Source of the DNA: an uncultured Gammaproteobacteria bacterium
GTDB lineage: Bacteria; Patescibacteriota; Patescibacteriia; UBA9570; JBBTWU01
DNA: 64,000 bases
Direction of reading: 5' to 3'
NCBI GenBank assembly: GCA_964364425.1
Contig: CAYIMB010000002.1
Location: 17,436 to 81,435 of the forward strand
Under the pieces are notes generated by a model. That model made no database searches. It worked only from the letters and a program-made list of their open reading frames with translations, and had not been told where the DNA came from. This document shows positions 1 through 64,000 of the stretch, piece by piece; the stretch's first letter is position 1, and each line of letters opens with the position of its first letter. A program made the position numbers and the translations under genes.

Positions 1-227
1 TAGAAAAAATAAAAGACCTCTTACTTCAGTGGAAATCAATCATTGCGCGGGCCCAGCAAACAGAAACACCGGTGACTGGCTTTGAAGTGTTGCAAACTGA
101 GTTATCTAGCCTAGCCATTTTGTTTGCTGAGAATGCTTACATTAATGACCAGGGACTGGTGAAGTTAGAGTTGGCACCGCTGCCGGCAGGCAAGTCAGTG
201 CCGTTACCGGACAGACCTCTGGCATAA
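1..227 (+). CDS. Paralog family member (5'-truncated by window edge); C-terminus ...SVPLPDRPLA*
   Basis: Frame ending at TAA 225-227 translates cleanly. C-terminal tail and the junction DNA match the three downstream paralogs. Confidence 0.55.
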   Translation, partial: EKIKDLLLQWKSIIARAQQTETPVTGFEVLQTELSSLAILFAENAYINDQGLVKLELAPLPAGKSVPLPDRPLA

Positions 228-235
228 AAATCGAT

Positions 236-1099
236 ATGAAACTAGAACCACGACCAACACTGAGACGATCAGCTAAAGCCGCCGAGGTACTTGGAGCGCC
301 GACTGAACAACTTGATCTCTTGTTTGATGTAGAAAAAGAGGTGCCCTGTGATGAATTTGAAAAATATAAACGGTGGTTGGCTGGTAAGGAGCCAACTAGC
401 GAGCAAGAAAAGAAAAATGTGGTGGCCAGTGCTTGGTATGGTTTGTTGCATCCTGAGTACAGGGACTTGATGCGTCAGAGTCCCTGGTTAAAAGAATTTT
501 GGGTGAAGTTTTTTGCCAGTGACATGGAAAAAGCCGTTGGGGAGCGTCAAAAAGGAAATAGATATTTTCACATTAGGAATAGTTTCGAAATAGCTGCTCC
601 CTTTGGGCAAGTGTTTCCAGAAAGACGGGCAGATCTCAAGCTGACTGAACAAGCGTATGAATGGCTGCTAGAGAATTTCCCACCATCCAACGAATCCCAA
701 ATCTACAATACTGCTGTTATTTTATTGGAATTATGGCCGGAACGCCGGGAAATTATTCTGTCCACGTATTTTCCTGAAGGTGCGCCTACGGAATTAGGGA
801 AAATCACTGATAATTGGACACTAGGGACCCGCTTGTTACTTTTCCCTGAATTGAGGCCAGCAGCCAGGAGTCACCTCGCCCAAAAGCGAGAACAATATAC
901 AACTGAGATTAGTTATTGGCGGGAGCGCTTTGACAGTGGTGAGCAGGACGCAGCCGGAGCGTTCAACGACTATCTGAAGAACCTCGCTATTTTGAGTGCA
1001 GAACAAGCTTGGATTGATGAAACCGGTATGGAGCATATTGAAATGCCGAGACGGGGAATGAGGAGAGATGTACCGTTACCGGACAGACCTCACGTATAA
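236..1099 (+). CDS. Hypothetical protein, tandem paralog family (C-terminal VPLPDRPHV)
   Basis: 287-aa ORF. ATG lies inside the conserved junction TAAAAATCGATATGAAACTA. Family-typical C-terminus. Confidence 0.6.
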   Translation: MKLEPRPTLRRSAKAAEVLGAPTEQLDLLFDVEKEVPCDEFEKYKRWLAGKEPTSEQEKKNVVASAWYGLLHPEYRDLMRQSPWLKEFWVKFFASDMEKAVGERQKGNRYFHIRNSFEIAAPFGQVFPERRADLKLTEQAYEWLLENFPPSNESQIYNTAVILLELWPERREIILSTYFPEGAPTELGKITDNWTLGTRLLLFPELRPAARSHLAQKREQYTTEISYWRERFDSGEQDAAGAFNDYLKNLAILSAEQAWIDETGMEHIEMPRRGMRRDVPLPDRPHV

Positions 1100-1106
1100 A
1101 ATCGAT

Positions 1107-1976
1107 ATGAAACTACGCCACACACCAGAACGAAAATCCAAACCACGACCCGCAGAGCTTCTAGGTATGGCAGAAAGAGACTCGAGTGAAGAGCGCTTTG
1201 ATCCGTTCCGACATGGCCAACTAGAGGAATACAAACGGTTGTTCATGACCGAATTCAACGAGCAAAAAAGAACTGGCAGGTATGACCCTTTCTTCTGGGC
1301 CAACGACTTGGTTCCCACGTTGGTAGATACATCATGGGTTGAGCAACTAAGGAAAAATGCTGTGGTAAAAGTGGGGGTGGTCACTTTTGCCCAAACAGAG
1401 TTAGCGACCGAGTCAGTCAGTGACTTGTCAAATGATCATTTTCAGCTCTTGGCTAAATTAGCTCAAATATTTCCGGAAGTTAGAATTGACCCTGAAATTA
1501 GTCCGCGGGTGAGAAAGTATTATGACGGCAACGTGGACAGGTGGATTCATTTTTTAGGCGAACGTGGCCCCAAAGCTGAACGGGTGTGTCTGCCTAACTT
1601 AGCTGCGGCCATGCAGCTTGTTCCAGACCAGCAGTCACGGATTACCCAGAGGTTTTTAACCAAAGGCAAAGACAGAGTGCTGTTTTTAGTAAATACTTAT
1701 TTGCCTCAGGAACCCATTAAATCGTTATTAGTTGCAGCTAAGGCTTTACTCATTAACCCAGATATGAGAGCAGAAATTCAAGAACGGCTTGAGCCATATT
1801 GGCCGGAGATCAGAAAAGAAATCAGGGAAAAGAAAACCACTGCCTCATTTTTGGCTGGTTCAATTGTGGGCGCCAAGCAAGTTCAGGTAGACCATAAGGG
1901 AGAGCTGCATTTTGATTTTAGTCGGACAGAGGTATTGAAGGCTTCGTCTCCGTTACCGGAAAGACCTCACGTGTAA
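1107..1976 (+). CDS. Hypothetical protein, tandem paralog family (C-terminal SPLPERPHV)
   Basis: Internal ATG at 1107 (MKLRHTPE...) in the same junction context as the 236 start. Preferred over the 1068 TTG/ATG upstream start. Confidence 0.6.
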   Translation: MKLRHTPERKSKPRPAELLGMAERDSSEERFDPFRHGQLEEYKRLFMTEFNEQKRTGRYDPFFWANDLVPTLVDTSWVEQLRKNAVVKVGVVTFAQTELATESVSDLSNDHFQLLAKLAQIFPEVRIDPEISPRVRKYYDGNVDRWIHFLGERGPKAERVCLPNLAAAMQLVPDQQSRITQRFLTKGKDRVLFLVNTYLPQEPIKSLLVAAKALLINPDMRAEIQERLEPYWPEIRKEIREKKTTASFLAGSIVGAKQVQVDHKGELHFDFSRTEVLKASSPLPERPHV

Positions 1977-2007
1977 ATCGATTTTATTTTAGGGTATATT
2001 CTCATAT

Positions 2008-2202
2008 ATGACTAAAAAGAAACCAATTGTTCGCAAGTCTAAGCTCAAGCGAAAAGAGTTTGTTGATTTGTCTCAGCTCAAAATCACTGGAGGACCACAA
2101 AACCTCTCTAAAGATATAGATAAATATTTGTACGGTCGTTTGAGCCCAGATGTTGACACCCAAGCTCAATCTGGTATGATCGCGCCTGTTCCCTCGAACT
2201 GA
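2008..2202 (+). CDS. Small Lys-rich basic ORF (64 aa), unknown
   Basis: ORF only. Followed by a 7-bp hairpin plus T-run at about 2215-2245, just upstream of rpsL. Confidence 0.25.
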
Positions 2203-2261
2203 TATCGTCAGCCAAAACACCGAGTTGCATCCGTGTTTTAGCCCAACAAACTAGATTCGTT

Positions 2262-2681
2262 ATGCCAACCATGTCTCAGCTGATCCGCAAGGGTCGGAAA
2301 AGTCAGAAAACCAAGTCCAAGACCCCGGCGTTACAGAGTCGCCTCAACGCCCTCCGTCGCAAACGTTCTGAGTTGCCCATGGGCAGCCCATTTATGCGTG
2401 GTGTGTGTGTGAAGGTCACTACCATGACCCCAAAGAAACCAAACTCCGCTTTACGTAAAATTGCTCGTGTTCGTTTGTCTAACGGAATGGAAGTTACGGC
2501 TTACATTCCTGGTGAAGGACATAACTTGCAAGAACACTCTATTGTGTTGATCCGCGGCGGCAGGGTGAAAGATCTTCCAGGTGTGCGGTATCACATTGTG
2601 CGCGGTGTCTATGACACTCAAGGTGTTGACGGTCGCAAACGTGGTCGTAGTTTATATGGTGCCAAAAGCTCTAAGAAATAA
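2262..2681 (+). CDS. rpsL: 30S ribosomal protein S12
   Basis: Highly conserved S12 sequence (…KKPNSALRK…VRGG…). Confidence 0.95.
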
Positions 2682-2692
2682 CTCATACAGAT

Positions 2693-3157
2693 ATGAGAGG
2701 TAAATCAGCTCCAAAACGAAGTATTCTTCCAGATCCTCGGTACAAAAGCACATCCATGGCGAAGTTTATTAACTACATCATGGAACGGGGCAAGAAATCT
2801 GTAGCCCAAAAGATTGTCTACGGCGCGTTTGACATTATCAAAGAGAAGACCGGGAAAGAACCTATGGATGTGTATGATGCCGCTATGAAGAACATCACGC
2901 CGTCTGTGGAAGTGCGTGCCCGCCGGATTGGTGGCGCCAACTACCAAGTTCCAGTGGAAGTGAGTCCAGACCGCCGCTTCACCTTGGCCAGTCGTTGGCT
3001 CATTAACGCTGCTCGGGCGCGCAAAGGCCGCCCCATGGCAGAGAAGTTGGCCGCTGAGATTATGGATGCTCAAAACGAACAAGGTGACGCCTACAAAAAG
3101 AAAATGGATGTCCAACGCATGGCTGAAGCCAACCGTGCTTTTGCTCACTTTGCATAG
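2693..3157 (+). CDS. rpsG: 30S ribosomal protein S7
   Basis: S7 sequence. Follows rpsL as in the str operon. Confidence 0.95.
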
Positions 3158-3185
3158 GATTTAGTTCGATTTTCACAAAAAGTAG

Positions 3186-3268
3186 AGAAGGGCGACGGAA
3201 GCAGGGTCCGCGAGGCAGGGTGATTGAAGCTCCCGAACGAGCGGGCCCTGCTGAGTCGCCCTTTTGGT
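3186..3268 (+). ncRNA. Candidate structured RNA/structured repeat, copy A (homologous to 30992-31072)
   Basis: About 85% identical to copy B. Nested stems with compensatory substitutions between copies. Central loop GAAGCAGGGTGATTGAAGCTCCCG is identical in both. Confidence 0.4.
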
Positions 3269-3333
3269 TTCCATTAGTGAAAGTCGACAAAAAATGCTAT
3301 ACTCAAGGGCATAAGATCATTTATCCACAGCCT

Positions 3334-3732
3334 ATGAAAAAAGTCCTTGCTTTGGTGTCTGGTTGGGCGTTTGCTGCGTTTGCCCCAGTGGCAGCGTTAG
3401 CGCAAACAACCTCAGATTATAATTATAACTATGATTATAATTATAATTCCGGTGTGTCAGATGCCGCCGCCGCTGGCCTAGGAATTGGCCTCTTAATCTT
3501 CTGGGGCATCTTCATGATTATTGGCTTAGCCTTCTTGATCCTGTGGATCATGATGTTGGTTGATGCCATTAAACGCCAATGGCCAGAACGGACCACTTGG
3601 TTGATCATTTTGATCATCAGCTTCTTCCTGGGTTTGCACTGGTTGGCTGCTATCCTGTATTACTTCTTGGTCAAAAAGAAGAATGTGGGAACCAAATCTG
3701 GTGCCGCCGCTCCTATGGCTCCAGCAAAATAG
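3334..3732 (+). CDS. Small secreted/membrane protein (signal peptide, DYNYNYDYNYN repeat, 2-3 TM helices)
   Basis: ATG 3334 preferred over the 3220 start, which overlaps element A. Hydrophobic segments visible. Inserted between rpsG and fusA. Confidence 0.5.
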   Translation: MKKVLALVSGWAFAAFAPVAALAQTTSDYNYNYDYNYNSGVSDAAAAGLGIGLLIFWGIFMIIGLAFLILWIMMLVDAIKRQWPERTTWLIILIISFFLGLHWLAAILYYFLVKKKNVGTKSGAAAPMAPAK

Positions 3733-3864
3733 GTCGATTTTTTACAGACCACAAACACCCGGCCCCATGCCGGGTGTTTGCTTTTGTCTCATTTTGTCTA
3801 AAATGAAGAACCGACCGGAACTGCCTACAGGCAAGTCACGGTCGGTCCTCAGGGTGCAGGGGAA

Positions 3865-4404
3865 TCAGCCCCAGGGACCATTCCCGGGCTCCCAGTCGCA
3901 GGCCCGCTCCAGCCAGTTCTGGTTGTCCGGGTGGTGCCCAATCACTCCCTCCGCGGTGTGCAGCGGGGGCGGGATTTCCACACTGAGCTGCTCCGGCAGC
4001 TCGCGGTAGGCCTGGATCAGGGCGAGCCCCTGGCGCAGCTTGCCGGTCAACTCCATGGCCAGCCCCTGGCGGTAGTGGTACTGCCAGCTCGGCAAGTCCG
4101 GCATCTCTGACACCCTCCCGGACAGCTGGTCCAGGATGGTGTGGAAGCCGGCTTCCACCCGCTGGTCCTGGCAGGAGGTGCTCCCGCGGCCGTGCGTGAA
4201 GCACTCGTTGACCAGGTGCACTGAGATCTGGTGCAGGTCCACCAGGTCCAGCTCGTTGAGCATGCTGTCCACCCGCTGGGCCAGGTGGAACAGTCCGTGG
4301 GCCGCTGAGGCCCGTACTTGCATCATGTGCATCAGAACTCCTTGCCGCTTGGGAAAATAGCGGTCTAGTGCCCCTGTTTTACGCCCAATGGTATAAAAAG
4401 TCAA
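3865..4404 (-). CDS. Hypothetical protein, GC-rich foreign-looking gene (paralog of 4474-4935)
   Basis: 179-aa ORF with a TTG start directly after TAAATCGATTTA. GC-rich codon usage. Shares the W..H..L.GK...ALI.AYRELP.E block with the downstream gene. Confidence 0.5.
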   Translation of the reverse strand: MTFYTIGRKTGALDRYFPKRQGVLMHMMQVRASAAHGLFHLAQRVDSMLNELDLVDLHQISVHLVNECFTHGRGSTSCQDQRVEAGFHTILDQLSGRVSEMPDLPSWQYHYRQGLAMELTGKLRQGLALIQAYRELPEQLSVEIPPPLHTAEGVIGHHPDNQNWLERACDWEPGNGPWG

Positions 4405-4406
4405 TG

Positions 4407-4416
4407 TAAATCGATT
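4407..4416. repeat. AAATCGATTT palindrome (TAAATCGATTTA), 2 nt upstream of the minus-strand TTG start
   Basis: Exact 10-bp palindrome. Confidence 0.9.
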
Positions 4417-4424
4417 TACTCTTT

Positions 4425-4469
4425 TAAAAAAGAAGCGGCCGCTGGTCCCGAAAAGTGGAAACAGCGGCC
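4425..4469 (-). terminator. Rho-independent terminator for minus gene 4474-4935 (GGCCGCTG...CAGCGGCC + T-run)
   Basis: 8-bp inverted repeat followed on the minus strand by CTTCTTTTTT. Confidence 0.5.
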
Positions 4470-4473
4470 AACC

Positions 4474-4935
4474 TCAATGTGCGAAGGGGTCTACTGGGGC
4501 GGGGTGGAAGCCACCTCGCTGGCCTTGGCCGGGGGTTGCCATGAGGGGCCGCGGAGGACGCTTGCGCTCGGGCTCCGTTGGCAGCTCGCGGTAGGCCATG
4601 ATCAGGGCCTTGGCCTCCTTGACCTTGCCCTGGAGCTGCTCGAACTTGGCCACCCGGTGCATGCGCTCCCAGATCGCCAGGGTGGTGAATCCGGAGGAGT
4701 CCAGGTGACACTCGGTGAGCAGATGCTCCAGGCGGTTGACCTTGCTCTCCAGCGTGCCCAGCACAGACGAATCCTGCTGGAGCTGGAAGGCCAGGCTGAC
4801 CAGCTCACTGGCGAGCTGGGTGATGCCGTCCATCTCCTGCTCCCAGTTGGACAGAATGACGGTGTTGTTGACCTGCTGCAGCACCCCGGACAGAGCCAGG
4901 GCCGCGGTGAGCTTGATGTGGATGAGGCGTGCCAA
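4474..4935 (-). CDS. Hypothetical protein, GC-rich (paralog of 3865-4404)
   Basis: 153-aa ORF. GC-rich. Homologous C-terminal block to the neighbouring gene. Confidence 0.5.
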   Translation of the reverse strand: MARLIHIKLTAALALSGVLQQVNNTVILSNWEQEMDGITQLASELVSLAFQLQQDSSVLGTLESKVNRLEHLLTECHLDSSGFTTLAIWERMHRVAKFEQLQGKVKEAKALIMAYRELPTEPERKRPPRPLMATPGQGQRGGFHPAPVDPFAH

Positions 4936-4998
4936 ATGAAAACCCTCCTTATGGGCTTGCCTGTTCTACAGATTTTTTTTCGTTTCGTCAACCAGCTC

Positions 4999-5027
4999 TT
5001 GACGAACACCCTCATTTATCATATGTT
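4999..5027 (+). promoter_or_regulatory. Putative promoter TTGACG-17-TATGTT upstream of fusA
   Basis: Spacing and hexamers match the recurring promoter pattern in this window. The AAATCGATTT palindrome lies between the -10 and the fusA ATG. Confidence 0.4.
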
Positions 5028-5037
5028 CTAGGCCTGC

Positions 5038-5047
5038 AAATCGATTT
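5038..5047. repeat. AAATCGATTT palindrome, 13 nt upstream of the fusA ATG
   Basis: Exact 10-bp palindrome. Confidence 0.9.
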
Positions 5048-5059
5048 TTAATTTTTGTT

Positions 5060-7135
5060 ATGCCTCGAAAATATCCACTAGAAAAAACTCGCAACATTGG
5101 AATCATTGCGCATATTGATGCTGGGAAGACCACGGTATCTGAACGCGTGTTGTTTTACACCGGAAAAACCCACAAAATTGGTGAGGTGCATGAAGGTGAA
5201 GCCACTATGGATTGGATGGAACAAGAGCAAGAACGCGGGATTACCATCACTTCAGCGGCTACCACCTGTTTCTGGAAAGACTGCATGATCAACATCATTG
5301 ATACTCCAGGGCACGTGGATTTCACGGTGGAGGTGGAGCGGTCTTTGCGCGTGCTGGATGGTGGTGTGGTTATTTTTGATGGTGTGGCTGGGGTGGAACC
5401 TCAATCTGAAACAGTCTGGCACCAAGCGGATAAATACAACGTGCCTCGTATTTGTTTCATCAACAAAATGGATCGCACGGGTGCTGATTTTTACAAAGAC
5501 TTAGGCATGATTCATGACCGGTTGACCAAGAACGCACATCCCATTCAGTTACCAATTGGTGCTGAGGATAAATTTGAGGGGATGATTGACCTGCTCACAC
5601 GGAAAGCTTTCTACTACCGGGATGACATGGGTCAACAAGTGGAGGAGTTGGACGTGCCGGCTGACATGCAGGAGAAGGTAGAAAAGTACCGCGGACAGTT
5701 GATTGAAGCCATAGTAGAGCAAGATGAGAAAATGATGGAAGCGTACCTTGGTGGAACAGAGCCGAGTTTAGAAGAACTCAAGACAACGCTTCGTGCCGCG
5801 GTGGTGCAATTCAAAATCATTCCAGTCATGTGTGGTTCAGCTTTGAAGAACAAGGGCGTACAAAAAATGCTGGATGCTGTGGTGGATTACTTACCATCTC
5901 CGGTGGACACCCCAGCTATTGTAGGAACTGATCCAAACGACCCAGAGAAGAAAGTTGAACGTCATGCCAGTGATGAAGAACCAGTAGCCGCCTTGGCTTT
6001 CAAAGTAGCTTCTGACCCTTTTGTGGGTAAATTGACCTTCATCCGTGTGTACTCCGGTGTGTTGCAATCTGGTTCTTATGTGATGAACACCACCTCTGGT
6101 AAAAAGGAACGTATTTCCCGCTTGGTGAAATTACATGCCAACCACCGTGAAGATATTAGCGAGATCAGAGCAGGGGATATTGGCGCGGCGGTGGGTTTGA
6201 AAGAAACCAGGACTGGTGACACCTTGTGTGATGAAACCAACCCAGTGCAATTGGAAAACATTGTATTCCCAGAACCAGTTATTTCTATTGCTATTGAACC
6301 AAAGACCAAAGCTGACCAGGAAAAAATGGGTATTGCTTTGTCTAAACTATCTGAAGAAGACCCAACCTTCCGCGTACAATCTAACGAAGAAACTGGCCAG
6401 ACCTTAATCAGTGGTATGGGTGAGTTGCACCTGGAAATTATTGTGGACCGTATGAAACGTGAATTCTCTGTGGGCGCTAACGTGGGCGCTCCGCAAGTGG
6501 CGTATAAAGAAACCATTTCTCAACACGCTGAAGCTCAAGGAAAATATATCAAACAATCAGGTGGACGTGGTCAGTATGGAGACGCGTGGGTCAAGGTGGA
6601 TCCAAATCCAGGTAAGGGCTTTGAGTTTGTGGATGATGTGGTGGGCGGGGCTATCCCACGTGAATATATTCAGCCAGTGGGCAAAGGAGCCAAAGAAGCC
6701 CTGCTCAATGGTGTCTTGGCTGGCTACCCCATGGTAGATGTGATGGTGACGGTGTTTGATGGTTCTTACCATGAGGTTGACTCGTCTGAAGCGGCTTTCA
6801 AAGTAGCTGGTTCCATGGCTACTCAAGAAGCTTGTCGTAAAGCCAAGCCAGTGATTCTGGAACCGTTGATGAAAGTGGAAGTGATCACCCCAGAACAATT
6901 CATGGGTGATGTGATTGGTGACTTGAACTCCAAACGTGGACAAATTCAAGAGATGACTGACCGGGTGCAAATGAAAGTGGTGCGCGCAGAAGTGCCCTTG
7001 TCAGAAATGTTTGGCTACTCTACTTCACTCCGTTCCATGACCCAAGGCCGCGCTTCTTATTCCATGGAATTCCAAAAGTATGCCCCCGTGCCAAACAATG
7101 TAGCTACGCAGATTATAGAAGGCAAAAAGAAGTAA
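5060..7135 (+). CDS. fusA: Elongation factor G
   Basis: [17 protein letters not shown] and full-length EF-G homology (691 aa). Confidence 0.95.
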
Positions 7136-7140
7136 GGTCG

Positions 7141-7217
7141 ATTTTCACGCGCTCTGGAATGGCTCGGGACTCGCTTGCTCCGCGCTGACGCTTGTGCGCC
7201 TCGAGTCCCTGCGCCAC
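7141..7217. other. GC-rich extended imperfect inverted repeat (GCGCTCTGG...CCAGAGCGC, nested CTCGGGACTCG/CGAGTCCC) immediately after fusA
   Basis: Read directly: 9-bp perfect outer stem plus inner stems. Preceded by GTCGATTTTCAC. Confidence 0.5.
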
Positions 7218-7293
7218 CAGAGCGCTTCAATTACTCTCCTCCGCCATCTTCCGGCGCCTTTTGGTTATTTCAAACCAGTGCTAACATGCAGAC

Positions 7294-8160
7294 ATGAAAT
7301 TACGTTCAGAAGCACGCCGAACGTTCCAGAAATCAGCCGATGTTTTGCTTCCTCATGAAGAGTTGCAACCGCGGATTTTTGATCCGCGTTTAGATTTACC
7401 GGCCGGAGAATATGCAAAATTTCGTGACACTGTTAAACGAGACACCTCTTTTAAGGGACCTAAGAGATTTAAAATTCCCCATGTAGCTTGGATCAGTTGG
7501 TTTGACCCGTCTTATAGAGACGACTTGCGCGGTGTTGATAAATACAAAGAACAGCAGGTATCTGAACTGTTTATAAAAGCTAATCAAGTTCATGGCTTTG
7601 ACTCACAAATGAGAGTGTTAGAATTGAACCTTCAACTTGCCAGAGTGTTGCAACAATTTCCAGAGACTAGAAAAGAATTAAAAGAACTAACAGAAGTTTC
7701 ACGCTTAGAATATGTAATGGAATGGATTCGTGATGGCGTAGATCCACAAATGATTGTGAATTGGATTCAGATTTGGCCTGAACACAGGGCAAGAATTATG
7801 CAAGCAGCCTTTCCTAAAGGGTTGGAGGGTTTCTTGAAACAAGAAGAACAGAATTTATTTGACCCACCTAGCAATCAAGTCAATTATGCAGCCGACTTAA
7901 GTTTGCTTTTTCCAGAATCAAAAGCTTTTTTATTACAGCTGATCAAAGACGCACTCCCAAGAGAGCGAGCGAGACTAAGAGAATTGTCAAAAAGTATTAG
8001 TCCGGATGATTTTAAAACCTACCACCGTTTGATTGGAGACCTTACAATACTAGGTGCTGAGCAGGCTACCATTGATCAACACGGTCTGATTCAGGTTGAG
8101 CTACAACCTCTGCACAAACTCAGTGTCGTGCCACCATTACCGGACAGATCAACGTTATAA
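7294..8160 (+). CDS. Hypothetical protein, fourth member of the paralog family (C-terminal PPLPDRSTL)
   Basis: 288 aa. N-terminus MKLRSEARR.. and C-terminal region align with the 236 and 1107 genes. Stop lies inside TTATAAATCGATTTT. Confidence 0.6.
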   Translation: MKLRSEARRTFQKSADVLLPHEELQPRIFDPRLDLPAGEYAKFRDTVKRDTSFKGPKRFKIPHVAWISWFDPSYRDDLRGVDKYKEQQVSELFIKANQVHGFDSQMRVLELNLQLARVLQQFPETRKELKELTEVSRLEYVMEWIRDGVDPQMIVNWIQIWPEHRARIMQAAFPKGLEGFLKQEEQNLFDPPSNQVNYAADLSLLFPESKAFLLQLIKDALPRERARLRELSKSISPDDFKTYHRLIGDLTILGAEQATIDQHGLIQVELQPLHKLSVVPPLPDRSTL

Positions 8161-8168
8161 ATCGATTT
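8159..8168. repeat. AAATCGATTT palindrome between convergent genes
   Basis: Exact 10-bp palindrome. Confidence 0.9.
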
Positions 8169-8172
8169 TATT

Positions 8173-8463
8173 TCAAAATAACGGAACCGTTTGCGGGTGT
8201 TCTATTTTATTGATATGAGCATGTACTTCATTAAACCCAACGGCCACAATGCGGGCGAAATCTTCAACGCTTGTTTCAATGCGATGGTCCGTCCAATCGC
8301 GCATTGTATTGAACTCTTCTTTCACCCAAACCCTATCCTGCCGGCGGCCTTCAATAATAAATTCGCGTATTTCAGCGAAGTGTTTATTAGTAATAGACTG
8401 CTCGCCAGCTAGGCGCTGGTCAAGCAAGTCCATGAACCACTGTTTGTCTTCTTGCGTTAGCAT
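8173..8463 (-). CDS. Hypothetical protein (96 aa)
   Basis: ORF with the conserved TTGACT-16-TATGAT promoter 6 nt upstream of the ATG on the minus strand. Confidence 0.45.
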   Translation of the reverse strand: MLTQEDKQWFMDLLDQRLAGEQSITNKHFAEIREFIIEGRRQDRVWVKEEFNTMRDWTDHRIETSVEDFARIVAVGFNEVHAHINKIEHPQTVPLF

Positions 8464-8469
8464 GGATCA

Positions 8470-8498
8470 ATCATAGATCGCGGATTTGACCAGTCAAG
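8470..8498 (-). promoter_or_regulatory. Conserved promoter cassette TTGACT-16-TATGAT (copy 1), near-leaderless
   Basis: 26 of 29 nt identical to 63133-63161. -10 box ends 6 nt before the ATG. Confidence 0.5.
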
Positions 8499-8528
8499 TG
8501 GTATGTAGCGCCGTCTGTGGAAAAGTCT

Positions 8529-8601
8529 ATCTACTCACAGAATCAAATCGATTTTTACGGGATTTGATGCTCTGAGCAGAGGAGGATGGTTGGCGGTTCC
8601 A
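8529..8601 (+). repeat. Direct repeat R1 (73 nt; contains AAATCGATTT and an ATCAAATC/GATTTGAT hairpin)
   Basis: Matches 9387-9460 with one substitution and a 1-nt T indel. Confidence 0.85.
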
Positions 8602-8620
8602 TGAAAGTCAAGACCTAAAA

Positions 8621-8667
8621 ACAAAAAAATGGCTAACTTTAGCCATAAAAAACTGTGCGTACGCACA
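8621..8667 (-). terminator. Tandem hairpins downstream of the minus two-gene cassette: ATGGCTAAAGTTAGCCAT + T-run and CTGTGCGTACGCACAG
   Basis: Perfect 18-bp and 16-bp palindromes. T-run on the minus strand. Confidence 0.5.
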
Positions 8668-8682
8668 GATTTTTGTCTGAGA

Positions 8683-9000
8683 TTACACGCCTCGTTCTAG
8701 AGCCACCAATTTGGCAAATGGTTGTAAGAGTTGCCTCAGTTGACTGAGTGATACCCCGTATTCGCTTGTGTTTTGGCTCAAATCTGCAATCACTTCGTAC
8801 AACCGTCGCAGTTCTTTGCGTTGTTTTGCCGGTGCTCCACCAAAGGCGGAGAAACTGGCCAACTCCAACGCTCTAAATAGGCAGCTCTGGGCATGCTGTT
8901 GATCATTTTTTGCTTGCAAAGATTCCGCCCGCGCTAACTCACTCTCAATGTTCATGAGTTGTGTGGCCAAAGAAAACGTAGCCCAACGTTCAGCCGTCAT
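8683..9000 (-). CDS. Hypothetical helical protein (105 aa), second gene of the cassette
   Basis: ORF overlapping the upstream gene by ATGA (8997-9000). Confidence 0.45.
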   Translation of the reverse strand: MTAERWATFSLATQLMNIESELARAESLQAKNDQQHAQSCLFRALELASFSAFGGAPAKQRKELRRLYEVIADLSQNTSEYGVSLSQLRQLLQPFAKLVALERGV

Positions 9001-9344
9001 AACGCCAGCCGCTCAGTAATCACGGCCGCTACTTGCTGTTGAATAGCCGGATTTTGAATCAAGGTTTGTGTATTGCCTTGTTTGGGCCTGATGTTGATCA
9101 AAGACGTAAATTCCACCTGCTCTCCTTGAGGCCGCCCCGGAAAAATATTTGCTCCCCAGACATTTTTTTGTTTTGAACCTGAATCTAACAACACTGCCTC
9201 CGCATCTGCATGCAACTCACCACCAATGGCCAGAATTTTTTTATCAATATCCACTACCACCTTGACCATATCGCCGAAGGTGTCTTGAGCTAAGGCCAGA
9301 ACTTGTTCTTTTGGAAGTTTGTCGGTAACGATTTGAATTTCCAT
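8997..9344 (-). CDS. Hypothetical protein (115 aa; resembles conserved DUF-type small proteins, ...DMVKVVVDIDKKILAIGGELHADAE...)
   Basis: ORF. DUF-type family assignment is from memory only. Confidence 0.45.
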   Translation of the reverse strand: MEIQIVTDKLPKEQVLALAQDTFGDMVKVVVDIDKKILAIGGELHADAEAVLLDSGSKQKNVWGANIFPGRPQGEQVEFTSLINIRPKQGNTQTLIQNPAIQQQVAAVITERLAL

Positions 9345-9364
9345 GATTCCACTCTAGCAAAAAA

Positions 9365-9378
9365 GTGTGCACGTGCAC
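9365..9378. promoter_or_regulatory. TGTGCACGTGCACA palindrome upstream of the minus two-gene cassette
   Basis: Perfect palindrome. Related to CTGTGC-N4-GCACAG at 8652 and 49511. Confidence 0.4.
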
Positions 9379-9386
9379 AGGTGTAG

Positions 9387-9460
9387 TTCTACTCACAGAA
9401 TCAAATCGATTTTTACGGGATTTGATGCTCTGAGCAGAGGAGGATGGTTGGCGGTCCCAT
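9387..9460 (+). repeat. Direct repeat R2 (74 nt)
   Basis: See R1. Confidence 0.85.
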
Positions 9461-9476
9461 CACTCCCCGGAAGGTA

Positions 9477-10229
9477 CTACCGAACGGCCGTCCAGACCCC
9501 CATGTCGTCGCCGAAGGGCACGGCCAGGCCCACGTAGATCCGGCACGTGTCGCCGGAGCCGCTGCTGCTGGTCTTCTCGTAGAGGGTGACCGTGTGGTCG
9601 TCCGACGTGACGGTGAAGCCGCCGCAGTCGTCCGACCAGTTGGCGCCGGAAGACCACTCGGCCTGGATGTCCACCCACGAGTGGTCGCTCAGGTCCGTGG
9701 TGGACGGGCTGAACATCAGGGTGTCCGTGGACGCGGACACGCTGGCCGACGCGGAGCCGCCGGACCCGTACCAGGCCCAGATGGTGGCGGGGTAGGTGAG
9801 GCCGCCGCTTGCGTCGCGGGTGACCACAATCCTGAGGACCGTGGTAGCGCTGTCGCCCGTGTCCACGACCGCGGTGTCGGTCACGGAGGTGTCCGCGGTG
9901 TCGCCGGTGCCGTCGCAGTCGGTGTCCACGCCGTCGGTCGGATCCTCGGTCGCGCCGGGGTTCACCGTGGCGTCGCGGTCCGCGCAGTCGCCGCCGAACG
10001 GGGAGTACCCGCGGGGGCGCCGGGTGGCCCAGAGGTCGGAGCCGGGCGCGCCGTAGCCGTCGCGGTCGCCGTCCCACCAGTAGTGGGTGATGACGATCCG
10101 GCTGGTACGGGACAGCGCGGTGTTGCGGACTTCCATGGTCTCGGCGCGGTCGTTGGCGGGGGCCTTGGTCTCTACGACCGGGGCGGTGGAGCGGTCACAG
10201 GCCGCCAGAATCAGAAGCAGGGACGACAT
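9477..10229 (-). CDS. GC-rich lipoprotein with Asp-rich MopE-like putative metal-binding repeats
   Basis: Signal peptide plus lipobox LAAC. Motif DCADRD..VNPGATE..DG.DTDCDG. Foreign-looking GC-rich codon usage. Confidence 0.6.
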   Translation of the reverse strand: MSSLLLILAACDRSTAPVVETKAPANDRAETMEVRNTALSRTSRIVITHYWWDGDRDGYGAPGSDLWATRRPRGYSPFGGDCADRDATVNPGATEDPTDGVDTDCDGTGDTADTSVTDTAVVDTGDSATTVLRIVVTRDASGGLTYPATIWAWYGSGGSASASVSASTDTLMFSPSTTDLSDHSWVDIQAEWSSGANWSDDCGGFTVTSDDHTVTLYEKTSSSGSGDTCRIYVGLAVPFGDDMGVWTAVR

Positions 10230-10463
10230 GGGGTTCTCCCGGAGAATGAGTTTGGCCCTGAAGATGGCACCGAACTCAAGTGAAGGTCATTTCAAGCTGC
10301 GGTTGGCGTTTCTTAGGTACGTGTGAAACCTCCCCAAAAGCACTCAACACCCTTAGGGCAGGGCCAGCAAAAATACATGACAATCGAACCCTTGTCAATA
10401 ATGGGCCTTAATGCCAAAAACACTCAAAATTGGCTTGTCCTAAGGAAATCCACCCCAGTAGAC

Positions 10464-10491
10464 TTTACAAACTAAAAAATGTTGTTATAAT
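10464..10491 (+). promoter_or_regulatory. Putative tuf promoter TTTACA-16-TATAAT
   Basis: Hexamers read directly, about 60 nt upstream of the tuf ATG. Confidence 0.45.
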
Positions 10492-10550
10492 CAGCTTTGT
10501 GTTTCGAGATAATCGAAATTATTTTTACTTAATTCCTAAAGGGAACCTCA

Positions 10551-11741
10551 ATGGCTGACAAGTTTGACCGCTCAAAACCGCACGTCAACGTGGGTACCAT
10601 TGGTCACGTTGACCATGGAAAAACCACCACCACAGCTGCTATTTTAGCTGTGCTTAACGCTGTCGGCGGTAAGGCTCAACAGAAATCTGTTGACCAAATA
10701 GACGCTGCTCCAGAAGAAAAAGCACGTGGTATTACTATCAATACCGCTCACGTGGAGTATGAGACTGAAAAACGTCACTATGCTCACGTGGACTGTCCAG
10801 GTCACGCTGACTATGTGAAGAACATGATTACCGGTGCCGCCCAGATGGATGGGGCCATTTTAGTTGTGTCCGCCGCCGACGGTCCTATGCCTCAAACCCG
10901 TGAACACATCCTCTTGGCTCGCCAAGTCGGAGTGCCTTACATTGTGGTGTTCTTGAACAAAGTTGACCAAGTAGACGACCCAGAGTTGTTGGATTTAGTG
11001 GAAGTGGAAATTCGCGACTTGCTCAAGAAATATGAATTCCCAGGTGATGAAACACCAATGATCCGAGGGAGTGCCTTGAAAGCCTTGGAAAATCCAAAAG
11101 ATTCAGCGGCCAACAAGTGTATCTTGGACCTCATGAACGCCTTGGATACCTATATTCCAGAGCCAAAACGTGACGTAGACAAGCCTTTCTTAATGCCAAT
11201 TGAGGACATCTTCTCTATTGAAGGTCGTGGCACAGTGGTCACCGGACGGATTGAACGTGGCATGATCAAACTCAACGAAGAAGTGGAAATTGTGGGTTTG
11301 ACTCCAACCGCTAAAACAGTCGTGACCGGTATTGAAATGTTCAACAAACAGCTGGACGAAGGTCGTGCCGGTGATAACGCTGGTGTGTTGTTGCGTGGTA
11401 CCAAGAAAGAAGAAGTTCAACGTGGACAAGTCTTGGCAAAGACCGGAACCATCACTCCTCACACTGAATTTGAGACAGAAGTATATATTCTGTCCAAAGA
11501 AGAAGGCGGCCGTCACACTCCATTCCTAAAAGGCTATAAACCTCAATTCTACATGCGGACCACTGATGTCACAGGTGAGGTGATATTGCCAGAAGGAACT
11601 GAAATGGTGATGCCAGGTGACACCATGAAGCTCAGCGTTAAGTTGATTGCCCCAGTCGCCATGGAAGAACAACAACGCTTCGCCATCCGTGAGGGTGGTC
11701 ACACCGTAGGCGCCGGAGTTATTACTAAGATTCTCAAATAA
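10551..11741 (+). CDS. tuf: Elongation factor Tu
   Basis: GHVDHGKTT and DCPGHADY motifs. 396 aa. Confidence 0.95.
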
Positions 11742-11757
11742 CATAAGAACACTATAG

Positions 11758-11796
11758 CTTCGCCCCCGGTAGGGCAGAGAAAACCCGGGGGCGAAG
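11758..11796 (+). terminator. 12-bp GC hairpin after tuf (CTTCGCCCCCGG...CCGGGGGCGAAG), weak U-tract
   Basis: Perfect inverted repeat read from sequence. Confidence 0.4.
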
Positions 11797-11812
11797 TAGC
11801 ACTTTCAACACC

Positions 11813-12172
11813 ATGACCACTAAGACAGTCAAGAAGCCAACTGAAGTCAATGGAAATGAGGAGCCAAAGTCTCGTATTCGCGTGAAAATTCGCGCTTACG
11901 ACTCCAAGATCATTGATCAGTCCACCAAGACTATTATAGAAACGGCTTTACGCAGCGGAGCCACTATTGCAGGTCCAGTGCCGTTGCCTACAGAAAAGCA
12001 CCGCTACACTGTGCTCAAATCGACCTTTGTGCATAAGAACGCACGGGATCAGTTTGAAATGCGGGTACATAAGCGCTTGATTGATATAGTCAACCCAAAC
12101 GCCAAGACCATTGATGACCTGTCTCACCTGAACCTTCCCTCAGGTGTTGACGTGGAAATGAAAATGGTATAA
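11813..12172 (+). CDS. rpsJ: 30S ribosomal protein S10
   Basis: S10 homology. Confidence 0.9.
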   Translation: MTTKTVKKPTEVNGNEEPKSRIRVKIRAYDSKIIDQSTKTIIETALRSGATIAGPVPLPTEKHRYTVLKSTFVHKNARDQFEMRVHKRLIDIVNPNAKTIDDLSHLNLPSGVDVEMKMV

Positions 12173-12307
12173 TCTCCGTCTACTTCAGTCTGGTCCGGGA
12201 CCGGTGGTGCGGATCTAAGGGCTCTCAGCCCAAGGAAATCACCCACATGCCCAAAGCCAGAAAGGACAAATAATTACATATAAACCCAAACCATACCCCA
12301 AAAATAG

Positions 12308-12359
12308 CGGTGATCTACGTATATCAAACCATTGGCGTATGTAGACCACCGTTTTTCTT
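12308..12359 (+). terminator. Attenuator-like hairpin + GTTTTTCTTT, 10 nt upstream of rplC
   Basis: 13-bp stem with one mismatch followed by a T-run, in the 196-nt rpsJ-rplC spacer. Confidence 0.35.
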
Positions 12360-12368
12360 TACACCACT

Positions 12369-12986
12369 ATGAAAGGACTGATTGGCGAAAAATTGGACAT
12401 GACCCAGATCTTTGCGGAAGACGGCAATGCCTATGCCGTGACCCGTATTCAAGTTGGTCCATGTGTGGTGGCTCAGGTCAAAAACAAAGACAAAGATGGG
12501 TATACCGCTGTGCAGGTGGCTTGGGGGAACAGCAAAAACGTGTCAAAACCAAGAGCAGGGCAAACAAAAGACCTGAACGCTAATCGTGTTCTGCGTGAAT
12601 TTCGATTTGACGCAGACGACAAATCCTTTGGTGAAATTAAACGCGGTGACACTTGGACCGCTGAATTGTTTAAAGCGGGTGATGTGGTAGACGTGGTGGC
12701 CACTTCAAAAGGTAAAGGTTTTGCCGGTGTGATGAAACGTCACAACTTTCGGGGTGGGGCTGCTACTCATGGCCAACGGCATTCAGCTCGTGAACCTGGG
12801 TCTATTGCTTCTAAACGCCAAGGTCCAGTGGCTAAAGGGCAACGTATGGCAGGGCATATGGGCGTAGACCGCGTGACCATTAAAAATCTGAAAGTGATTC
12901 AAGTAGATGCAGCATCAAACGTGGTGTATGTCCTTGGATCAGTTCCTGGTGCCAGACACAGCGTAGTGCAAATTACTGCAGCCTAA
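12369..12986 (+). CDS. rplC: 50S ribosomal protein L3
   Basis: L3 homology. Confidence 0.9.
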   Translation: MKGLIGEKLDMTQIFAEDGNAYAVTRIQVGPCVVAQVKNKDKDGYTAVQVAWGNSKNVSKPRAGQTKDLNANRVLREFRFDADDKSFGEIKRGDTWTAELFKAGDVVDVVATSKGKGFAGVMKRHNFRGGAATHGQRHSAREPGSIASKRQGPVAKGQRMAGHMGVDRVTIKNLKVIQVDAASNVVYVLGSVPGARHSVVQITAA

Positions 12987-12990
12987 ACTT

Positions 12991-13623
12991 ATGGCAACAC
13001 TTACTGTATTCAATTTAGCTGGAAAAGAAACAGGCAAAGTGGAAGCTTCTGATAAAGTGTTTGGTGTCAAACCAAACAAAGACTTGTTGTATCAAGTGGT
13101 GTTGTGGTACCAAAACCAACGCCGCAAACCGTATGCTCATACAAAAACAAAAGGTGAGGTGCGTGGTGGTGGAGCCAAACCATGGGCCCAAAAGGGGACT
13201 GGTCGGGCCAGACACGGGTCTATCCGCGGTCCACAATGGCGCAAGGGTGGTGTTGTCCACGGTCCACGCAAAGAACGTGACTACACTTCCTCTTTATTGC
13301 CAGTGAAAATGCGGCGCAAAGCGTTGGCCATGTCCTTGTCAGACAAACTTTCCTCAGGAAATTTGGTGGTCGTAGATGATTTGAAACTTCCAGAGTTGAA
13401 AACCAAAGCTTTACTTCAGATTTTGGGTGCTCTCCCGGTGAAACATCACTCAGTCTTATTCGCTACTTCAAAGAAAGACGCAGTGGTAGAGAAAGCAGCC
13501 CGCAACTTGCCTAAAATAGACGTCTCAGTCGCCACTTCTTTAAATGCAGAGCAAGTCTTGCAAAAGAAGGTCTTGGTGTTGGATACTGCTGGTGTTGAAG
13601 CCTTAGTCAAACAACTTTCTTAA
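12991..13623 (+). CDS. rplD: 50S ribosomal protein L4
   Basis: L4 homology. Confidence 0.9.
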   Translation: MATLTVFNLAGKETGKVEASDKVFGVKPNKDLLYQVVLWYQNQRRKPYAHTKTKGEVRGGGAKPWAQKGTGRARHGSIRGPQWRKGGVVHGPRKERDYTSSLLPVKMRRKALAMSLSDKLSSGNLVVVDDLKLPELKTKALLQILGALPVKHHSVLFATSKKDAVVEKAARNLPKIDVSVATSLNAEQVLQKKVLVLDTAGVEALVKQLS

Positions 13624-13627
13624 TCAT

Positions 13628-14023
13628 ATGGCTATCAATTTTTGGAAGAGAAACAAGAAACCAGAGGTAGAAACTCCAGAGGAAACAAAGGAGAGAGCAG
13701 CTACCGCCGCTCCGGCCAAAGGAACACCAAAGGCAGCCTCTTCCACCGGCGACAGCAAAAATGCTCCTCAAGTGTTACTGCGTCCAATGTTGACTGAAAA
13801 GTCCACTCGGGCCGGGGTGTATTATTTCCAGATTCCAATTTCTGCCAACCGAGCTGAAGTGAAGAAGGCGGTGAAATCTGTATACGGTGTAACTCCAGAA
13901 AAAGTAAACATCATTAACCGCTTAGGCAAGAAAGTGACTTTTGGCGGACGTGGCGGATCTAGGTCTGACTGGAAGCGCGCCATTGTGATGCTCAAAAAAG
14001 GTGAATCAATCTCTGTAGAATAA
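13628..14023 (+). CDS. rplW: 50S ribosomal protein L23 (N-terminal ~40 aa extension)
   Basis: L23 core at the C-terminus. Position in operon. Confidence 0.85.
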   Translation: MAINFWKRNKKPEVETPEETKERAATAAPAKGTPKAASSTGDSKNAPQVLLRPMLTEKSTRAGVYYFQIPISANRAEVKKAVKSVYGVTPEKVNIINRLGKKVTFGGRGGSRSDWKRAIVMLKKGESISVE

Positions 14024-14025
14024 GT

Positions 14026-14877
14026 ATGGCTATCAAGATATTAAAACCAGTCACCGCCGGAACCCGCAACTCAAGCGTGCAGGATTTTTCTGATATCACC
14101 AAGTCCAAACCAACCAAGAGTTTGACGGTTTGGTTGAAAACCAAAGCCGGTCGCAACAACCAAGGTAAAATTACCACCCGTCATCATGGTTCTGGTGTGA
14201 AGCGCTTGTACCGCATGGTGGATTTCAAAATGCAAAAGTACGACCTACCTGCGAAGATTGAATCCGTTGAATATGACCCATACCGCAGTGCTCGCATCAT
14301 GCTGCTCAAATATCCAGACAGCTCAGTCACTTATGCACTTGCTCCTGTTGGCGTGAAGGTTGGAGAAACTATTATCTCTTTCTCTGGAGAAGGTGAAATC
14401 AAAACTGGTAACCGCTTGATGTTGAAACACATTCCAGTCGGAATGGCCGTTCACAACGTTGAGATGACTCCAGGTAAAGGTGGGGAAGTGGTTCGTTCCG
14501 CTGGTTCTCTGGCTACCATCATGGCCAAAGAGGGAACTATGGTCCAAATCAAAATGCCAAGTGGTGAAATTCGGAATTATATGGATACTTGCCGAGCATC
14601 TATTGGACAGGTTTCAAACGTAGAATGGAGAAACGTACGTTGGGGCAAGGCTGGTCGTAACCGTTTACGCGGTATCCGTCCTACCGTTCGTGGTAAAGCT
14701 CAGAATCCAGTTGACCACCCACACGGTGGAGGTGAAGGTAACCAACCAATTGGTTTGAAGCATCCAAAGACTCCATGGGGTAAACCAGCTTTGGGTGTGA
14801 TTACTCGTAAAGATCATAAGCGTTCAGATGCATTCATTGTACGTAGGCGTCCAAAACGTATTGGTAAGATTAAATAA
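14026..14877 (+). CDS. rplB: 50S ribosomal protein L2
   Basis: L2 homology. Confidence 0.95.
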
Positions 14878-14881
14878 GCAT

Positions 14882-15253
14882 ATGTCTAGATCTCTCAAAA
14901 AAGGACCATTTGTTGCAGACCATTTGTTAGCCAAGGTGAAAAAAGCCAAGGCCAGCAATTCACGTGCTCCAATTAAGACCTGGTCCCGTTCTTCTACCAT
15001 TACTCCTGACATGTTGGGCATGACCTTTGCTGTGCATAATGGACGTAAATTTTTGGACGTGTATGTGGTGGAAAATATGGTTGGTCATAAATTAGGTGAA
15101 TTTTCTCCAACCAGAACATTTAAGTCTCATGGTGGGAAGATTGCAAAAGAGCAGGCCAGTGCGGCCGCGGCTGCAGGAGCTCCAGGCGCTCCAGGCGCGG
15201 CAGCTCCCGGAGCAGCAGGCGCTGGCGCACCTGCTGTAGTAGCCAAAAAATAA
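14882..15253 (+). CDS. rpsS: 30S ribosomal protein S19 with Ala/Pro/Gly-rich C-terminal tail
   Basis: ATG 14882 ([10 protein letters not shown]..). The listed 14828 start is upstream read-through. Confidence 0.9.
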
Positions 15254-15256
15254 TCT

Positions 15257-15619
15257 ATGGAAGTAACAGTCACATTACGACATTTCCGTACCTCCCCAGA
15301 CAAAGTTCGTTTGGTGGCTGGTTTGATTCGCGGCAAAGATGCTGATGAAGCAGATGTTATCTTGACTCATACTCAAAAAGGTTCAGCTGGAGCATTACGC
15401 AAACTGTTGAAATCAGGTTTAGCGGATGCAGAGCATAACTACAAGTTGGATCCAAAAGACATGAAAGTCAAAGAAATTCGGGTAGATTCTGGTGTGACCA
15501 TGAAACGCTACCGCCCCCGGGCTTTTGGTCGGGCCGCTCCAATTCGCAAGAAAGCTTCTCATGTGACCTTAGTTTTGGCGGAGAAGACCAAAAAAGAATC
15601 AGGTAAAGACAAGAAATAA
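15257..15619 (+). CDS. rplV: 50S ribosomal protein L22
   Basis: L22 homology. Confidence 0.9.
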   Translation: MEVTVTLRHFRTSPDKVRLVAGLIRGKDADEADVILTHTQKGSAGALRKLLKSGLADAEHNYKLDPKDMKVKEIRVDSGVTMKRYRPRAFGRAAPIRKKASHVTLVLAEKTKKESGKDKK

Positions 15620-15624
15620 CCACT

Positions 15625-16419
15625 ATGGGACATAAAGTAAATCCACGTGTATACAGAATTGGAACGGTGTATCAACCCACCTCTCGTTGGTTTACCAAAA
15701 AACAAGACTTTCCAACCAAGTTGAAGGAAGACCTGGAAATTCGTGAAATTATCAAAACAAAGTTCCGTAACTCTGGGGTTGCTCGCGTAGATATAGAACG
15801 GTCTTCAGGCGCAGTCACCATTACCATGCATACCTCCAAACCGGGTGTGATTATTGGCCGTGGTGGATCTGGTATTGATGAATTGAAAAAGACCATCAAA
15901 AAAAATGTCTACGGTAGCACTAAGATTGTTATCAACATTTCTATTCAGGAAGTGGCCAAACCAGACACGAGCGCTGAGCTGATTGTGCAAAATATTGCTG
16001 AACAGTTAGAAAAACGTATCCCATTCCGTCGAGCTATGAAACGGGCTATTGAATCAAGTCGCCGCGCTGGAGCTGAAGGTGTACGCATCACTGTATCTGG
16101 ACGCTTAAACGGTGCTGAAATTGCCCGGACTGAAACACTGACGGAAGGGAGTCTGCCTTTGCACACCTTGCGCGCGAATATCGATTACTCCCGCGGGGTG
16201 GCTCGCACCATTTTTGGAGCTATTGGTATCAAAGTGTGGATCTACACCGGAGATGTGTTTGAAGGTGATGAAAAGAAAGAAGAAGCTGCTCCAGAAAAAC
16301 GTCGCACTTCATTCCGCCGTGGACCAGTTCGTAACGTGGCCGCAAAAGAGGGGACGACCGCGACTCCACGTCCACGCCGCAAAGCCAATGTTCCAACCCA
16401 ACCAGTCAAAGCTGATTAA
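15625..16419 (+). CDS. rpsC: 30S ribosomal protein S3 (C-terminal extension)
   Basis: S3 KH domain. Confidence 0.9.
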   Translation: MGHKVNPRVYRIGTVYQPTSRWFTKKQDFPTKLKEDLEIREIIKTKFRNSGVARVDIERSSGAVTITMHTSKPGVIIGRGGSGIDELKKTIKKNVYGSTKIVINISIQEVAKPDTSAELIVQNIAEQLEKRIPFRRAMKRAIESSRRAGAEGVRITVSGRLNGAEIARTETLTEGSLPLHTLRANIDYSRGVARTIFGAIGIKVWIYTGDVFEGDEKKEEAAPEKRRTSFRRGPVRNVAAKEGTTATPRPRRKANVPTQPVKAD

Positions 16420-16424
16420 CACCT

Positions 16425-16829
16425 ATGTTATTCCCAAAGAAAACCAAATACCGTAAAGGATTTAGACCACAAGTCAGAGGCAAGGCGTCACGCAAGTTGG
16501 AATTGGCCTTTGGATCTTTTGGTCTGAAGTCCTTGGAAGGTGCTTGGGTGACCTCTCGTCAACTGGAAGCTGCCAGACGCGCCATGACTCGGTTTGTAGC
16601 ACGCGGTGGAAAGATTTGGATTCGCGTGTTCCCTGACCGGCCAATCACCTTGAAAGGTGGAGAAATCCGCATGGGTGGTGGTAAGGGAGCCGTGTCTCAC
16701 TATGTAGCTGAGGTAAAAGCCGGTATGGTGTTGTTTGAGATTGATGGTGTGCCAGAGGATAAAGCCTTAGAAGCTTTACGCCTGGCTTCCCACAAGCTTC
16801 CTGTTTTAACCAGCGTTATTCGCCAATAA
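16425..16829 (+). CDS. rplP: 50S ribosomal protein L16
   Basis: L16 homology. Confidence 0.9.
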
Positions 16830-16833
16830 CAGT

Positions 16834-17025
16834 ATGGAAGTCAAAGACTTAAGAAATAAATCAGTTGAGGAGCTCCAAGCATTGTTGAAACAATGGCACG
16901 AGGATATCCGCCGCATGCGCTTTGAAGCAGCCTCAGGCTCTCTGAAATTGGTGCATCAAGTGGACATAGCCAAGAAGAATATTGCCAGAGCCCTCACCAT
17001 TTTGAACGACAAACAAGCAAAGTAA
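16834..17025 (+). CDS. rpmC: 50S ribosomal protein L29
   Basis: Size and position. Confidence 0.8.
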
Positions 17026-17029
17026 CCAT

Positions 17030-17299
17030 ATGACAGACACAACAACAAAACGCCTGACCGTTCACCGCAAACTCAGCGGTGTGGTGACGTCTGACAAAAT
17101 GGATAAAACCATTGTGGTGAAAGTAGAGCGCAGGGTACAACATCCAAAATACCGAAAGTTCTACATCCAATCTGAAAAATTCCATGTCCATGATGAAAAG
17201 AACCAGTTCAAAGTGGGGGATGTGGTGGAATTCTGTGAAACACGCCCACTGTCTAAGACCAAACGCTGGCGCGTGATCTATCCTAAGGCAACGGCATAA
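17030..17299 (+). CDS. rpsQ: 30S ribosomal protein S17
   Basis: S17 homology. Confidence 0.85.
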
Positions 17300-17304
17300 A
17301 TTAT

Positions 17305-17676
17305 ATGATTCAACTACGTAGCCGCCTCAAGGTGGCAGACAACACGGGAGCTAAGGAAGTCGAGTGCATTATGGTGCATGGCGGTTTTCAACGTCGATAT
17401 GCAGAATTAGGTGATGTGATTACCTGTGTGGTTAAAGTGGCAACACCTCACGGCATGATCAAGAAGTCTGAAGTTGGACATGCGGTGATTGTACGCCAAC
17501 GCAAAGAAGTTAGACGTAAAGACGGGACGGCTATCCGTTTTGATGACGCTGCAGTGGTGTTTGTAGACAAGAAAACTGGCGAACCACGGGGAACTCGTAT
17601 TTTTGGGCCGGTGGCCAGGGAAGTCAAAAACCGAGGATTCTCTAAGATCGCCTCATTAGCTACTGAAGTGCTGTAA
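17305..17676 (+). CDS. rplN: 50S ribosomal protein L14
   Basis: L14 homology. Confidence 0.9.
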
Positions 17677-17680
17677 ACCT

Positions 17681-18022
17681 ATGAAGACATCAACTAACAA
17701 AACAGCTATCCGCTTCCGCGTCGGTGACACCGTTAAGGTGATGACTGGCAAGGATAAAGGAAAGACCGGAAAAGTGACTCAAGTCATCCCATCTATTCAG
17801 CGCGTGGTGGTTGAAGGAGCGAATAAAATGGTGAAACACTTGCGTTCTCAGAAGGCCGGACAGGCTGGTCAACGAATTGAATTTGATGCTCCTCTTCCGG
17901 TTTCAAACTTGCAGTTGATGTGTCCAAAGTGCGGGAAAGTCACCAGAATTGGACATCAGCTGGGTAAAGAAAAAGCCGCCGGCAAAACCCGTGTGTGCGC
18001 AAAATGTAAGGAACCTATCTAA
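17681..18022 (+). CDS. rplX: 50S ribosomal protein L24 with C-terminal Cys4 zinc-ribbon-like tail
   Basis: KOW region. CPKC...CAKC tail. Confidence 0.85.
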   Translation: MKTSTNKTAIRFRVGDTVKVMTGKDKGKTGKVTQVIPSIQRVVVEGANKMVKHLRSQKAGQAGQRIEFDAPLPVSNLQLMCPKCGKVTRIGHQLGKEKAAGKTRVCAKCKEPI

Positions 18023-18032
18023 CCACACGAAC

Positions 18033-18590
18033 ATGAATAGATTACTCAAAAAATATAGAGAAGAAGTGGTACCAGAGCTGATCAAGCAAACTTGTGAGAC
18101 CAACGTGATGGCTATCCCCAAAATCGCCAAAGTGACCTTGAATGTTGGTGTAGGCAAAGCATTGCAGGCAGATCCAAAAATTGTAGAAACTGTGGTAGCT
18201 AACTTGGCTCGGGTGACTGGGCAACGTCCAGTGCAAACAAAGGCCAAGAAGAGCATTTCAAACTTTAAGAGCCGCCAAGGACAGACTATTGGTGTGGCTG
18301 TCACCCTCCGGGGGGAACGGATGTACGAATTTTTAGACAAGTTGGTTTCATCCACCCTCCCGCGTGTGCGTGATTTTCGTGGTATTTCACCCTTGAGCTT
18401 TGATGGACGCGGAAACTATTCCTTGGGCATGAATGAACACACGGTGTTTCCGGAAATCAAACATGATGAAGTGGAAAAGGTGCATGGGTTGGAAATCAAC
18501 ATTACCACTACAGCCAAAAATGATGAAGAGGGTCGTTTATTGTTGAAACTCATGGGCTTCCCATTTAATACTGATAAACTGAAGAAATAA
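18033..18590 (+). CDS. rplE: 50S ribosomal protein L5
   Basis: L5 homology from MNRLLKKY.. The listed 17949 start overlaps rplX. Confidence 0.9.
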
Positions 18591-18592
18591 GT

Positions 18593-18775
18593 ATGGCAAC
18601 AGCAGCACAAATTGCTAAATCCAAAAGGACCCCAAAGTTTTCAACGCGCAAAAACAGGCGTTGTACATTATGTGGTCGGAAAAGCCCAATTCGTGACTTT
18701 GGATTGTGCCGTATTTGTTTCAGAGAGAAGGCGACCAAAGGAGTGATCCCTGGAATTCATAAAGCAAGCTGGTAA
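18593..18775 (+). CDS. rpsN: 30S ribosomal protein S14 type Z (zinc-binding, 60 aa)
   Basis: CTLCGR...CRIC motif. Position. Confidence 0.9.
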
Positions 18776-18780
18776 ACACT

Positions 18781-19170
18781 ATGACAGACCCAATAGCAGA
18801 CATGTTAACTCGAATCCGGAACGCACAAGCTGTGCGCAAGGTTGAAGTGATCATTCCTCACTCCAAGCTAAAGTTGCGCTTGGCCGATATTTTGAAACAG
18901 GAAGGATATGTGCGTTCAGTGGATACGGTCAAAACCGGTAGCCTGAGTGAAATTAAAGTGGAATTGAAGTATGACAACAACGCTGGCGTAATCCGTGGAA
19001 TCAAACGTATTTCCAAACCAGGTCACCGTGTATACGTTGGGAGTAAAGAAATTCCACACGTGTTAAACGGATTAGGTTTGGCCGTGGTATCCACTTCTCA
19101 AGGCTTAATGACCAACAAAGAAGCACGTCAGAAAAAGTTGGGTGGAGAATTATTGTGTGAAATTTACTAA
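18781..19170 (+). CDS. rpsH: 30S ribosomal protein S8
   Basis: S8 homology. Confidence 0.9.
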   Translation: MTDPIADMLTRIRNAQAVRKVEVIIPHSKLKLRLADILKQEGYVRSVDTVKTGSLSEIKVELKYDNNAGVIRGIKRISKPGHRVYVGSKEIPHVLNGLGLAVVSTSQGLMTNKEARQKKLGGELLCEIY

Positions 19171-19176
19171 ACACCT

Positions 19177-19740
19177 ATGTCACGTATAGCAAAAAAACCA
19201 ATCGTGATACCTAGCGGAGTCACTGTAACGGTGAAGCCTGAAGGTTTGACGGTAAAAGGTCCAAAGGGAACGTTGACCAAGGTGATGCACCGGTATGTTG
19301 TTATTACTCCAGGTAAAGATGAGGCAGGGAAAGACACTCTCGCTGTAGGCGTAACTCAAACCACAGATAAATTTGCCCGTGCCATGTGGGGGACAGCTGC
19401 GTCTCACTTGAAGAACATGATCAAAGGGGTAACTGAAGGTTTCTCTAAAGAATTGAAAATTTCTGGTGTTGGTTATACTTGGACGTTAGAAGGTCAGAAG
19501 CTGACTATGAAGTTAGGGTTCTCTCACCCGGTAACCGTTACCTTGCCACAAGGGGTTGCGGGCAAAGTGGCAAAAAACAGCTTAGTTTTAGAATCTATTG
19601 ATAAAGAGCTGTTGGGCCAGACCGCCGCCAACATCCGTTCTCTGAAGAAACCCGAACCATATAAAGGAAAAGGCATTGCTTACTCAGACGAACACGTGAG
19701 GCGCAAGGCGGGTAAACAAGCTAAAGCAGCTGGAGCATAA
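19177..19740 (+). CDS. rplF: 50S ribosomal protein L6
   Basis: L6 homology. Confidence 0.9.
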
Positions 19741-19744
19741 ACCT

Positions 19745-20092
19745 ATGAATCAAAACAAGGCTAGAACAATTCGTTTGCAACGTCGGGCACAGCGCACCCG
19801 TTCTCAAATTTTTGGCACAGCTCAGCGACCTCGCTTAAGCGTGTTTCGCTCACTCAAACACGTTTCTGTTCAACTGATTGATGATGCGGCTCAAAAAACA
19901 CTGGCCGGTGCGACGGATGAAAAAATGAAAGGAACCAAGACAGAAAAGGCGCAAGCGGTCGGTAAACAAATTGCTGAGGCGGCCAAGAAATTGAAAATCG
20001 AAACAGTGGTGTTTGACCGCGGACCATACCTGTATCATGGCCGCGTGAAGGCAGTGGCTGAAGCGGCGCGTGAACAAGGATTGAAGTTTTAG
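19745..20092 (+). CDS. rplR: 50S ribosomal protein L18
   Basis: L18 homology. Confidence 0.85.
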
Positions 20093-20106
20093 AACTACAT
20101 ACCAAC

Positions 20107-20754
20107 ATGAACCCAGAAGAACAAACAAAACCAGACGTAGCTCCAACAACTGCTCCAGCAGGACTTGCACCTGAAGTACCAGCTGGCCCACGCGGGGGAG
20201 CTCGGTTCGCTGATCGTGGAAATAGAGGCTCACGCGGTGGAGGTGGCGGTGGTCGCGGCGGAAGGGACGGACGCGGTGGTCGCGGTGAAAAAGTAAAAGA
20301 TGAATTTGATTCCAAAATTGTAGATTTATCCCGCGTGACCCGCGTCATGGCCGGGGGTAAACGTATGCGTTTCCGTGCCTTAGTGGTGGTAGGGGACAAG
20401 AAAGGTCGCGTAGGCATGGCCGTGTCTAAAGGTGCTGACGTGACGTTGGCCGTGAATAAATCTACAGTCAAAGCCAAAAAGAATTTGTTACGCGTTCCAA
20501 TTGTGGAAGGTACTATTCCCCACGCGGTTGAAGTGAAGTATGGCGCCGCCCAGGTCTTGCTCAAACCAGCTCCTCAAGGTACCGGAGTTATTGCCGGCGG
20601 ACCAGTTCGTGCAGTCTTGGATTTAGCCGGAATTAAAAACGTGGTGTCTAAGATGAAAGGCTCCAAGAACAAAATAGCCAACGTCAGAGCAGTCATGCAA
20701 GCCTTGTCTCAACTCCGCACCAGAGAAGAATTAGAACGAATCCGCAAATCATAA
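20107..20754 (+). CDS. rpsE: 30S ribosomal protein S5 with Gly/Arg-rich N-terminal extension
   Basis: S5 core. RGG-rich N-terminus. Confidence 0.9.
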   Translation: MNPEEQTKPDVAPTTAPAGLAPEVPAGPRGGARFADRGNRGSRGGGGGGRGGRDGRGGRGEKVKDEFDSKIVDLSRVTRVMAGGKRMRFRALVVVGDKKGRVGMAVSKGADVTLAVNKSTVKAKKNLLRVPIVEGTIPHAVEVKYGAAQVLLKPAPQGTGVIAGGPVRAVLDLAGIKNVVSKMKGSKNKIANVRAVMQALSQLRTREELERIRKS

Positions 20755-20758
20755 GCCT

Positions 20759-21247
20759 ATGAATTTATCTCAACTACAACGCCCCAGAGTTCCTAAACCA
20801 AGAAAGCGCGTTGGTCGTGGTGCCGGATCCGGAAAAGGCACAACTGCTGCCCGCGGAACCAAAGGACAACGTGCCCGGACTGGCGGACGCGGTGGTTTGA
20901 AATTGATGGGTTTGAAAGTGACCGTGATGAAGTTACCTAAATTGGGCGGGTTCAAATCAAGGCATCCAAAAATGCAACCGGTGAATGTTGGCTTGGTAAA
21001 CAATGCGTTCAATGAAAATGATGAAGTGACCGCACGCGCTTTACACAAACGTGGTATGATTGCTGACGCTGGAGCTAAGGTCAAATTGTTAGGTGAAGGT
21101 AAATTGACCAAAAAATTACGATTTACCGTTCACGCCGCTTCCGCCTCAGCTCAAAAAGCGGTAGCTGCAGCTGGCGGAACCATCAGCTTGATTCCAAGGA
21201 GAAAAACCGGGAACCCGACTGAAGATAGAGCTCCAAAAGAGAAATAA
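20759..21247 (+). CDS. rplO: 50S ribosomal protein L15 (no L30 gene precedes it)
   Basis: L15 homology. Confidence 0.9.
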   Translation: MNLSQLQRPRVPKPRKRVGRGAGSGKGTTAARGTKGQRARTGGRGGLKLMGLKVTVMKLPKLGGFKSRHPKMQPVNVGLVNNAFNENDEVTARALHKRGMIADAGAKVKLLGEGKLTKKLRFTVHAASASAQKAVAAAGGTISLIPRRKTGNPTEDRAPKEK

Positions 21248-21258
21248 ATACACTCCAC

Positions 21259-22551
21259 ATGGAGGTTTGGAAATACATTAAGAAGATTTGGAACACGCCT
21301 GAGATCAGACGGAGTATTTTCTTTATTTTGGCTATGATGATTGTGGTGCGCGTGGCCGCTCACATTCCCATCCCCGGCATTGACGCTCAGGGATTATCCC
21401 AATTTTTTGAAAGTAACCAGTTTTTGGGATTGTTGAACGTATTTAGCGGGGGAGCGCTCTCCAACTTCTCCATTGTCATGTTGGGTCTGGGTCCCTACAT
21501 TACAGCCAGTATTATTTTTCAGTTGTTGGGCATGATTGTGCCTAAACTTGAAGAAATTCAAAAAGAAGGTGAGTCAGGACAAAAGCGTATTAACCAGTGG
21601 ACCCGCATGCTGACGGTACCTTTAGCCTTGCTTCAGGGGTTTGCCACCATTTCACTCTTACAACAATCTACCCAAGGCTTCAGCTTAGTACCTCAGCTGG
21701 ACATTTGGCACTGGGTAGTGGCGTTAGCCAGCGTGACAGCCGGCAGCATGTTCATGATGTGGCTGGGTGAGCTGATTACAGAGCGTAACTTGGGTAATGG
21801 CGTCAGCTTGTTGATTTTTGCCGGTATCATTGCAGAGTTGCCCACCAGTATCCAACAGTTCGTGGCCACGTATGATTCCAGCCAACTCCCTGTGATCATT
21901 GGCATTTTTGCGGTATCTATTGTGACCATTGCCGGTGTGGTATTTGTGACTGAAGCACAGAGAAAGATTCCGGTGTCCTATGCCAGACAAATGAGAGCCG
22001 GCGCGGCAACTGGCGGAGTAAAGTCGCACTTGCCGCTCAGGGTCAACCAGGCCGGCGTGATTCCTATCATCTTTGCTATTTCATTTGTGATTTTTCCGCC
22101 GCTGATAGCCCAATTTTTACAAGGCTACAACATTGCTTGGCTGAATCCAAGCTTGAATTTTATTATTGTTTGGTTCAACAACAACTGGGTCTACGGAGTT
22201 ATCTATTTTGTGTTAGTGGTTATTTTTACTTACTTTTATACGGCCGTGATTTTTAAACCAGATCAAGTAGCGGAAAACTTGCAAAAGAACGGTGCTTTTG
22301 TTCCAGGAATCCGTCCAGGTAAGCCAACCTCAGAATACCTACAGTTTGTATCCAGCCGTATTTTGTTAGCCGGCGCTTTGTTTTTGGGGGCTATTGCTGT
22401 GCTCCCCTTGGCCGTGCAAGGTGCTCTGGGTGGGAGCTTCCAATCCCTAGCCATTGGCGGAACCAGTTTGCTGATTGTGGTGTCTGTGGCTTTGGAAACT
22501 GTCAAACAAATTGAAGCGCAATTATCTGTGCGCGACTACGATAATTTGTAA
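21259..22551 (+). CDS. secY: Preprotein translocase SecY
   Basis: 10-TM SecY homology. Confidence 0.95.
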   Translation: MEVWKYIKKIWNTPEIRRSIFFILAMMIVVRVAAHIPIPGIDAQGLSQFFESNQFLGLLNVFSGGALSNFSIVMLGLGPYITASIIFQLLGMIVPKLEEIQKEGESGQKRINQWTRMLTVPLALLQGFATISLLQQSTQGFSLVPQLDIWHWVVALASVTAGSMFMMWLGELITERNLGNGVSLLIFAGIIAELPTSIQQFVATYDSSQLPVIIGIFAVSIVTIAGVVFVTEAQRKIPVSYARQMRAGAATGGVKSHLPLRVNQAGVIPIIFAISFVIFPPLIAQFLQGYNIAWLNPSLNFIIVWFNNNWVYGVIYFVLVVIFTYFYTAVIFKPDQVAENLQKNGAFVPGIRPGKPTSEYLQFVSSRILLAGALFLGAIAVLPLAVQGALGGSFQSLAIGGTSLLIVVSVALETVKQIEAQLSVRDYDNL

Positions 22552-22554
22552 TCC

Positions 22555-23205
22555 ATGTACAAGATTGCGTTGTTTGGTCCACAGGGCTCAGGCAAGGGAA
22601 CACAAGCTGAATTGCTGGCAGAAAAATATGGCCTGTTCCACTTTAGTCCGGGGGCACAGTACCGGACAGAAATCAAGGCCGGTAGTGCAATAGGGGAAAT
22701 TGCTGATCAGTATATAAACCGGGGCAACCTTGTTCCAGATGAAATCACCAACCAGTTGGTGGCGGATGTATTAAAACGTCCAGAAGCCCAAACAGGTTTC
22801 ATCTTGGATGGGTTCCCAAGAAACCTAGTGCAAGCAGACGCCTTGGATCAGATGAGTGAGCTCAGTCATGTGTTGTTAATTCATATACCTGAGGCAGAAT
22901 CTATTGAACGTATTTCAAACCGCCGCTCATGCCCGGTGGATGGTTCAACCTACCATTTAACATATAAACCTCCGGCCCAAGCCGCTCAGTGTGATCAATG
23001 CGGGACAGCCTTGGTGCAGCGCGAGGATGACTACCCAGAGTCAATCAAAAAACGGCTGTCCATTTACCGCGAGCAAACGTATCCGGTGTTAGAGCGCTAC
23101 AAACAACGTGGAATTTTTTTCCAGGTAGATGGACTACCCTCTATTCCTGAGGTCTTTGCCCAAGTCCAACAGATATTGACAGGAGAAAAGCACCAGGTAG
23201 CATAG
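22555..23205 (+). CDS. adk: Adenylate kinase (with zinc-lid Cys motif)
   Basis: GPQGSGKGTQ P-loop. Lid C..D....C....C. Confidence 0.9.
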   Translation: MYKIALFGPQGSGKGTQAELLAEKYGLFHFSPGAQYRTEIKAGSAIGEIADQYINRGNLVPDEITNQLVADVLKRPEAQTGFILDGFPRNLVQADALDQMSELSHVLLIHIPEAESIERISNRRSCPVDGSTYHLTYKPPAQAAQCDQCGTALVQREDDYPESIKKRLSIYREQTYPVLERYKQRGIFFQVDGLPSIPEVFAQVQQILTGEKHQVA

Positions 23206-23244
23206 GACTTCCCAGAATCTAACCCCTTTGGTATTGTAAAATCC

Positions 23245-23991
23245 ATGTCACTGGTGACCAAACCGAAAGATCTTGAAGCGCTCAAAAAGAGTGGACGAAT
23301 CTTGGCGCAAACCTTGCAAGCAGTAGCTCCATTAGTGGTTCCTGGTGTGACAACCTTGGAGTTAGATAAGGCTGTTGCCAAAATGATTAAGCAGGCCAAA
23401 GCCAAGCCGGCTTTTTTAGGCTATCAAGGTTATCCCAAGGTATTGTGTGCTTCTGTGAATGATGAGGTAGTGCATACCATCCCGTCAGACCGAGTGTTGA
23501 AAGAAGGGGATATCATAGGTTTAGATTTAGGCGTCAGTGTGGACGGAATGATCACTGATGCGGCTATCACGGTGATGGTGGGGAAAGTGAAACCAGAAGT
23601 GCAACGGTTGGTTGAGATGACAAAAATCAGTTTGGACAAGGGGATTGAAATGATTCGTCCGGACAACAGGATTGGTGATATCTCTCATGCCATTGAACAA
23701 ACCCTGGCGCCGTTTGGATACGGGATAGTCCATGCTTTAGTGGGACACGGCGTAGGGTACGCTTTACATGAAGACCCACGTATTCCAAATTATGGGCGGG
23801 CCGGAACCGGACTAAGCTTGAAACCCGGAATGGTGTTGGCGGTTGAACCCATGATTAACTTGGGTGAACCAGATGTTTTATTTGGAGATGACGGTTGGCG
23901 CGTGACCACGGCGGACGGTTCCTGGTCGGCTCATTTTGAACATACTATTTTAGTTACACAGAACGGACATGAAGTCCTTACCCGCATCTAA
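23245..23991 (+). CDS. map: Methionine aminopeptidase type I
   Basis: MAP homology. Confidence 0.9.
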   Translation: MSLVTKPKDLEALKKSGRILAQTLQAVAPLVVPGVTTLELDKAVAKMIKQAKAKPAFLGYQGYPKVLCASVNDEVVHTIPSDRVLKEGDIIGLDLGVSVDGMITDAAITVMVGKVKPEVQRLVEMTKISLDKGIEMIRPDNRIGDISHAIEQTLAPFGYGIVHALVGHGVGYALHEDPRIPNYGRAGTGLSLKPGMVLAVEPMINLGEPDVLFGDDGWRVTTADGSWSAHFEHTILVTQNGHEVLTRI

Positions 23992-23993
23992 CT

Positions 23994-24404
23994 ATGAAAA
24001 TATTAGCCATTGATTACGGTGAACAACGCTTAGGGTTAGCTGTCAGTGATGATAACCACACCATGGCCATGTCTAAAGGACTGCTGGAGGGCTTAAGTCA
24101 AACTAAGATCATTCAGAAAATTAAAGCCATAGTGAATTTGGAAAAAGTAGGCTTGCTTGTGGTGGGATTGCCCATTGGTATGGATAACCAGCCCACAGCT
24201 TGGACAGAAGAGGTCAAACGGTTTGCTGAAAAACTCCGTAGTCATCTAACTATTCCGGTCCAAATGGTGGATGAACGTCTGACTACCCAAATGGCCAAGA
24301 CGCTGCTGGCTGGTACGGGACAGACGAAACAAAAGAAAGACCAAGTGGCCGCACAGATTTTTTTGCAAGATTACTTGGATCAACAACGCAACGCTAAGAC
24401 ATAA
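23994..24404 (+). CDS. ruvX: Holliday junction resolvase-like RuvX/YqgF
   Basis: MKILAIDYGEQRLGLAVSD N-terminus. Confidence 0.8.
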   Translation: MKILAIDYGEQRLGLAVSDDNHTMAMSKGLLEGLSQTKIIQKIKAIVNLEKVGLLVVGLPIGMDNQPTAWTEEVKRFAEKLRSHLTIPVQMVDERLTTQMAKTLLAGTGQTKQKKDQVAAQIFLQDYLDQQRNAKT

Positions 24405-24406
24405 TT

Positions 24407-25507
24407 ATGAGCACGGCCTTTGTCTGGTTCCCACAACTGGCCGTTCTGACTCTGATCAGCTCAGCTGTATTGAGTTGGGCTTTGGCCGGACTGATTCGCC
24501 GTCTGGCCTTACGTCAGGGCTTTGTTGACCATCCAGAAGCAGCTCCTCAGCGCAAAGTTCACACCGCGCCGGTGCCGCTACTTGGCGGGTTAGCGCTGTT
24601 TGGCGGGTTTGCCCTGACCAGTGTATTTTTGTGGAATGTGTTAACCGCTGGGTACTTATTGCCCAAGCATTTACTCGGATTATTGTTGGCTGGAGCAGTC
24701 TTGATGATTGGCGGAGCTTGGGATGATATCAAAAACTTAAAACCGTCTCGGCAAATTTTGTTCCCTCTGCTCGCTTGTGTAATTGTAGTCGCTTCGGGGG
24801 TCGATATTCACGAGATCACCAACCCATTTGGGGATACTCTTTCACTGGAGACCATTTCCTGGATCATCTTTACTTGGCAGGACATCCCCTACCGTTTGGT
24901 CCTGTGGGCTGACCTGTTTGGTATCCTGTGGCTGCTTGCCACCACTTATGCCACCAAGTTTTTAGATGGCTTAGACGGCTTAGTTGCCGGCGTCACCGCC
25001 ATTGGAGCCAGTGCCATAGCTGTGTTGTCTTACCGGGCACCGGTTCTTCAACCGGAGACTGCTTTAGTCGCACTGTGTTTAGCTGGGGCAGCTGTAGGAT
25101 TTTTAATCTGGAACCGTCATCCGGCCAAAATATTTTTAGGCGAAAGTGGCAGTTTATTTTGCGGTTTTGCTCTGGGAGTTCTGGCCATTATCTCTGGAGG
25201 GAAAATAGCCATTGCTTTACTGGTGTTGGGTGTCCCACTGCTTGACGCGGCCTGGGTGATTTTTAAACGTCTCCGGTCCGGACACTCCCCGTTTGTAGGG
25301 GATAGTGAACACCTGCATCAACGTTTATTTAAACTGGGACTGACCCAACGCCAAGTGGCTTGGATACTCTACCTAGTTACTGCTGGTTTTGGATATGTGG
25401 GGTTATTTTTACAGGGCAAAGAAAAAGTTTGGGCTTTGGCAGTGCTTCTGCTTGTCCTCTTGCTGTTAGGTTGGATTGCTTTCAGATGGCAGCAAAAAAA
25501 AGTATGA
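24407..25507 (+). CDS. Glycosyltransferase family 4 polyprenyl-phosphate sugar-1-phosphate transferase (MraY/WecA-like)
   Basis: Multi-TM protein. GAWDD..NL motif. 366 aa. Confidence 0.6.
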   Translation: MSTAFVWFPQLAVLTLISSAVLSWALAGLIRRLALRQGFVDHPEAAPQRKVHTAPVPLLGGLALFGGFALTSVFLWNVLTAGYLLPKHLLGLLLAGAVLMIGGAWDDIKNLKPSRQILFPLLACVIVVASGVDIHEITNPFGDTLSLETISWIIFTWQDIPYRLVLWADLFGILWLLATTYATKFLDGLDGLVAGVTAIGASAIAVLSYRAPVLQPETALVALCLAGAAVGFLIWNRHPAKIFLGESGSLFCGFALGVLAIISGGKIAIALLVLGVPLLDAAWVIFKRLRSGHSPFVGDSEHLHQRLFKLGLTQRQVAWILYLVTAGFGYVGLFLQGKEKVWALAVLLLVLLLLGWIAFRWQQKKV

Positions 25508-25992
25508 AATGGCTGAAGCAGATTTCAGCCTGGCAGGTCGTTTTGGCGGCCAGCATGACGCTGGCGGTTGCCGCCACTATTTTTTTTTCAGCGCTGTGGG
25601 GGCCAGTAGATTTTGAGACGGGAACCATCACGTTTCCGGACGGATCAGTGGTGCCGGTTGAGGTGGCGGATAGTCCGGCTGAACAACGTCAGGGGTTGAT
25701 GAACCGTGAGCACATGGACCCGGAGAGCGGAATGTTGTTTGTGTTTTCAACCCCGGGCATATATGTATTTTGGATGAAGAATACGCAAGTAGATTTAGAT
25801 TTTATTTGGCTGTCTCAGGGCCGGGTGGTGGATCTCAGAATTCAAGTTCCGGCTGGCGCGGGGCTGCCCAGTGACCAGATTGCCCGCATTCAACCGTCAG
25901 TCACTGTGGATGCCGTGTTAGAAGTGCCCGCAGGCTTTGTAGACAGGCACCAGATTCAAATGGGCGACCAACTGGTCTACCATCTGCCCTAA
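25504..25992 (+). CDS. DUF192-family protein (secreted)
   Basis: ATG 25504 overlaps the previous stop. VFWMKNT..DLDFIW motif. Confidence 0.55.
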   Translation: MKWLKQISAWQVVLAASMTLAVAATIFFSALWGPVDFETGTITFPDGSVVPVEVADSPAEQRQGLMNREHMDPESGMLFVFSTPGIYVFWMKNTQVDLDFIWLSQGRVVDLRIQVPAGAGLPSDQIARIQPSVTVDAVLEVPAGFVDRHQIQMGDQLVYHLP

Positions 25993-26010
25993 ATGTGCTA
26001 TTCTGCAAGC

Positions 26011-26441
26011 ATGAAACGACTGGCGAGTGCCTTTTCCCTTGGCTCGTTTGTCCTGGCGGGTTGTACCCCCAGCAGTTTTGTCTCGGTTCAAAGTCCAGAA
26101 GCGGAATGGGTGTTGCAAACTCCTGACCTTTCCGCTACATTCTGGGAAGACCAGGGGAGCTGACGTTAAACGGGGGAGGTGCTGCGCCGTTGCAAATCGT
26201 TTTAGACACGCCAAACGGAGATTTGAATCTCATGCAGTCAGGGGGAGGCAACAGCTACGTGTCTACTATTCCGAACCAATTTTTAGGAATCCAATTTGAT
26301 CCAGTGGCCCAAGCAACCGTAGTGTTTTCTGGCACGGCCCAAACTTGGGGCCTGTTTCAAACTTCCATGTTTGGCCATCTGATGATGCAGGGGAGTAACG
26401 GTTGCGGTCTGTCTGTCCCGTTTACCTTAACTCATGTGTAG
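26011..26441 (+). pseudogene. Lipoprotein gene interrupted by an apparent -1 frameshift at a G-run (~26154-26162)
   Basis: Frame 1 (MKRLASAFSLGSFVLAGC..WEDQGS*) stops at 26161-63. Frame 0 continues ..GELTLNGGG.. through 26441. Confidence 0.4.
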
Positions 26442-26488
26442 CCCAAAAGCTTGACGAAAACAGCCTATTCTTTTAAGCTTCGGCCACT

Positions 26489-26797
26489 ATGATTGCTATT
26501 ATAAAAACCGGCGGGAAGCAGTATCTCGTCAAACCAAACCAGACCATCCAGATTGAAAAGATCCCGGGTAAAGAAGGGGAGGCTGTTGAATTTGAAGCGT
26601 TGTTGGTGGCAGAAGATGACGGGAAATCTGTAGAGATTGGCGCCCCCAGCGTGAAGGGAAAGAAGGTCAAAGGCAAAATCACTTCTCAGGGATTAGCTAA
26701 AAAAGTAGACGTGATCAAGTTCAAATCTAAAATTCGATATTCACGTAAATACGGACACCGTCAACCATTTACCAATGTTCTGATTGAATCCATTTAA
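26489..26797 (+). CDS. rplU: 50S ribosomal protein L21
   Basis: L21 homology. Confidence 0.9.
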   Translation: MIAIIKTGGKQYLVKPNQTIQIEKIPGKEGEAVEFEALLVAEDDGKSVEIGAPSVKGKKVKGKITSQGLAKKVDVIKFKSKIRYSRKYGHRQPFTNVLIESI

Positions 26798-26851
26798 GGT
26801 TCGGGGTGGTGGTCGACCACCATCCCTCACCTTCATTGTTTAACAAATCAA

Positions 26852-26878
26852 AACACCGGCCAAGCGCCGGTGTTTTTG
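26852..26878. terminator. Bidirectional rho-independent terminator (AACACCGGC-CAAGC-GCCGGTGTT + T-run) between rplU and recR
   Basis: 9-bp perfect stem. T-run on plus, A-run on the other side. Confidence 0.7.
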
Positions 26879-26893
26879 TGTCTCGGGAATAAA

Positions 26894-27496
26894 TTATTTT
26901 ATGTTGGTCCGGCCTTTGAGGGCGTTACTTAAGGTGACACTGTCCGCATACTCCACATCTCCACCCATGGGTAGTCCGCGGGCTATGCGAGTGATATGTA
27001 TTGGTACGCTACTCAAGGCTTGGGTGATAATCATGGCGGTGGTTTCACCCTCAACATCAGGATTAGTAGCCAAGATGACTTCTTTGACCACTCCGTCACT
27101 TGCTCTACGCACTAATTCTTCAATCCTTAATTCACTTGGTCCCACACCTTCAATCTGGTTCACTACGCCACCTAAGACGTGGTACAAGCCACTGTATTCA
27201 CCAGTTTGTTCTATAGCCCAAACCTCCGGCGCTTCAGCTGCCACACAAACCAAAGCCTGATCACGTCTAGGGTCAGAACAAATTCCGCACACGGCCGACT
27301 CACTAAAGTTATAACAACGGGAACACACCTGTACGGTATCCCTCAGTTGGCTGAAGCCTTGCATAAATTCAGTCATGATCTCTTTGGGTTGTTTGAGTAG
27401 CCAAAACACAAATCGTTCGCTGGTTTTGGTTCCAATTCCAGGTAAGCGATTAAATTGTTCCACCATCTGCTGTAAGCTGGCTGGGAATTTGGCCAT
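26894..27496 (-). CDS. recR: Recombination protein RecR
   Basis: C4 zinc finger plus Toprim homology. Confidence 0.9.
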   Translation of the reverse strand: MAKFPASLQQMVEQFNRLPGIGTKTSERFVFWLLKQPKEIMTEFMQGFSQLRDTVQVCSRCYNFSESAVCGICSDPRRDQALVCVAAEAPEVWAIEQTGEYSGLYHVLGGVVNQIEGVGPSELRIEELVRRASDGVVKEVILATNPDVEGETTAMIITQALSSVPIHITRIARGLPMGGDVEYADSVTLSNALKGRTNIK

Positions 27497-27504
27497 ACGC
27501 GAGG

Positions 27505-27810
27505 TTATTTTTTGCCCGGAAAATCCGGAACTTGAATTTCACCCTTTTGGATTTTTTGGGCCACTGATCTCTGCACTTTTTTCACACCTTCGCCCACTGC
27601 TTCTTTGATGGATTCTTCCAACTTTTGCTTGTTCTCCGGTTTCAAAACGTCCGCCTTTATATCCAAGGCCATAACGGCTTGGTTGCCGTCCATAATCATG
27701 GACACGTTCCCGCCCCAGGTTTCCACGTGGAAGGTTTCCGCGGATAGTTGTGTTTGCAGCTTTTTTGCTGAATCCCGCAAATCTTTGTACTGTTTGAGTT
27801 TTTGAAACAT
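27505..27810 (-). CDS. ybaB: Nucleoid-associated protein YbaB/EbfC
   Basis: Homology. Conserved recR neighbourhood. Confidence 0.8.
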   Translation of the reverse strand: MFQKLKQYKDLRDSAKKLQTQLSAETFHVETWGGNVSMIMDGNQAVMALDIKADVLKPENKQKLEESIKEAVGEGVKKVQRSVAQKIQKGEIQVPDFPGKK

Positions 27811-27871
27811 AACATTAATAAAGGATTACCCACTCACCTTACTCAAGTCGGACCGTTTTTGCAAATCCGAC

Positions 27872-29263
27872 TTACCCCTGACCCATCCCTGCGCTGGCAA
27901 AGGCCGGCGGAGGTAGAATACTAGAGTGTTTTTTATCCAAGTTGCGGAAGGAGGCCTTTTCAATATCAAAAAACATTTCCACTTGCCCGGTTGGACCGTT
28001 TCTGTGTTTGGCAATCAGAATATCTGAAATACCTTTACGCTCAGAATCTTTTTTATAGTACTCCTCACGGTAAATGAATAGAACTAAGTCAGAATCTTGC
28101 TCAATGCTGCCACTTTCGCGTAAGTGACTCAAACGCGGAATGGGAGGTTGTTGCATTTCCACCGCGCGGGAGAGCTGAGACAGGGCTAAGACCGGAATGT
28201 TCAACTCACGAGCCAAGCCTTTGAGCGAACGGGAGATCTCAGAAATTTCCTGCACCCGGTTGTCTGAGTTAGAAGAACGTCCTTCCATTAATTGCAAGTA
28301 GTCTAGAATCAAGAGACTCAAGCCGTGCTCCATCTGTAAACGCCGCGCCTTGGTCCTGATTTCCATAATGTTGGCGGACGGAGAGTCATCAATATAAATA
28401 GGTGCTTCAGCCAGTTGCCCCATGGCGTGACCAATACTGGTGAAGTCATGGTCGTTGGTGAGTTTCCCTGTGCGCATTTTCCATAAGTCTACATTGGCTT
28501 CTGCGCAGAGCAGACGGTCAACCAATTGATCTTTAGACATTTCTAAGCTGATAATGCCCACCGGATGTTTACTTTTGACCGCTACGTTACGGGCAATATC
28601 CAGAGCTAAGGACGTTTTACCCATGGAAGGACGTGCAGCCAAAATGATCAAATCTGATTTTTGTAATCCCCCTAGCTTATTATCCAAATCAGTGAAGCCA
28701 GTTGGAATGCCGCGCAGCTTGCCAGACTCCCGGTGCAATTCGTCTATGCGGTCAAAGGCCGCAGTCATAATGTCCTGCACTGGAACAAAGTTTTGTTTTA
28801 AGTAGGTGTGTGACACGGAGTACAGAGCTTTCTCTGCCCGGTCTAAACTGGTGGTTAAATCTTCATCCTCGTTATAGCCCTCGCGCACAATATCTTGTCC
28901 CGCCACAATTAAGCGCCGTAAGGTAGATTTCTTTTTTACAATCTCCGCATAGGACACAATGTTAGACGCCGTAGGGACGGTGTTGGCTAAAGACACCAAA
29001 TATGACCGGCCGCCAATCTGATCCAGCTGTCCTTTTTCTATCAAGCGGTTGGCTAGGGAGAGAATATCGATTGGCTCATGCTGGGCATACAAATCTAATA
29101 CGGACTCAAAAATCAACTGATGCTTGTTGACATAAAAATCATCAGCCTTCACTACATCTGCAATTTTAATCAAAGCATCCTTGTTAATGAGTAAACTGCC
29201 CAAAGTAGCCTGCTCAGCTTCTATGTTATGTGGGGGAATAACGCCTTTCGGGAGGGTGTCCAT
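27872..29263 (-). CDS. dnaB: Replicative DNA helicase DnaB
   Basis: Walker A GKTSLAL and DnaB N-domain. Confidence 0.9.
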   Translation of the reverse strand: MDTLPKGVIPPHNIEAEQATLGSLLINKDALIKIADVVKADDFYVNKHQLIFESVLDLYAQHEPIDILSLANRLIEKGQLDQIGGRSYLVSLANTVPTASNIVSYAEIVKKKSTLRRLIVAGQDIVREGYNEDEDLTTSLDRAEKALYSVSHTYLKQNFVPVQDIMTAAFDRIDELHRESGKLRGIPTGFTDLDNKLGGLQKSDLIILAARPSMGKTSLALDIARNVAVKSKHPVGIISLEMSKDQLVDRLLCAEANVDLWKMRTGKLTNDHDFTSIGHAMGQLAEAPIYIDDSPSANIMEIRTKARRLQMEHGLSLLILDYLQLMEGRSSNSDNRVQEISEISRSLKGLARELNIPVLALSQLSRAVEMQQPPIPRLSHLRESGSIEQDSDLVLFIYREEYYKKDSERKGISDILIAKHRNGPTGQVEMFFDIEKASFRNLDKKHSSILPPPAFASAGMGQG

Positions 29264-29300
29264 AGTCCGAGTATTTTACGCTGCTCCGCTGAAATTTGAT

Positions 29301-29310
29301 ATATCGATTT
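29301..29310. repeat. AAATCGATAT variant of the palindrome on the minus strand, 35 nt upstream of the dnaB ATG
   Basis: Same 10-mer as at the paralog junctions. Confidence 0.6.
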
Positions 29311-29340
29311 GCCCACAGGTTTTCCACCCCGGCAAAGTGA

Positions 29341-29369
29341 TTGACAGTCCCACTTAAAATCGGTATGTT
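29341..29369 (+). promoter_or_regulatory. Putative promoter TTGACA-17-TATGTT for tRNA-Lys
   Basis: Consensus hexamers 26 nt upstream of the tRNA. Confidence 0.5.
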
Positions 29370-29395
29370 ATTTTCGTTTTCCACGCTACCTCAAC

Positions 29396-29468
29396 GGGGC
29401 GGTAGCTCAGTCGGTAGAGCAGCAGCCTTTTAAGCTGATGGTCACAGGTTCGATCCCTGTCCGCCCCA
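29396..29468 (+). tRNA. tRNA-Lys (anticodon TTT)
   Basis: Cloverleaf derived by hand. Anticodon loop CTTTTAA. GTTCGATCC T-loop. No encoded CCA. Confidence 0.8.
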
Positions 29469-29469
29469 C

Positions 29470-29787
29470 ATGCTGAGTCTTTCAAATGGTTTGCTTGGAC
29501 TTCACCTGTTAGGGGCTGCCATCAGCTTTGGTCTGGTGCTTGGTGCCGGAGTTGCCTTAGTGCGCAGAGCAACCCAGCAGTATTTGTTTTGGATCCGCTC
29601 CATTGCCTTGGCCGCTGTATATCAGATAGTCACTGGAGTGGGATTGGCTTTGCTCATGGCGTTCCAAACCTCTGTACTTTCTGTCTGCGTTAGGCTGGCG
29701 GTTTATCTGGTTATAGTCTGCGGCGTTGAAACAGTTTTGGTGTACCGTTTGAAAAAAACGGAAGTCATTATACGACCTCGTACGTAG
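29470..29787 (+). CDS. Small membrane protein (3-4 TM)
   Basis: Hydrophobic ORF. Confidence 0.4.
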   Translation: MLSLSNGLLGLHLLGAAISFGLVLGAGVALVRRATQQYLFWIRSIALAAVYQIVTGVGLALLMAFQTSVLSVCVRLAVYLVIVCGVETVLVYRLKKTEVIIRPRT

Positions 29788-29886
29788 ACGTCCGCACCTT
29801 AGCCCATTTAGACCAGGAAAGTAAAAAGTCCCAGGTAGATTAATTTACACCTTGAATCCGACCAAAACGCATGGTACAGTCCAGCT

Positions 29887-30687
29887 ATGCCAGAAGGGAG
29901 AGATCCGCAAACTCAGGATTTGAAAGCGAAGGCTTTGGCCGAAGGTGTTTTTTGTTTGGTGGAAGAGTTGACCAGAAAAATAGCCCGCAATAGAAACACG
30001 GTGGCCCAGGATGGGCTAAGACAACAAACTGCGTTCCATTTAGAAAAAGTCCGGAAATATGCAATTGGTCCGGAGCGGGAGAAACTCAGCCCTGGAACAG
30101 CACGCCGCTTAACCGGGGAATACATGATGCGGGCTAACCAGTTGGAGGAAGCGTTGCTTGAGGCCGCAGTAGAAGAGAGTCCGGTGACTGGCAAGCTAGC
30201 TACACTCAAAGAAGCCTTCATGCCCATACCACGGAATAAGTTAGTTGAGTTCCAGTCACGGGTGTCCAGGCAGTTATCCAGGTTGCACGGCATAGATGAA
30301 GCCAGGGGAGAGGTGACAGATCCTGCTTTGACTATATTTTTTTATGCTGCAGCCATGAAATACTTGTCCATACCAAACTTTAACGGAGATGAATGGTACG
30401 GTGAAGTGATGAGTCAACGTGCACCCTTGCTGCGTAAGTTGGCTTTGCCGTTGGTGGCGCATGACATGCTTGAGCGGGCCGCTCAAGAACGGGCACGACC
30501 TATGCCCAACTCGGAAGTATTGGACAGCCACCACCACCGAGCAGTCAACGCCTTAGCTGAGCTGATTGAAGTGTGGGGCAAAGACATGCCGGCTGTGGCG
30601 GATAAATATCAGGCGGTGAAAGACACTCTTGACCAAGCACTCAGGAGTCTGACAGAATACTATCGTCAAGAAACCAGACTTCATTAG
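29887..30687 (+). CDS. Hypothetical protein
   Basis: ORF with typical codon usage. Confidence 0.45.
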   Translation: MPEGRDPQTQDLKAKALAEGVFCLVEELTRKIARNRNTVAQDGLRQQTAFHLEKVRKYAIGPEREKLSPGTARRLTGEYMMRANQLEEALLEAAVEESPVTGKLATLKEAFMPIPRNKLVEFQSRVSRQLSRLHGIDEARGEVTDPALTIFFYAAAMKYLSIPNFNGDEWYGEVMSQRAPLLRKLALPLVAHDMLERAAQERARPMPNSEVLDSHHHRAVNALAELIEVWGKDMPAVADKYQAVKDTLDQALRSLTEYYRQETRLH

Positions 30688-30688
30688 T

Positions 30689-30976
30689 ATGCCAAAATTA
30701 AAATTACCAGCAGATAATCTAGAACTTGATGTGCCAGAGGGCACTAACTTCCGTGAAGCCGTGCAAAACGGCGGCGGAACTATTTTGTTTGGCTGCGAAC
30801 AAGGGGTGTGCGGAACGTGTGTAGTCACGGTTGAAGAGGGGATTACGAATATTACGGATAAAACGGAACAAGAGGAACAGACATTACAAGTATTTTCAGC
30901 TGAAGACAATCAACGCCTGACGTGCCAATGCGCCATGAAAGGCCCGGGAGATGTGAGTATTCGGCCGGCACGCTAG
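30689..30976 (+). CDS. 2Fe-2S ferredoxin-like protein
   Basis: C....C..C...C pattern (CEQGVCGTC ... CQC). Confidence 0.55.
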   Translation: MPKLKLPADNLELDVPEGTNFREAVQNGGGTILFGCEQGVCGTCVVTVEEGITNITDKTEQEEQTLQVFSAEDNQRLTCQCAMKGPGDVSIRPAR

Positions 30977-30991
30977 GTGACTGCGTGAAGA

Positions 30992-31072
30992 AAGAGTGAC
31001 GGAAGCGGGGTCTGCGAAGCAGGGTGATTGAAGCTCCCGTATGAGCAGACCCCCGCTGAGTCACTATTTGGT
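30992..31072 (+). ncRNA. Candidate structured RNA/structured repeat, copy B (homologous to 3186-3268)
   Basis: See copy A. Lies between the ferredoxin stop and the TTGCAA-16-TATGTT box (31076-31103). Confidence 0.4.
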
Positions 31073-31111
31073 AATTTGCAAATCGGACTAAATGTGGTAT
31101 GTTCTTTGAGC

Positions 31112-32884
31112 ATGAAACCAAATCATTTGCGTTGGAAAATTGGCGGACAGGCCGGTTACGGCATCATGTCTATAGGTCAAACTATCAGCCGGGCGTTTAG
31201 CCGCGGCGGTTTTTTTGTGGTGGGGTATCCGGAGTATCCTTCCTTGATTCGTGGCGGACACAACACCACGGCCGTACGTATTTCTGAGGACCCAGTGTTT
31301 TCTGTTGACCACAAAGTTGAAGTCTTAGTTGCTTTAAATAAAGAAACAGTTGAGGTGGACTTACCCGAGGTGATTCCAGGTGGTGCAGTGATTTACGACC
31401 CAAGTGACTATACAGAAGATCCAATTAAATTACGTAGTGATGTGTTGTGGGTAGCTATACCAATGACGCAAATTGTGAAAGAACATACAGGTGAGCGCGT
31501 GATGCGGAATATGATTGCTACTGGTGCGACTATGGGTTTGGTGCACTACCCTTTTGAACGTTTGGAAACAGCTATTCGTGAAGGGTTTGCCAAAAAGGGT
31601 GAAGAAGTGATAGCTAAAAATGTGGAGATTGCCCGAATTGGATATGAGACCGCAAAGGAAAGTGCTATTGCCGGAAAATTTCCGTTGACCATGACGCCGG
31701 TTGAAAAGCCGCGGTCACATCTGTTCTTGGGTGGAAACTCTGCTATTGCTTTGGGTGCCTTGTCCGCTGGTGTGCAATTTGTGGCTGGGTACCCCATGAC
31801 ACCTTCTTCTTCTATTTTGATGGACATGGCCAAGGTAGAACAAAGGTATGGAGTGATTTTCAAACAAACTGAAGATGAGTTAGCTGCTATGAACATGATT
31901 TGTGGCGCCGCCTTTGCCGGTGCACGTGCCTTAACCGCCACAAGTGGTGGAGGTTTTAGTTTGATGGTAGAAGCGTTGGGTATGGCCGGCATTATGGAGT
32001 TACCGGTGGTGGTAGTGGAAGGACAACGGCCAGGACCATCAACTGGATTACCTACTTGGACGTCTCAAGGCGACTTACTGTTTGTTATTTCGGCCTCTCA
32101 GGGTGAGTCCCCACGCTTGGTCTTGGCCCCAGGTGATGTCAACGAATGTTACTATGAAACAGCTAAGGTATTTAACTTAGCTGACAAGTATCAGTTGCCG
32201 GTAATTCTGTTGATGGATAAACATATTGGTGAAACGTATGTGTCTGTTGAACCATTTGATCAAAATAAAGTACAGATTGAACGAGGACAACTGCTCAGTC
32301 CGGAACAGGCCTCCAAAATGATGCAGGACAAAGGCTGGACACAGTTTAAGCGGCATGAAGTCACGGATAGTGGAGTTTCTCCGCGGGTGATTCCGGGAAC
32401 ACCCGGTTCTCCGTATATCTGTTCTTCATATGAACATGATGAAACCGGTTGGACTACGGAAGAATCCGACAAAGTGAAAGCGCAATATGATAAACGCATG
32501 CGTAAACTGGAAGGTCTGTTACATGACATCCCGGGTCCAACATGGTTTGGTCCGGAAGATGCGCCACTCACTGTGGTGTGTTGGGGCTCTACTCGTACTG
32601 CGGCTTTGCAGGCTATGGAAGATTTAGCCGCTGATGGAATTATGCTGAATGTTCTTCATTTTACCTACCTCTTTCCGTTTAAAGCCGCGGAAACTATTAC
32701 TGCGCTACAGAAAACCCAGCAGGTGCTAAATGTGGAAGGAAACGCCACGGCGCAATTTGCACAACTCGTACGGACACACACCGGTATAGAATTTGAACAG
32801 CATTTGCTGAAATATGATGGTCGGCCGTTTTTTCCTGAGGATATAGTAAACAAGGTGAAAGACTTGTTGATTAAATCGAAATAA
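31112..32884 (+). CDS. korA: 2-oxoacid:ferredoxin oxidoreductase alpha subunit (fused gamma-alpha)
   Basis: Homology. ATG 31112 preferred because the 31028 start overlaps the structured element. Confidence 0.8.
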   Translation: MKPNHLRWKIGGQAGYGIMSIGQTISRAFSRGGFFVVGYPEYPSLIRGGHNTTAVRISEDPVFSVDHKVEVLVALNKETVEVDLPEVIPGGAVIYDPSDYTEDPIKLRSDVLWVAIPMTQIVKEHTGERVMRNMIATGATMGLVHYPFERLETAIREGFAKKGEEVIAKNVEIARIGYETAKESAIAGKFPLTMTPVEKPRSHLFLGGNSAIALGALSAGVQFVAGYPMTPSSSILMDMAKVEQRYGVIFKQTEDELAAMNMICGAAFAGARALTATSGGGFSLMVEALGMAGIMELPVVVVEGQRPGPSTGLPTWTSQGDLLFVISASQGESPRLVLAPGDVNECYYETAKVFNLADKYQLPVILLMDKHIGETYVSVEPFDQNKVQIERGQLLSPEQASKMMQDKGWTQFKRHEVTDSGVSPRVIPGTPGSPYICSSYEHDETGWTTEESDKVKAQYDKRMRKLEGLLHDIPGPTWFGPEDAPLTVVCWGSTRTAALQAMEDLAADGIMLNVLHFTYLFPFKAAETITALQKTQQVLNVEGNATAQFAQLVRTHTGIEFEQHLLKYDGRPFFPEDIVNKVKDLLIKSK

Positions 32885-32891
32885 AACAGAT

Positions 32892-33749
32892 ATGAAACCT
32901 TTAGATTACAACCAATCAGAACATGAGATCCAGTGGTGCCCGGGGTGCGGGGATTTTGGAATTTTGCTTGCGGCCAAAAATGCGTATGCCAATCTAGGCT
33001 TGAAACCGGAAAATATTGTGATGGTTTCAGGCATTGGATGTTCTGGAAAAATTCCACACTATGTGAAGACGTATGGGTTTGAGGGATTGCATGGGCGCGC
33101 TCTCCCGCCGGCGCAGGCCATAAAGTTGGTGAATAATGAATTAGAGGTTGTAGTGTTTGCCGGAGATGGTGATGGCTATGGTATTGGCATGGGGCACTTC
33201 ATCCACTCTATGCGCCGGAATATGGATATGTTGTACGTGGTGCATAACAACCAAGTGTATGGATTAACTAAGGGGCAAGCTTCGCCAACCACAGAAGTTG
33301 GCGCCAAAACAAGCTCTACGCCAAAAGGAGTGATTGAAGCACCTATCAATCCATTGCTCTTGGCTCTCTCCAGTAATGCCACCTGGATTGGTCGGGGATT
33401 TGCCGGAGACATTAAACACCTCACGTCTTTGATTGAGCAGGGGATTGCGCATAAAGGCTTTGCCTTGCTGGATGTGTTTCAGCCCTGTGTCACGTATAAC
33501 AAAATAAACACTTTCCAGTTTTTTCAACAGCGGGTGTATAAATTAGAGGAAGAGAAAGCATACGACCCAACCAACAAGTTGATGGCGTTTGAACGTATGC
33601 AGGAATGGGGAGAGAAAATACCAATTGGTGTCTTGTATAAAGAAGACAGACCTACGTATGAAGACCAGTTACCTCAACTCGCAAGCGGTCCCCTGATCAA
33701 ACAAAATCCAAAACGTGATATTTCTGAACTACTAAAAGCCTTTGCTTAA
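32892..33749 (+). CDS. korB: 2-oxoacid:ferredoxin oxidoreductase beta subunit (TPP-binding)
   Basis: CPGCGDF and GDGD..G.G motifs. Confidence 0.85.
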   Translation: MKPLDYNQSEHEIQWCPGCGDFGILLAAKNAYANLGLKPENIVMVSGIGCSGKIPHYVKTYGFEGLHGRALPPAQAIKLVNNELEVVVFAGDGDGYGIGMGHFIHSMRRNMDMLYVVHNNQVYGLTKGQASPTTEVGAKTSSTPKGVIEAPINPLLLALSSNATWIGRGFAGDIKHLTSLIEQGIAHKGFALLDVFQPCVTYNKINTFQFFQQRVYKLEEEKAYDPTNKLMAFERMQEWGEKIPIGVLYKEDRPTYEDQLPQLASGPLIKQNPKRDISELLKAFA

Positions 33750-33753
33750 ACAT

Positions 33754-35010
33754 ATGGCTGGTGGACAAGAAAGAACCATTCCTATGCCAAAAAAGTCGGC
33801 AACAAGCTCCGGTGAACAGGCGGTCATGCCAGTTATACGGAAGCCGTCACCACCGCCTGAACCATCACCCAGTCCGCGGAGTATAGAAGCAAGAAGGCAA
33901 ATGACCTCAGAAGAAGTGGAGGCGCTCAATCTGTTTGTGTCACGCTTAACGGAAAGTTCTGCAGCTGTTGAATCTGTGCGTGATCAAAGACGTTTGTTAT
34001 TTGATATAGGCAACGAATTAAAACGGCTAAAACCTGATAGCGCACAAGCTGCGGAGGCGTTGACGCAGATGAAAGGATTTCAAATCGAACTAGGTGGTCA
34101 TATGTATGTGGTTGAAGAATATTTGACCCGAGGCGCATTTGGAGCGACCTTTGTGGTGAGTGACTCTACAACGCAAGAAAAAGATGTGTTGAAGCTGTCA
34201 TTACCGTTTGACCGGACAGAAATGTTCGTTAAACCAGGCGCTTCTGTTAGAGATGTCCAGAAGGCTGAGGGGGTTCGTAATACCATTATGGAAGCCGCAG
34301 CCTTATCTCGTTTGTCACAGTATGACGTTCCTCCAGGTAAACCCAGACAGTGGCTTGAGCGCAAAGGCCCATTTCCTCCTTTTCCACTATTGAAGGCCGC
34401 TCAGTTTATTCCTCATCCGGATGATCCAGACAGAAGGAATCCAAGTCTACGGATTCAAGCCTTAGTGATGGAACGGATTGAAGGCAAAAGGTTGGATCAG
34501 TTTGTCCAACGACAGAATTTGGCCGCAGATGCTGAAGTCTTGAAACGGTTTGTGCGTGAGTTGCTGCAAGCTCTTCAGTATCTGCACCGCAGAGGAATTT
34601 TCCATAGTGACCTCAAACTTTCCAACATTATGGTAGATCAAGACTTGCACCCATATTTGATTGATTTTGGTTCAGCTACAGTGGCGGTTATAGAGGCTAA
34701 ACAACGTAAAAGCGGAACTGGAAAAGTCGTCTACGGTATAGTTGACAACATCTTTGCATCCAAAGACTACACTACCGGTTTTGAATACCCTTCAGCCCCA
34801 AGAGATGTGTATGCCTTAGGCGTGACTTTGAGAAAGATTATCCAAGGAAATCGTCTGAGAAGAAAGACGGATGAGTCTGAAAAAAGACACACAATTATAC
34901 CTTTGGTGGCTCAGCGGATAGGTGAAATGGCTGAGTTGATGGTGAAAACTGACCCAGCTGAACGTCCTACCATTGGGCAGCTGTTGAAGCAGCTTGAGTC
35001 TCTTGATTGA
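33754..35010 (+). CDS. Ser/Thr protein kinase-like protein
   Basis: HSDLKLSN catalytic loop and DFG. Confidence 0.65.
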   Translation: MAGGQERTIPMPKKSATSSGEQAVMPVIRKPSPPPEPSPSPRSIEARRQMTSEEVEALNLFVSRLTESSAAVESVRDQRRLLFDIGNELKRLKPDSAQAAEALTQMKGFQIELGGHMYVVEEYLTRGAFGATFVVSDSTTQEKDVLKLSLPFDRTEMFVKPGASVRDVQKAEGVRNTIMEAAALSRLSQYDVPPGKPRQWLERKGPFPPFPLLKAAQFIPHPDDPDRRNPSLRIQALVMERIEGKRLDQFVQRQNLAADAEVLKRFVRELLQALQYLHRRGIFHSDLKLSNIMVDQDLHPYLIDFGSATVAVIEAKQRKSGTGKVVYGIVDNIFASKDYTTGFEYPSAPRDVYALGVTLRKIIQGNRLRRKTDESEKRHTIIPLVAQRIGEMAELMVKTDPAERPTIGQLLKQLESLD

Positions 35011-35166
35011 TGTACGCCCGTTGCCTTTTTCTGGTATACTAAAGTGGTATGAAAGTAGTGCAACTGACGGTATGGCGCATAGCAAAACTAGCTACAGGAA
35101 CCATTCTGGGCATGGTTATCTTTGCCATTTTGCTACTCATTGGATTTGTCGTCTGGACTTTGTAGT

Positions 35167-37761
35167 ATGGAAAAGCTGACAGGCTTAACGCAGGCTGAGG
35201 CTGAGGGCAGGTTGTTGACGTATGGAAGGAACCGGCTGCCGGAAGAAAAAAAGGATCACTGGTGGTTGATTTTGTTGCGCCAGATCAACAGCGCCATGGT
35301 GTACGTATTGTTAGTGGCTTCAGTCGTGTCATTTGCCTTGGGGGATACGGTTGACGCCGGAGTGATCTTAGCTGCGGTGATTCTGAATGTGGGCGTGGGT
35401 TTTGCTCAGGAGTTTAAGGCTGAGCAGTCTTTGAATCGCCTGAAGACCCTGGTGGCAAAGATGGCCTTGGTGCTCAGACAGGGTAAGGAGAAATTGGTTA
35501 TTGCAGAAGAAATTGTTCCGGGGGATGTGTTGTTGCTCCGGGCTGGTGACCACGTGTCGGCTGATGCGCAGGTGATGTGGGCTGAGGCTTTTGAAGTTTT
35601 GGAGTCAGCGCTCACCGGTGAGTCTGAAGCCGTAGAAAAAAATACCAACCCAGTGGCTGAGACTGCCCCCCTGGGTGATAGGACCAATATGCTGTTTGCC
35701 GGCACAAGCGTAGTGAATGGACAGGGGAGGGCGCTAGTTACGGCTACGGGCGCTCAGACTGAACTAGGTAAGATTGCCAGCGCTTTACGTGAAACTTCTG
35801 AACGTCCAACTCCGTTGCAAAAACAGTTAAATCGATTTTCCCGCTTCTTGGCCGCCGTGATTGGGTTGTTAACCCTAGTTTTGTTTATTGTTGGCATAGT
35901 GGTTGGCCGGCCGTTGATAGAAACATTTACTTTAGCCGTAGCTATTGCCGTCAGCGCTTTGCCTGAAGGGTTGATTATAGGAGTCACGGTTATTTTAGCC
36001 ATAGGCATGAAGCGTATCTTGCAACACAAGGGCTTGGTACGCCGACTAGCTTCAGCTGAGACGCTTGGTTCCGTGACCGTGATTTGTACAGATAAAACCG
36101 GAACATTGACTGAAGGGAAAATGCGCGTAGACCATTGGGTTACTTGGGATCATGCCCTAAAGTTTCACCGTGAACATCCGGAGAAAGAGCTAGCTGAACT
36201 GTTCATGGTTATCACCATTGGTTTGCTCAATAATGATGCCAAGGTATTAAACCCTGAAGAAGAAGCGGAACATTGGGAAATTACTGGTAACTTAACTGAG
36301 CGGGCGTTATTGTTTGCCGGAGCAACGCTTGGGCTAGATCACCAGAAATTACAGGAGGAACATCCACGCGTGCATGCCGTCCCGTTCAACTCCACCAGTA
36401 AAATTATGGCTACGCTCCATACTACACCGGAGCATAAACGGAAGTTGTACGTCAAAGGAGCGCCGGAGCGAGTGTTGGACATGTGCAGCAATATCTATGT
36501 GAATGGAAAGTCAGTGGTGATGACCAAACAGCATAGAACACGTTTGACGGAAGATTTTTCCAACATGAGCATGCAAGGGTTGCGCGTGTTGGCCTTGGCT
36601 TATGCAGACCTACCTAAATCCGTTGAAAAGGTCACAGATGAAACTTTTGCTGATTTGGTGTTTGCCGGATTTTTAGGCATTAAAGACGGCTTACGTCCAG
36701 AAGCAAAATCCGCTCTGCAAGCGTGTGAAAAAGCTGGAATTACAGTCAAAATGATCACCGGAGACCACAGACTCACCGCTCAGGCCATAGCCCAAGAGCT
36801 AGGACTTCCCGCCGGCCAATCCCAGATCATTGACGGGGCTGAACTGGCTCAACTGAGTGAACCAAATTTGGTCAAACGAATTTTAGGTATTTCAGTCTTT
36901 GCCCGCGTCTCTCCGCAAGATAAGTTTCGGATTGTGAAAGCTTTGCAAAAGGCCGGCCAGGTGGTGGCCATGACCGGTGATGGCGTGAATGACGCTCCGG
37001 CGCTGAAAGCTTCTGATATAGGCGTGGCCTTGGGCAGCGGAACGGACGTAGCTAAAGATGCGGCTGATTTGATTATTTTGGATGATAATTTTCAAACTAT
37101 TGTCACCGCCGTCAGAGAAGGTCGGGTGATTTTTGATAACATCAAAAAGTCAGTCTTATATTTGGTCTCAGCTTCCTTTAGTGAAATTGTATTAGTCGCT
37201 TTGTCTATTCTGGTTGGACTTCCAGTCCCTTTAACAGCGGTTCAAATTTTATGGATTAACTTGGTGACGGATACCTTCCCTAATTTAGCCCTGACTCAAG
37301 AACCGCAGGAAAGCCAAGTCATGAATGAACCACCTCGTTCACCCAAAACTCGGATTGTGAACAAAGACTTAGCCAAAATGACTGCCCTTGTCTCCGGTGT
37401 GAGTGGTTTATCCTGCCTAGGTCTGTTTGTGCTGGCACTGTATAGTAGTGATTCAACTGATTACGCCCGCACCATTACCTTCGCTGCATTAAGTCTGGAA
37501 TCTTTACTCTTTGCGTTTTCCGTGAAGTCGCTCAGACTGCCCATTTGGAAATCGTCCTTTTTTAATAATAAGAGCCTACTGCTAGCTGTCGGTGTGGGCG
37601 TTCTCATTATTGTTTTGGCCACCACACTTGTTCCGTTGCAACGCATCCTGCATACTACCTCCATAGGAGCAGTGGAATGGGGGATGATTGCGGGTATTTC
37701 AATTCTAGCCCTAGGTTTAATAGAGGCACTCAAAATGATTTTTATTAAAAGACGCACATGA
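35167..37761 (+). CDS. Cation-transporting P-type ATPase (P2-type, Ca/Mg-like)
   Basis: CTDKTGTLT and MTGDGVNDAPAL. ATG 35167. Confidence 0.85.
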   Translation: MEKLTGLTQAEAEGRLLTYGRNRLPEEKKDHWWLILLRQINSAMVYVLLVASVVSFALGDTVDAGVILAAVILNVGVGFAQEFKAEQSLNRLKTLVAKMALVLRQGKEKLVIAEEIVPGDVLLLRAGDHVSADAQVMWAEAFEVLESALTGESEAVEKNTNPVAETAPLGDRTNMLFAGTSVVNGQGRALVTATGAQTELGKIASALRETSERPTPLQKQLNRFSRFLAAVIGLLTLVLFIVGIVVGRPLIETFTLAVAIAVSALPEGLIIGVTVILAIGMKRILQHKGLVRRLASAETLGSVTVICTDKTGTLTEGKMRVDHWVTWDHALKFHREHPEKELAELFMVITIGLLNNDAKVLNPEEEAEHWEITGNLTERALLFAGATLGLDHQKLQEEHPRVHAVPFNSTSKIMATLHTTPEHKRKLYVKGAPERVLDMCSNIYVNGKSVVMTKQHRTRLTEDFSNMSMQGLRVLALAYADLPKSVEKVTDETFADLVFAGFLGIKDGLRPEAKSALQACEKAGITVKMITGDHRLTAQAIAQELGLPAGQSQIIDGAELAQLSEPNLVKRILGISVFARVSPQDKFRIVKALQKAGQVVAMTGDGVNDAPALKASDIGVALGSGTDVAKDAADLIILDDNFQTIVTAVREGRVIFDNIKKSVLYLVSASFSEIVLVALSILVGLPVPLTAVQILWINLVTDTFPNLALTQEPQESQVMNEPPRSPKTRIVNKDLAKMTALVSGVSGLSCLGLFVLALYSSDSTDYARTITFAALSLESLLFAFSVKSLRLPIWKSSFFNNKSLLLAVGVGVLIIVLATTLVPLQRILHTTSIGAVEWGMIAGISILALGLIEALKMIFIKRRT

Positions 37762-38483
37762 CTCCGGAACAATTAATCAAAATGAAGACCCAGCTGCAAA
37801 CTGAAGTGGAAGAATGGGAGAAAAAGTTGCATGGGGTGATTCAAAAACAAAAAGAAGAAAAGCATGCGGAGAAGTTGGCACAGCTCATTTTACAGTATGA
37901 TCAGATTGAGCGAGAGATTGAAGACCGCTCGCATGTGTTTTCTGTGTTGAGTCAGCCGGAAGAGGCGCTGAATAGTCCTTACATAAAATCAGAATGGTAT
38001 TCATATATTGAAGCGGCGGAAACTGCTTCCCCAGAATTAGTGGATGCGGTGATGGACAGATTTGCCGTGGCCATCCGCCAAAGCATCACGTCTGGTGAAG
38101 ATGACACAGTCGATTTGATTCAGGCGGAGTATAAAGAATATTTGTTTCTAGGGCAGATTTTGTCCGGTCACTTTGAACGTGTGGATGGTCTGGTGATGGA
38201 GATGAATGCGGCTATTCTGAAGTTAGATCCGGCCTATGATGCTAAGCAATCTTCCGCTGCCGTGTTTTACGCTTTTCAAAAAGCTATTGATTCAAATGTA
38301 CGCATAGAACCTATTGCCGAAGCGGTGAAAGCGGGCACAGTGAAAAATTTGACGGTTGATCAGCGTAACCAACTTCTAGATAAATTAGAAGAACGAGCTG
38401 CGGTATTACGTTTTGAAATTACACGAAAACAAAACGTGGCTATGGAAAAGGCTGTGGAAAGATTAGAGAGCCAAGAGAAGTAA
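37758..38483 (+). CDS. Hypothetical coiled-coil protein
   Basis: ORF. Confidence 0.45.
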   Translation: MTPEQLIKMKTQLQTEVEEWEKKLHGVIQKQKEEKHAEKLAQLILQYDQIEREIEDRSHVFSVLSQPEEALNSPYIKSEWYSYIEAAETASPELVDAVMDRFAVAIRQSITSGEDDTVDLIQAEYKEYLFLGQILSGHFERVDGLVMEMNAAILKLDPAYDAKQSSAAVFYAFQKAIDSNVRIEPIAEAVKAGTVKNLTVDQRNQLLDKLEERAAVLRFEITRKQNVAMEKAVERLESQEK

Positions 38484-38646
38484 CATTTTAATACCAAGCT
38501 ACCTGTACACGCCCTTGCTTTTTTCCCTAAAAATAGAGTATATTTCTGTGTTCCCAAAGCCCTTTTGTTTGATGTAGCCATAAGTGCAGGATTAAAGTTA
38601 ATTTCCTGCCTTTCTGGCTACACCCATCACAAAAAGGAGGTGAGCG

Positions 38647-39093
38647 ATGCTGGCGACTGCACTGCCAACTGTGACCCTGAAGCCCCCCGCGGGTTTCGTC
38701 CACGATCAGCGTTCCCAGGGCTGGGAGCTCCTAGAAGAAGGCCCGAAGGTCGAAGGAGAGCCCATCCTGGACTTTCTAGGCTTCCTGCGGGAAGGCGAGA
38801 CCTACATCAACGGTGAGACCGTCCTTGCCCGCGCCCTCGAGATGGAAGGGACCGAGAGCGGTCAGCACCACCTCGAGCGGCTGCTCGCCCAGGCCGCCAG
38901 CATCCCCGCGGAGCTGCGCTCGTTCTACCTCGTCGCCACCGGCACCAAGTGGCGGTACCCCGACGGTTACGTGTGCGTCCCGTACCTGCGCTTCGTCGGC
39001 GGCCAGTGGGTCCTGCTCTTCTACGGGGTCGGCAACGACCGCTGGAGCGTCGGCGATCGGGTCGTCCGCGTCTGCAAGCAGCCTGGGTCCTAG
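38647..39093 (+). CDS. GC-rich small protein, cassette copy A (paralog of 50966-51400)
   Basis: Aligns along its whole length with copy B (…GW.L…GEP.L.F..FL..GET…MEG…H.ER.L…IP.ELR.FYLV..GT.WR…VP.L…). Consensus SD AAGGAGGTG. Confidence 0.6.
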   Translation: MLATALPTVTLKPPAGFVHDQRSQGWELLEEGPKVEGEPILDFLGFLREGETYINGETVLARALEMEGTESGQHHLERLLAQAASIPAELRSFYLVATGTKWRYPDGYVCVPYLRFVGGQWVLLFYGVGNDRWSVGDRVVRVCKQPGS

Positions 39094-39176
39094 GGTCTTC
39101 GGAGCCATGGAACTTTTGTTCCCTTTGGCTGCACGGGTCCCTTGGGTCCGTTCCGGCCGTTTTGCACATTCAACGC

Positions 39177-39244
39177 CCCTGTTTCGGAGGAACCTCTCCT
39201 GCGAGGTTCTTCTGGACAGGGGTGTTGTGTTTTCAGGGGGGCTT
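39177..39244 (+). terminator. Hairpin CCCCTGT...ACAGGGG + TGTTGTGTTTT in the conserved 3' tail of cassette A
   Basis: Tail 39094-39260 is homologous to 51401-51560. Confidence 0.45.
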
Positions 39245-39298
39245 TGCTACTTGGTGCAACAGACTGGTGGTGATACTGATGGGGAATCCCGCCTTGGT

Positions 39299-39308
39299 AA
39301 ATCGATTT
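39299..39308. repeat. AAATCGATTT palindrome (TAAATCGATTTA) between cassette A and asnS
   Basis: Exact palindrome. Confidence 0.9.
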
Positions 39309-39368
39309 ACAAGTAAGGAAACGGCTTTAACTAGACAAACTACGGCAAAATAGGCAGAATATGCAGGT

Positions 39369-40691
39369 ATGAACACAACTATTTCCGCTCTCCCAGAGTT
39401 GACTGGGAAAAGCGTTACTCTCCAAGGCTGGGTGTATAACTTCCGGAGTTCCGGTAAGATTTTTTTCTTGCAAGTGAGAGATGGGTCAGGTTTTGTGCAG
39501 GCTGTGGCCAGCAAGGCGGATATTTCTGCAGAATCCTGGGCGGCCTGTGAACAAGTCAGTATAGAAAGCTCAGTTGAAGTGACTGGTGTGGTGAAAGAAG
39601 ACACGCGCAGTGCTTCTGGTGTGGAGTTGGGCGTAACAGAAGTGAAGTTGATTCACGCCGGCCCAGAATGGCCCATTGGAAAAAAAGAACACGGGCCAGA
39701 ATTTTTGTTTGATAATCGAGATTTGTATTTGAGGTCTAAAACGCCCTGGGCTATCTTGCGCATTCGCGACCGAATATTTTTTTCTATAGAGCATTTTTTC
39801 CACGAAGAAGGATTTATCAGGTTTGATTCACCCATCATCCAACCCACGAGTTGTGAAGACACCACGCAACTCTTCACCGTGGACTATTACGGAACTCCTT
39901 CCTACTTATCCCAATCTGGTCAGCTCTACAGTGAAGCGGGGATTATGTCGTTTGGAAAAGTGTATGACTTTGGACCAGTCTTCCGCGCAGAAAAAAGTAA
40001 AACACGTCATCATTTGTCAGAATTGTGGATGATGGATGCTGAGATGGCATTCTTTGACCAACAGATGAACATGGATTTACAAGAAAAGATGGTGAAACGG
40101 ATTGTGAAAGATGTACTGGATCACTACAAAGTTGAACTGGCCATTCTAGAACGAGACACCACTATTCTGGAACGCCTAGTCAAAGAACCATTTGTACGCC
40201 TGACTCATGCAGAGGTCAAAAAGATGTTGAAAGACGAAGGGTTGGTTTCAGAGGTTGAACATACCGATGAAAATTACTGGGCAGATGATATGTCAACGGA
40301 AGCTGAGGTTGCTTTGGGCAACAAATATAAGCTTCCAGTGTTCATTCAAGATTATCCAGCCGCGGTCAAGTCGTTCTACATGAAAAAATACACAGATTCA
40401 GATGGAATGTTACGCGTTCGTTGTGCTGACTTGATAGCACCAGAAGAGGGGAGAGAAATCATTGGTGGCAGTCAACGTGAAGAAAGTTATGAACTGCTGA
40501 AACAAGAAATAATTGACCGCAAATATCCATTGAAAGAATACGAGTGGTACCTGAACACGCGCAAATTTGGAAGTGTCCCACACAGCGGATTCGGTATAGG
40601 ACTTGAGCGCACCGTTCGCTGGATCACCGGAACTCATCACATTCGTGAAACTATTCCGTTTCCTCGTATGCTTAACCGGATGAAACCCTAA
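39369..40691 (+). CDS. asnS: Asparagine--tRNA ligase
   Basis: FRAEKSKTRHHLSELWMMDAEMAF class II motif. 440 aa. Confidence 0.85.
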   Translation: MNTTISALPELTGKSVTLQGWVYNFRSSGKIFFLQVRDGSGFVQAVASKADISAESWAACEQVSIESSVEVTGVVKEDTRSASGVELGVTEVKLIHAGPEWPIGKKEHGPEFLFDNRDLYLRSKTPWAILRIRDRIFFSIEHFFHEEGFIRFDSPIIQPTSCEDTTQLFTVDYYGTPSYLSQSGQLYSEAGIMSFGKVYDFGPVFRAEKSKTRHHLSELWMMDAEMAFFDQQMNMDLQEKMVKRIVKDVLDHYKVELAILERDTTILERLVKEPFVRLTHAEVKKMLKDEGLVSEVEHTDENYWADDMSTEAEVALGNKYKLPVFIQDYPAAVKSFYMKKYTDSDGMLRVRCADLIAPEEGREIIGGSQREESYELLKQEIIDRKYPLKEYEWYLNTRKFGSVPHSGFGIGLERTVRWITGTHHIRETIPFPRMLNRMKP

Positions 40692-40695
40692 ACTT

Positions 40696-42441
40696 ATGCT
40701 CCGGACTCACACCTGTGGTGAATTAAGAAAAACACACCTTGGAAAAACCGTTCAACTTTCTGGCTGGGTCAACCGCGTCCGCAACTTAGGCGGCGTGTTG
40801 TTTTTGGAATTGCGTGACCGGTACGGTGAAACCCAAGTCTTGATTTCTCCAGAAAGAGATGAGGTTATGCACAAATTAGTTTTGGGCTTGTCACCAGAAT
40901 CTGTGATCCACGTTACCGGCACGGTAAAAGCCCGTGAAAAGCATGTGATAAATAAAGACATACCAACCGGTGAGATTGAAGTGGTTCCAGACCAGATAGA
41001 AGTGTTGAACTCCGCTAAGCCTATGCCGTTTGAAGTGAACGTGGAACGTGAACAGAGTGAAGATTTACGGTTGAAATATAGATATATTGATCTGCGTAGG
41101 CCTTCCATCCAGCGCAACATGATTGTGCGCTCTAACTTTATTAAAGCTATTCGTGATTTCATGCACGGCGAAGACTTTATAGAGGTGCAGACGCCTATCC
41201 TTACCGCGTCATCCCCAGAAGGCGCGCGTGACTTTGTAGTCCCTTCACGCATTCACCCAGGAAAATTTTACGCTTTGCCCCAAGCCCCACAGCAATACAA
41301 ACAACTCTTGATGGTGGCTGGGTTTGATAAGTACTACCAAATTGCTCCGTGCATGCGGGATGAAGACCCACGAGCTGACCGTTCACCCGGAGAGTTTTAT
41401 CAGCTGGATTTGGAAATGTCGTTTGTGGATGAAGAAGATGTGTGGGAAGTGGTTGAGCGCATGTCCCAATACGTAGTCAAAGAAGTGACGGATAAAAAAA
41501 TCTGGAAATTTCCGTTCCCTCGCTATTCATATGACGAAGTCATGTTGAAATATGGTTCAGATAAACCAGATTTGCGCTATGGTGTGGAAATTACAGATGT
41601 TACAGAGTTAGCCAAACAATCTGAATTTAAGATTTTCACCGCAGCAGAATGTATCCGTGCGTTGTCTGTCCCGGCAGAGTTAAGTCGTAAAGATGTTTCA
41701 GATTTAGAGTTAGTGGCCAAAGCCAACCACGCCAAAGGTTTGGCGTATGGAGTTCTCAAAGGAAAGACGTTTGAATCCAGTATTTCAAAATTCTTTACCC
41801 CAGGTCAGCAAGCTGAATTGATAGAAGTAGTAGGCGCCAAAGCAGGGGACACCCTGGTGTTTGTAGCAGATACTCCGGCTGTGTGCGCTAAAGCCTTGGG
41901 CGCAGTGCGTTTGGCTGTAGGCAAAAAATACCAGCTAGCTGATCCAAACGTTTTAGCCTTTGCTTGGGTGACAGACTTTCCATTCTTTGAATGGGGTGAC
42001 AGCGAAAACAAATTAGATTTCATGCACAATCCATTCTCAGCACCAGTTGGCGGTTTGCAAGCACTAAAAGAACAAGACCCGCTCACCATCAAAGCCAGGC
42101 AATATGACTGGATTTGTAACGGTTTAGAGTTGGCTTCTGGTGCTATCCGTAACCATGATCCAAAAGCATTGCTTAAAGCTTTTGAAATGGTGGGATATCC
42201 AGAGAAAGAAGTGCGAGCTAAGTTTGGTCATATGATGGAAGCCTTTGAGTTGGGTGCCCCTCCCCACGGCGGAATTGCCCCAGGCATAGACAGATTCCTC
42301 ATGGTTTGCTTTGGTTTTGAATACATTAGAGATGTGGTGCCATTCCCTAAGAATCAAAAAGCAGAAGATCCTATGATGGGAGCTCCGTCTGAGTTGAATG
42401 ACAAGCAGTTGAAAGACCTTCACATCAAACTGGAAAAATAA
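40696..42441 (+). CDS. aspS: Aspartate--tRNA ligase
   Basis: 581 aa AspRS homology. Confidence 0.9.
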   Translation: MLRTHTCGELRKTHLGKTVQLSGWVNRVRNLGGVLFLELRDRYGETQVLISPERDEVMHKLVLGLSPESVIHVTGTVKAREKHVINKDIPTGEIEVVPDQIEVLNSAKPMPFEVNVEREQSEDLRLKYRYIDLRRPSIQRNMIVRSNFIKAIRDFMHGEDFIEVQTPILTASSPEGARDFVVPSRIHPGKFYALPQAPQQYKQLLMVAGFDKYYQIAPCMRDEDPRADRSPGEFYQLDLEMSFVDEEDVWEVVERMSQYVVKEVTDKKIWKFPFPRYSYDEVMLKYGSDKPDLRYGVEITDVTELAKQSEFKIFTAAECIRALSVPAELSRKDVSDLELVAKANHAKGLAYGVLKGKTFESSISKFFTPGQQAELIEVVGAKAGDTLVFVADTPAVCAKALGAVRLAVGKKYQLADPNVLAFAWVTDFPFFEWGDSENKLDFMHNPFSAPVGGLQALKEQDPLTIKARQYDWICNGLELASGAIRNHDPKALLKAFEMVGYPEKEVRAKFGHMMEAFELGAPPHGGIAPGIDRFLMVCFGFEYIRDVVPFPKNQKAEDPMMGAPSELNDKQLKDLHIKLEK

Positions 42442-43145
42442 TGGGCGTAAGTTACAAACTGCAACAATTTGAAGGGCCCTTAGACGTGTTGTTGCGTTTG
42501 ATTGAAGATGAACAACTTACCATTACGGACGTAAGCCTGGCTCAAGTCACGGAACAGTTCATGCAATATCTCCAACAAATAGAACAAAGATACCCAGAAG
42601 AGCTGGCAGACTTTTTGGTGGTAGCGACCCGGCTCCTCCTGCTCAAATCCCAGGCTCTCCTGCCGTACTTAGTCATAGAAGAGGAAGAAGACCCAAACCA
42701 GCTCACGCGCCAACTCAAAATATACAAAGCCTACGTGGATGCCATGAAGTATGTAGCAGCCCGTCTAGCGTCTAAAGCGTTTTTGTATCAACGGACGTCC
42801 TCATTACTTTCTGGTATTGGTCCGGTATTTGCTCCACCGCCTGACACCAGCGCAGACGTTTTGCGCGAAGTATTTGAGCAAGTCCTAGACGAACTTGCTC
42901 CGGTGGTGCGTATTCCTAAAGCCGCCATAGAAAAAGTCGTCTCTCTGAGAGAAAAAATTTGTCATATCACCGACTTGATTGAAAAAGAAGCGCAACTCTC
43001 CTTCAAACATCTCATGTCCACGGCCGGATCTAAAACAGAGGTTGTGATAACCTTCCTAGCTCTGCTAGAATTGATCAAACAGCGCGTGGTCTGTGTGTCT
43101 CAAGATAAACCATTTTCCGACATAGTGATTCAAAAACCCGTATGA
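42441..43145 (+). CDS. scpA: Segregation and condensation protein A
   Basis: FEGPLDVLLRLI N-terminus. Confidence 0.8.
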   Translation: MGVSYKLQQFEGPLDVLLRLIEDEQLTITDVSLAQVTEQFMQYLQQIEQRYPEELADFLVVATRLLLLKSQALLPYLVIEEEEDPNQLTRQLKIYKAYVDAMKYVAARLASKAFLYQRTSSLLSGIGPVFAPPPDTSADVLREVFEQVLDELAPVVRIPKAAIEKVVSLREKICHITDLIEKEAQLSFKHLMSTAGSKTEVVITFLALLELIKQRVVCVSQDKPFSDIVIQKPV

Positions 43146-43732
43146 ACAATTTAACTCAAACCATAGAAAGTTTGCTCTTGGTGGAACCCAAAGGCTTCAG
43201 CTTAAAACGATTAGCAGGTTTAACTCAAGCCTCTGCAGATGAGGTGAGTGAAGCCGTAGCCGCTTTAGCCCAGCGTTACACGGAAATTCAATCCGGCTTG
43301 CGGTTAGTCCAAGACGGAAACCAAGTGCAACTGACCACCGGACCTGAATCCGCCGTTACCATTCAAGCCTATGTCAAAGATGAAACCTCAGGTGAGCTGA
43401 CCCGTCCATCACTTGAGACACTGACCATTATTGCCTACCGTGGCCCCATTCCAAAATCTGAACTTGAGCTGATCCGCGGGATTAACTGTTCACTGATCCT
43501 GCGCAATCTGTTGATCCGTGGGTTAGTTAGAGAAGAGGCGCAAAAGACCACAGGAGAATCCATCTACAGCGTCACCGTTGACTTCCTTCGTCTGCTGGGA
43601 CTCTCCTCTACCGCTGAGTTGCCAGAATTTGAGAAACTCAACCAAAATGTAGATCTGCAAACTCTGTTGGGTGAATCAGAACAAGAAAAAGATTTTTTCC
43701 TGGCCGGAAAACACCAGTCCAAACCAGAGTAA
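43142..43732 (+). CDS. scpB: Segregation and condensation protein B
   Basis: ScpB winged-helix homology. Operon with scpA. Confidence 0.75.
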   Translation: MNNLTQTIESLLLVEPKGFSLKRLAGLTQASADEVSEAVAALAQRYTEIQSGLRLVQDGNQVQLTTGPESAVTIQAYVKDETSGELTRPSLETLTIIAYRGPIPKSELELIRGINCSLILRNLLIRGLVREEAQKTTGESIYSVTVDFLRLLGLSSTAELPEFEKLNQNVDLQTLLGESEQEKDFFLAGKHQSKPE

Positions 43733-43754
43733 ATAAGTCTGTCTACCACCACGC

Positions 43755-44771
43755 ATGCTCAATCAATTTCTCATTAGTCTTACTTTGGCCGCGCATGTAT
43801 TAGGTTTAACTTTGCCCCAGGTTATTGAGGAAGGGGTGTATGTGGTACCTTCGCTCCTGACTCCAGCCACTGGTGATGTGACGGAACTCAGGGTATTACC
43901 CGCTGTGGTAGACGCCGTTTCACGTCAAGCAGAGCCAATTTCTTCGGTGGAATATCGATTTCTGCCGGTAAGCACCAACCGTCCACAACCTCCATACAAG
44001 GTAGGGACTTCCACCGGGCCTTTAGTGACTGCCAAGTCTGCCGTGTTGCTGGACCAGGCAACCGGAATGGTGCTGTGGCAAAAAAATCCCGACAGCGTGA
44101 GGCCCATTGCCTCCCTGACTAAATTAATGACGGCTGTGGTGTACTTGAAACACCAGCCCTTAGATGGAATGAATCATATTCACACCTTGGCTCCGGAAGA
44201 AAATGCCGTGATTGGGTACAACCTCACCTTTCCTTCCGGAACGCAACTCACCACCGGGTCTTTATTTGGCGCCATGTTGGTGGGCTCCTTAAATAACACC
44301 GCTCTGGCCTTGAATGGCGCGACTGGTTTATCTACAACAGAATTTATAGCCCAGATGAATCAGTTGGCAGAGGAGTTTGGAATGAGACGTACCACGTTTG
44401 TGGATCAGACTGGAGTGAATAACAAAAATGTGGCTACGGCCGGAGATGTGGCTGTGCTCGCTAAGCAAGCCTTTGCCGAGTCGGATATTAATCAGTTTGC
44501 GGATCAGACTTCACTTGAAGTGCGTGACGTGAGTGGTGAGAAGGTCCGCACCGTGCAAGCCACTAACCAGTTGGCCGGAAATACTGATGTTGAGTTGCAA
44601 GGGGCTAAGACTGGAACCACTGCAGAGGCCGGGTACTGTTATGTATTTCAGGTGGTGATAGAAGGTCATTCGGTGATAGGGGTGATTTTGGGTGCGACCT
44701 CGGATGAAAGTCGATTTTCAGATGCCATTAAGCTGATAGATTGGACTAGCCAACAATTTGATTGGAAATAA
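43755..44771 (+). CDS. D-alanyl-D-alanine carboxypeptidase (serine-type, S11 family)
   Basis: Signal peptide. SLTKLMT SxxK motif. Confidence 0.6.
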   Translation: MLNQFLISLTLAAHVLGLTLPQVIEEGVYVVPSLLTPATGDVTELRVLPAVVDAVSRQAEPISSVEYRFLPVSTNRPQPPYKVGTSTGPLVTAKSAVLLDQATGMVLWQKNPDSVRPIASLTKLMTAVVYLKHQPLDGMNHIHTLAPEENAVIGYNLTFPSGTQLTTGSLFGAMLVGSLNNTALALNGATGLSTTEFIAQMNQLAEEFGMRRTTFVDQTGVNNKNVATAGDVAVLAKQAFAESDINQFADQTSLEVRDVSGEKVRTVQATNQLAGNTDVELQGAKTGTTAEAGYCYVFQVVIEGHSVIGVILGATSDESRFSDAIKLIDWTSQQFDWK

Positions 44772-44815
44772 GTCCGTGAGCGGAGTATACTAGATGGAGA
44801 TTAATATTTTTTTAT

Positions 44816-45853
44816 ATGGCAAAAAAGATTCGCATTGCAATTAACGGGTTTGGACGAATTGGACGCACCACCTTTAAGGCGGCTTTGGAACATGAAAATG
44901 AAGTGGAAGTAGTAGCCTTGAATGATTTGGGTTCAGCGGAAAACATGGCCTACTTGTTGAAGTACGACACCAACTACGGGATATATGGACGTGAGATAGG
45001 ATTTGGTACAAATTTTTTGAGTGTGGACGGAAAAAAGTTTAGTTTGTACGCGGAGAAGGATCCTAAGAGGTTGCCCTGGAAAAAGCTCCAGGTGGATGTG
45101 GTGTTGGAATGTACCGGACGTTTTACCAACAAGGATGACGCCGGGAGGCATCTGACTGCCGGAGCTAAACAGGTGATTATTTCTGCGCCGGCTAAATCCG
45201 GAGGACCAATTGGTACGTTTGTGTTGGGCGTAAACGCTCACGCAGGCCGGGCTTGGAAAAAGGCCAAGGGAACAGAGGTGATCTCTAACGCCTCATGTAC
45301 CACTAACTGCATTGCTCCGGTGATGGCGGTGTTGGAGAGTGCCTTTGGAGTGAAGAAAGCACTCATGACCACGGTACATTCGTACACGGCGGATCAAAAC
45401 CTGGTAGATGGCCCACATACAGATTTCCGTCGCGGCCGTTCTGCCGGAGCCAACATAGTTCCTACTTCTACCGGGGCGGCTCTGGCCACTACAGAAACCA
45501 TCCCCAGCCTGAAAGGAAAATTTGATGGGATAGCCATTCGCGTTCCGTCCACTACAGGCTCTCTATCTGATATTACCGCCGTGGTGAAAAAGAAAGTGAC
45601 CGTTCAGTCAGTCAACGCTGCGTTCAAGAAAGCAGCTAAGAATCCGCTATTCAAAGGCATCTTAGCGGTGAGTGAAGAAGAGCTGGTGTCCAAAGATATT
45701 GTGGGTCGTCCGGAATCAGCGATTGTGGATTTGGCCTTGACCATGGTAGTAGGAGATGACCTGGTGAAAGTGTTTGCTTGGTATGATAACGAATGGGCGT
45801 ATTCGTTACGTTTGGTTGAAGAAGCCATCTTGGTGGGTAAGGCGGTTGCCTAA
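44816..45853 (+). CDS. gap: Glyceraldehyde-3-phosphate dehydrogenase
   Basis: NGFGRIGR and SCTTNC. Confidence 0.9.
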   Translation: MAKKIRIAINGFGRIGRTTFKAALEHENEVEVVALNDLGSAENMAYLLKYDTNYGIYGREIGFGTNFLSVDGKKFSLYAEKDPKRLPWKKLQVDVVLECTGRFTNKDDAGRHLTAGAKQVIISAPAKSGGPIGTFVLGVNAHAGRAWKKAKGTEVISNASCTTNCIAPVMAVLESAFGVKKALMTTVHSYTADQNLVDGPHTDFRRGRSAGANIVPTSTGAALATTETIPSLKGKFDGIAIRVPSTTGSLSDITAVVKKKVTVQSVNAAFKKAAKNPLFKGILAVSEEELVSKDIVGRPESAIVDLALTMVVGDDLVKVFAWYDNEWAYSLRLVEEAILVGKAVA

Positions 45854-45881
45854 TTTAGACAGGAGAGTACACTGGCGCGTT

Positions 45882-47489
45882 ATGGAAACTGAATTATCTA
45901 GACCCGGTATACCTAGACACAAACCCCAAGAGTTTGAGCATGTAGTCATGGTTGTGGTTCCAGAGGGAGCCATCCAAGCAGATTTGCAACAATTGGAGAA
46001 GCGCGGGGTGAAGGTGCGTGATCAAGTAGTCACGGTTGAATATGAATACGGAGATAACGACATGGCCCTGGCTGATTATCAGTTTTCAGACGGAGCGTTT
46101 TGTTTGGTGAAAAAGTATGATAGCAATGTGCATTGGCCGGATGTTGTGGCTGAAAAGAGCAAGGCACAAGAATGGGCCGGTGATGTTCCTTTTTTGGTCA
46201 AAAAGAAACCTGAGAGCATTTCAACTATCCCGTCTGAAGGCTCACGTTCGCCTGAACCGCCACCCCCTAGTCCGCCTCCAGCGCCGCCTCCTGAAACTCC
46301 ACCGGCCTCTCCCACCCCGCCTGAGTGGCCATCTTTTGAATCCGAGAGAGAGTGGGAGTTATTGCAAAGGTATTGGAGGTTAGTGGCTCAAATTGAAGAT
46401 GCCCAACTGAAGATAGAACAGGCAAAGATTACCGAACGGAGACAGGAAATTCCTATTCAAACACGACGTTTAGAGATTGGACAAAAAAATTTACAACAAT
46501 TTCTAGTTCATCATCCGGAGTACACAAACCTTCCCAAGCCTTTGGAGGTTGCCAGTATAGATTTAGCGAGCGTAGAGGGCAGGAGGCGAGCCAAGGCGTT
46601 GTTGTTAGATAGTGATTTATCTCCAGTCGAAGCGGGCAAGCGCATCATAGCCATTGAGAAGGCGGGAGCTAAAATCGAATTACATCATCCAAAGTTGGAA
46701 CAGGGAGTTGGCACCAGTGCTGTGCGGCCTCCGCTCAAAACGGTCATGACTGACTTGAAGGAGGCACAGTACCGTGTTGGCCGTTTGAATAGTTTAGGGT
46801 TGTTGAGTCAACTCCAACATGGGGACACCCGGCATAATAATTTGCTGCGCTTAAAATCCACACGCCAGAGTTTAGAATATATTTTAAAACGATTTTCACC
46901 TCCCCCTCACGCCGACTCCTCCCTTAGCCGAGATTTTTTAGCTTTGCTGCATGGAGTGGTGGACGCCGTGAAGAAGGTTGAACAAGGGACCCAAAAAAAC
47001 TTTTTGTCTCGCTGGTGGTCACAGAATGAACTGATTCAACAACACAGAAAAATTGGTCAGGGCTTAAAAAAGTTAGAACAATTTACCCAGGAACACAGGG
47101 AGTTTGTGTACGCTTGCGCCCAGATCGAATTTCAACTAAGGTGGGCCAACACTTGGAGTTTTCATGTTCTCCGTCACCGTCCAGCAGTTCTCCGCCTGGA
47201 ACATCCTGTACCTGTTCATGATCCTGCTCGGCACCCTGATCCTGCTGTCCGCGCTGGTCATCCAAGACTGGCTCTGGATGAACAGGGAGACCGGTGTCTC
47301 GGCAGGAACGGCAGTCATGAACTTGCGCTTCTGGCAGTTAGCCTCCTGCTTGGTGGGGATCTCCTCCGCCTACGGAGCAGTCCCGCCGGTGCTGTTTGTG
47401 ACCGTCCCGACCTGGTTCCTCCTGACCCGCATGGTCGGGATGCCCCTGAGCGCGGCCATGATCGCTGCGGCGTGGTATGTGGCGTGTAG
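45882..47489 (+). CDS. Hypothetical Pro-rich protein
   Basis: ATG 45882. After ~47160 the frame runs into GC-rich DNA and translates to Arg/Pro junk until a chance stop. Confidence 0.45.
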   Translation: METELSRPGIPRHKPQEFEHVVMVVVPEGAIQADLQQLEKRGVKVRDQVVTVEYEYGDNDMALADYQFSDGAFCLVKKYDSNVHWPDVVAEKSKAQEWAGDVPFLVKKKPESISTIPSEGSRSPEPPPPSPPPAPPPETPPASPTPPEWPSFESEREWELLQRYWRLVAQIEDAQLKIEQAKITERRQEIPIQTRRLEIGQKNLQQFLVHHPEYTNLPKPLEVASIDLASVEGRRRAKALLLDSDLSPVEAGKRIIAIEKAGAKIELHHPKLEQGVGTSAVRPPLKTVMTDLKEAQYRVGRLNSLGLLSQLQHGDTRHNNLLRLKSTRQSLEYILKRFSPPPHADSSLSRDFLALLHGVVDAVKKVEQGTQKNFLSRWWSQNELIQQHRKIGQGLKKLEQFTQEHREFVYACAQIEFQLRWANTWSFHVLRHRPAVLRLEHPVPVHDPARHPDPAVRAGHPRLALDEQGDRCLGRNGSHELALLAVSLLLGGDLLRLRSSPAGAVCDRPDLVPPDPHGRDAPERGHDRCGVVCGV

Positions 47490-47541
47490 CTTCGGCTACT
47501 TCTACTGCATCTACGCCCCGCGCAAGCTGCAGACTTTCTAG
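47164..47541 (+). CDS. GC-rich small membrane protein (4 TM)
   Basis: Convincing TM ORF in a different frame inside the GC-rich segment ~47160-47600. Confidence 0.5.
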   Translation: MFSVTVQQFSAWNILYLFMILLGTLILLSALVIQDWLWMNRETGVSAGTAVMNLRFWQLASCLVGISSAYGAVPPVLFVTVPTWFLLTRMVGMPLSAAMIAAAWYVACSFGYFYCIYAPRKLQTF

Positions 47542-47671
47542 GTCCGGGGAGCAGTTCGCACGTTTGAACGCGCCGAGATAGTAGGCAGTCAGCCTCTCTC
47601 GGTGCGTTCTTCAGTTTCAAAGTTTTTATGTTCACCAATCACCAGATTGGCCAGGTCCAAAAGTTATCCAT

Positions 47672-47695
47672 AAGACCGCGAAACGGTCTTTTTAC
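47672..47695 (+). terminator. Rho-independent terminator AAGACCG-CGAAA-CGGTCTT + TTT
   Basis: Read directly. Confidence 0.6.
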
Positions 47696-47707
47696 GTTTT
47701 TACCATG

Positions 47708-47717
47708 GTGACCCCAC
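47708..47717. repeat. GTGACCCCAC, 10-bp direct repeat of the tRNA-Glu 3' end (49368-49377)
   Basis: Exact 10-mer. Brackets the lower-GC AAA-ATPase segment. Confidence 0.4.
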
Positions 47718-47810
47718 TGCATGGTTTCCAGAACTAGTTAATCAAAGAGAGTATATATGGAGTTTGATTGAAAATCTACAGTCTGCGATGGTTGGAGGTA
47801 GTCAATAGTC

Positions 47811-47934
47811 CTATACAAAAAATACACTACTTTTATGCCTAAATTAGGCATTTTTATTGTGTAAATTATCTTTTGTATACTAGACTATACAAAAGATAAC
47901 ACTATCTGTATACTCTGTAGTATAAGGATAAAAT
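47811..47934. promoter_or_regulatory. AT-rich region with nested palindromes (TTATCTTTTGTATA-CTAGAC-TATACAAAAGATAA; GCCTAAATTAGGC; TATACT..AGTATA) upstream of the AAA ATPase gene
   Basis: Inverted repeats read directly. Operator-like. Confidence 0.45.
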
Positions 47935-49371
47935 ATGAATCAAATTCTACTGCAATATGTCCAAAACCAATTAGTTCGTGCCGGGCAGCGACTTAACGCG
48001 AATACTATTGATGCTCAGGGTAAAAAGTACCCACAACGCAATATCTACATCAAAATAAAAAAACACGTTGATGATTTTATAAGCGGAAAGTCATTAACGC
48101 GCTGGATAGTTATTCCGGGCCTGAGAGGTGTAGGGAAGACTACGGCTGTGTCTCAAATTTATTTTTACCTTACCCAAGATCAAAAAGTAAAAAGTAATAA
48201 TATCCTCTACACCTCACTAGATGAAGTCACAGATTTAGGTGGAAACCTACGAGAAGTTTTGGGAACATATGAGAAGGTACTTGGAAAGAGTTACGAGCAG
48301 CAGAATGAGCTCATTTTTATTTTACTTGATGAAGTGCAAGTTGACCCTAAGTGGGCATCAATACTTAAAATTCTTCACGAGAAATCAAAAAAAGTCTTTA
48401 TTATTTGTACTGGATCCTCTGCTGTAGAATTACAATCAAACGCCGATGCAGAACGACGAGCAATTTTTGAACGGTTATTTCCCATGAGTTTTACCGAATT
48501 TCAGATGGTGCAACGCGGCATATACCCCACAAAGGGACTGAAGTATGATTTACAACAAGCTTTGTATCAAGCATCTTCTGTAGAAGTAGCCTTTCAGAAA
48601 CTACAGGCATTAAACCAAGTAATCTTATCATACTGGTCAAAGGTTGATGAATTATCAGTTTCTGAATTTCTTAAAGTGGGGACACTCCCATTTGCGTTGA
48701 GCTATTCTGATGAATATCAGGTCTACCAAGCTATCAATCGTTTACTTGAACAGGTCATTGATAAAGATATCCGAGCACTTGGCAGTTTTAGTAATGAAAC
48801 GTTAAGTAAAATTAAACAGCTACTTTTTTTACTAGCAGATAGCAACGGTTCACTCGCTTTTTCAACCATCGCTAAGACTTTGGATATGCAACGACCAACT
48901 CTGAATAGCATCTTTGATGCCCTTGAAAAAACAGAGTTACTGATAAGAGCTTTACCACAAGGAGCAAACAATAAGCGAGTTACAAAACCATCTAAGTTTT
49001 TATTTATGAGCCCTGCTCTACGGTTAGCATTATTGAGTATTTCTGGACTCAAACAGACATTCGATACTCAACAAGGAGCTTTACTAGAAGATGTAGTAGC
49101 ATTGCATTACTATCGAGAGTTTGTAACAAAGCGTAAGGCTTCACTCATGTATGATGCAACTGAGGGTGGTGCAGACTTTATTGTGAATTTTATCCAACAC
49201 CGTAGGATTGTTGTTGAGGTTGGGATGGGGAGCAAAGATTCAAAACAAGTAGTGAAAACAATGAGTAAAGTTCAGAGTGATTATGGAGTAGTAATTAGCT
49301 CTACAGAACTAGGGGTTGATGAAATAAACAGAATAGTTTTTCTACCTATTAAGTTCTTTTTATTGATGTGA
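47935..49371 (+). CDS. AAA+ ATPase, COG1373/DUF4143-like
   Basis: Walker A GLRGVGKTT and Walker B LLDEVQ. Visibly AT-richer than its neighbours. Confidence 0.6.
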   Translation: MNQILLQYVQNQLVRAGQRLNANTIDAQGKKYPQRNIYIKIKKHVDDFISGKSLTRWIVIPGLRGVGKTTAVSQIYFYLTQDQKVKSNNILYTSLDEVTDLGGNLREVLGTYEKVLGKSYEQQNELIFILLDEVQVDPKWASILKILHEKSKKVFIICTGSSAVELQSNADAERRAIFERLFPMSFTEFQMVQRGIYPTKGLKYDLQQALYQASSVEVAFQKLQALNQVILSYWSKVDELSVSEFLKVGTLPFALSYSDEYQVYQAINRLLEQVIDKDIRALGSFSNETLSKIKQLLFLLADSNGSLAFSTIAKTLDMQRPTLNSIFDALEKTELLIRALPQGANNKRVTKPSKFLFMSPALRLALLSISGLKQTFDTQQGALLEDVVALHYYREFVTKRKASLMYDATEGGADFIVNFIQHRRIVVEVGMGSKDSKQVVKTMSKVQSDYGVVISSTELGVDEINRIVFLPIKFFLLM

Positions 49372-49440
49372 CCCCACCGGGAATCGAACCCGGATTTCAG
49401 CGTTGAGAACGCCGCGTCCTAACCGTTAGACGATAGGGCC
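49369..49440 (-). tRNA. tRNA-Glu (anticodon CTC)
   Basis: Cloverleaf folded by hand on the reverse complement. Anticodon loop TTCTCAA. T-arm CCGGGTTCGATTCCCGG. Confidence 0.75.
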
Positions 49441-49510
49441 ATGCCGCGCTAGACTATCCAAAAAGCTACCAACCGTCAAACCTGAACACTTAAATTCCTT
49501 AAGGATTTAG

Positions 49511-49526
49511 CTGTGCATACGCACAG
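49511..49526. promoter_or_regulatory. CTGTGCATACGCACAG palindrome (CTGT-N8-ACAG) upstream of rlmH
   Basis: Shares 22 nt with 8652-8670. Confidence 0.4.
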
Positions 49527-49544
49527 ATTACAACCAACAACTTT

Positions 49545-50018
49545 GTGTACTCATTTACCCTTCTCGTTGTCTCCGCTAGCAAGCCCGGTCCCTGGAAAGA
49601 CCTGGCGCAGGAATACCAGACGCGGCTGACTCCGTATGCCAAATGCAAATTGATTGAAATACCTCAAGCGGTTTTTTCTTCTGCAGCAGAGCGCCAGAAA
49701 GTGCAGGCGCAGGAGGCTGAGGTCTTAAGAAAATCGATCTCCAAGGGAGCATATACCGTAGCCTGTGATGAACGGGGGAAATTTTTCACCTCCACCCAGT
49801 TTGCGCAGCAACTCAAGACGTGGTCAGAACAAGAAACCAGAAACATCACGTTCCTCTTGGGCGGCCCGCTGGGCCTGCAACCTGCGTTGGTGCAAACGGT
49901 ACAGGCTAAGCTGGCCCTCTCCAGCTTTACTTTTCCACATGACCTGGCCCGGGTGGTTCTCCTAGAGCAACTCTACCGCGCTATGACCATCCTCAAAGGC
50001 AAAACCTATCATTACTAG
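49545..50018 (+). CDS. rlmH: 23S rRNA (pseudouridine1915-N3)-methyltransferase RlmH
   Basis: SPOUT family. C-terminal ...LEQLYRAMTILKGKTYH. Confidence 0.8.
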   Translation: MYSFTLLVVSASKPGPWKDLAQEYQTRLTPYAKCKLIEIPQAVFSSAAERQKVQAQEAEVLRKSISKGAYTVACDERGKFFTSTQFAQQLKTWSEQETRNITFLLGGPLGLQPALVQTVQAKLALSSFTFPHDLARVVLLEQLYRAMTILKGKTYHY

Positions 50019-50128
50019 CGGCGACTACGGTTGCGTTTGACAAAACAAAAAATAGAGAGCAGAACAAGCTTGGCGCAAACCTCTGCGCTCCTGGTCACAA
50101 GCCAGATTCTTACAACCCGGATCAACAG

Positions 50129-50653
50129 ATGTTGGCCCTGCTCCTGTCCGCCTGTTCCAAACTAGCGCTGGAGGACTGCACTGACCGCCACCACGAGCCC
50201 CGCAACTCCGACACGCACAGCACCTCCGACGGCATCTCGACCAACTCCACTCCGGCCGAGCAGGGTGCCCCCTGCCCTCAGCGCACTGACCAGCGCACGG
50301 GCAACGGGGCCATCACCCTGACCTTGGAGCTGGACAAGCCGGAAACCTTCACCCTGCGTCCGGTCACTGGCCTCACGGTGGAGGATACCTACACCGTCCC
50401 CAACACACACGTCCTGGGCTACAACCCGGAGACCGGGGCTGAGCTGTTCGTGGGGGAGCAGGCAGTGCTCTACTACTGCGACACTGACTTCTGGTTCTAC
50501 TGGGGCGATCTGGACGTGAACCACGTCATGGACTCGCGGGGGAGCGGCCTCTACCACAGCTCACAGCGGATGTACAACGAGGACAGCACCCTGCGTGAGA
50601 CCCGTCAGGTGGACTTCCGGATCCGCGTCACGGGCCTGGTGTTTCGCCAGTAG
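50129..50653 (+). CDS. GC-rich lipoprotein (lipobox LLSAC), unknown function
   Basis: Signal peptide plus Cys. GC-rich. Confidence 0.5.
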   Translation: MLALLLSACSKLALEDCTDRHHEPRNSDTHSTSDGISTNSTPAEQGAPCPQRTDQRTGNGAITLTLELDKPETFTLRPVTGLTVEDTYTVPNTHVLGYNPETGAELFVGEQAVLYYCDTDFWFYWGDLDVNHVMDSRGSGLYHSSQRMYNEDSTLRETRQVDFRIRVTGLVFRQ

Positions 50654-50965
50654 TTGCACCTTTGAGAGGACCTCCACTCTCAGTTCCATGTCGATTTTCA
50701 TGCGCAGAAAAATCGCCATAGAACTGTTCACCACTTGCTGGTGAATTACCGCCCAACGCTGAGTCTGCTGGATTGTGGTGCATGTAGTTTAGAATGTACG
50801 GTGATGCCCAAACTATGGACATTTCCTTCTGAACCTGCTATTATCCGGTGTCGCACTTTGATATTAAGCTATTTACAGTTGATTGCAGGCCTAAGGCCAT
50901 ATTTAACCCTATATAAGGGTTTTATGTGTATTTAGATCTGCAATCAAGCAGAAGGAGGTGTCCCC

Positions 50966-51400
50966 ATGAGCAGCCCCTTGGCGCTCCCTGGCATGAAGCT
51001 GAAGGCCCCCAAGGGCCTGATCTACGACAAGCGGAAGGAGGGATGGGCCCTCACCAAGGAGGGCGACCAGATCGAAGGTGAGCCCGACCTGGAGTTCGTG
51101 CCCTTCCTCCAAGGCGGCGAGACCGCCATCGTGGGAACCACCATGGTGGAACGCGCCGTCGCCATGGAGGGCCTCACCAGCCAGTACCACGCTGAGAGGA
51201 TGCTCCAGCAGCAGGACCAGATCCCGCCGGAGCTGCGGCCGTTCTACCTGGTCTTCGCCGGTACGGAATGGCGGGACTCCGACGGCGACCTCTGCGTCCC
51301 GTGCCTCTTCTGGTACGGCGACGAGTGGATCCTGTACTTCGACTGGCTCGCCCGCGGGAGCTGGGGCTCCCGCGCTCGGCTGGTTCGTCTCCGCAAGTAG
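50966..51400 (+). CDS. GC-rich small protein, cassette copy B (paralog of 38647-39093)
   Basis: See copy A. SD AAGGAGGTG. Homologous 3' tail 51401-51560. Confidence 0.6.
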   Translation: MSSPLALPGMKLKAPKGLIYDKRKEGWALTKEGDQIEGEPDLEFVPFLQGGETAIVGTTMVERAVAMEGLTSQYHAERMLQQQDQIPPELRPFYLVFAGTEWRDSDGDLCVPCLFWYGDEWILYFDWLARGSWGSRARLVRLRK

Positions 51401-51636
51401 CTTCGGCCCTTGGATCCTTTGGGAGTTGGCCCTTTTGGCTCCCTTGGATTCTTGGTCCGTTTTGTTCGCTTGCACCTTGGCTGTGCCCCCGTATGGACAG
51501 ATCTCACAAGGATCAGTTCAGCGGGGGTGTTGTCTTTTATATGAATATTGATACATAGGTGGGACTCCAACGATCGGCTGGTTTGTCTCCGCAACTCACT
51601 TCATTCTTCCGCCTCCATGGGCGGAGGTTTCAGGCG

Positions 51637-51666
51637 CTTGACACCGGGCAGGGGAGTTTTTATACT
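51637..51666 (+). promoter_or_regulatory. hrcA promoter TTGACA-18-TATACT
   Basis: Perfect -35. Immediately upstream of CIRCE. Confidence 0.55.
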
Positions 51667-51670
51667 GCAA

Positions 51671-51697
51671 TTAGCAGTCTCAAGCAGAGAGTGCTAA
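51671..51697 (+). promoter_or_regulatory. CIRCE operator TTAGCAGTC-N9-GAGTGCTAA
   Basis: 8/9 + 9/9 match to the HrcA-binding inverted repeat TTAGCACTC-N9-GAGTGCTAA. Confidence 0.8.
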
Positions 51698-51707
51698 CCA
51701 GAACACC

Positions 51708-52415
51708 ATGAATCCGCTTACAGACCGTCAAAAACAGCTATTTGGAGCCATTGTGGATGAATACGTATCCACAGCGCGGCCTATTGCCTCAGGGACCTTG
51801 GCTAAAGCGTATGGCTTGGATGTGAGTTCTGCCACGGTGCGGAATGATATGGCGGTGTTAGAAGACCAAGGTCTGATCCACCAGCCACATACCAGCGCAG
51901 GCAGAATTCCAACCGAGCAAGGGTACCAGTTTTATGTTGAGACTTTTGTGTCAGAGACTACTCTGTCAGCCGCTCAATTCAAAAAGTTAAGCGCATCTCT
52001 AGATGCTGAGGTAGAAGCCACCATCAAGCATATGGCTAAGACGGCTGCGGATTTATCCATGGAAGCGGTGTTCATGAGCGTTAAAACCGAATATACTTTT
52101 TATACTGGAATTTCAAATGTGTTGAAGCAACCGGAATTTATGGATAGAGCGCTATTGTTGTCGATTAGTTCAATTGTAGATTCCTTAGATGATGTGGTGT
52201 CTCAAATGGTGAGCAAAGTAACAAGTCATGTAGATGTGTTGATTGGTCGGGAAAACCCTTTTTCACCAGAGCTCTCAGTTATTATGACTGAGTATGAAAC
52301 AAAATCGGGTGCTACCGGCCTGATTGGACTCTTGGGTCCTATGCGAATGGAATATAAGCAAAATATAGCGGTCGTTAAATCTGTGCAAAAACTTTTAAAC
52401 ACTTATGAACAATAA
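51708..52415 (+). CDS. hrcA: Heat-inducible repressor HrcA (short form, 235 aa)
   Basis: N-terminal winged-helix homology. Confidence 0.8.
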   Translation: MNPLTDRQKQLFGAIVDEYVSTARPIASGTLAKAYGLDVSSATVRNDMAVLEDQGLIHQPHTSAGRIPTEQGYQFYVETFVSETTLSAAQFKKLSASLDAEVEATIKHMAKTAADLSMEAVFMSVKTEYTFYTGISNVLKQPEFMDRALLLSISSIVDSLDDVVSQMVSKVTSHVDVLIGRENPFSPELSVIMTEYETKSGATGLIGLLGPMRMEYKQNIAVVKSVQKLLNTYEQ

Positions 52416-52980
52416 ACCAGAACCGTTTGATGAGATGGACCAGGCTGCCAAAGGGCCAGTGGAAGAGCCGTCCAAGGCCGAACCAACAAAAGCCGAGCCA
52501 ACCCCTTCACCGTTTGGTGGGACTGACCAGCCGGACGCCTGGAAAGCTAAGGCTGCTGAATACTTAGCTGGTTGGAAGCGCGCACAAGCTGATTACCAGA
52601 ACTTGAGACGGTCAGTGGAGCAAGAGAAAGTTGGTATGGTGAAATACGCCAATGAAGCGTTGTTGCAAGACCTGCTCCCTCTGGTAGATCATTTCAACAT
52701 GGCGTTTAAAGCCGTTCCAGAAAAAGACAGAACATCTTCTTGGCTCAAAGGTGTGGAGCACATTTCAACCAACTTGAAACAGGTTTTGCAGGAATACGGA
52801 GTGACGGTCATGAATACCGTTGGACAGAAGTTTGATCCAACACAACATGAGTCAGTCGGGGAGATGCCAAGTGAACAACCAGAAGGTACGGTGGCAGAAG
52901 AAATGTCAGCCGGATTCCTCTTGCATGGAAAGGTGGTTCAACCCGCCAAAGTGAAGATCTCAACGGGAAAATCGAAATAA
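52405..52980 (+). CDS. grpE: Nucleotide exchange factor GrpE
   Basis: GrpE homology. Confidence 0.85.
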   Translation: MNNKPEPFDEMDQAAKGPVEEPSKAEPTKAEPTPSPFGGTDQPDAWKAKAAEYLAGWKRAQADYQNLRRSVEQEKVGMVKYANEALLQDLLPLVDHFNMAFKAVPEKDRTSSWLKGVEHISTNLKQVLQEYGVTVMNTVGQKFDPTQHESVGEMPSEQPEGTVAEEMSAGFLLHGKVVQPAKVKISTGKSK

Positions 52981-52997
52981 ATAATTAACATAAACGT

Positions 52998-53408
52998 ATG
53001 TCAATTATCAAATGGGTTCCAGATTCCGAACCAATTGATTTAGAAAAATGGTTTTTTGGTGAAGCGCCCATGCGTGCCATGACTCCGGCGGTGGATGTGT
53101 ATGAGAAGGATGGAGCTGTGGTTGTGGAAGCGCCAATTCCAGGCTTTGATCCGGAGAAGGTGAACATTCAGTTTGAAGATGGTGTGTTGATGATTTCAGG
53201 TGAGTCAGAGAAGCGGAAAGAGGTGGATGACAAAAACTATTATCGCAAGGAAGTGCGCACAGGTAAGTTTGCTCGCACAGTAACCTTGCCGGTAGCAGTG
53301 GATGGAGGACGCGCTGAGGCTGAGTATCACAACGGCGTGTTGAAAATCACCATTCCAAAGAGGGAGGAAAAGAAAGCTAAGTCCATTAAAATTAATGTTA
53401 AGAGGTAA
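52998..53408 (+). CDS. Hsp20/alpha-crystallin small heat shock protein
   Basis: ACD homology (AVDVYE.., GVL.I.IPK). Confidence 0.85.
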   Translation: MSIIKWVPDSEPIDLEKWFFGEAPMRAMTPAVDVYEKDGAVVVEAPIPGFDPEKVNIQFEDGVLMISGESEKRKEVDDKNYYRKEVRTGKFARTVTLPVAVDGGRAEAEYHNGVLKITIPKREEKKAKSIKINVKR

Positions 53409-53420
53409 CTCAAGAACACC

Positions 53421-55382
53421 ATGGGAAAAATATTAGGTATAGATTTAGGAACAACCAACTCTTGTATGGCCGTGTTTGAAGGCGGTCAGCCACGTGTGTT
53501 GGAAAATAAAGAAGGGGCACGAACCACGCCATCTATGGTGGCTATGTCCAAAACAGGGGAGCGCCTAGTTGGCGCTCTGGCCAAACGTCAAGCCATTACC
53601 AACCCCAAGAGCACGTTATTCAGCATTAAGCGGTTAATGGGACGCCGGTTTGAGGATGCGGAAGTGCAGCGTGATGTGAAAATCATGCCATATGAGATTA
53701 TTCGTGATGGAGACCGGGTCAAAGTGAAGATGGGTGACAAAGAACACACTCCACAGGAAATTTCGGCCATGATTTTGCAAAAGTTGAAAGCTGATGCAGA
53801 GGAGAAATTAGGAGAGAAGATTACAGAAGCAGTGATTACGGTGCCGGCTTACTTTGATGATGCTCAACGCCAAGCCACTAAAGATGCGGGAAGGATTGCC
53901 GGGTTGGATGTGAAACGGATCATTAACGAACCAACTGCCGCTGCGTTAGCTTATGGGTTTGATAAAAAGAAAGAACAGAAAATTTTGGTTTACGACTTAG
54001 GCGGCGGAACGTTTGATGTGTCTGTGTTGGAAATTAGCGGAGACACGGTGGAAGTGAAAGCCACTAGCGGTGATACGCACTTGGGTGGTGATGACTTTGA
54101 TCAGATCATTATCAAATGGATGTTGGATGAATTCAAGAAATCTGAAGGCATGGATTTGAGCAAAGACGTGTTGGCTTTGCAGCGCTTTAAAGATGCTGCA
54201 GAAAAAGCCAAGATTGAGTTGTCCACGGCTCAAGAAACAGAAATCAACCAACCATTTATTGCCAATGATCCTTCAAGCGGGCCAAAGCACATGGTGGTGA
54301 AGTTGACTCGTTCCAAGTTGGAAGAGTTGATAGGTGGTTTAGTGGAAAAGACCATTGGACCGGTGAAGCAAGCCTTGGCAGATGCTAAGTTGCAGCCAGG
54401 TGACATTAACGAGATTGTGATGGTGGGCGGTATGACTCGTATGCCGTTGGTCATTTCTACGGTTGAGAAATACTTTGGAAAGAAACTAAACGCTTCTGTG
54501 AACCCAGATGAAGTGGTGGCCATAGGTGCCGCGGTGCAAGCTGGTGTTCTAGGTGGAGAAGCTAAGGACATTCTGTTGTTGGATGTGATCCCTCTGTCTT
54601 TGGGCTTGGAAACCTTGGGCGGCGTGGGTACCAAGCTCATCACCAAAAATACCACCATCCCTACCTCAAAATCACAGATCTTCTCTACGGCTTCAGACAA
54701 CCAAACTTCTGTGGAGATTCATGTGGTGCAAGGTGAACGTGAAATGGCGTCTGATAACAAATCTTTGGGTCGATTTATCTTAAGTGGTCTTCCACCAGCT
54801 CCCCGCGGCATGCCGCAAGTGGAAGTGACCTTTGACATAGATGCCAACGGTATCTTAAACGTGAAGGCGCGCGATAAAGCCACGGGCAAAGAACAGTCTA
54901 TCCGTATAGAAGCTTCTAGCGGTTTGAGCGAAGAAGAAATCAAGCGTATGGAAGCTGATGCCGCGGCGCACGCAGAGGATGACCGCAAGAAGAAAGAATT
55001 AATTGAAGCTAGGAACGTGGGTGAGACGTTGATCTACACCACGGAGAAGGCTCTCAAGGACGCTGGAGACAAAGTGAATGCTGAACAAAAGAAACCAATT
55101 GAAGAAGCTGTGGAAGGGTTGAAGAAAGTCAAAGACGGTGAGGACTTGGAGTCTATCAAGAAGGCTAGCGAGGCGTTGAGCCAAGCGGTGCAGAAGATTG
55201 GGGAGATCTTGTATAAAACGGCGGAGCAAAGCGGAGCCGGAACTGTCGGCACACAAGGCGCGGCTGCTGGGGCGGAAGGAGGAGCTACAGGGGCCGAAGG
55301 TGCTCAGGGTGAGACGAAGGCAGGGGAAGAGAAAAAGGAAGAGGAGAAGAAGCCGGAAGAGCCTGAAGGGGAGAAGAAATAA
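53421..55382 (+). CDS. dnaK: Chaperone DnaK
   Basis: Hsp70 signatures. 653 aa. Confidence 0.95.
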
Positions 55383-55391
55383 ACAGTATTA

Positions 55392-55423
55392 AGTTGGCGG
55401 GCGGTTTAGGCCGTCCGCCAACT
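55392..55423 (+). terminator. 13-bp hairpin after dnaK (AGTTGGCGGGCGG...CCGTCCGCCAACT), no strong U-tract
   Basis: Read directly. Confidence 0.4.
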
Positions 55424-55439
55424 TCTAGGTCAAACTAAA

Positions 55440-55865
55440 ATGTCTAAAAATCAACTGGGATTTGATAGGTATAAGAATGTAGTCTTCACATTTTTGGTTT
55501 TTAACCAAATGCTAGAAAATTCGATCGATGATTTTTGTGAAGAAATTTTTTCTAAGGCTGAATCAGATAAAATCAAAACAATGTCACTCGGAGGAAAGCT
55601 ATTTTTTTTGGATAAGAAAAAAATTATTCTTAAATCCAAGAATAAAAAACTTATCAAATATATTGACAGTAGGAATGAAGTGCTACACGAAGACGTTTTC
55701 AATACTTGGAAAGTTTTTGCAGCAGGAACTGATAATCCGAACACAAGTGGAAGGTTAGAGCAGAGAATTTTGTTTATTCGTGATCTTTGGAAGGAAGCGC
55801 AGGTGTTTATTGGAACATTTCAGATGTTGCATGCCGAAGCTTACTCTAAGAAATTAGGAAATTAA
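55440..55865 (+). CDS. Hypothetical AT-rich gene inserted between dnaK and dnaJ
   Basis: 141-aa ORF, clearly AT-richer than the flanks. Stop abuts the dnaJ ATG. Confidence 0.45.
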   Translation: MSKNQLGFDRYKNVVFTFLVFNQMLENSIDDFCEEIFSKAESDKIKTMSLGGKLFFLDKKKIILKSKNKKLIKYIDSRNEVLHEDVFNTWKVFAAGTDNPNTSGRLEQRILFIRDLWKEAQVFIGTFQMLHAEAYSKKLGN

Positions 55866-57005
55866 ATGCCCAAAGACTACTACTCACTCCTCGGCGTCTC
55901 CAAGTCCGCATCTCAAGATGAGATCAAGCAGGCGTTTCGTAAATTGGCGCATCAATACCACCCGGACAAAAAGTCTGGAGATGAGGCTAAATTCAAAGAA
56001 ATCAACCAGGCGTACCAAGTCTTAGGCGACGCACAAAAACGCCAACAGTACGACCAGTTTGGTAGTGCAGACGGTCCGCAAGGCTTTGGTGGTGGTCACG
56101 GCCACGGCGGCGGGATGGGCGGTATGAGTTGGGAAGACATCATGCGCCAAACCCAAGCCCAGGGTGGGGGATTCCAGCAAGGTGGTGTGGAATTTGATAT
56201 GGGTGACTTGGGTGATATGTTTTCTGGTATGTTTGGTGGCGGCAGGCAACGCACGCGCGTCAAAAAAGGTGCCAACTTGGCTACGGACATGAAGATCGAA
56301 TTTAAAGAAGCCGCAACCGGTGTTAACAAGGATCTTAACTTATACAAAACCGTGGCGTGCAGTGAGTGCTCCGGCAAAGGCGCTAAGTCAGACTCAGATG
56401 TGAGCAAGTGCACCACGTGTAACGGTTCTGGTTCTGTGGAGTCCATTCAGCGCACCATCTTGGGTGCCATGCGCACGCGGTCCACCTGTCAGACGTGTGA
56501 TGGGCAGGGACAGATGATTAAACATCCATGTGGCAAGTGTAAGGGCATGGGTGTGGTCAAAGACAACACCACCATTTCCGTGCACGTGCCGGCGGGCATA
56601 GAAGACGGCATGACCATGCGCGTAGAAGGCGGGGGAGAGCAGGGGTTGCGCGGCGCCCCGGCCGGTGATTTGTTGATCACCATTCATATCAACGCAGATA
56701 ATCGATTTTCACGCGAAGGCGACAACGTGCATTTCCGCCAAGAGATTTCCTTTTCTCAAGCCGCGCTGGGCACCAAAGTCACTGTACCAACGCTTTTAGG
56801 TGAAGAGTTGCTGAAAATTCCAGCCGGCACACAAAGCGGAACGGTGTTTACGTTACGTTCAAAAGGGTTTCCACACTTACAACAACGCGGAACAGGGGAC
56901 CAGTTGGTGGAAGTGGTGGTGAAAACACCCCACAAGGTGAGCGGCAAGGTGAAGTCTTTGTTGAAAGAGTTGTCACAACTTGAGGGGTCGGAGACGGACG
57001 AATAA
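55866..57005 (+). CDS. dnaJ: Chaperone DnaJ
   Basis: J domain HPD. Four CxxCxGxG repeats. Confidence 0.95.
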   Translation: MPKDYYSLLGVSKSASQDEIKQAFRKLAHQYHPDKKSGDEAKFKEINQAYQVLGDAQKRQQYDQFGSADGPQGFGGGHGHGGGMGGMSWEDIMRQTQAQGGGFQQGGVEFDMGDLGDMFSGMFGGGRQRTRVKKGANLATDMKIEFKEAATGVNKDLNLYKTVACSECSGKGAKSDSDVSKCTTCNGSGSVESIQRTILGAMRTRSTCQTCDGQGQMIKHPCGKCKGMGVVKDNTTISVHVPAGIEDGMTMRVEGGGEQGLRGAPAGDLLITIHINADNRFSREGDNVHFRQEISFSQAALGTKVTVPTLLGEELLKIPAGTQSGTVFTLRSKGFPHLQQRGTGDQLVEVVVKTPHKVSGKVKSLLKELSQLEGSETDE

Positions 57006-57304
57006 CTACATAGCCAATGACCGTTCAGGTAGGGGATGGTTGGTAAACTTTTTTGGTTTCGCAATTTGTATTTCTCCGTTGGGTGTAAACTCCACCGTTT
57101 CCGCCAGCATGATTTTGAAGGCAGCATAGCAGGCGAGTTTGAATCTGGGCTCTGATACGTCAGCTATTCGTAGTTTGATCCGGGATTCAGCTGCCAGGAC
57201 CTTCTGGTGCAAGGCCTCATATTTGGTTGGGTCGTATCTTGAGTACCAGTAAGCCCGGGTATAGTAGCATATTCTTCTGGCATATGGTATAATTTTTCCT
57301 GTCT

Positions 57305-57994
57305 ATGGAGGACGCATCAACACATTCCTTTGTGGCAGTTGAATATAAGATTGCTGTCAAGGAAAAAAAGAACAAGAAACAGGAGCAAACGACTGGTACC
57401 ACAGATACTACAGCTACTGATACTACTGTCACCACCACTGATCCGGCCGCGGTGGCCACGCAAGCTCTCTCCGCCGCTCCCCCAGCGGTTCAACAATATA
57501 TCAACTTCCAAAATCCCACTTGGGACACCTTTTTGTTTGTCTTTTTCTTGGTGGCCGCACTCCTTTACGGCGTTTCCCTGGGTCGCGACCGGATCATAGT
57601 CATCTTGATTAGTATCTACATGGCCTTGGCTGTAGTGCAGGCCATTCCTGATTTTGTCCTCAGCATTACCATCAATCAAAACTTTGCTTTTCAAATGACG
57701 GCCTTCATTGCGTTGTTTGTGGTGTTGTTTTTCTTGTTTTCACGTTCCGCTTTAATCAACACGTTGGGCGAGGGGCGTCACCGCGGCGGGATTATGGAAG
57801 TGGTGGTGTTTAGTTTCCTCCATGTGGGTTTGCTCATTTCCATTGCCATGGGTTTCTTGCCCGCAGACTTTGTCTCCAAATTTTCACCCCTCACCATAAC
57901 AATCTTCACCAACGAATGGGCCAAGCTCATTTGGATTGTAGCGCCTATAGCTGCCATGATTGTGCTGGGCAGGAGAGACGAAGACGACGACTAG
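57305..57994 (+). CDS. Membrane protein with Thr-rich N-terminal region
   Basis: TGGTATAAT extended -10 at 57283-57291. Hydrophobic ORF. Confidence 0.5.
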   Translation: MEDASTHSFVAVEYKIAVKEKKNKKQEQTTGTTDTTATDTTVTTTDPAAVATQALSAAPPAVQQYINFQNPTWDTFLFVFFLVAALLYGVSLGRDRIIVILISIYMALAVVQAIPDFVLSITINQNFAFQMTAFIALFVVLFFLFSRSALINTLGEGRHRGGIMEVVVFSFLHVGLLISIAMGFLPADFVSKFSPLTITIFTNEWAKLIWIVAPIAAMIVLGRRDEDDD

Positions 57995-59385
57995 GCTATT
58001 TTCCTCAACCGTGTTCCCTCTGGTGTATCCATAATGTTGAACCCGGTGTGTTTAATTTCATCCCGTAAGGAATCTGCCACGGCAAATCGTTTTTCAGTCC
58101 GGGCTAAGTCACGTTCTTTTACCAAACCCACCACTTTTTCAGGAATATGTTTGCGCTCTTGTCTAATCCGTTCAGCTTGGCGCGCAATATCTAACCCCAA
58201 GACCTCATCAAATTTTAACAAAGATTCAAGCTTGGCTGAATCAGGGTAATCAGATTTCACCAACTTCCACACCACCGCCAAAGCTTGTGGCATATTTAAG
58301 TCATCATTCACGGCGTCCATAAACTGTTGCTCAAATTCAGCGCAACCTATTTTTGGTTCATCCCAGTCAGCGGCCAGTTCCAACAATCGGTCATAGGCAG
58401 ATTGCGCCGCTTGCAACGCTTCCCAAGAAAAAGATAACTTACTCCGCCAGTGCGCAGAGAAGGTGAAATACCGGTAACCAAGAGGGGAGACCTGATGTTC
58501 TGCCAAGTTCTTCAAGGTAATAAACCCGCCACTACTTTTAGCCATCTTGCCACCATCCATCAGCAAAAACTCCCCATGACACCACATCTGGGCAAATGGT
58601 TTGCCAGTCGCTGTCTCACTTTGCGCAATTTCATTCGTGTGATGAATGGGCGCATGATCCACGCCACCACAGTGAATATCAAACGTCTTACCCAAATATT
58701 TCATGGCCATGGCCGAACATTCCAAATGCCATCCCGGAAAGCCAACTCCCCAAGGTGATTCCCATTCCATATCTCGCTTGCTTCCCTCTGGTGAAAATTT
58801 CCACAGCGCAAAATCCGTTGGATGCTTTTTTCCTTTGACCATGTCTACTCGCGCACCGGCCTTCAAGCCTTTGGCTTTGAGTCCCACCAACTTGCCGTAG
58901 TCTTTGACTTTGCTGGTGTCCATGTAAACTCCATCCGCAATTTTGTAGGTGACACCTTTTTTCTCTAACGCCTGAATCAGATCGATCTGCTCTTGAATAT
59001 GCTCCGTTGCGCGCACTAATTTGGAAGCCGGCAGAATATTCAACACCACTAAATCCTGTTTGAACGCCTGCGTATAAAACTCAGCCACCTCCCATGCCGT
59101 CTTGCCTTCACGCCGGGCACCCTTTTCCAGCTTATCTTCACCCTCGTCTGCATCTGAAACCAAATGCCCAACATCAGTGATGTTCATCACGTGGTTCACC
59201 TGGTAGCCATCAGCCAACAGAACACGTTTCAAAATATCTTCAAACAGAAATGTGCGGTAATTTCCAATGTGTTGAAAGTCATACACGGTTGGACCACAGG
59301 TATATAACCCCACTTGCTTGGTCTTCAGGGGGACAAATGGTTCTACTTTCCGCGTGAGTGTGTTGTACAGGTGAAGTTGGTTCAT
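57991..59385 (-). CDS. cysS: Cysteine--tRNA ligase
   Basis: HIGN and KMAKS motifs. Confidence 0.9.
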   Translation of the reverse strand: MNQLHLYNTLTRKVEPFVPLKTKQVGLYTCGPTVYDFQHIGNYRTFLFEDILKRVLLADGYQVNHVMNITDVGHLVSDADEGEDKLEKGARREGKTAWEVAEFYTQAFKQDLVVLNILPASKLVRATEHIQEQIDLIQALEKKGVTYKIADGVYMDTSKVKDYGKLVGLKAKGLKAGARVDMVKGKKHPTDFALWKFSPEGSKRDMEWESPWGVGFPGWHLECSAMAMKYLGKTFDIHCGGVDHAPIHHTNEIAQSETATGKPFAQMWCHGEFLLMDGGKMAKSSGGFITLKNLAEHQVSPLGYRYFTFSAHWRSKLSFSWEALQAAQSAYDRLLELAADWDEPKIGCAEFEQQFMDAVNDDLNMPQALAVVWKLVKSDYPDSAKLESLLKFDEVLGLDIARQAERIRQERKHIPEKVVGLVKERDLARTEKRFAVADSLRDEIKHTGFNIMDTPEGTRLRKIA

Positions 59386-59452
59386 AGGGACATTGTATCT
59401 GGGTCGGAGGCGCGTTGCAAGAAAGTCAAAAAAATGCTATATTCATAGAATC

Positions 59453-60247
59453 ATGAACGCCAACCAACCAAATATAAAACCGTTAGAGCCGGTGAGTTTT
59501 GATGATCTGGAACCGGAGGTGCTTGAAGTGCCTGCTGAGTTACCCACACCTGAAGGAGGCTCGCTCAAAGACAGAATCCTGGAGCAAGCAAAAAAAGAAG
59601 AGGCAGATGCCGCAGCCATAGAGGCGGCTAAGGAGGAGGTGACGGTGGATAAGTCACTGGATCAGCCGGTGGCTGTTCCGGCTCAACCGGAGACAGCGCC
59701 AGCCGTACCTGTTGTAGCACCTGAAACAGCGGCCCTGCCTGAAGCAGTATCGGCTGAAGCCACGCCGGCTGAAGCACCTGCCCCTCTGCCGGAATTACCC
59801 CCAGTGCCGGAACTTCCGCCTGTACCTGAGGCTGCGCCTACGGAAACCGAACAACCAAAACCAAGCAAACCACAAGCGCAAGTGCCGGCTCAACCGGTTA
59901 CACCTCCTCCTGCTGAGGCGCTGGTGCAGACTCAAACAGAGAAGACGGAGACGCGCAAGCAAATCGAATCAATTCTGCAAGAAGGGTTGGCACCCATGTT
60001 TTTACAAATGGATCAACAGGAACGGCAGGTATTTACAGCCGCAGCTAATGAGACCGCTTCCAAGTTGGAGTTGTTGGTGACACAATTTAAGGCGTCAGCC
60101 AAAGAGGTGTTGCGTTTGATCAAGGCTTGGCTGACAAAAATTCCAAAGATCAACAAGTATTTCTTGGAACAAGCAAGCAAAATAAAGACGGATGAAATTT
60201 TACTGATGCAAACGCAAAAGAAAAAGGAATCACGTTTACTTCATTAG
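59453..60247 (+). CDS. Pro/Ala-rich hypothetical protein
   Basis: ATG 59453 (MNANQPNIK). The upstream 59393 start is poor. Confidence 0.45.
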   Translation: MNANQPNIKPLEPVSFDDLEPEVLEVPAELPTPEGGSLKDRILEQAKKEEADAAAIEAAKEEVTVDKSLDQPVAVPAQPETAPAVPVVAPETAALPEAVSAEATPAEAPAPLPELPPVPELPPVPEAAPTETEQPKPSKPQAQVPAQPVTPPPAEALVQTQTEKTETRKQIESILQEGLAPMFLQMDQQERQVFTAAANETASKLELLVTQFKASAKEVLRLIKAWLTKIPKINKYFLEQASKIKTDEILLMQTQKKKESRLLH

Positions 60248-60252
60248 TAAGT

Positions 60253-62769
60253 ATGTTGTTTAACTACATCATTTACATTGCTGCCTACGTACTCAGTTCT
60301 TTTGCTGTCGTCTGGTTGGGTGTACATATTGTCCGCAAGATGTTGCGCACGCATGCTGAGAAAAGTGAGTCATTCAAGAAAATTATTTTGATGATCACTG
60401 TTCCAAAAGGGGAGAAGGCGGATGAATCTCAAAATATAGACTCCATAGACGCTATCCGTGAAAAGATTTCAGTGGCCAACACCTTTTTCTCTACTTTGGG
60501 TGGCATGAAGGCGCAAAAAGGCTGGCGGGCCTTTTGGTTTGGCCGCAACGACGACTTTAGCTTGGAGATTGTGGCAGATAAGGACCAGTTGATTTCTTTT
60601 TACGCCGCGGTGCCAAGAGCCATGCACCGCTACTTTGAACAACAGCTGCATGCTCAGTTTAAAGATGCACAAATTCATGAGGTAGAGGATTACAATATTT
60701 TTGAACCAAACGGAGTGACCGTGGCTGCAGTCTTGAGTTTAAAGCGCAAATACCTATTTCCTATCCAGACGTATGACAAGATTGAAGGGGATCCGTTGAA
60801 TGCCATTACTAACGCTCTGTCCAAGATGGAGAAGAATGAAGGCGCGGCTATTCAGTACGTTCTGCGTTCTGCTACTCCGGAATGGCACCGCACTCCGGCC
60901 CAAGTGGCGCAAACCATGCAACAAGGGAAAAAGTTAGAGCGCGCCATGAAAGAAGTGACGGGAAATATATTTACCAAAACATTTATTTTTTTAGGACGGA
61001 TGTGGGGGAAGAAGAGGAAAGCAGGTCAAGGGATTGATGCGGTGACTGAACGTGAATATCGTTTAAGTCCCATGGAAGAAGAGGTGGTAAAGTCCTTGGA
61101 AGATAAAACCTCACATGCCGGATTTAATGTGAGTATTCGTGTGGTGGTGGATGCACCAACCAAAGAGCAGGCCATGCGCAAAGCGGATAATGTTTTACAT
61201 GCCTTCACGCAGTATGCCACCTACCAATTTGGCAACAGTTTTAGTTTTTCTAAACCCAAACAGGATGCGCATGAGATAGAAAAGTTTATTTACCGCCAAT
61301 TTGATGTGAAGCACCAGATGTTGTTGAACTCCAAGGAAATGGCTTCTTTGTGGCATCCGCCGTTGCGCATTACAGAAACACCAAACATTCGTTGGCTACT
61401 GGCTAAGAAAGCCGTCCCTCCGGCTAATATGCCTAAAGACGGAATTATTTTGGGTGAAGTGGAATACCGCGGGGTCAAACAGTTGGTGCGGATTAAAGCG
61501 GAAGACAGGTTTAGACATATGTACATTATTGGTAAGTCTGGTTCCGGTAAGTCCGTGTTGCTGACTCAGATGGCCATTCAAGATATTCAGAATGGTGAAG
61601 GGGTGGCTGTGATAGATCCGCATGGAGACCTGATTGACGACATTTTGCCCCATATTCCTAAGGAGCGGGCGGATGATGTGGTTATTTTCAACCCAGCTGA
61701 TACTGATAGGCCACTGGGACTGAACATGTTGGAATTTGAAACAGACGAGCAAAAAGATTTTGCCGCCCAGGAAATGATAGCCATTTTTTACAAGTTATTT
61801 GGACAGGAGATGATTGGTCCTATGTTTGAGCATTATATGCGTAATGCCATGTTGGCTTTGATGGATGATAAGGAGGCGGGTGCAACTATTATAGAAATTC
61901 CGCGTATGTTTACGGATGAAAAATTCCGCAAAGACAAATTGAAAAAGGTACGTAACTTGATTGTGAAAAACTTTTGGGAACAAGAGTATGAGCAAAGTCA
62001 GGCCGGACAACAGGCGGCTGATATGTTGTCTTACGTTATTTCCAAGATTGGCCGTTTCCTGACTAACGACATGATGCGCAACATCATGGGCCAACAGAAA
62101 TCCGGTTTTGATTTCAAGGATGTCATGAACAACCGCAAGATCTTGTTGTGTAATTTGTCCAAAGGTACCACAGGTGAAGTGAACTCTAGCTTGTTGGGTT
62201 TGATTATTGTGAGCAAACTCCAAATGGCCGCCATGGCTCGCGCTTCCATGCCAAAATCTGAACGGAAGAACTTCTACCTATACGCTGATGAGTTCCAAAA
62301 TTTTATTACAGACTCCATTGCTACTATTTTGTCTGAAGCCCGTAAATATCGATTTTCCATGGTGATGGCTCACCAATATGTCACTCAGTTAGTGGTCAAC
62401 AATGACACTAAGGTGCGTGACGCTGTGTTTGGTAACGTTGGTACCATGATTGCTTTCCGGATTGGTGTGGAAGATGCTGAAGTGATTGCTAAGGAGTTTG
62501 CCCCGGTGTTTGACCAAAATGATGTGGTCAACGTGGAACAATTTACTGCCAACATCAAATTGTTGATAGACAACACGGCTTGTAAAGCGTTCAACATGAA
62601 GACTATCATGCCGCCACAGGGGAATCTGAAGATGGCCTCAACCTTGAAACAGTTATCTCGTCTGAAATATGGCCGTGACCGCGCTTTAGTGGAGGCTGAA
62701 ATTAAAGAACGTGCTCGTTTGGGTGAGCTAGGTGGCGGAGGACAGACCGCGCCAGATAGCTTCTTCTAA
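60253..62769 (+). CDS. Membrane-anchored P-loop ATPase, VirB4/TraC/HerA (DUF87)-like
   Basis: N-terminal TM helix. Walker A GKSGSGKS followed by VIDPHGD. 838 aa. Confidence 0.45.
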   Translation: MLFNYIIYIAAYVLSSFAVVWLGVHIVRKMLRTHAEKSESFKKIILMITVPKGEKADESQNIDSIDAIREKISVANTFFSTLGGMKAQKGWRAFWFGRNDDFSLEIVADKDQLISFYAAVPRAMHRYFEQQLHAQFKDAQIHEVEDYNIFEPNGVTVAAVLSLKRKYLFPIQTYDKIEGDPLNAITNALSKMEKNEGAAIQYVLRSATPEWHRTPAQVAQTMQQGKKLERAMKEVTGNIFTKTFIFLGRMWGKKRKAGQGIDAVTEREYRLSPMEEEVVKSLEDKTSHAGFNVSIRVVVDAPTKEQAMRKADNVLHAFTQYATYQFGNSFSFSKPKQDAHEIEKFIYRQFDVKHQMLLNSKEMASLWHPPLRITETPNIRWLLAKKAVPPANMPKDGIILGEVEYRGVKQLVRIKAEDRFRHMYIIGKSGSGKSVLLTQMAIQDIQNGEGVAVIDPHGDLIDDILPHIPKERADDVVIFNPADTDRPLGLNMLEFETDEQKDFAAQEMIAIFYKLFGQEMIGPMFEHYMRNAMLALMDDKEAGATIIEIPRMFTDEKFRKDKLKKVRNLIVKNFWEQEYEQSQAGQQAADMLSYVISKIGRFLTNDMMRNIMGQQKSGFDFKDVMNNRKILLCNLSKGTTGEVNSSLLGLIIVSKLQMAAMARASMPKSERKNFYLYADEFQNFITDSIATILSEARKYRFSMVMAHQYVTQLVVNNDTKVRDAVFGNVGTMIAFRIGVEDAEVIAKEFAPVFDQNDVVNVEQFTANIKLLIDNTACKAFNMKTIMPPQGNLKMASTLKQLSRLKYGRDRALVEAEIKERARLGELGGGGQTAPDSFF

Positions 62770-62773
62770 AGGA

Positions 62774-63124
62774 TTATTTGTTTGGTAAGACTACTTCTTC
62801 TAATTTAGTTGTTCTAGATTCCAGATTATTATAGTTGAAATGAATTGAGGCGGATTCAGCCATAAAGGTTTCATAGCTTTTAGTGACTTTATCCGCCATA
62901 CCTTGAATGATATTGATGGTTTTATCTAGTTTATCGTCCATGGTGTCAAAGCGCTCGTCATGTTCCATGAGCTTTTTGAATACAAATTCAAAGTTTTTAT
63001 TGTAATGTTTGAATTTTTGGCGAAGCTCTGAACAAAAGGTATCAAATTCATGCTTAAAAACTCCTAATTCTTGGTTTAAATATCCTTTAGTCACCAATTC
63101 ACCTTGATGTTGCTTGTTTTTCAT
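62774..63124 (-). CDS. Hypothetical AT-rich small protein
   Basis: ATG at 63124. Conserved TTGACC-16-TATGAT promoter 8 nt upstream. Confidence 0.45.
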   Translation of the reverse strand: MKNKQHQGELVTKGYLNQELGVFKHEFDTFCSELRQKFKHYNKNFEFVFKKLMEHDERFDTMDDKLDKTINIIQGMADKVTKSYETFMAESASIHFNYNNLESRTTKLEEVVLPNK

Positions 63125-63132
63125 ACACAGCA

Positions 63133-63161
63133 ATCATAGATCGCGGATTTCACAGGTCAAG
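63133..63161 (-). promoter_or_regulatory. Conserved promoter cassette (copy 2) TTGACC-16-TATGAT
   Basis: 26/29 identity with 8470-8498. Confidence 0.5.
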
Positions 63162-63309
63162 AGCACACTTCAGCGCCCCCTGTGGATAATTCTTGCCCGG
63201 GCAGGAGTTTTCCACCCCCCCAATGCTTAAACGATCTGATCTTCTCAACCCCGTTTTATTCGTGTATACTACAGTGAGTAGTCAAAAAGTCGTTAAAACA
63301 AACAACAAC

Positions 63310-64000
63310 ATGCAAGACAAAATCCAAGAACTCAGCGCGCTTATTGAATCCATGCAAACTCAGATTGCACGGGCTAGATTGTTGTTAACAGACATGGGTG
63401 CAGCCCGTGAAGCTATTTTGTCTGGTGGTCCATCCGTTCTCCCAACAGCTAACCCAGTGGCCTCGCCGGTGGTTGCACCGGTGGCCGTTCCAAGTATGGA
63501 TACACCAGCTGCTACGGAACCCATTCCGTATGCACAGGTCGCTATTCCGCCATTGCACTCTGGTGTGCCGGTGATTCAAGAGGCGGGCGGCCAGGTGGTG
63601 GAAGGATTGTTTGATGGACAAAACATGGCGGGCCCAGACGGTAAGGTGTACAACGTACCTGCGAACTACGCGAGTAAATCGAAATTAGTGGAGGGAGATC
63701 AGATGAAGCTGACCATTTCACGTGACGGTTCATTTTTGTATAAACAAATTGGTCCAGTGGAACGCACGCGCGTGAAGGGAACACTCACGCGGGAAGATGG
63801 CGGCAACGGATATGTGATGAAGACGGAGAGCGGTCGGGCGTACAAAGTGTTGCTGGCGAGCGTGACGTATTTTAAAGGACAGGTGGGAGATATGGCGGTG
63901 GCGTTTATGCCGGAGCATGGACAAAGTGCTTGGGCGGCTGTGGAACATATTATTCCTAAGGATCAAGTCACACCTGAACTCATGTCAGAAATGATGGAAG
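63310..64000 (+). CDS. Hypothetical protein, 3'-truncated by window edge
   Basis: Open frame from ATG 63310 to the end (230 codons). Not in the ORF track because no stop falls in the window. Confidence 0.4.
   Translation, partial: MQDKIQELSALIESMQTQIARARLLLTDMGAAREAILSGGPSVLPTANPVASPVVAPVAVPSMDTPAATEPIPYAQVAIPPLHSGVPVIQEAGGQVVEGLFDGQNMAGPDGKVYNVPANYASKSKLVEGDQMKLTISRDGSFLYKQIGPVERTRVKGTLTREDGGNGYVMKTESGRAYKVLLASVTYFKGQVGDMAVAFMPEHGQSAWAAVEHIIPKDQVTPELMSEMME

What the first reader, a model, noticed from the sequence alone, without database searches (positions are those of the whole stretch)
47708..49440. AT-rich AAA-ATPase segment adjacent to tRNA-Glu, bounded by a 10-bp direct repeat of the tRNA 3' end
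GTGACCCCAC occurs at 47708-47717 and again as the 3' end of tRNA-Glu (49368-49377). Between them lies a visibly AT-richer segment with a palindrome-dense operator-like region (TTATCTTTTGTATA-N6-TATACAAAAGATAA and others) and a COG1373/DUF4143-type AAA+ ATPase gene whose stop overlaps the tRNA end. This layout matches a small island integrated at a tRNA 3' end with an attL/attR remnant, although no integrase is present.
Basis: partly seen in the sequence, partly recalled or inferred. Interest (0 to 1): 0.5.

Follow-up and report, generated by a model that had tools for sequence, protein, structure and literature searches.

The report
Integrase-less ATPase islet at tRNA-Glu
A 1.66-kb piece of foreign DNA carrying a single candidate anti-phage ATPase-nuclease gene sits inserted at the very 3' end of a tRNA-Glu gene in a groundwater Patescibacteria (CPR) genome, and the closest relative found still has the unoccupied site; it is a clean but fairly ordinary small genomic island with no recombinase of its own.

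Summary
GTGACCCCAC occurs only at 47708-47717 and 49368-49377. The second copy is the 3' end of tRNA-Glu(CUC), which lies on the minus strand. Between the copies lie an AT-rich segment, a perfect 14-nt-arm palindrome and an AAA_14+DUF4143 ATPase whose stop codon overlaps the tRNA end.

The interpretation passes its own test. The closest relative found (L098) joins the flank left of 47708 directly to the tRNA-Glu 3' part, through one copy of the 10-mer. In another genome (L089) the ATPase 3' end runs through the same core into the island's left-end sequence. attB-, attL-, attR- and attP-like junctions are therefore all seen.

The island is 1,660 bp and non-autonomous: no integrase was found in the window. 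Its cargo matches PADLOC PDC-S01, an unvalidated single-gene defence candidate.

Three qualifications apply.
- The 10-mer opens a ~93-nt element (E) that travels with the cassette.
- The whole interval 47112-49367 is a variable hotspot among four relatives.
- One relative (L090) holds the ATPase at the same locus without a clean repeat, and L098 carries another repeat-bounded deletion nearby. L098 could therefore have lost the island secondarily.

The recombinase is unknown. Interest is moderate.

The parts
47708..47717 (.). Left copy of the 10-bp core (attL core). It is the displaced original 3' end of tRNA-Glu. Read on the minus strand with 47705-47707 it gives GTGGGGTCA-CCA-T, so it still carries the encoded CCA.
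   Evidence: The same flank plus core is joined to the tRNA body in L098. CCA is encoded in the ATPase-free relatives L097 and L098.
47708..47800 (+). Element E, ~93 nt, the left-end sequence of the cassette. It begins with the 10-bp core.
   Evidence: An nhmmer profile finds it once in the window. In L089 it finds two full copies (1-90 and 2771-2864, the second directly after the ATPase stop) and one partial copy (1153-1207). In L090 it finds one partial copy (9833-9876). It is absent from L097, L098 and L099. It has no stable fold (z about 0) and no Rfam match. Beyond the core it is not similar to the tRNA (p>0.2).
47812..47915 (+). Conserved promoter/operator region of the ATPase gene. It holds TATACAAAA/TTTTGTATA half-sites at 47812-47824, 47866-47879 and 47886-47899, and a further TGTATAC at 47907-47913. 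The perfect palindrome lies at 47866-47899. A promoter-like match spans 47886-47914.
   Evidence: The region is conserved (71% mean column identity) upstream of ATPase homologues that are only 60% identical in protein and sit in unrelated contexts (L094, L095).
47835..47851 (+). Short hairpin ATGCCTAAATTAGGCAT followed by a T-run (terminator-like), upstream of the ATPase promoter.
   Evidence: It is partly conserved in the homologous cassettes. Function is inferred only.
47935..49371 (+). Cargo gene: a 478-aa AAA_14 ATPase, winged helix and DUF4143 (PD-(D/E)xK-superfamily) protein of PADLOC PDC-S01 type.
49368..49377 (.). Right copy of the 10-bp core (attR core), part of the functional tRNA-Glu. 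After C74 the sequence continues ATCAA, so CCA is not encoded here.
49368..49440 (-). tRNA-Glu(CUC), the integration target.
   Evidence: ARAGORN. Rfam tRNA, 59.3 bits. 91% identical to the tRNA-Glu of L090 and L097.
47112..47707 (+). Older, separately variable segment between the conserved host gene and the island. It holds a GC-rich orphan ORF (47164-47541, GC3 0.90) and an intrinsic terminator (47672-47690). It is present, with deletions, in L098 and replaced by unrelated ORFs in L090 and L097.
48422..48444 (+). ATPase-internal segment complementary (20 of 23) to E positions 47759-47781.
   Evidence: inverted repeat I1; 0 of 1000 shuffles reach the score, and the pairing is also present in L089. 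Its significance is unexplained.

Best explanation
The segment 47718-49377 (1,660 bp, counting one repeat copy) is a minimal, non-autonomous genomic islet. It entered the chromosome by recombination within a 10-bp core, GTGACCCCAC. The core spans the last T-stem base, the acceptor 3' strand, A73 and C74, at the extreme 3' end of tRNA-Glu(CUC).

The islet carries its own copy of the core. In the joined (attP-like) form the ATPase 3' end runs through the core into the ~93-nt element E. Integration therefore rebuilt the tRNA up to C74 and pushed the original tRNA end, including its encoded CCA and the host terminator, 1.66 kb away to 47705-47717.

The islet encodes no recombinase, so the enzyme must act in trans, as for cis-mobilizable elements, or is no longer present. 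This step is inferred.

The cargo is one self-contained gene with a conserved promoter/operator. It encodes a STAND/Orc-like AAA+ ATPase fused to a winged helix and a PD-(D/E)xK-type domain (PADLOC candidate PDC-S01). It most likely acts as an NTP-dependent nucleic-acid sensor and nuclease in phage or mobile-element conflict. The winged helix plausibly represses the gene's own promoter through the TGTATAC palindromes. Both functions are inferred, not shown.

The interval between the conserved host gene (ending at 47111) and tRNA-Glu is a hotspot that holds different cargo in each relative.
For: Shown:
1. The exact 10-bp direct repeat is unique in the window. Chance is about 0.003 for this terminal 10-mer within 5 kb downstream.
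2. L098 has the empty site with the breakpoints exactly at the repeat.
3. In L089 the ATPase is 92% identical in protein and 87% in DNA, and there is no tRNA. There the ATPase end runs through GTGATCCCAG into E.
4. The left copy keeps the encoded CCA found in the ATPase-free relatives L097 and L098. The functional tRNA in the window lacks it.
5. In L090 a different cargo abuts the tRNA at the same nucleotide, after C74.
6. Composition is foreign: GC3 0.31 against 0.42-0.61.
7. Close copies of the ATPase (83% protein identity or more) have four different right-hand neighbours starting within 10 nt of the stop codon: the tRNA, E, a helicase and a convergent ABC ATPase.
8. No integrase was found in the window.
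9. Cargo identity and conserved catalytic-type residues. PDC-S01 is described as an ATPase fused to a PD-(D/E)xK domain and as experimentally unvalidated (PMC12988326). DUF4143 is classed in the PD-(D/E)xK superfamily (PMC3424549).
10. The upstream palindrome region is conserved across 60%-identical homologues.
11. Four syntenic relatives carry four different contents between the host gene and tRNA-Glu.

From the literature: a tDNA plus a displaced tDNA fragment is the recognised island signature (PMC4383910). The asymmetric 3' end is one of three known integration sublocations in tDNAs (bioRxiv 10.1101/2020.11.02.365908). Elements that keep attL/attR but have no integration genes are defined as CIMEs (PMC6323972).
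Against: - No recombinase was identified anywhere, so site-specific catalysis is inferred.
- A 10-bp identity block is short for tDNA islands.
- L090 is about as distant as L097 (housekeeping proteins 87-92% identical to the window's). It carries the ATPase at the same locus with 84% protein identity, which fits vertical descent. The island may therefore be old and L098 a secondary loss.
- L098 also differs by a 239-bp deletion bounded by a 13-nt direct repeat, only 125 bp from the island. Repeat-mediated deletion therefore does happen here.
- No copy of the core bounds the other cassettes of the hotspot.
- The attP-like junction in L089 lies in a linear contig, not in a demonstrated circle.
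- More distant homologues show no association with tRNA genes.
- The defence function is a database candidate only.
Confidence: 0.62

Rival explanations
1. Old resident plus microhomology. The ATPase cassette has been at this locus since before the window/L090 split and is no longer mobile. The hotspot changes by homologous recombination in the conserved flanks and by slippage or microhomology deletions. L098 lost the cassette by a deletion between the two 10-bp repeats. The window's ATPase-tRNA abutment arose by a similar deletion between the core of a downstream E copy and the tRNA end, removing an L090-like helicase module.
For: - The ATPase is present at the same locus in L090, with divergence (84% protein, 78% DNA) in the range of host genes (63-92% protein).
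- L098 has a second deletion nearby, bounded by the 13-nt repeat GGCAGTYAGCCTC, and a 21-nt deletion, so its lineage is deleting DNA here.
- There is no integrase.
- No core copies lie at the other cassette borders.
- In L090 the ATPase is followed by a possible E remnant and then the helicase.
Against: - This does not explain why the repeat is exactly the tRNA terminus, with the original CCA and trailer retained at the distal copy. That still requires an insertion at the core at some point.
- The sequences left of the core are unrelated in the window and in L090. This is awkward for a single ancestral insertion.
- It needs two precise losses (L098, L097) plus flank replacement, against two gains.
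- L089 shows the cassette elsewhere with joined ends, and its ATPase is closer to the window's than L090's is.
Confidence: 0.25
2. A family of small recombinase-less cassettes with different cargo shares the core-plus-E left end and accumulates in arrays ending at tRNA-Glu. Cargo seen so far: the ATPase, an APH-type kinase, a TOTE primase-helicase, and others. Such a family would resemble integron cassettes or tandem CIMEs. Alternatively the ATPase-nuclease itself promotes insertion.
For: - L089 reads core-E / APH kinase (minus strand) / partial E / ATPase / core-E / other sequence.
- L090 reads degenerate core-E / ATPase / possible E remnant / TOTE helicase + orf165 / core-tRNA. The junction with the tRNA is at the same nucleotide as in the window.
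- The protein has AAA+ and PD-(D/E)xK-type domains.
Against: - Only three loci carry E.
- The E remnant after the L090 ATPase is too degenerate for nhmmer to detect.
- E has no hairpin-forming structure like attC.
- No terminal inverted repeats were seen at the island ends on reading the sequence; this was not tested with a tool.
- The two full E copies in L089 have different core variants, so they are not a fresh target duplication.
- Homologues elsewhere show no tRNA association.
Confidence: 0.1
3. The 10-bp repeat is a coincidence and the ATPase is an ordinary AT-rich resident gene.
For: - Any 10-mer of the last 33 nt of the tRNA recurs within 5 kb in about 6% of simulations.
- AT-richness is a property of this gene family in all hosts examined (GC 0.36-0.40).
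Against: - The presence/absence difference with L098 breaks exactly at the repeat.
- CCA is retained at the distal copy.
- The same core follows the ATPase stop in L089.
Confidence: 0.03

Closest known systems
tRNA-gene-integrated genomic islands (Islander-type tDNA islands; integration at the asymmetric 3'-end sublocation)
   Same: - An intact tDNA at one end and a displaced tDNA 3' fragment in direct orientation at the other.
- Foreign base composition.
- An unoccupied site in a relative.
- An element-borne copy of the tDNA end that restores the gene.
   Different: - There is no integrase in the island or in the 64-kb window.
- The island is only 1.66 kb with one gene, whereas typical islands are multigene.
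- The identity block is only 10 bp.
- Restoration stops at C74, so the encoded CCA is lost.
Cis-mobilizable elements (CIMEs) of streptococcal ICE families
   Same: Flanked by attL/attR-type repeats and carrying no integration or transfer genes. Mobility, if any, depends on a recombinase supplied in trans.
   Different: - No cognate ICE/IME or integrase using the same att site is known here.
- The host is a Patescibacteria (CPR) bacterium.
- Derivation from a larger element by deletion has not been shown.
Integrase-free defence hotspots next to conserved genes or tRNAs; PADLOC candidate PDC-S01 (AAA_14 + DUF4143 / COG1373)
   Same: - The cargo matches PDC-S01 models and has the ATPase + PD-(D/E)xK architecture.
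- In L090 it sits next to a second conflict-type gene (TOTE AEP-helicase).
- The locus content differs in every relative.
   Different: - Here one cassette has nucleotide-exact, repeat-bounded ends and a joined-ends form elsewhere, which generic hotspots lack.
- Anti-phage activity of PDC-S01 is unproven.
Integron gene cassettes
   Same: Single-gene, recombinase-less units with a shared ~90-nt end element. They possibly occur in arrays with varied cargo.
   Different: - No IntI was found.
- E shows no attC-like hairpin (z about 0).
- The cargo has its own promoter.
- The target is a tRNA end, not attI.

Membership tests
tDNA-integrated genomic island (Islander criteria, PMC4383910) | Intact tRNA gene at one island end | tested here: met
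   tRNA-Glu(CTC) at 49368-49440 on the minus strand (ARAGORN). Rfam tRNA, 59 bits.
tDNA-integrated genomic island (Islander criteria, PMC4383910) | Displaced fragment of the same tDNA, in direct orientation, at the other end | tested here: met
   10 of 10 nt at 47708-47717, plus the CCA at 47705-47707 on the minus strand. It is unique in the window. The fragment is short (10-13 nt).
tDNA-integrated genomic island (Islander criteria, PMC4383910) | Tyrosine integrase gene inside the island | tested here: not met
   The island holds one ORF (AAA_14/DUF4143). Pfam on the unannotated ORFs and the contig annotation show no recombinase in the window. Not every window ORF was scanned.
tDNA-integrated genomic island (Islander criteria, PMC4383910) | Unoccupied attB in a related genome, with breakpoints at the repeat | tested here: met
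   L098 joins the left flank, one core copy and the tRNA body.
tDNA-integrated genomic island (Islander criteria, PMC4383910) | attP / circular joined-ends form | tested here: inconclusive
   L089 has ATPase end - GTGATCCCAG - E, but inside a linear 3.1-kb contig. No circle was demonstrated.
Cis-mobilizable element (CIME; PMC6323972) | Retains attL and attR but lacks integration and transfer genes | tested here: met
Cis-mobilizable element (CIME; PMC6323972) | A cognate ICE/IME whose integrase uses the same att site | not testable with these tools
   Only a 64-kb window and short contigs were available.
PADLOC PDC-S01 / AAA_14-DUF4143 (COG1373) | AAA_14 P-loop domain followed by DUF4143, and a match to the PDC-S01 HMMs | tested here: met
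   AAA_14 7e-24 and DUF4143 2e-11. PDLC04787 2e-29 over residues 45-477.
PADLOC PDC-S01 / AAA_14-DUF4143 (COG1373) | Anti-phage activity | not testable with these tools
   The literature states that validation is pending for most such candidates (PMC12988326).
PD-(D/E)xK nuclease superfamily (C-terminal domain) | Core helix-strand-strand-strand-helix-strand fold with conserved acidic residues and a lysine | tested here: inconclusive
Integron cassette | attC-type imperfect palindrome that folds as a single-strand hairpin, with an IntI integrase nearby | tested here: not met
   E folds no better than shuffles on either strand (z -0.5 to +1.6). No integrase was found.
Transposon / IS | Transposase gene, terminal inverted repeats and identical target-site duplications | tested here: not met
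   No transposase domain. No terminal inverted repeats were seen at the island ends on reading the sequence; this was not tested with a tool. The core copies flanking the L089 unit differ from each other: ACCCCAC against ATCCCAG.

The most novel reading that the evidence does not exclude
Core-plus-E marks a previously undescribed family of tiny, recombinase-less gene cassettes in Patescibacteria. Cargo seen so far includes the PDC-S01 ATPase, an APH-type kinase and a TOTE primase-helicase. The cassettes would be inserted serially at the extreme 3' end of tRNA-Glu and form arrays, moved either by an unknown trans-acting recombinase or by the ATPase-nuclease itself. Part of the great abundance of PDC-S01 genes would then reflect selfish mobility rather than defence.
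Probability: 0.12. Interest if true: 0.7.

Novelty: new member of a known kind. Interest (0 to 1): 0.4.

Why it matters
- It gives a nucleotide-exact occupied/empty pair, plus a joined-ends form, for a single-gene candidate defence cassette in a CPR/Patescibacteria genome.
- It shows that a PDC-S01 (AAA_14-DUF4143) gene, one of the commonest but unvalidated 'defence candidates', can travel as a discrete 1.66-kb unit with its own conserved promoter/operator.
- It offers defined att-like sites with which a trans-acting recombinase could be sought.
- It marks the downstream side of tRNA-Glu as a variable hotspot in this lineage.

It does not change any established concept.

Tried and rejected
- **E as a structured RNA or attC-like hairpin.** Folds are no better than shuffles on either strand and there is no Rfam match. 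Rejected.
- **E as a decayed 3' half of tRNA-Glu.** Local alignment beyond the core is not better than shuffles (p 0.2-0.98). Rejected.
- **An integrase in the window.** Pfam on 10 unannotated ORFs found none, and the contig annotation for window 37935-59371 lists none. Only a TrwB/TraG-like ATPase appears, at 60253-62769.
- **Close relatives in GTDB species genomes, using RlmH as query.** The best hit was 49% identical, so nothing useful came of it.
- **JGI metagenome scan with the ATPase.** Only 33-35% relatives were found.
- **Viral contigs.** They hold no ATPase relative and no E. Phage records gave no match, and plasmid records only homologues of 32% identity or less.
- **Other copies of the core bounding the other hotspot cassettes.** None was found.
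- **The GC-rich 125-aa ORF next to the island.** It has no homologues, so it is an orphan ORF.
- **A second population allele at the left junction.** The Logan contig L008 runs through it without a break, so within-sample polymorphism is unproven.
- **A literature search on 'AAA_14' plus 'defense'.** It returned nothing relevant.
Full report
**1. Observation**

- GTGACCCCAC occurs at 47708-47717 and 49368-49377 and nowhere else in the 64 kb. Shuffles expect 0.12 occurrences.
- ARAGORN places tRNA-Glu(CTC) at 49368-49440 on the minus strand. Rfam places tRNA at 49369-49440.
- The right copy is therefore the last T-stem base, the acceptor 3' strand, A73 and C74.
- The 478-aa ORF 47935-49371 matches AAA_14 and DUF4143. 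Its TGA stop lies inside the 10-mer.
- The segment is AT-rich: GC 0.34-0.39 against about 0.45-0.61, and GC3 0.31 against 0.42-0.61 for host genes.
- The palindrome at 47866-47899 has perfect 14-nt arms.
- In simulations the terminal 10-mer recurs in direct orientation within 5 kb downstream in about 0.3% of cases. Any 10-mer of the last 33 nt of the tRNA recurs in about 6%. The repeat alone is suggestive, not decisive.

**2. Source and relatives**

The window matches a Hainich groundwater metagenome contig annotated as 'Patescibacteria group bacterium'. Four syntenic relatives were recovered through exact-protein look-ups.
- L090 and L097 have housekeeping proteins 73-96% identical to the window's (most 86% or more).
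- L098 is the closest. The fast-evolving gene next to the island is 83% identical in protein, against 62-64% in L090 and L097.
- L099 is more distant.

Homology between the window and L090 or L097 stops exactly at the stop codon of the conserved hypothetical gene (window 47111). It resumes exactly at the tRNA-Glu 3' end. The interval between these points differs in every genome.
- Window: a GC-rich orphan ORF, then the ATPase.
- L098: the same orphan ORF region with deletions, and nothing else.
- L090: an unrelated 124-aa ORF, the ATPase (84% protein identity), an AEP-TOTE primase-helicase and a 165-aa ORF.
- L097: an 89-aa ORF and a Cys-rich 200-aa ORF, with no ATPase.

The interval 47112-49367 is therefore a variable hotspot on the downstream side of tRNA-Glu.

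**3. The decisive comparison**

L098 reads ...CTTTACGTTTTTACCGTG|GTGACCCCAC|CGGGAATCGAACCCGGAT. The left part matches window 47678-47717 and the right part matches window 49357-49395. The relative therefore has the window's left flank fused to the tRNA body through one copy of the 10-mer, and it lacks exactly 1,660 bp. No island or E sequence is present in L097, L098 or L099.

In L089 the ATPase is 92% identical in protein and 87% in DNA, and there is no tRNA. There the ATPase ends ...TTATTGATGTGATCCCAG and continues directly into TGCGTGGCTTTCAGAAC..., which is the sequence that follows the left 10-mer in the window. Alignment A3 shows four junction types:
- attB-like (L098);
- attL-like (window, left);
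- attR-like (window, right);
- attP-like (L089).

A further detail fits an insertion at the tRNA end.
- L097 and L098 encode the tRNA's CCA (GGTCACCA).
- The window keeps that CCA and the host terminator at the distal copy (minus strand of 47705-47717).
- The functional tRNA in the window reads TCAC|ATCAA.
- In L090 a different cargo meets the tRNA at the same nucleotide, TCAC|AAATT.

**4. What the 10-mer belongs to**

It opens a ~93-nt element, E (47708-47800). A profile search finds E only in contigs of this ATPase subgroup: once in the window, two full copies and one partial copy in L089, and one partial copy in L090.
- E does not fold better than shuffles.
- It matches no Rfam family.
- Beyond the core it does not resemble the tRNA.

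In the integration model E is the P' arm of attP. Its actual role is unknown. One odd feature is that 47759-47781 is 20 of 23 complementary to 48422-48444 inside the ATPase gene. No shuffle out of 1000 reaches that score, and the pairing recurs in L089.

**5. Cargo**

- The protein matches PADLOC PDC-S01 models (2e-29).
- The literature describes PDC-S01 as a very common, experimentally unvalidated single-gene candidate: an ATPase fused to a PD-(D/E)xK-superfamily domain (PMC12988326). DUF4143 is listed in that superfamily (PMC3424549).
- Twenty homologues keep Walker A and B, an arginine pair, and E385/D386, D414, E428 and K434.
- The AlphaFold2 model is confident (pLDDT 89).
- The C-terminal helix-strand-strand-strand-helix-strand unit fits a nuclease core, but no structural hit confirms it.
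- The 130 bp upstream hold TTTTGTATAC half-sites around and within a sigma-70-like promoter. This region is conserved (71% column identity) even before homologues only 60% identical in unrelated contexts. The gene thus travels with its own regulated promoter. Autorepression through the winged helix is my inference.

**6. Mobility mechanism**

No integrase is in the island or was found in the window. That fails the Islander definition of an active tDNA island (PMC4383910) and fits the definition of a cis-mobilizable element (PMC6323972). The asymmetric 3' end of tDNAs is a recognised integration sublocation (10.1101/2020.11.02.365908).

I favour insertion by recombination in the 10-bp core, catalysed in trans (confidence about 0.6). 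The main rival (about 0.25) is that the cassette is an old resident and that L098 lost it by deletion between the repeats.
- For the rival:
  - L090 has the ATPase at the same locus, with divergence compatible with vertical descent.
  - L098 shows another deletion nearby, bounded by a 13-nt direct repeat.
- Against the rival:
  - The sequences left of the core are unrelated in the window and in L090.
  - It needs two precise losses.
  - L089 carries a closer copy of the ATPase in another context, with joined ends.

Either way, an insertion at the core must have happened once.

A third reading (about 0.1) treats core-plus-E as the shared end of a family of cassettes with varied cargo. It rests on L089 (core-E / APH kinase / partial E / ATPase / core-E) and on a weak E-like remnant after the L090 ATPase. 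The data are too thin to accept it.

**7. Verdict**

It is a new member of a known kind: a minimal, integrase-less tDNA islet carrying a candidate defence gene, inside a small variable hotspot of a CPR genome. Interest is moderate (0.4). The main value is the exact set of att-like junctions and the demonstration that a PDC-S01 gene moves as a discrete unit.

Noticed in passing
window 47109-47111 (ORF 45882-47489): The stop codon of the conserved host gene is TAG in L090, TAA in L098 and TAC in the window. The called 535-aa protein therefore runs 126 codons into unrelated GC-rich DNA, overlapping the 125-aa ORF in another frame. This is probably an annotation artefact or a recent stop-codon loss.
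   Followed up: partly
window 47164-47541, 50129-50653, 50966-51400: Three small ORFs have GC3 of about 0.9 in a genome of 48% GC. They flank the tRNA-Glu/RlmH pair. The first has no homologue in 5.8 billion proteins. The stretch between RlmH and HrcA is also variable: L097 has five other ORFs there.
   Followed up: partly
window 47333-47345 and 47584-47596, against L098 1593-1621: L098 lacks 239 bp of the window between two copies of GGCAGTYAGCCTC, and 21 bp near 47172. Deletions bounded by short direct repeats therefore occur right beside the island.
   Followed up: partly
window 47759-47781 and 48422-48444: Part of element E is 20 of 23 complementary to a segment inside the ATPase gene (the region encoding AVELQSNA). 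No shuffle out of 1000 matches it, and it is also present in L089. It could be antisense or long-range RNA pairing, or a relic of a rearrangement.
   Followed up: partly
window 47880-47894 and 49449-49463: The centre of the operator (CTAGACTATACAAAA) matches 14 of 15 nt of the sequence just upstream of tRNA-Glu (CTAGACTATCCAAAA). The latter is conserved in L090 and L097. Both may simply be extended -10 promoters of the TGnATAGT type on the minus strand.
   Followed up: no
L003 (Logan ERR3858122), base 1 = window 49368: A 3.2-kb Logan contig identical to the window starts exactly at the first base of the right 10-mer. That is what a de Bruijn-graph branch at the tRNA end would produce. However, contig L008 from the same run crosses the left junction unbroken, so a second allele in that sample is not shown.
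   Followed up: partly
L100 1239-1266 (IMGVR_UViG_3300028384_001073): A viral contig shares 28 identical bases with the operator (TTATCTTTTGTATACTAGACTATACAAA), in an intergenic region next to a strong terminator. It has no ATPase homologue. This is far more identity than the search pattern required and is unexplained.
   Followed up: partly
L090 11477-13648: In the relative L090 the ATPase is followed by an AEP-TOTE primase-polymerase fused to an SF2 helicase (Pfam 4e-64, PADLOC PrimPol 6e-51). This is a second conflict-type gene in the same tRNA-Glu hotspot.
   Followed up: yes
L094 19-1656: A 61%-identical ATPase homologue lies 3.3 kb from a large serine recombinase (Resolvase + Recombinase + Zn_ribbon_recom). 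In that genome the gene may ride on a conventional integrated element.
   Followed up: no
L095 7561-9086: In a Kerfeldbacteria MAG the homologue is followed in tandem by a second AAA_14/DUF4143 gene and a DUF4325 gene.
   Followed up: no
window 60253-62769: An 838-aa protein has TrwB/TraG-type coupling-protein domains (TrwB_AAD_bind 2e-12, TraG-D_C). It is the only mobility-related gene noticed in the window.
   Followed up: no
window 236-1099, 1068-1976, 7294-8160: Three hypothetical proteins of about 290-300 aa have no Pfam match and end in similar motifs (PLPDRPHV, PLPERPHV, PPLPDRSTL). They look like a lineage-specific paralogous family.
   Followed up: no
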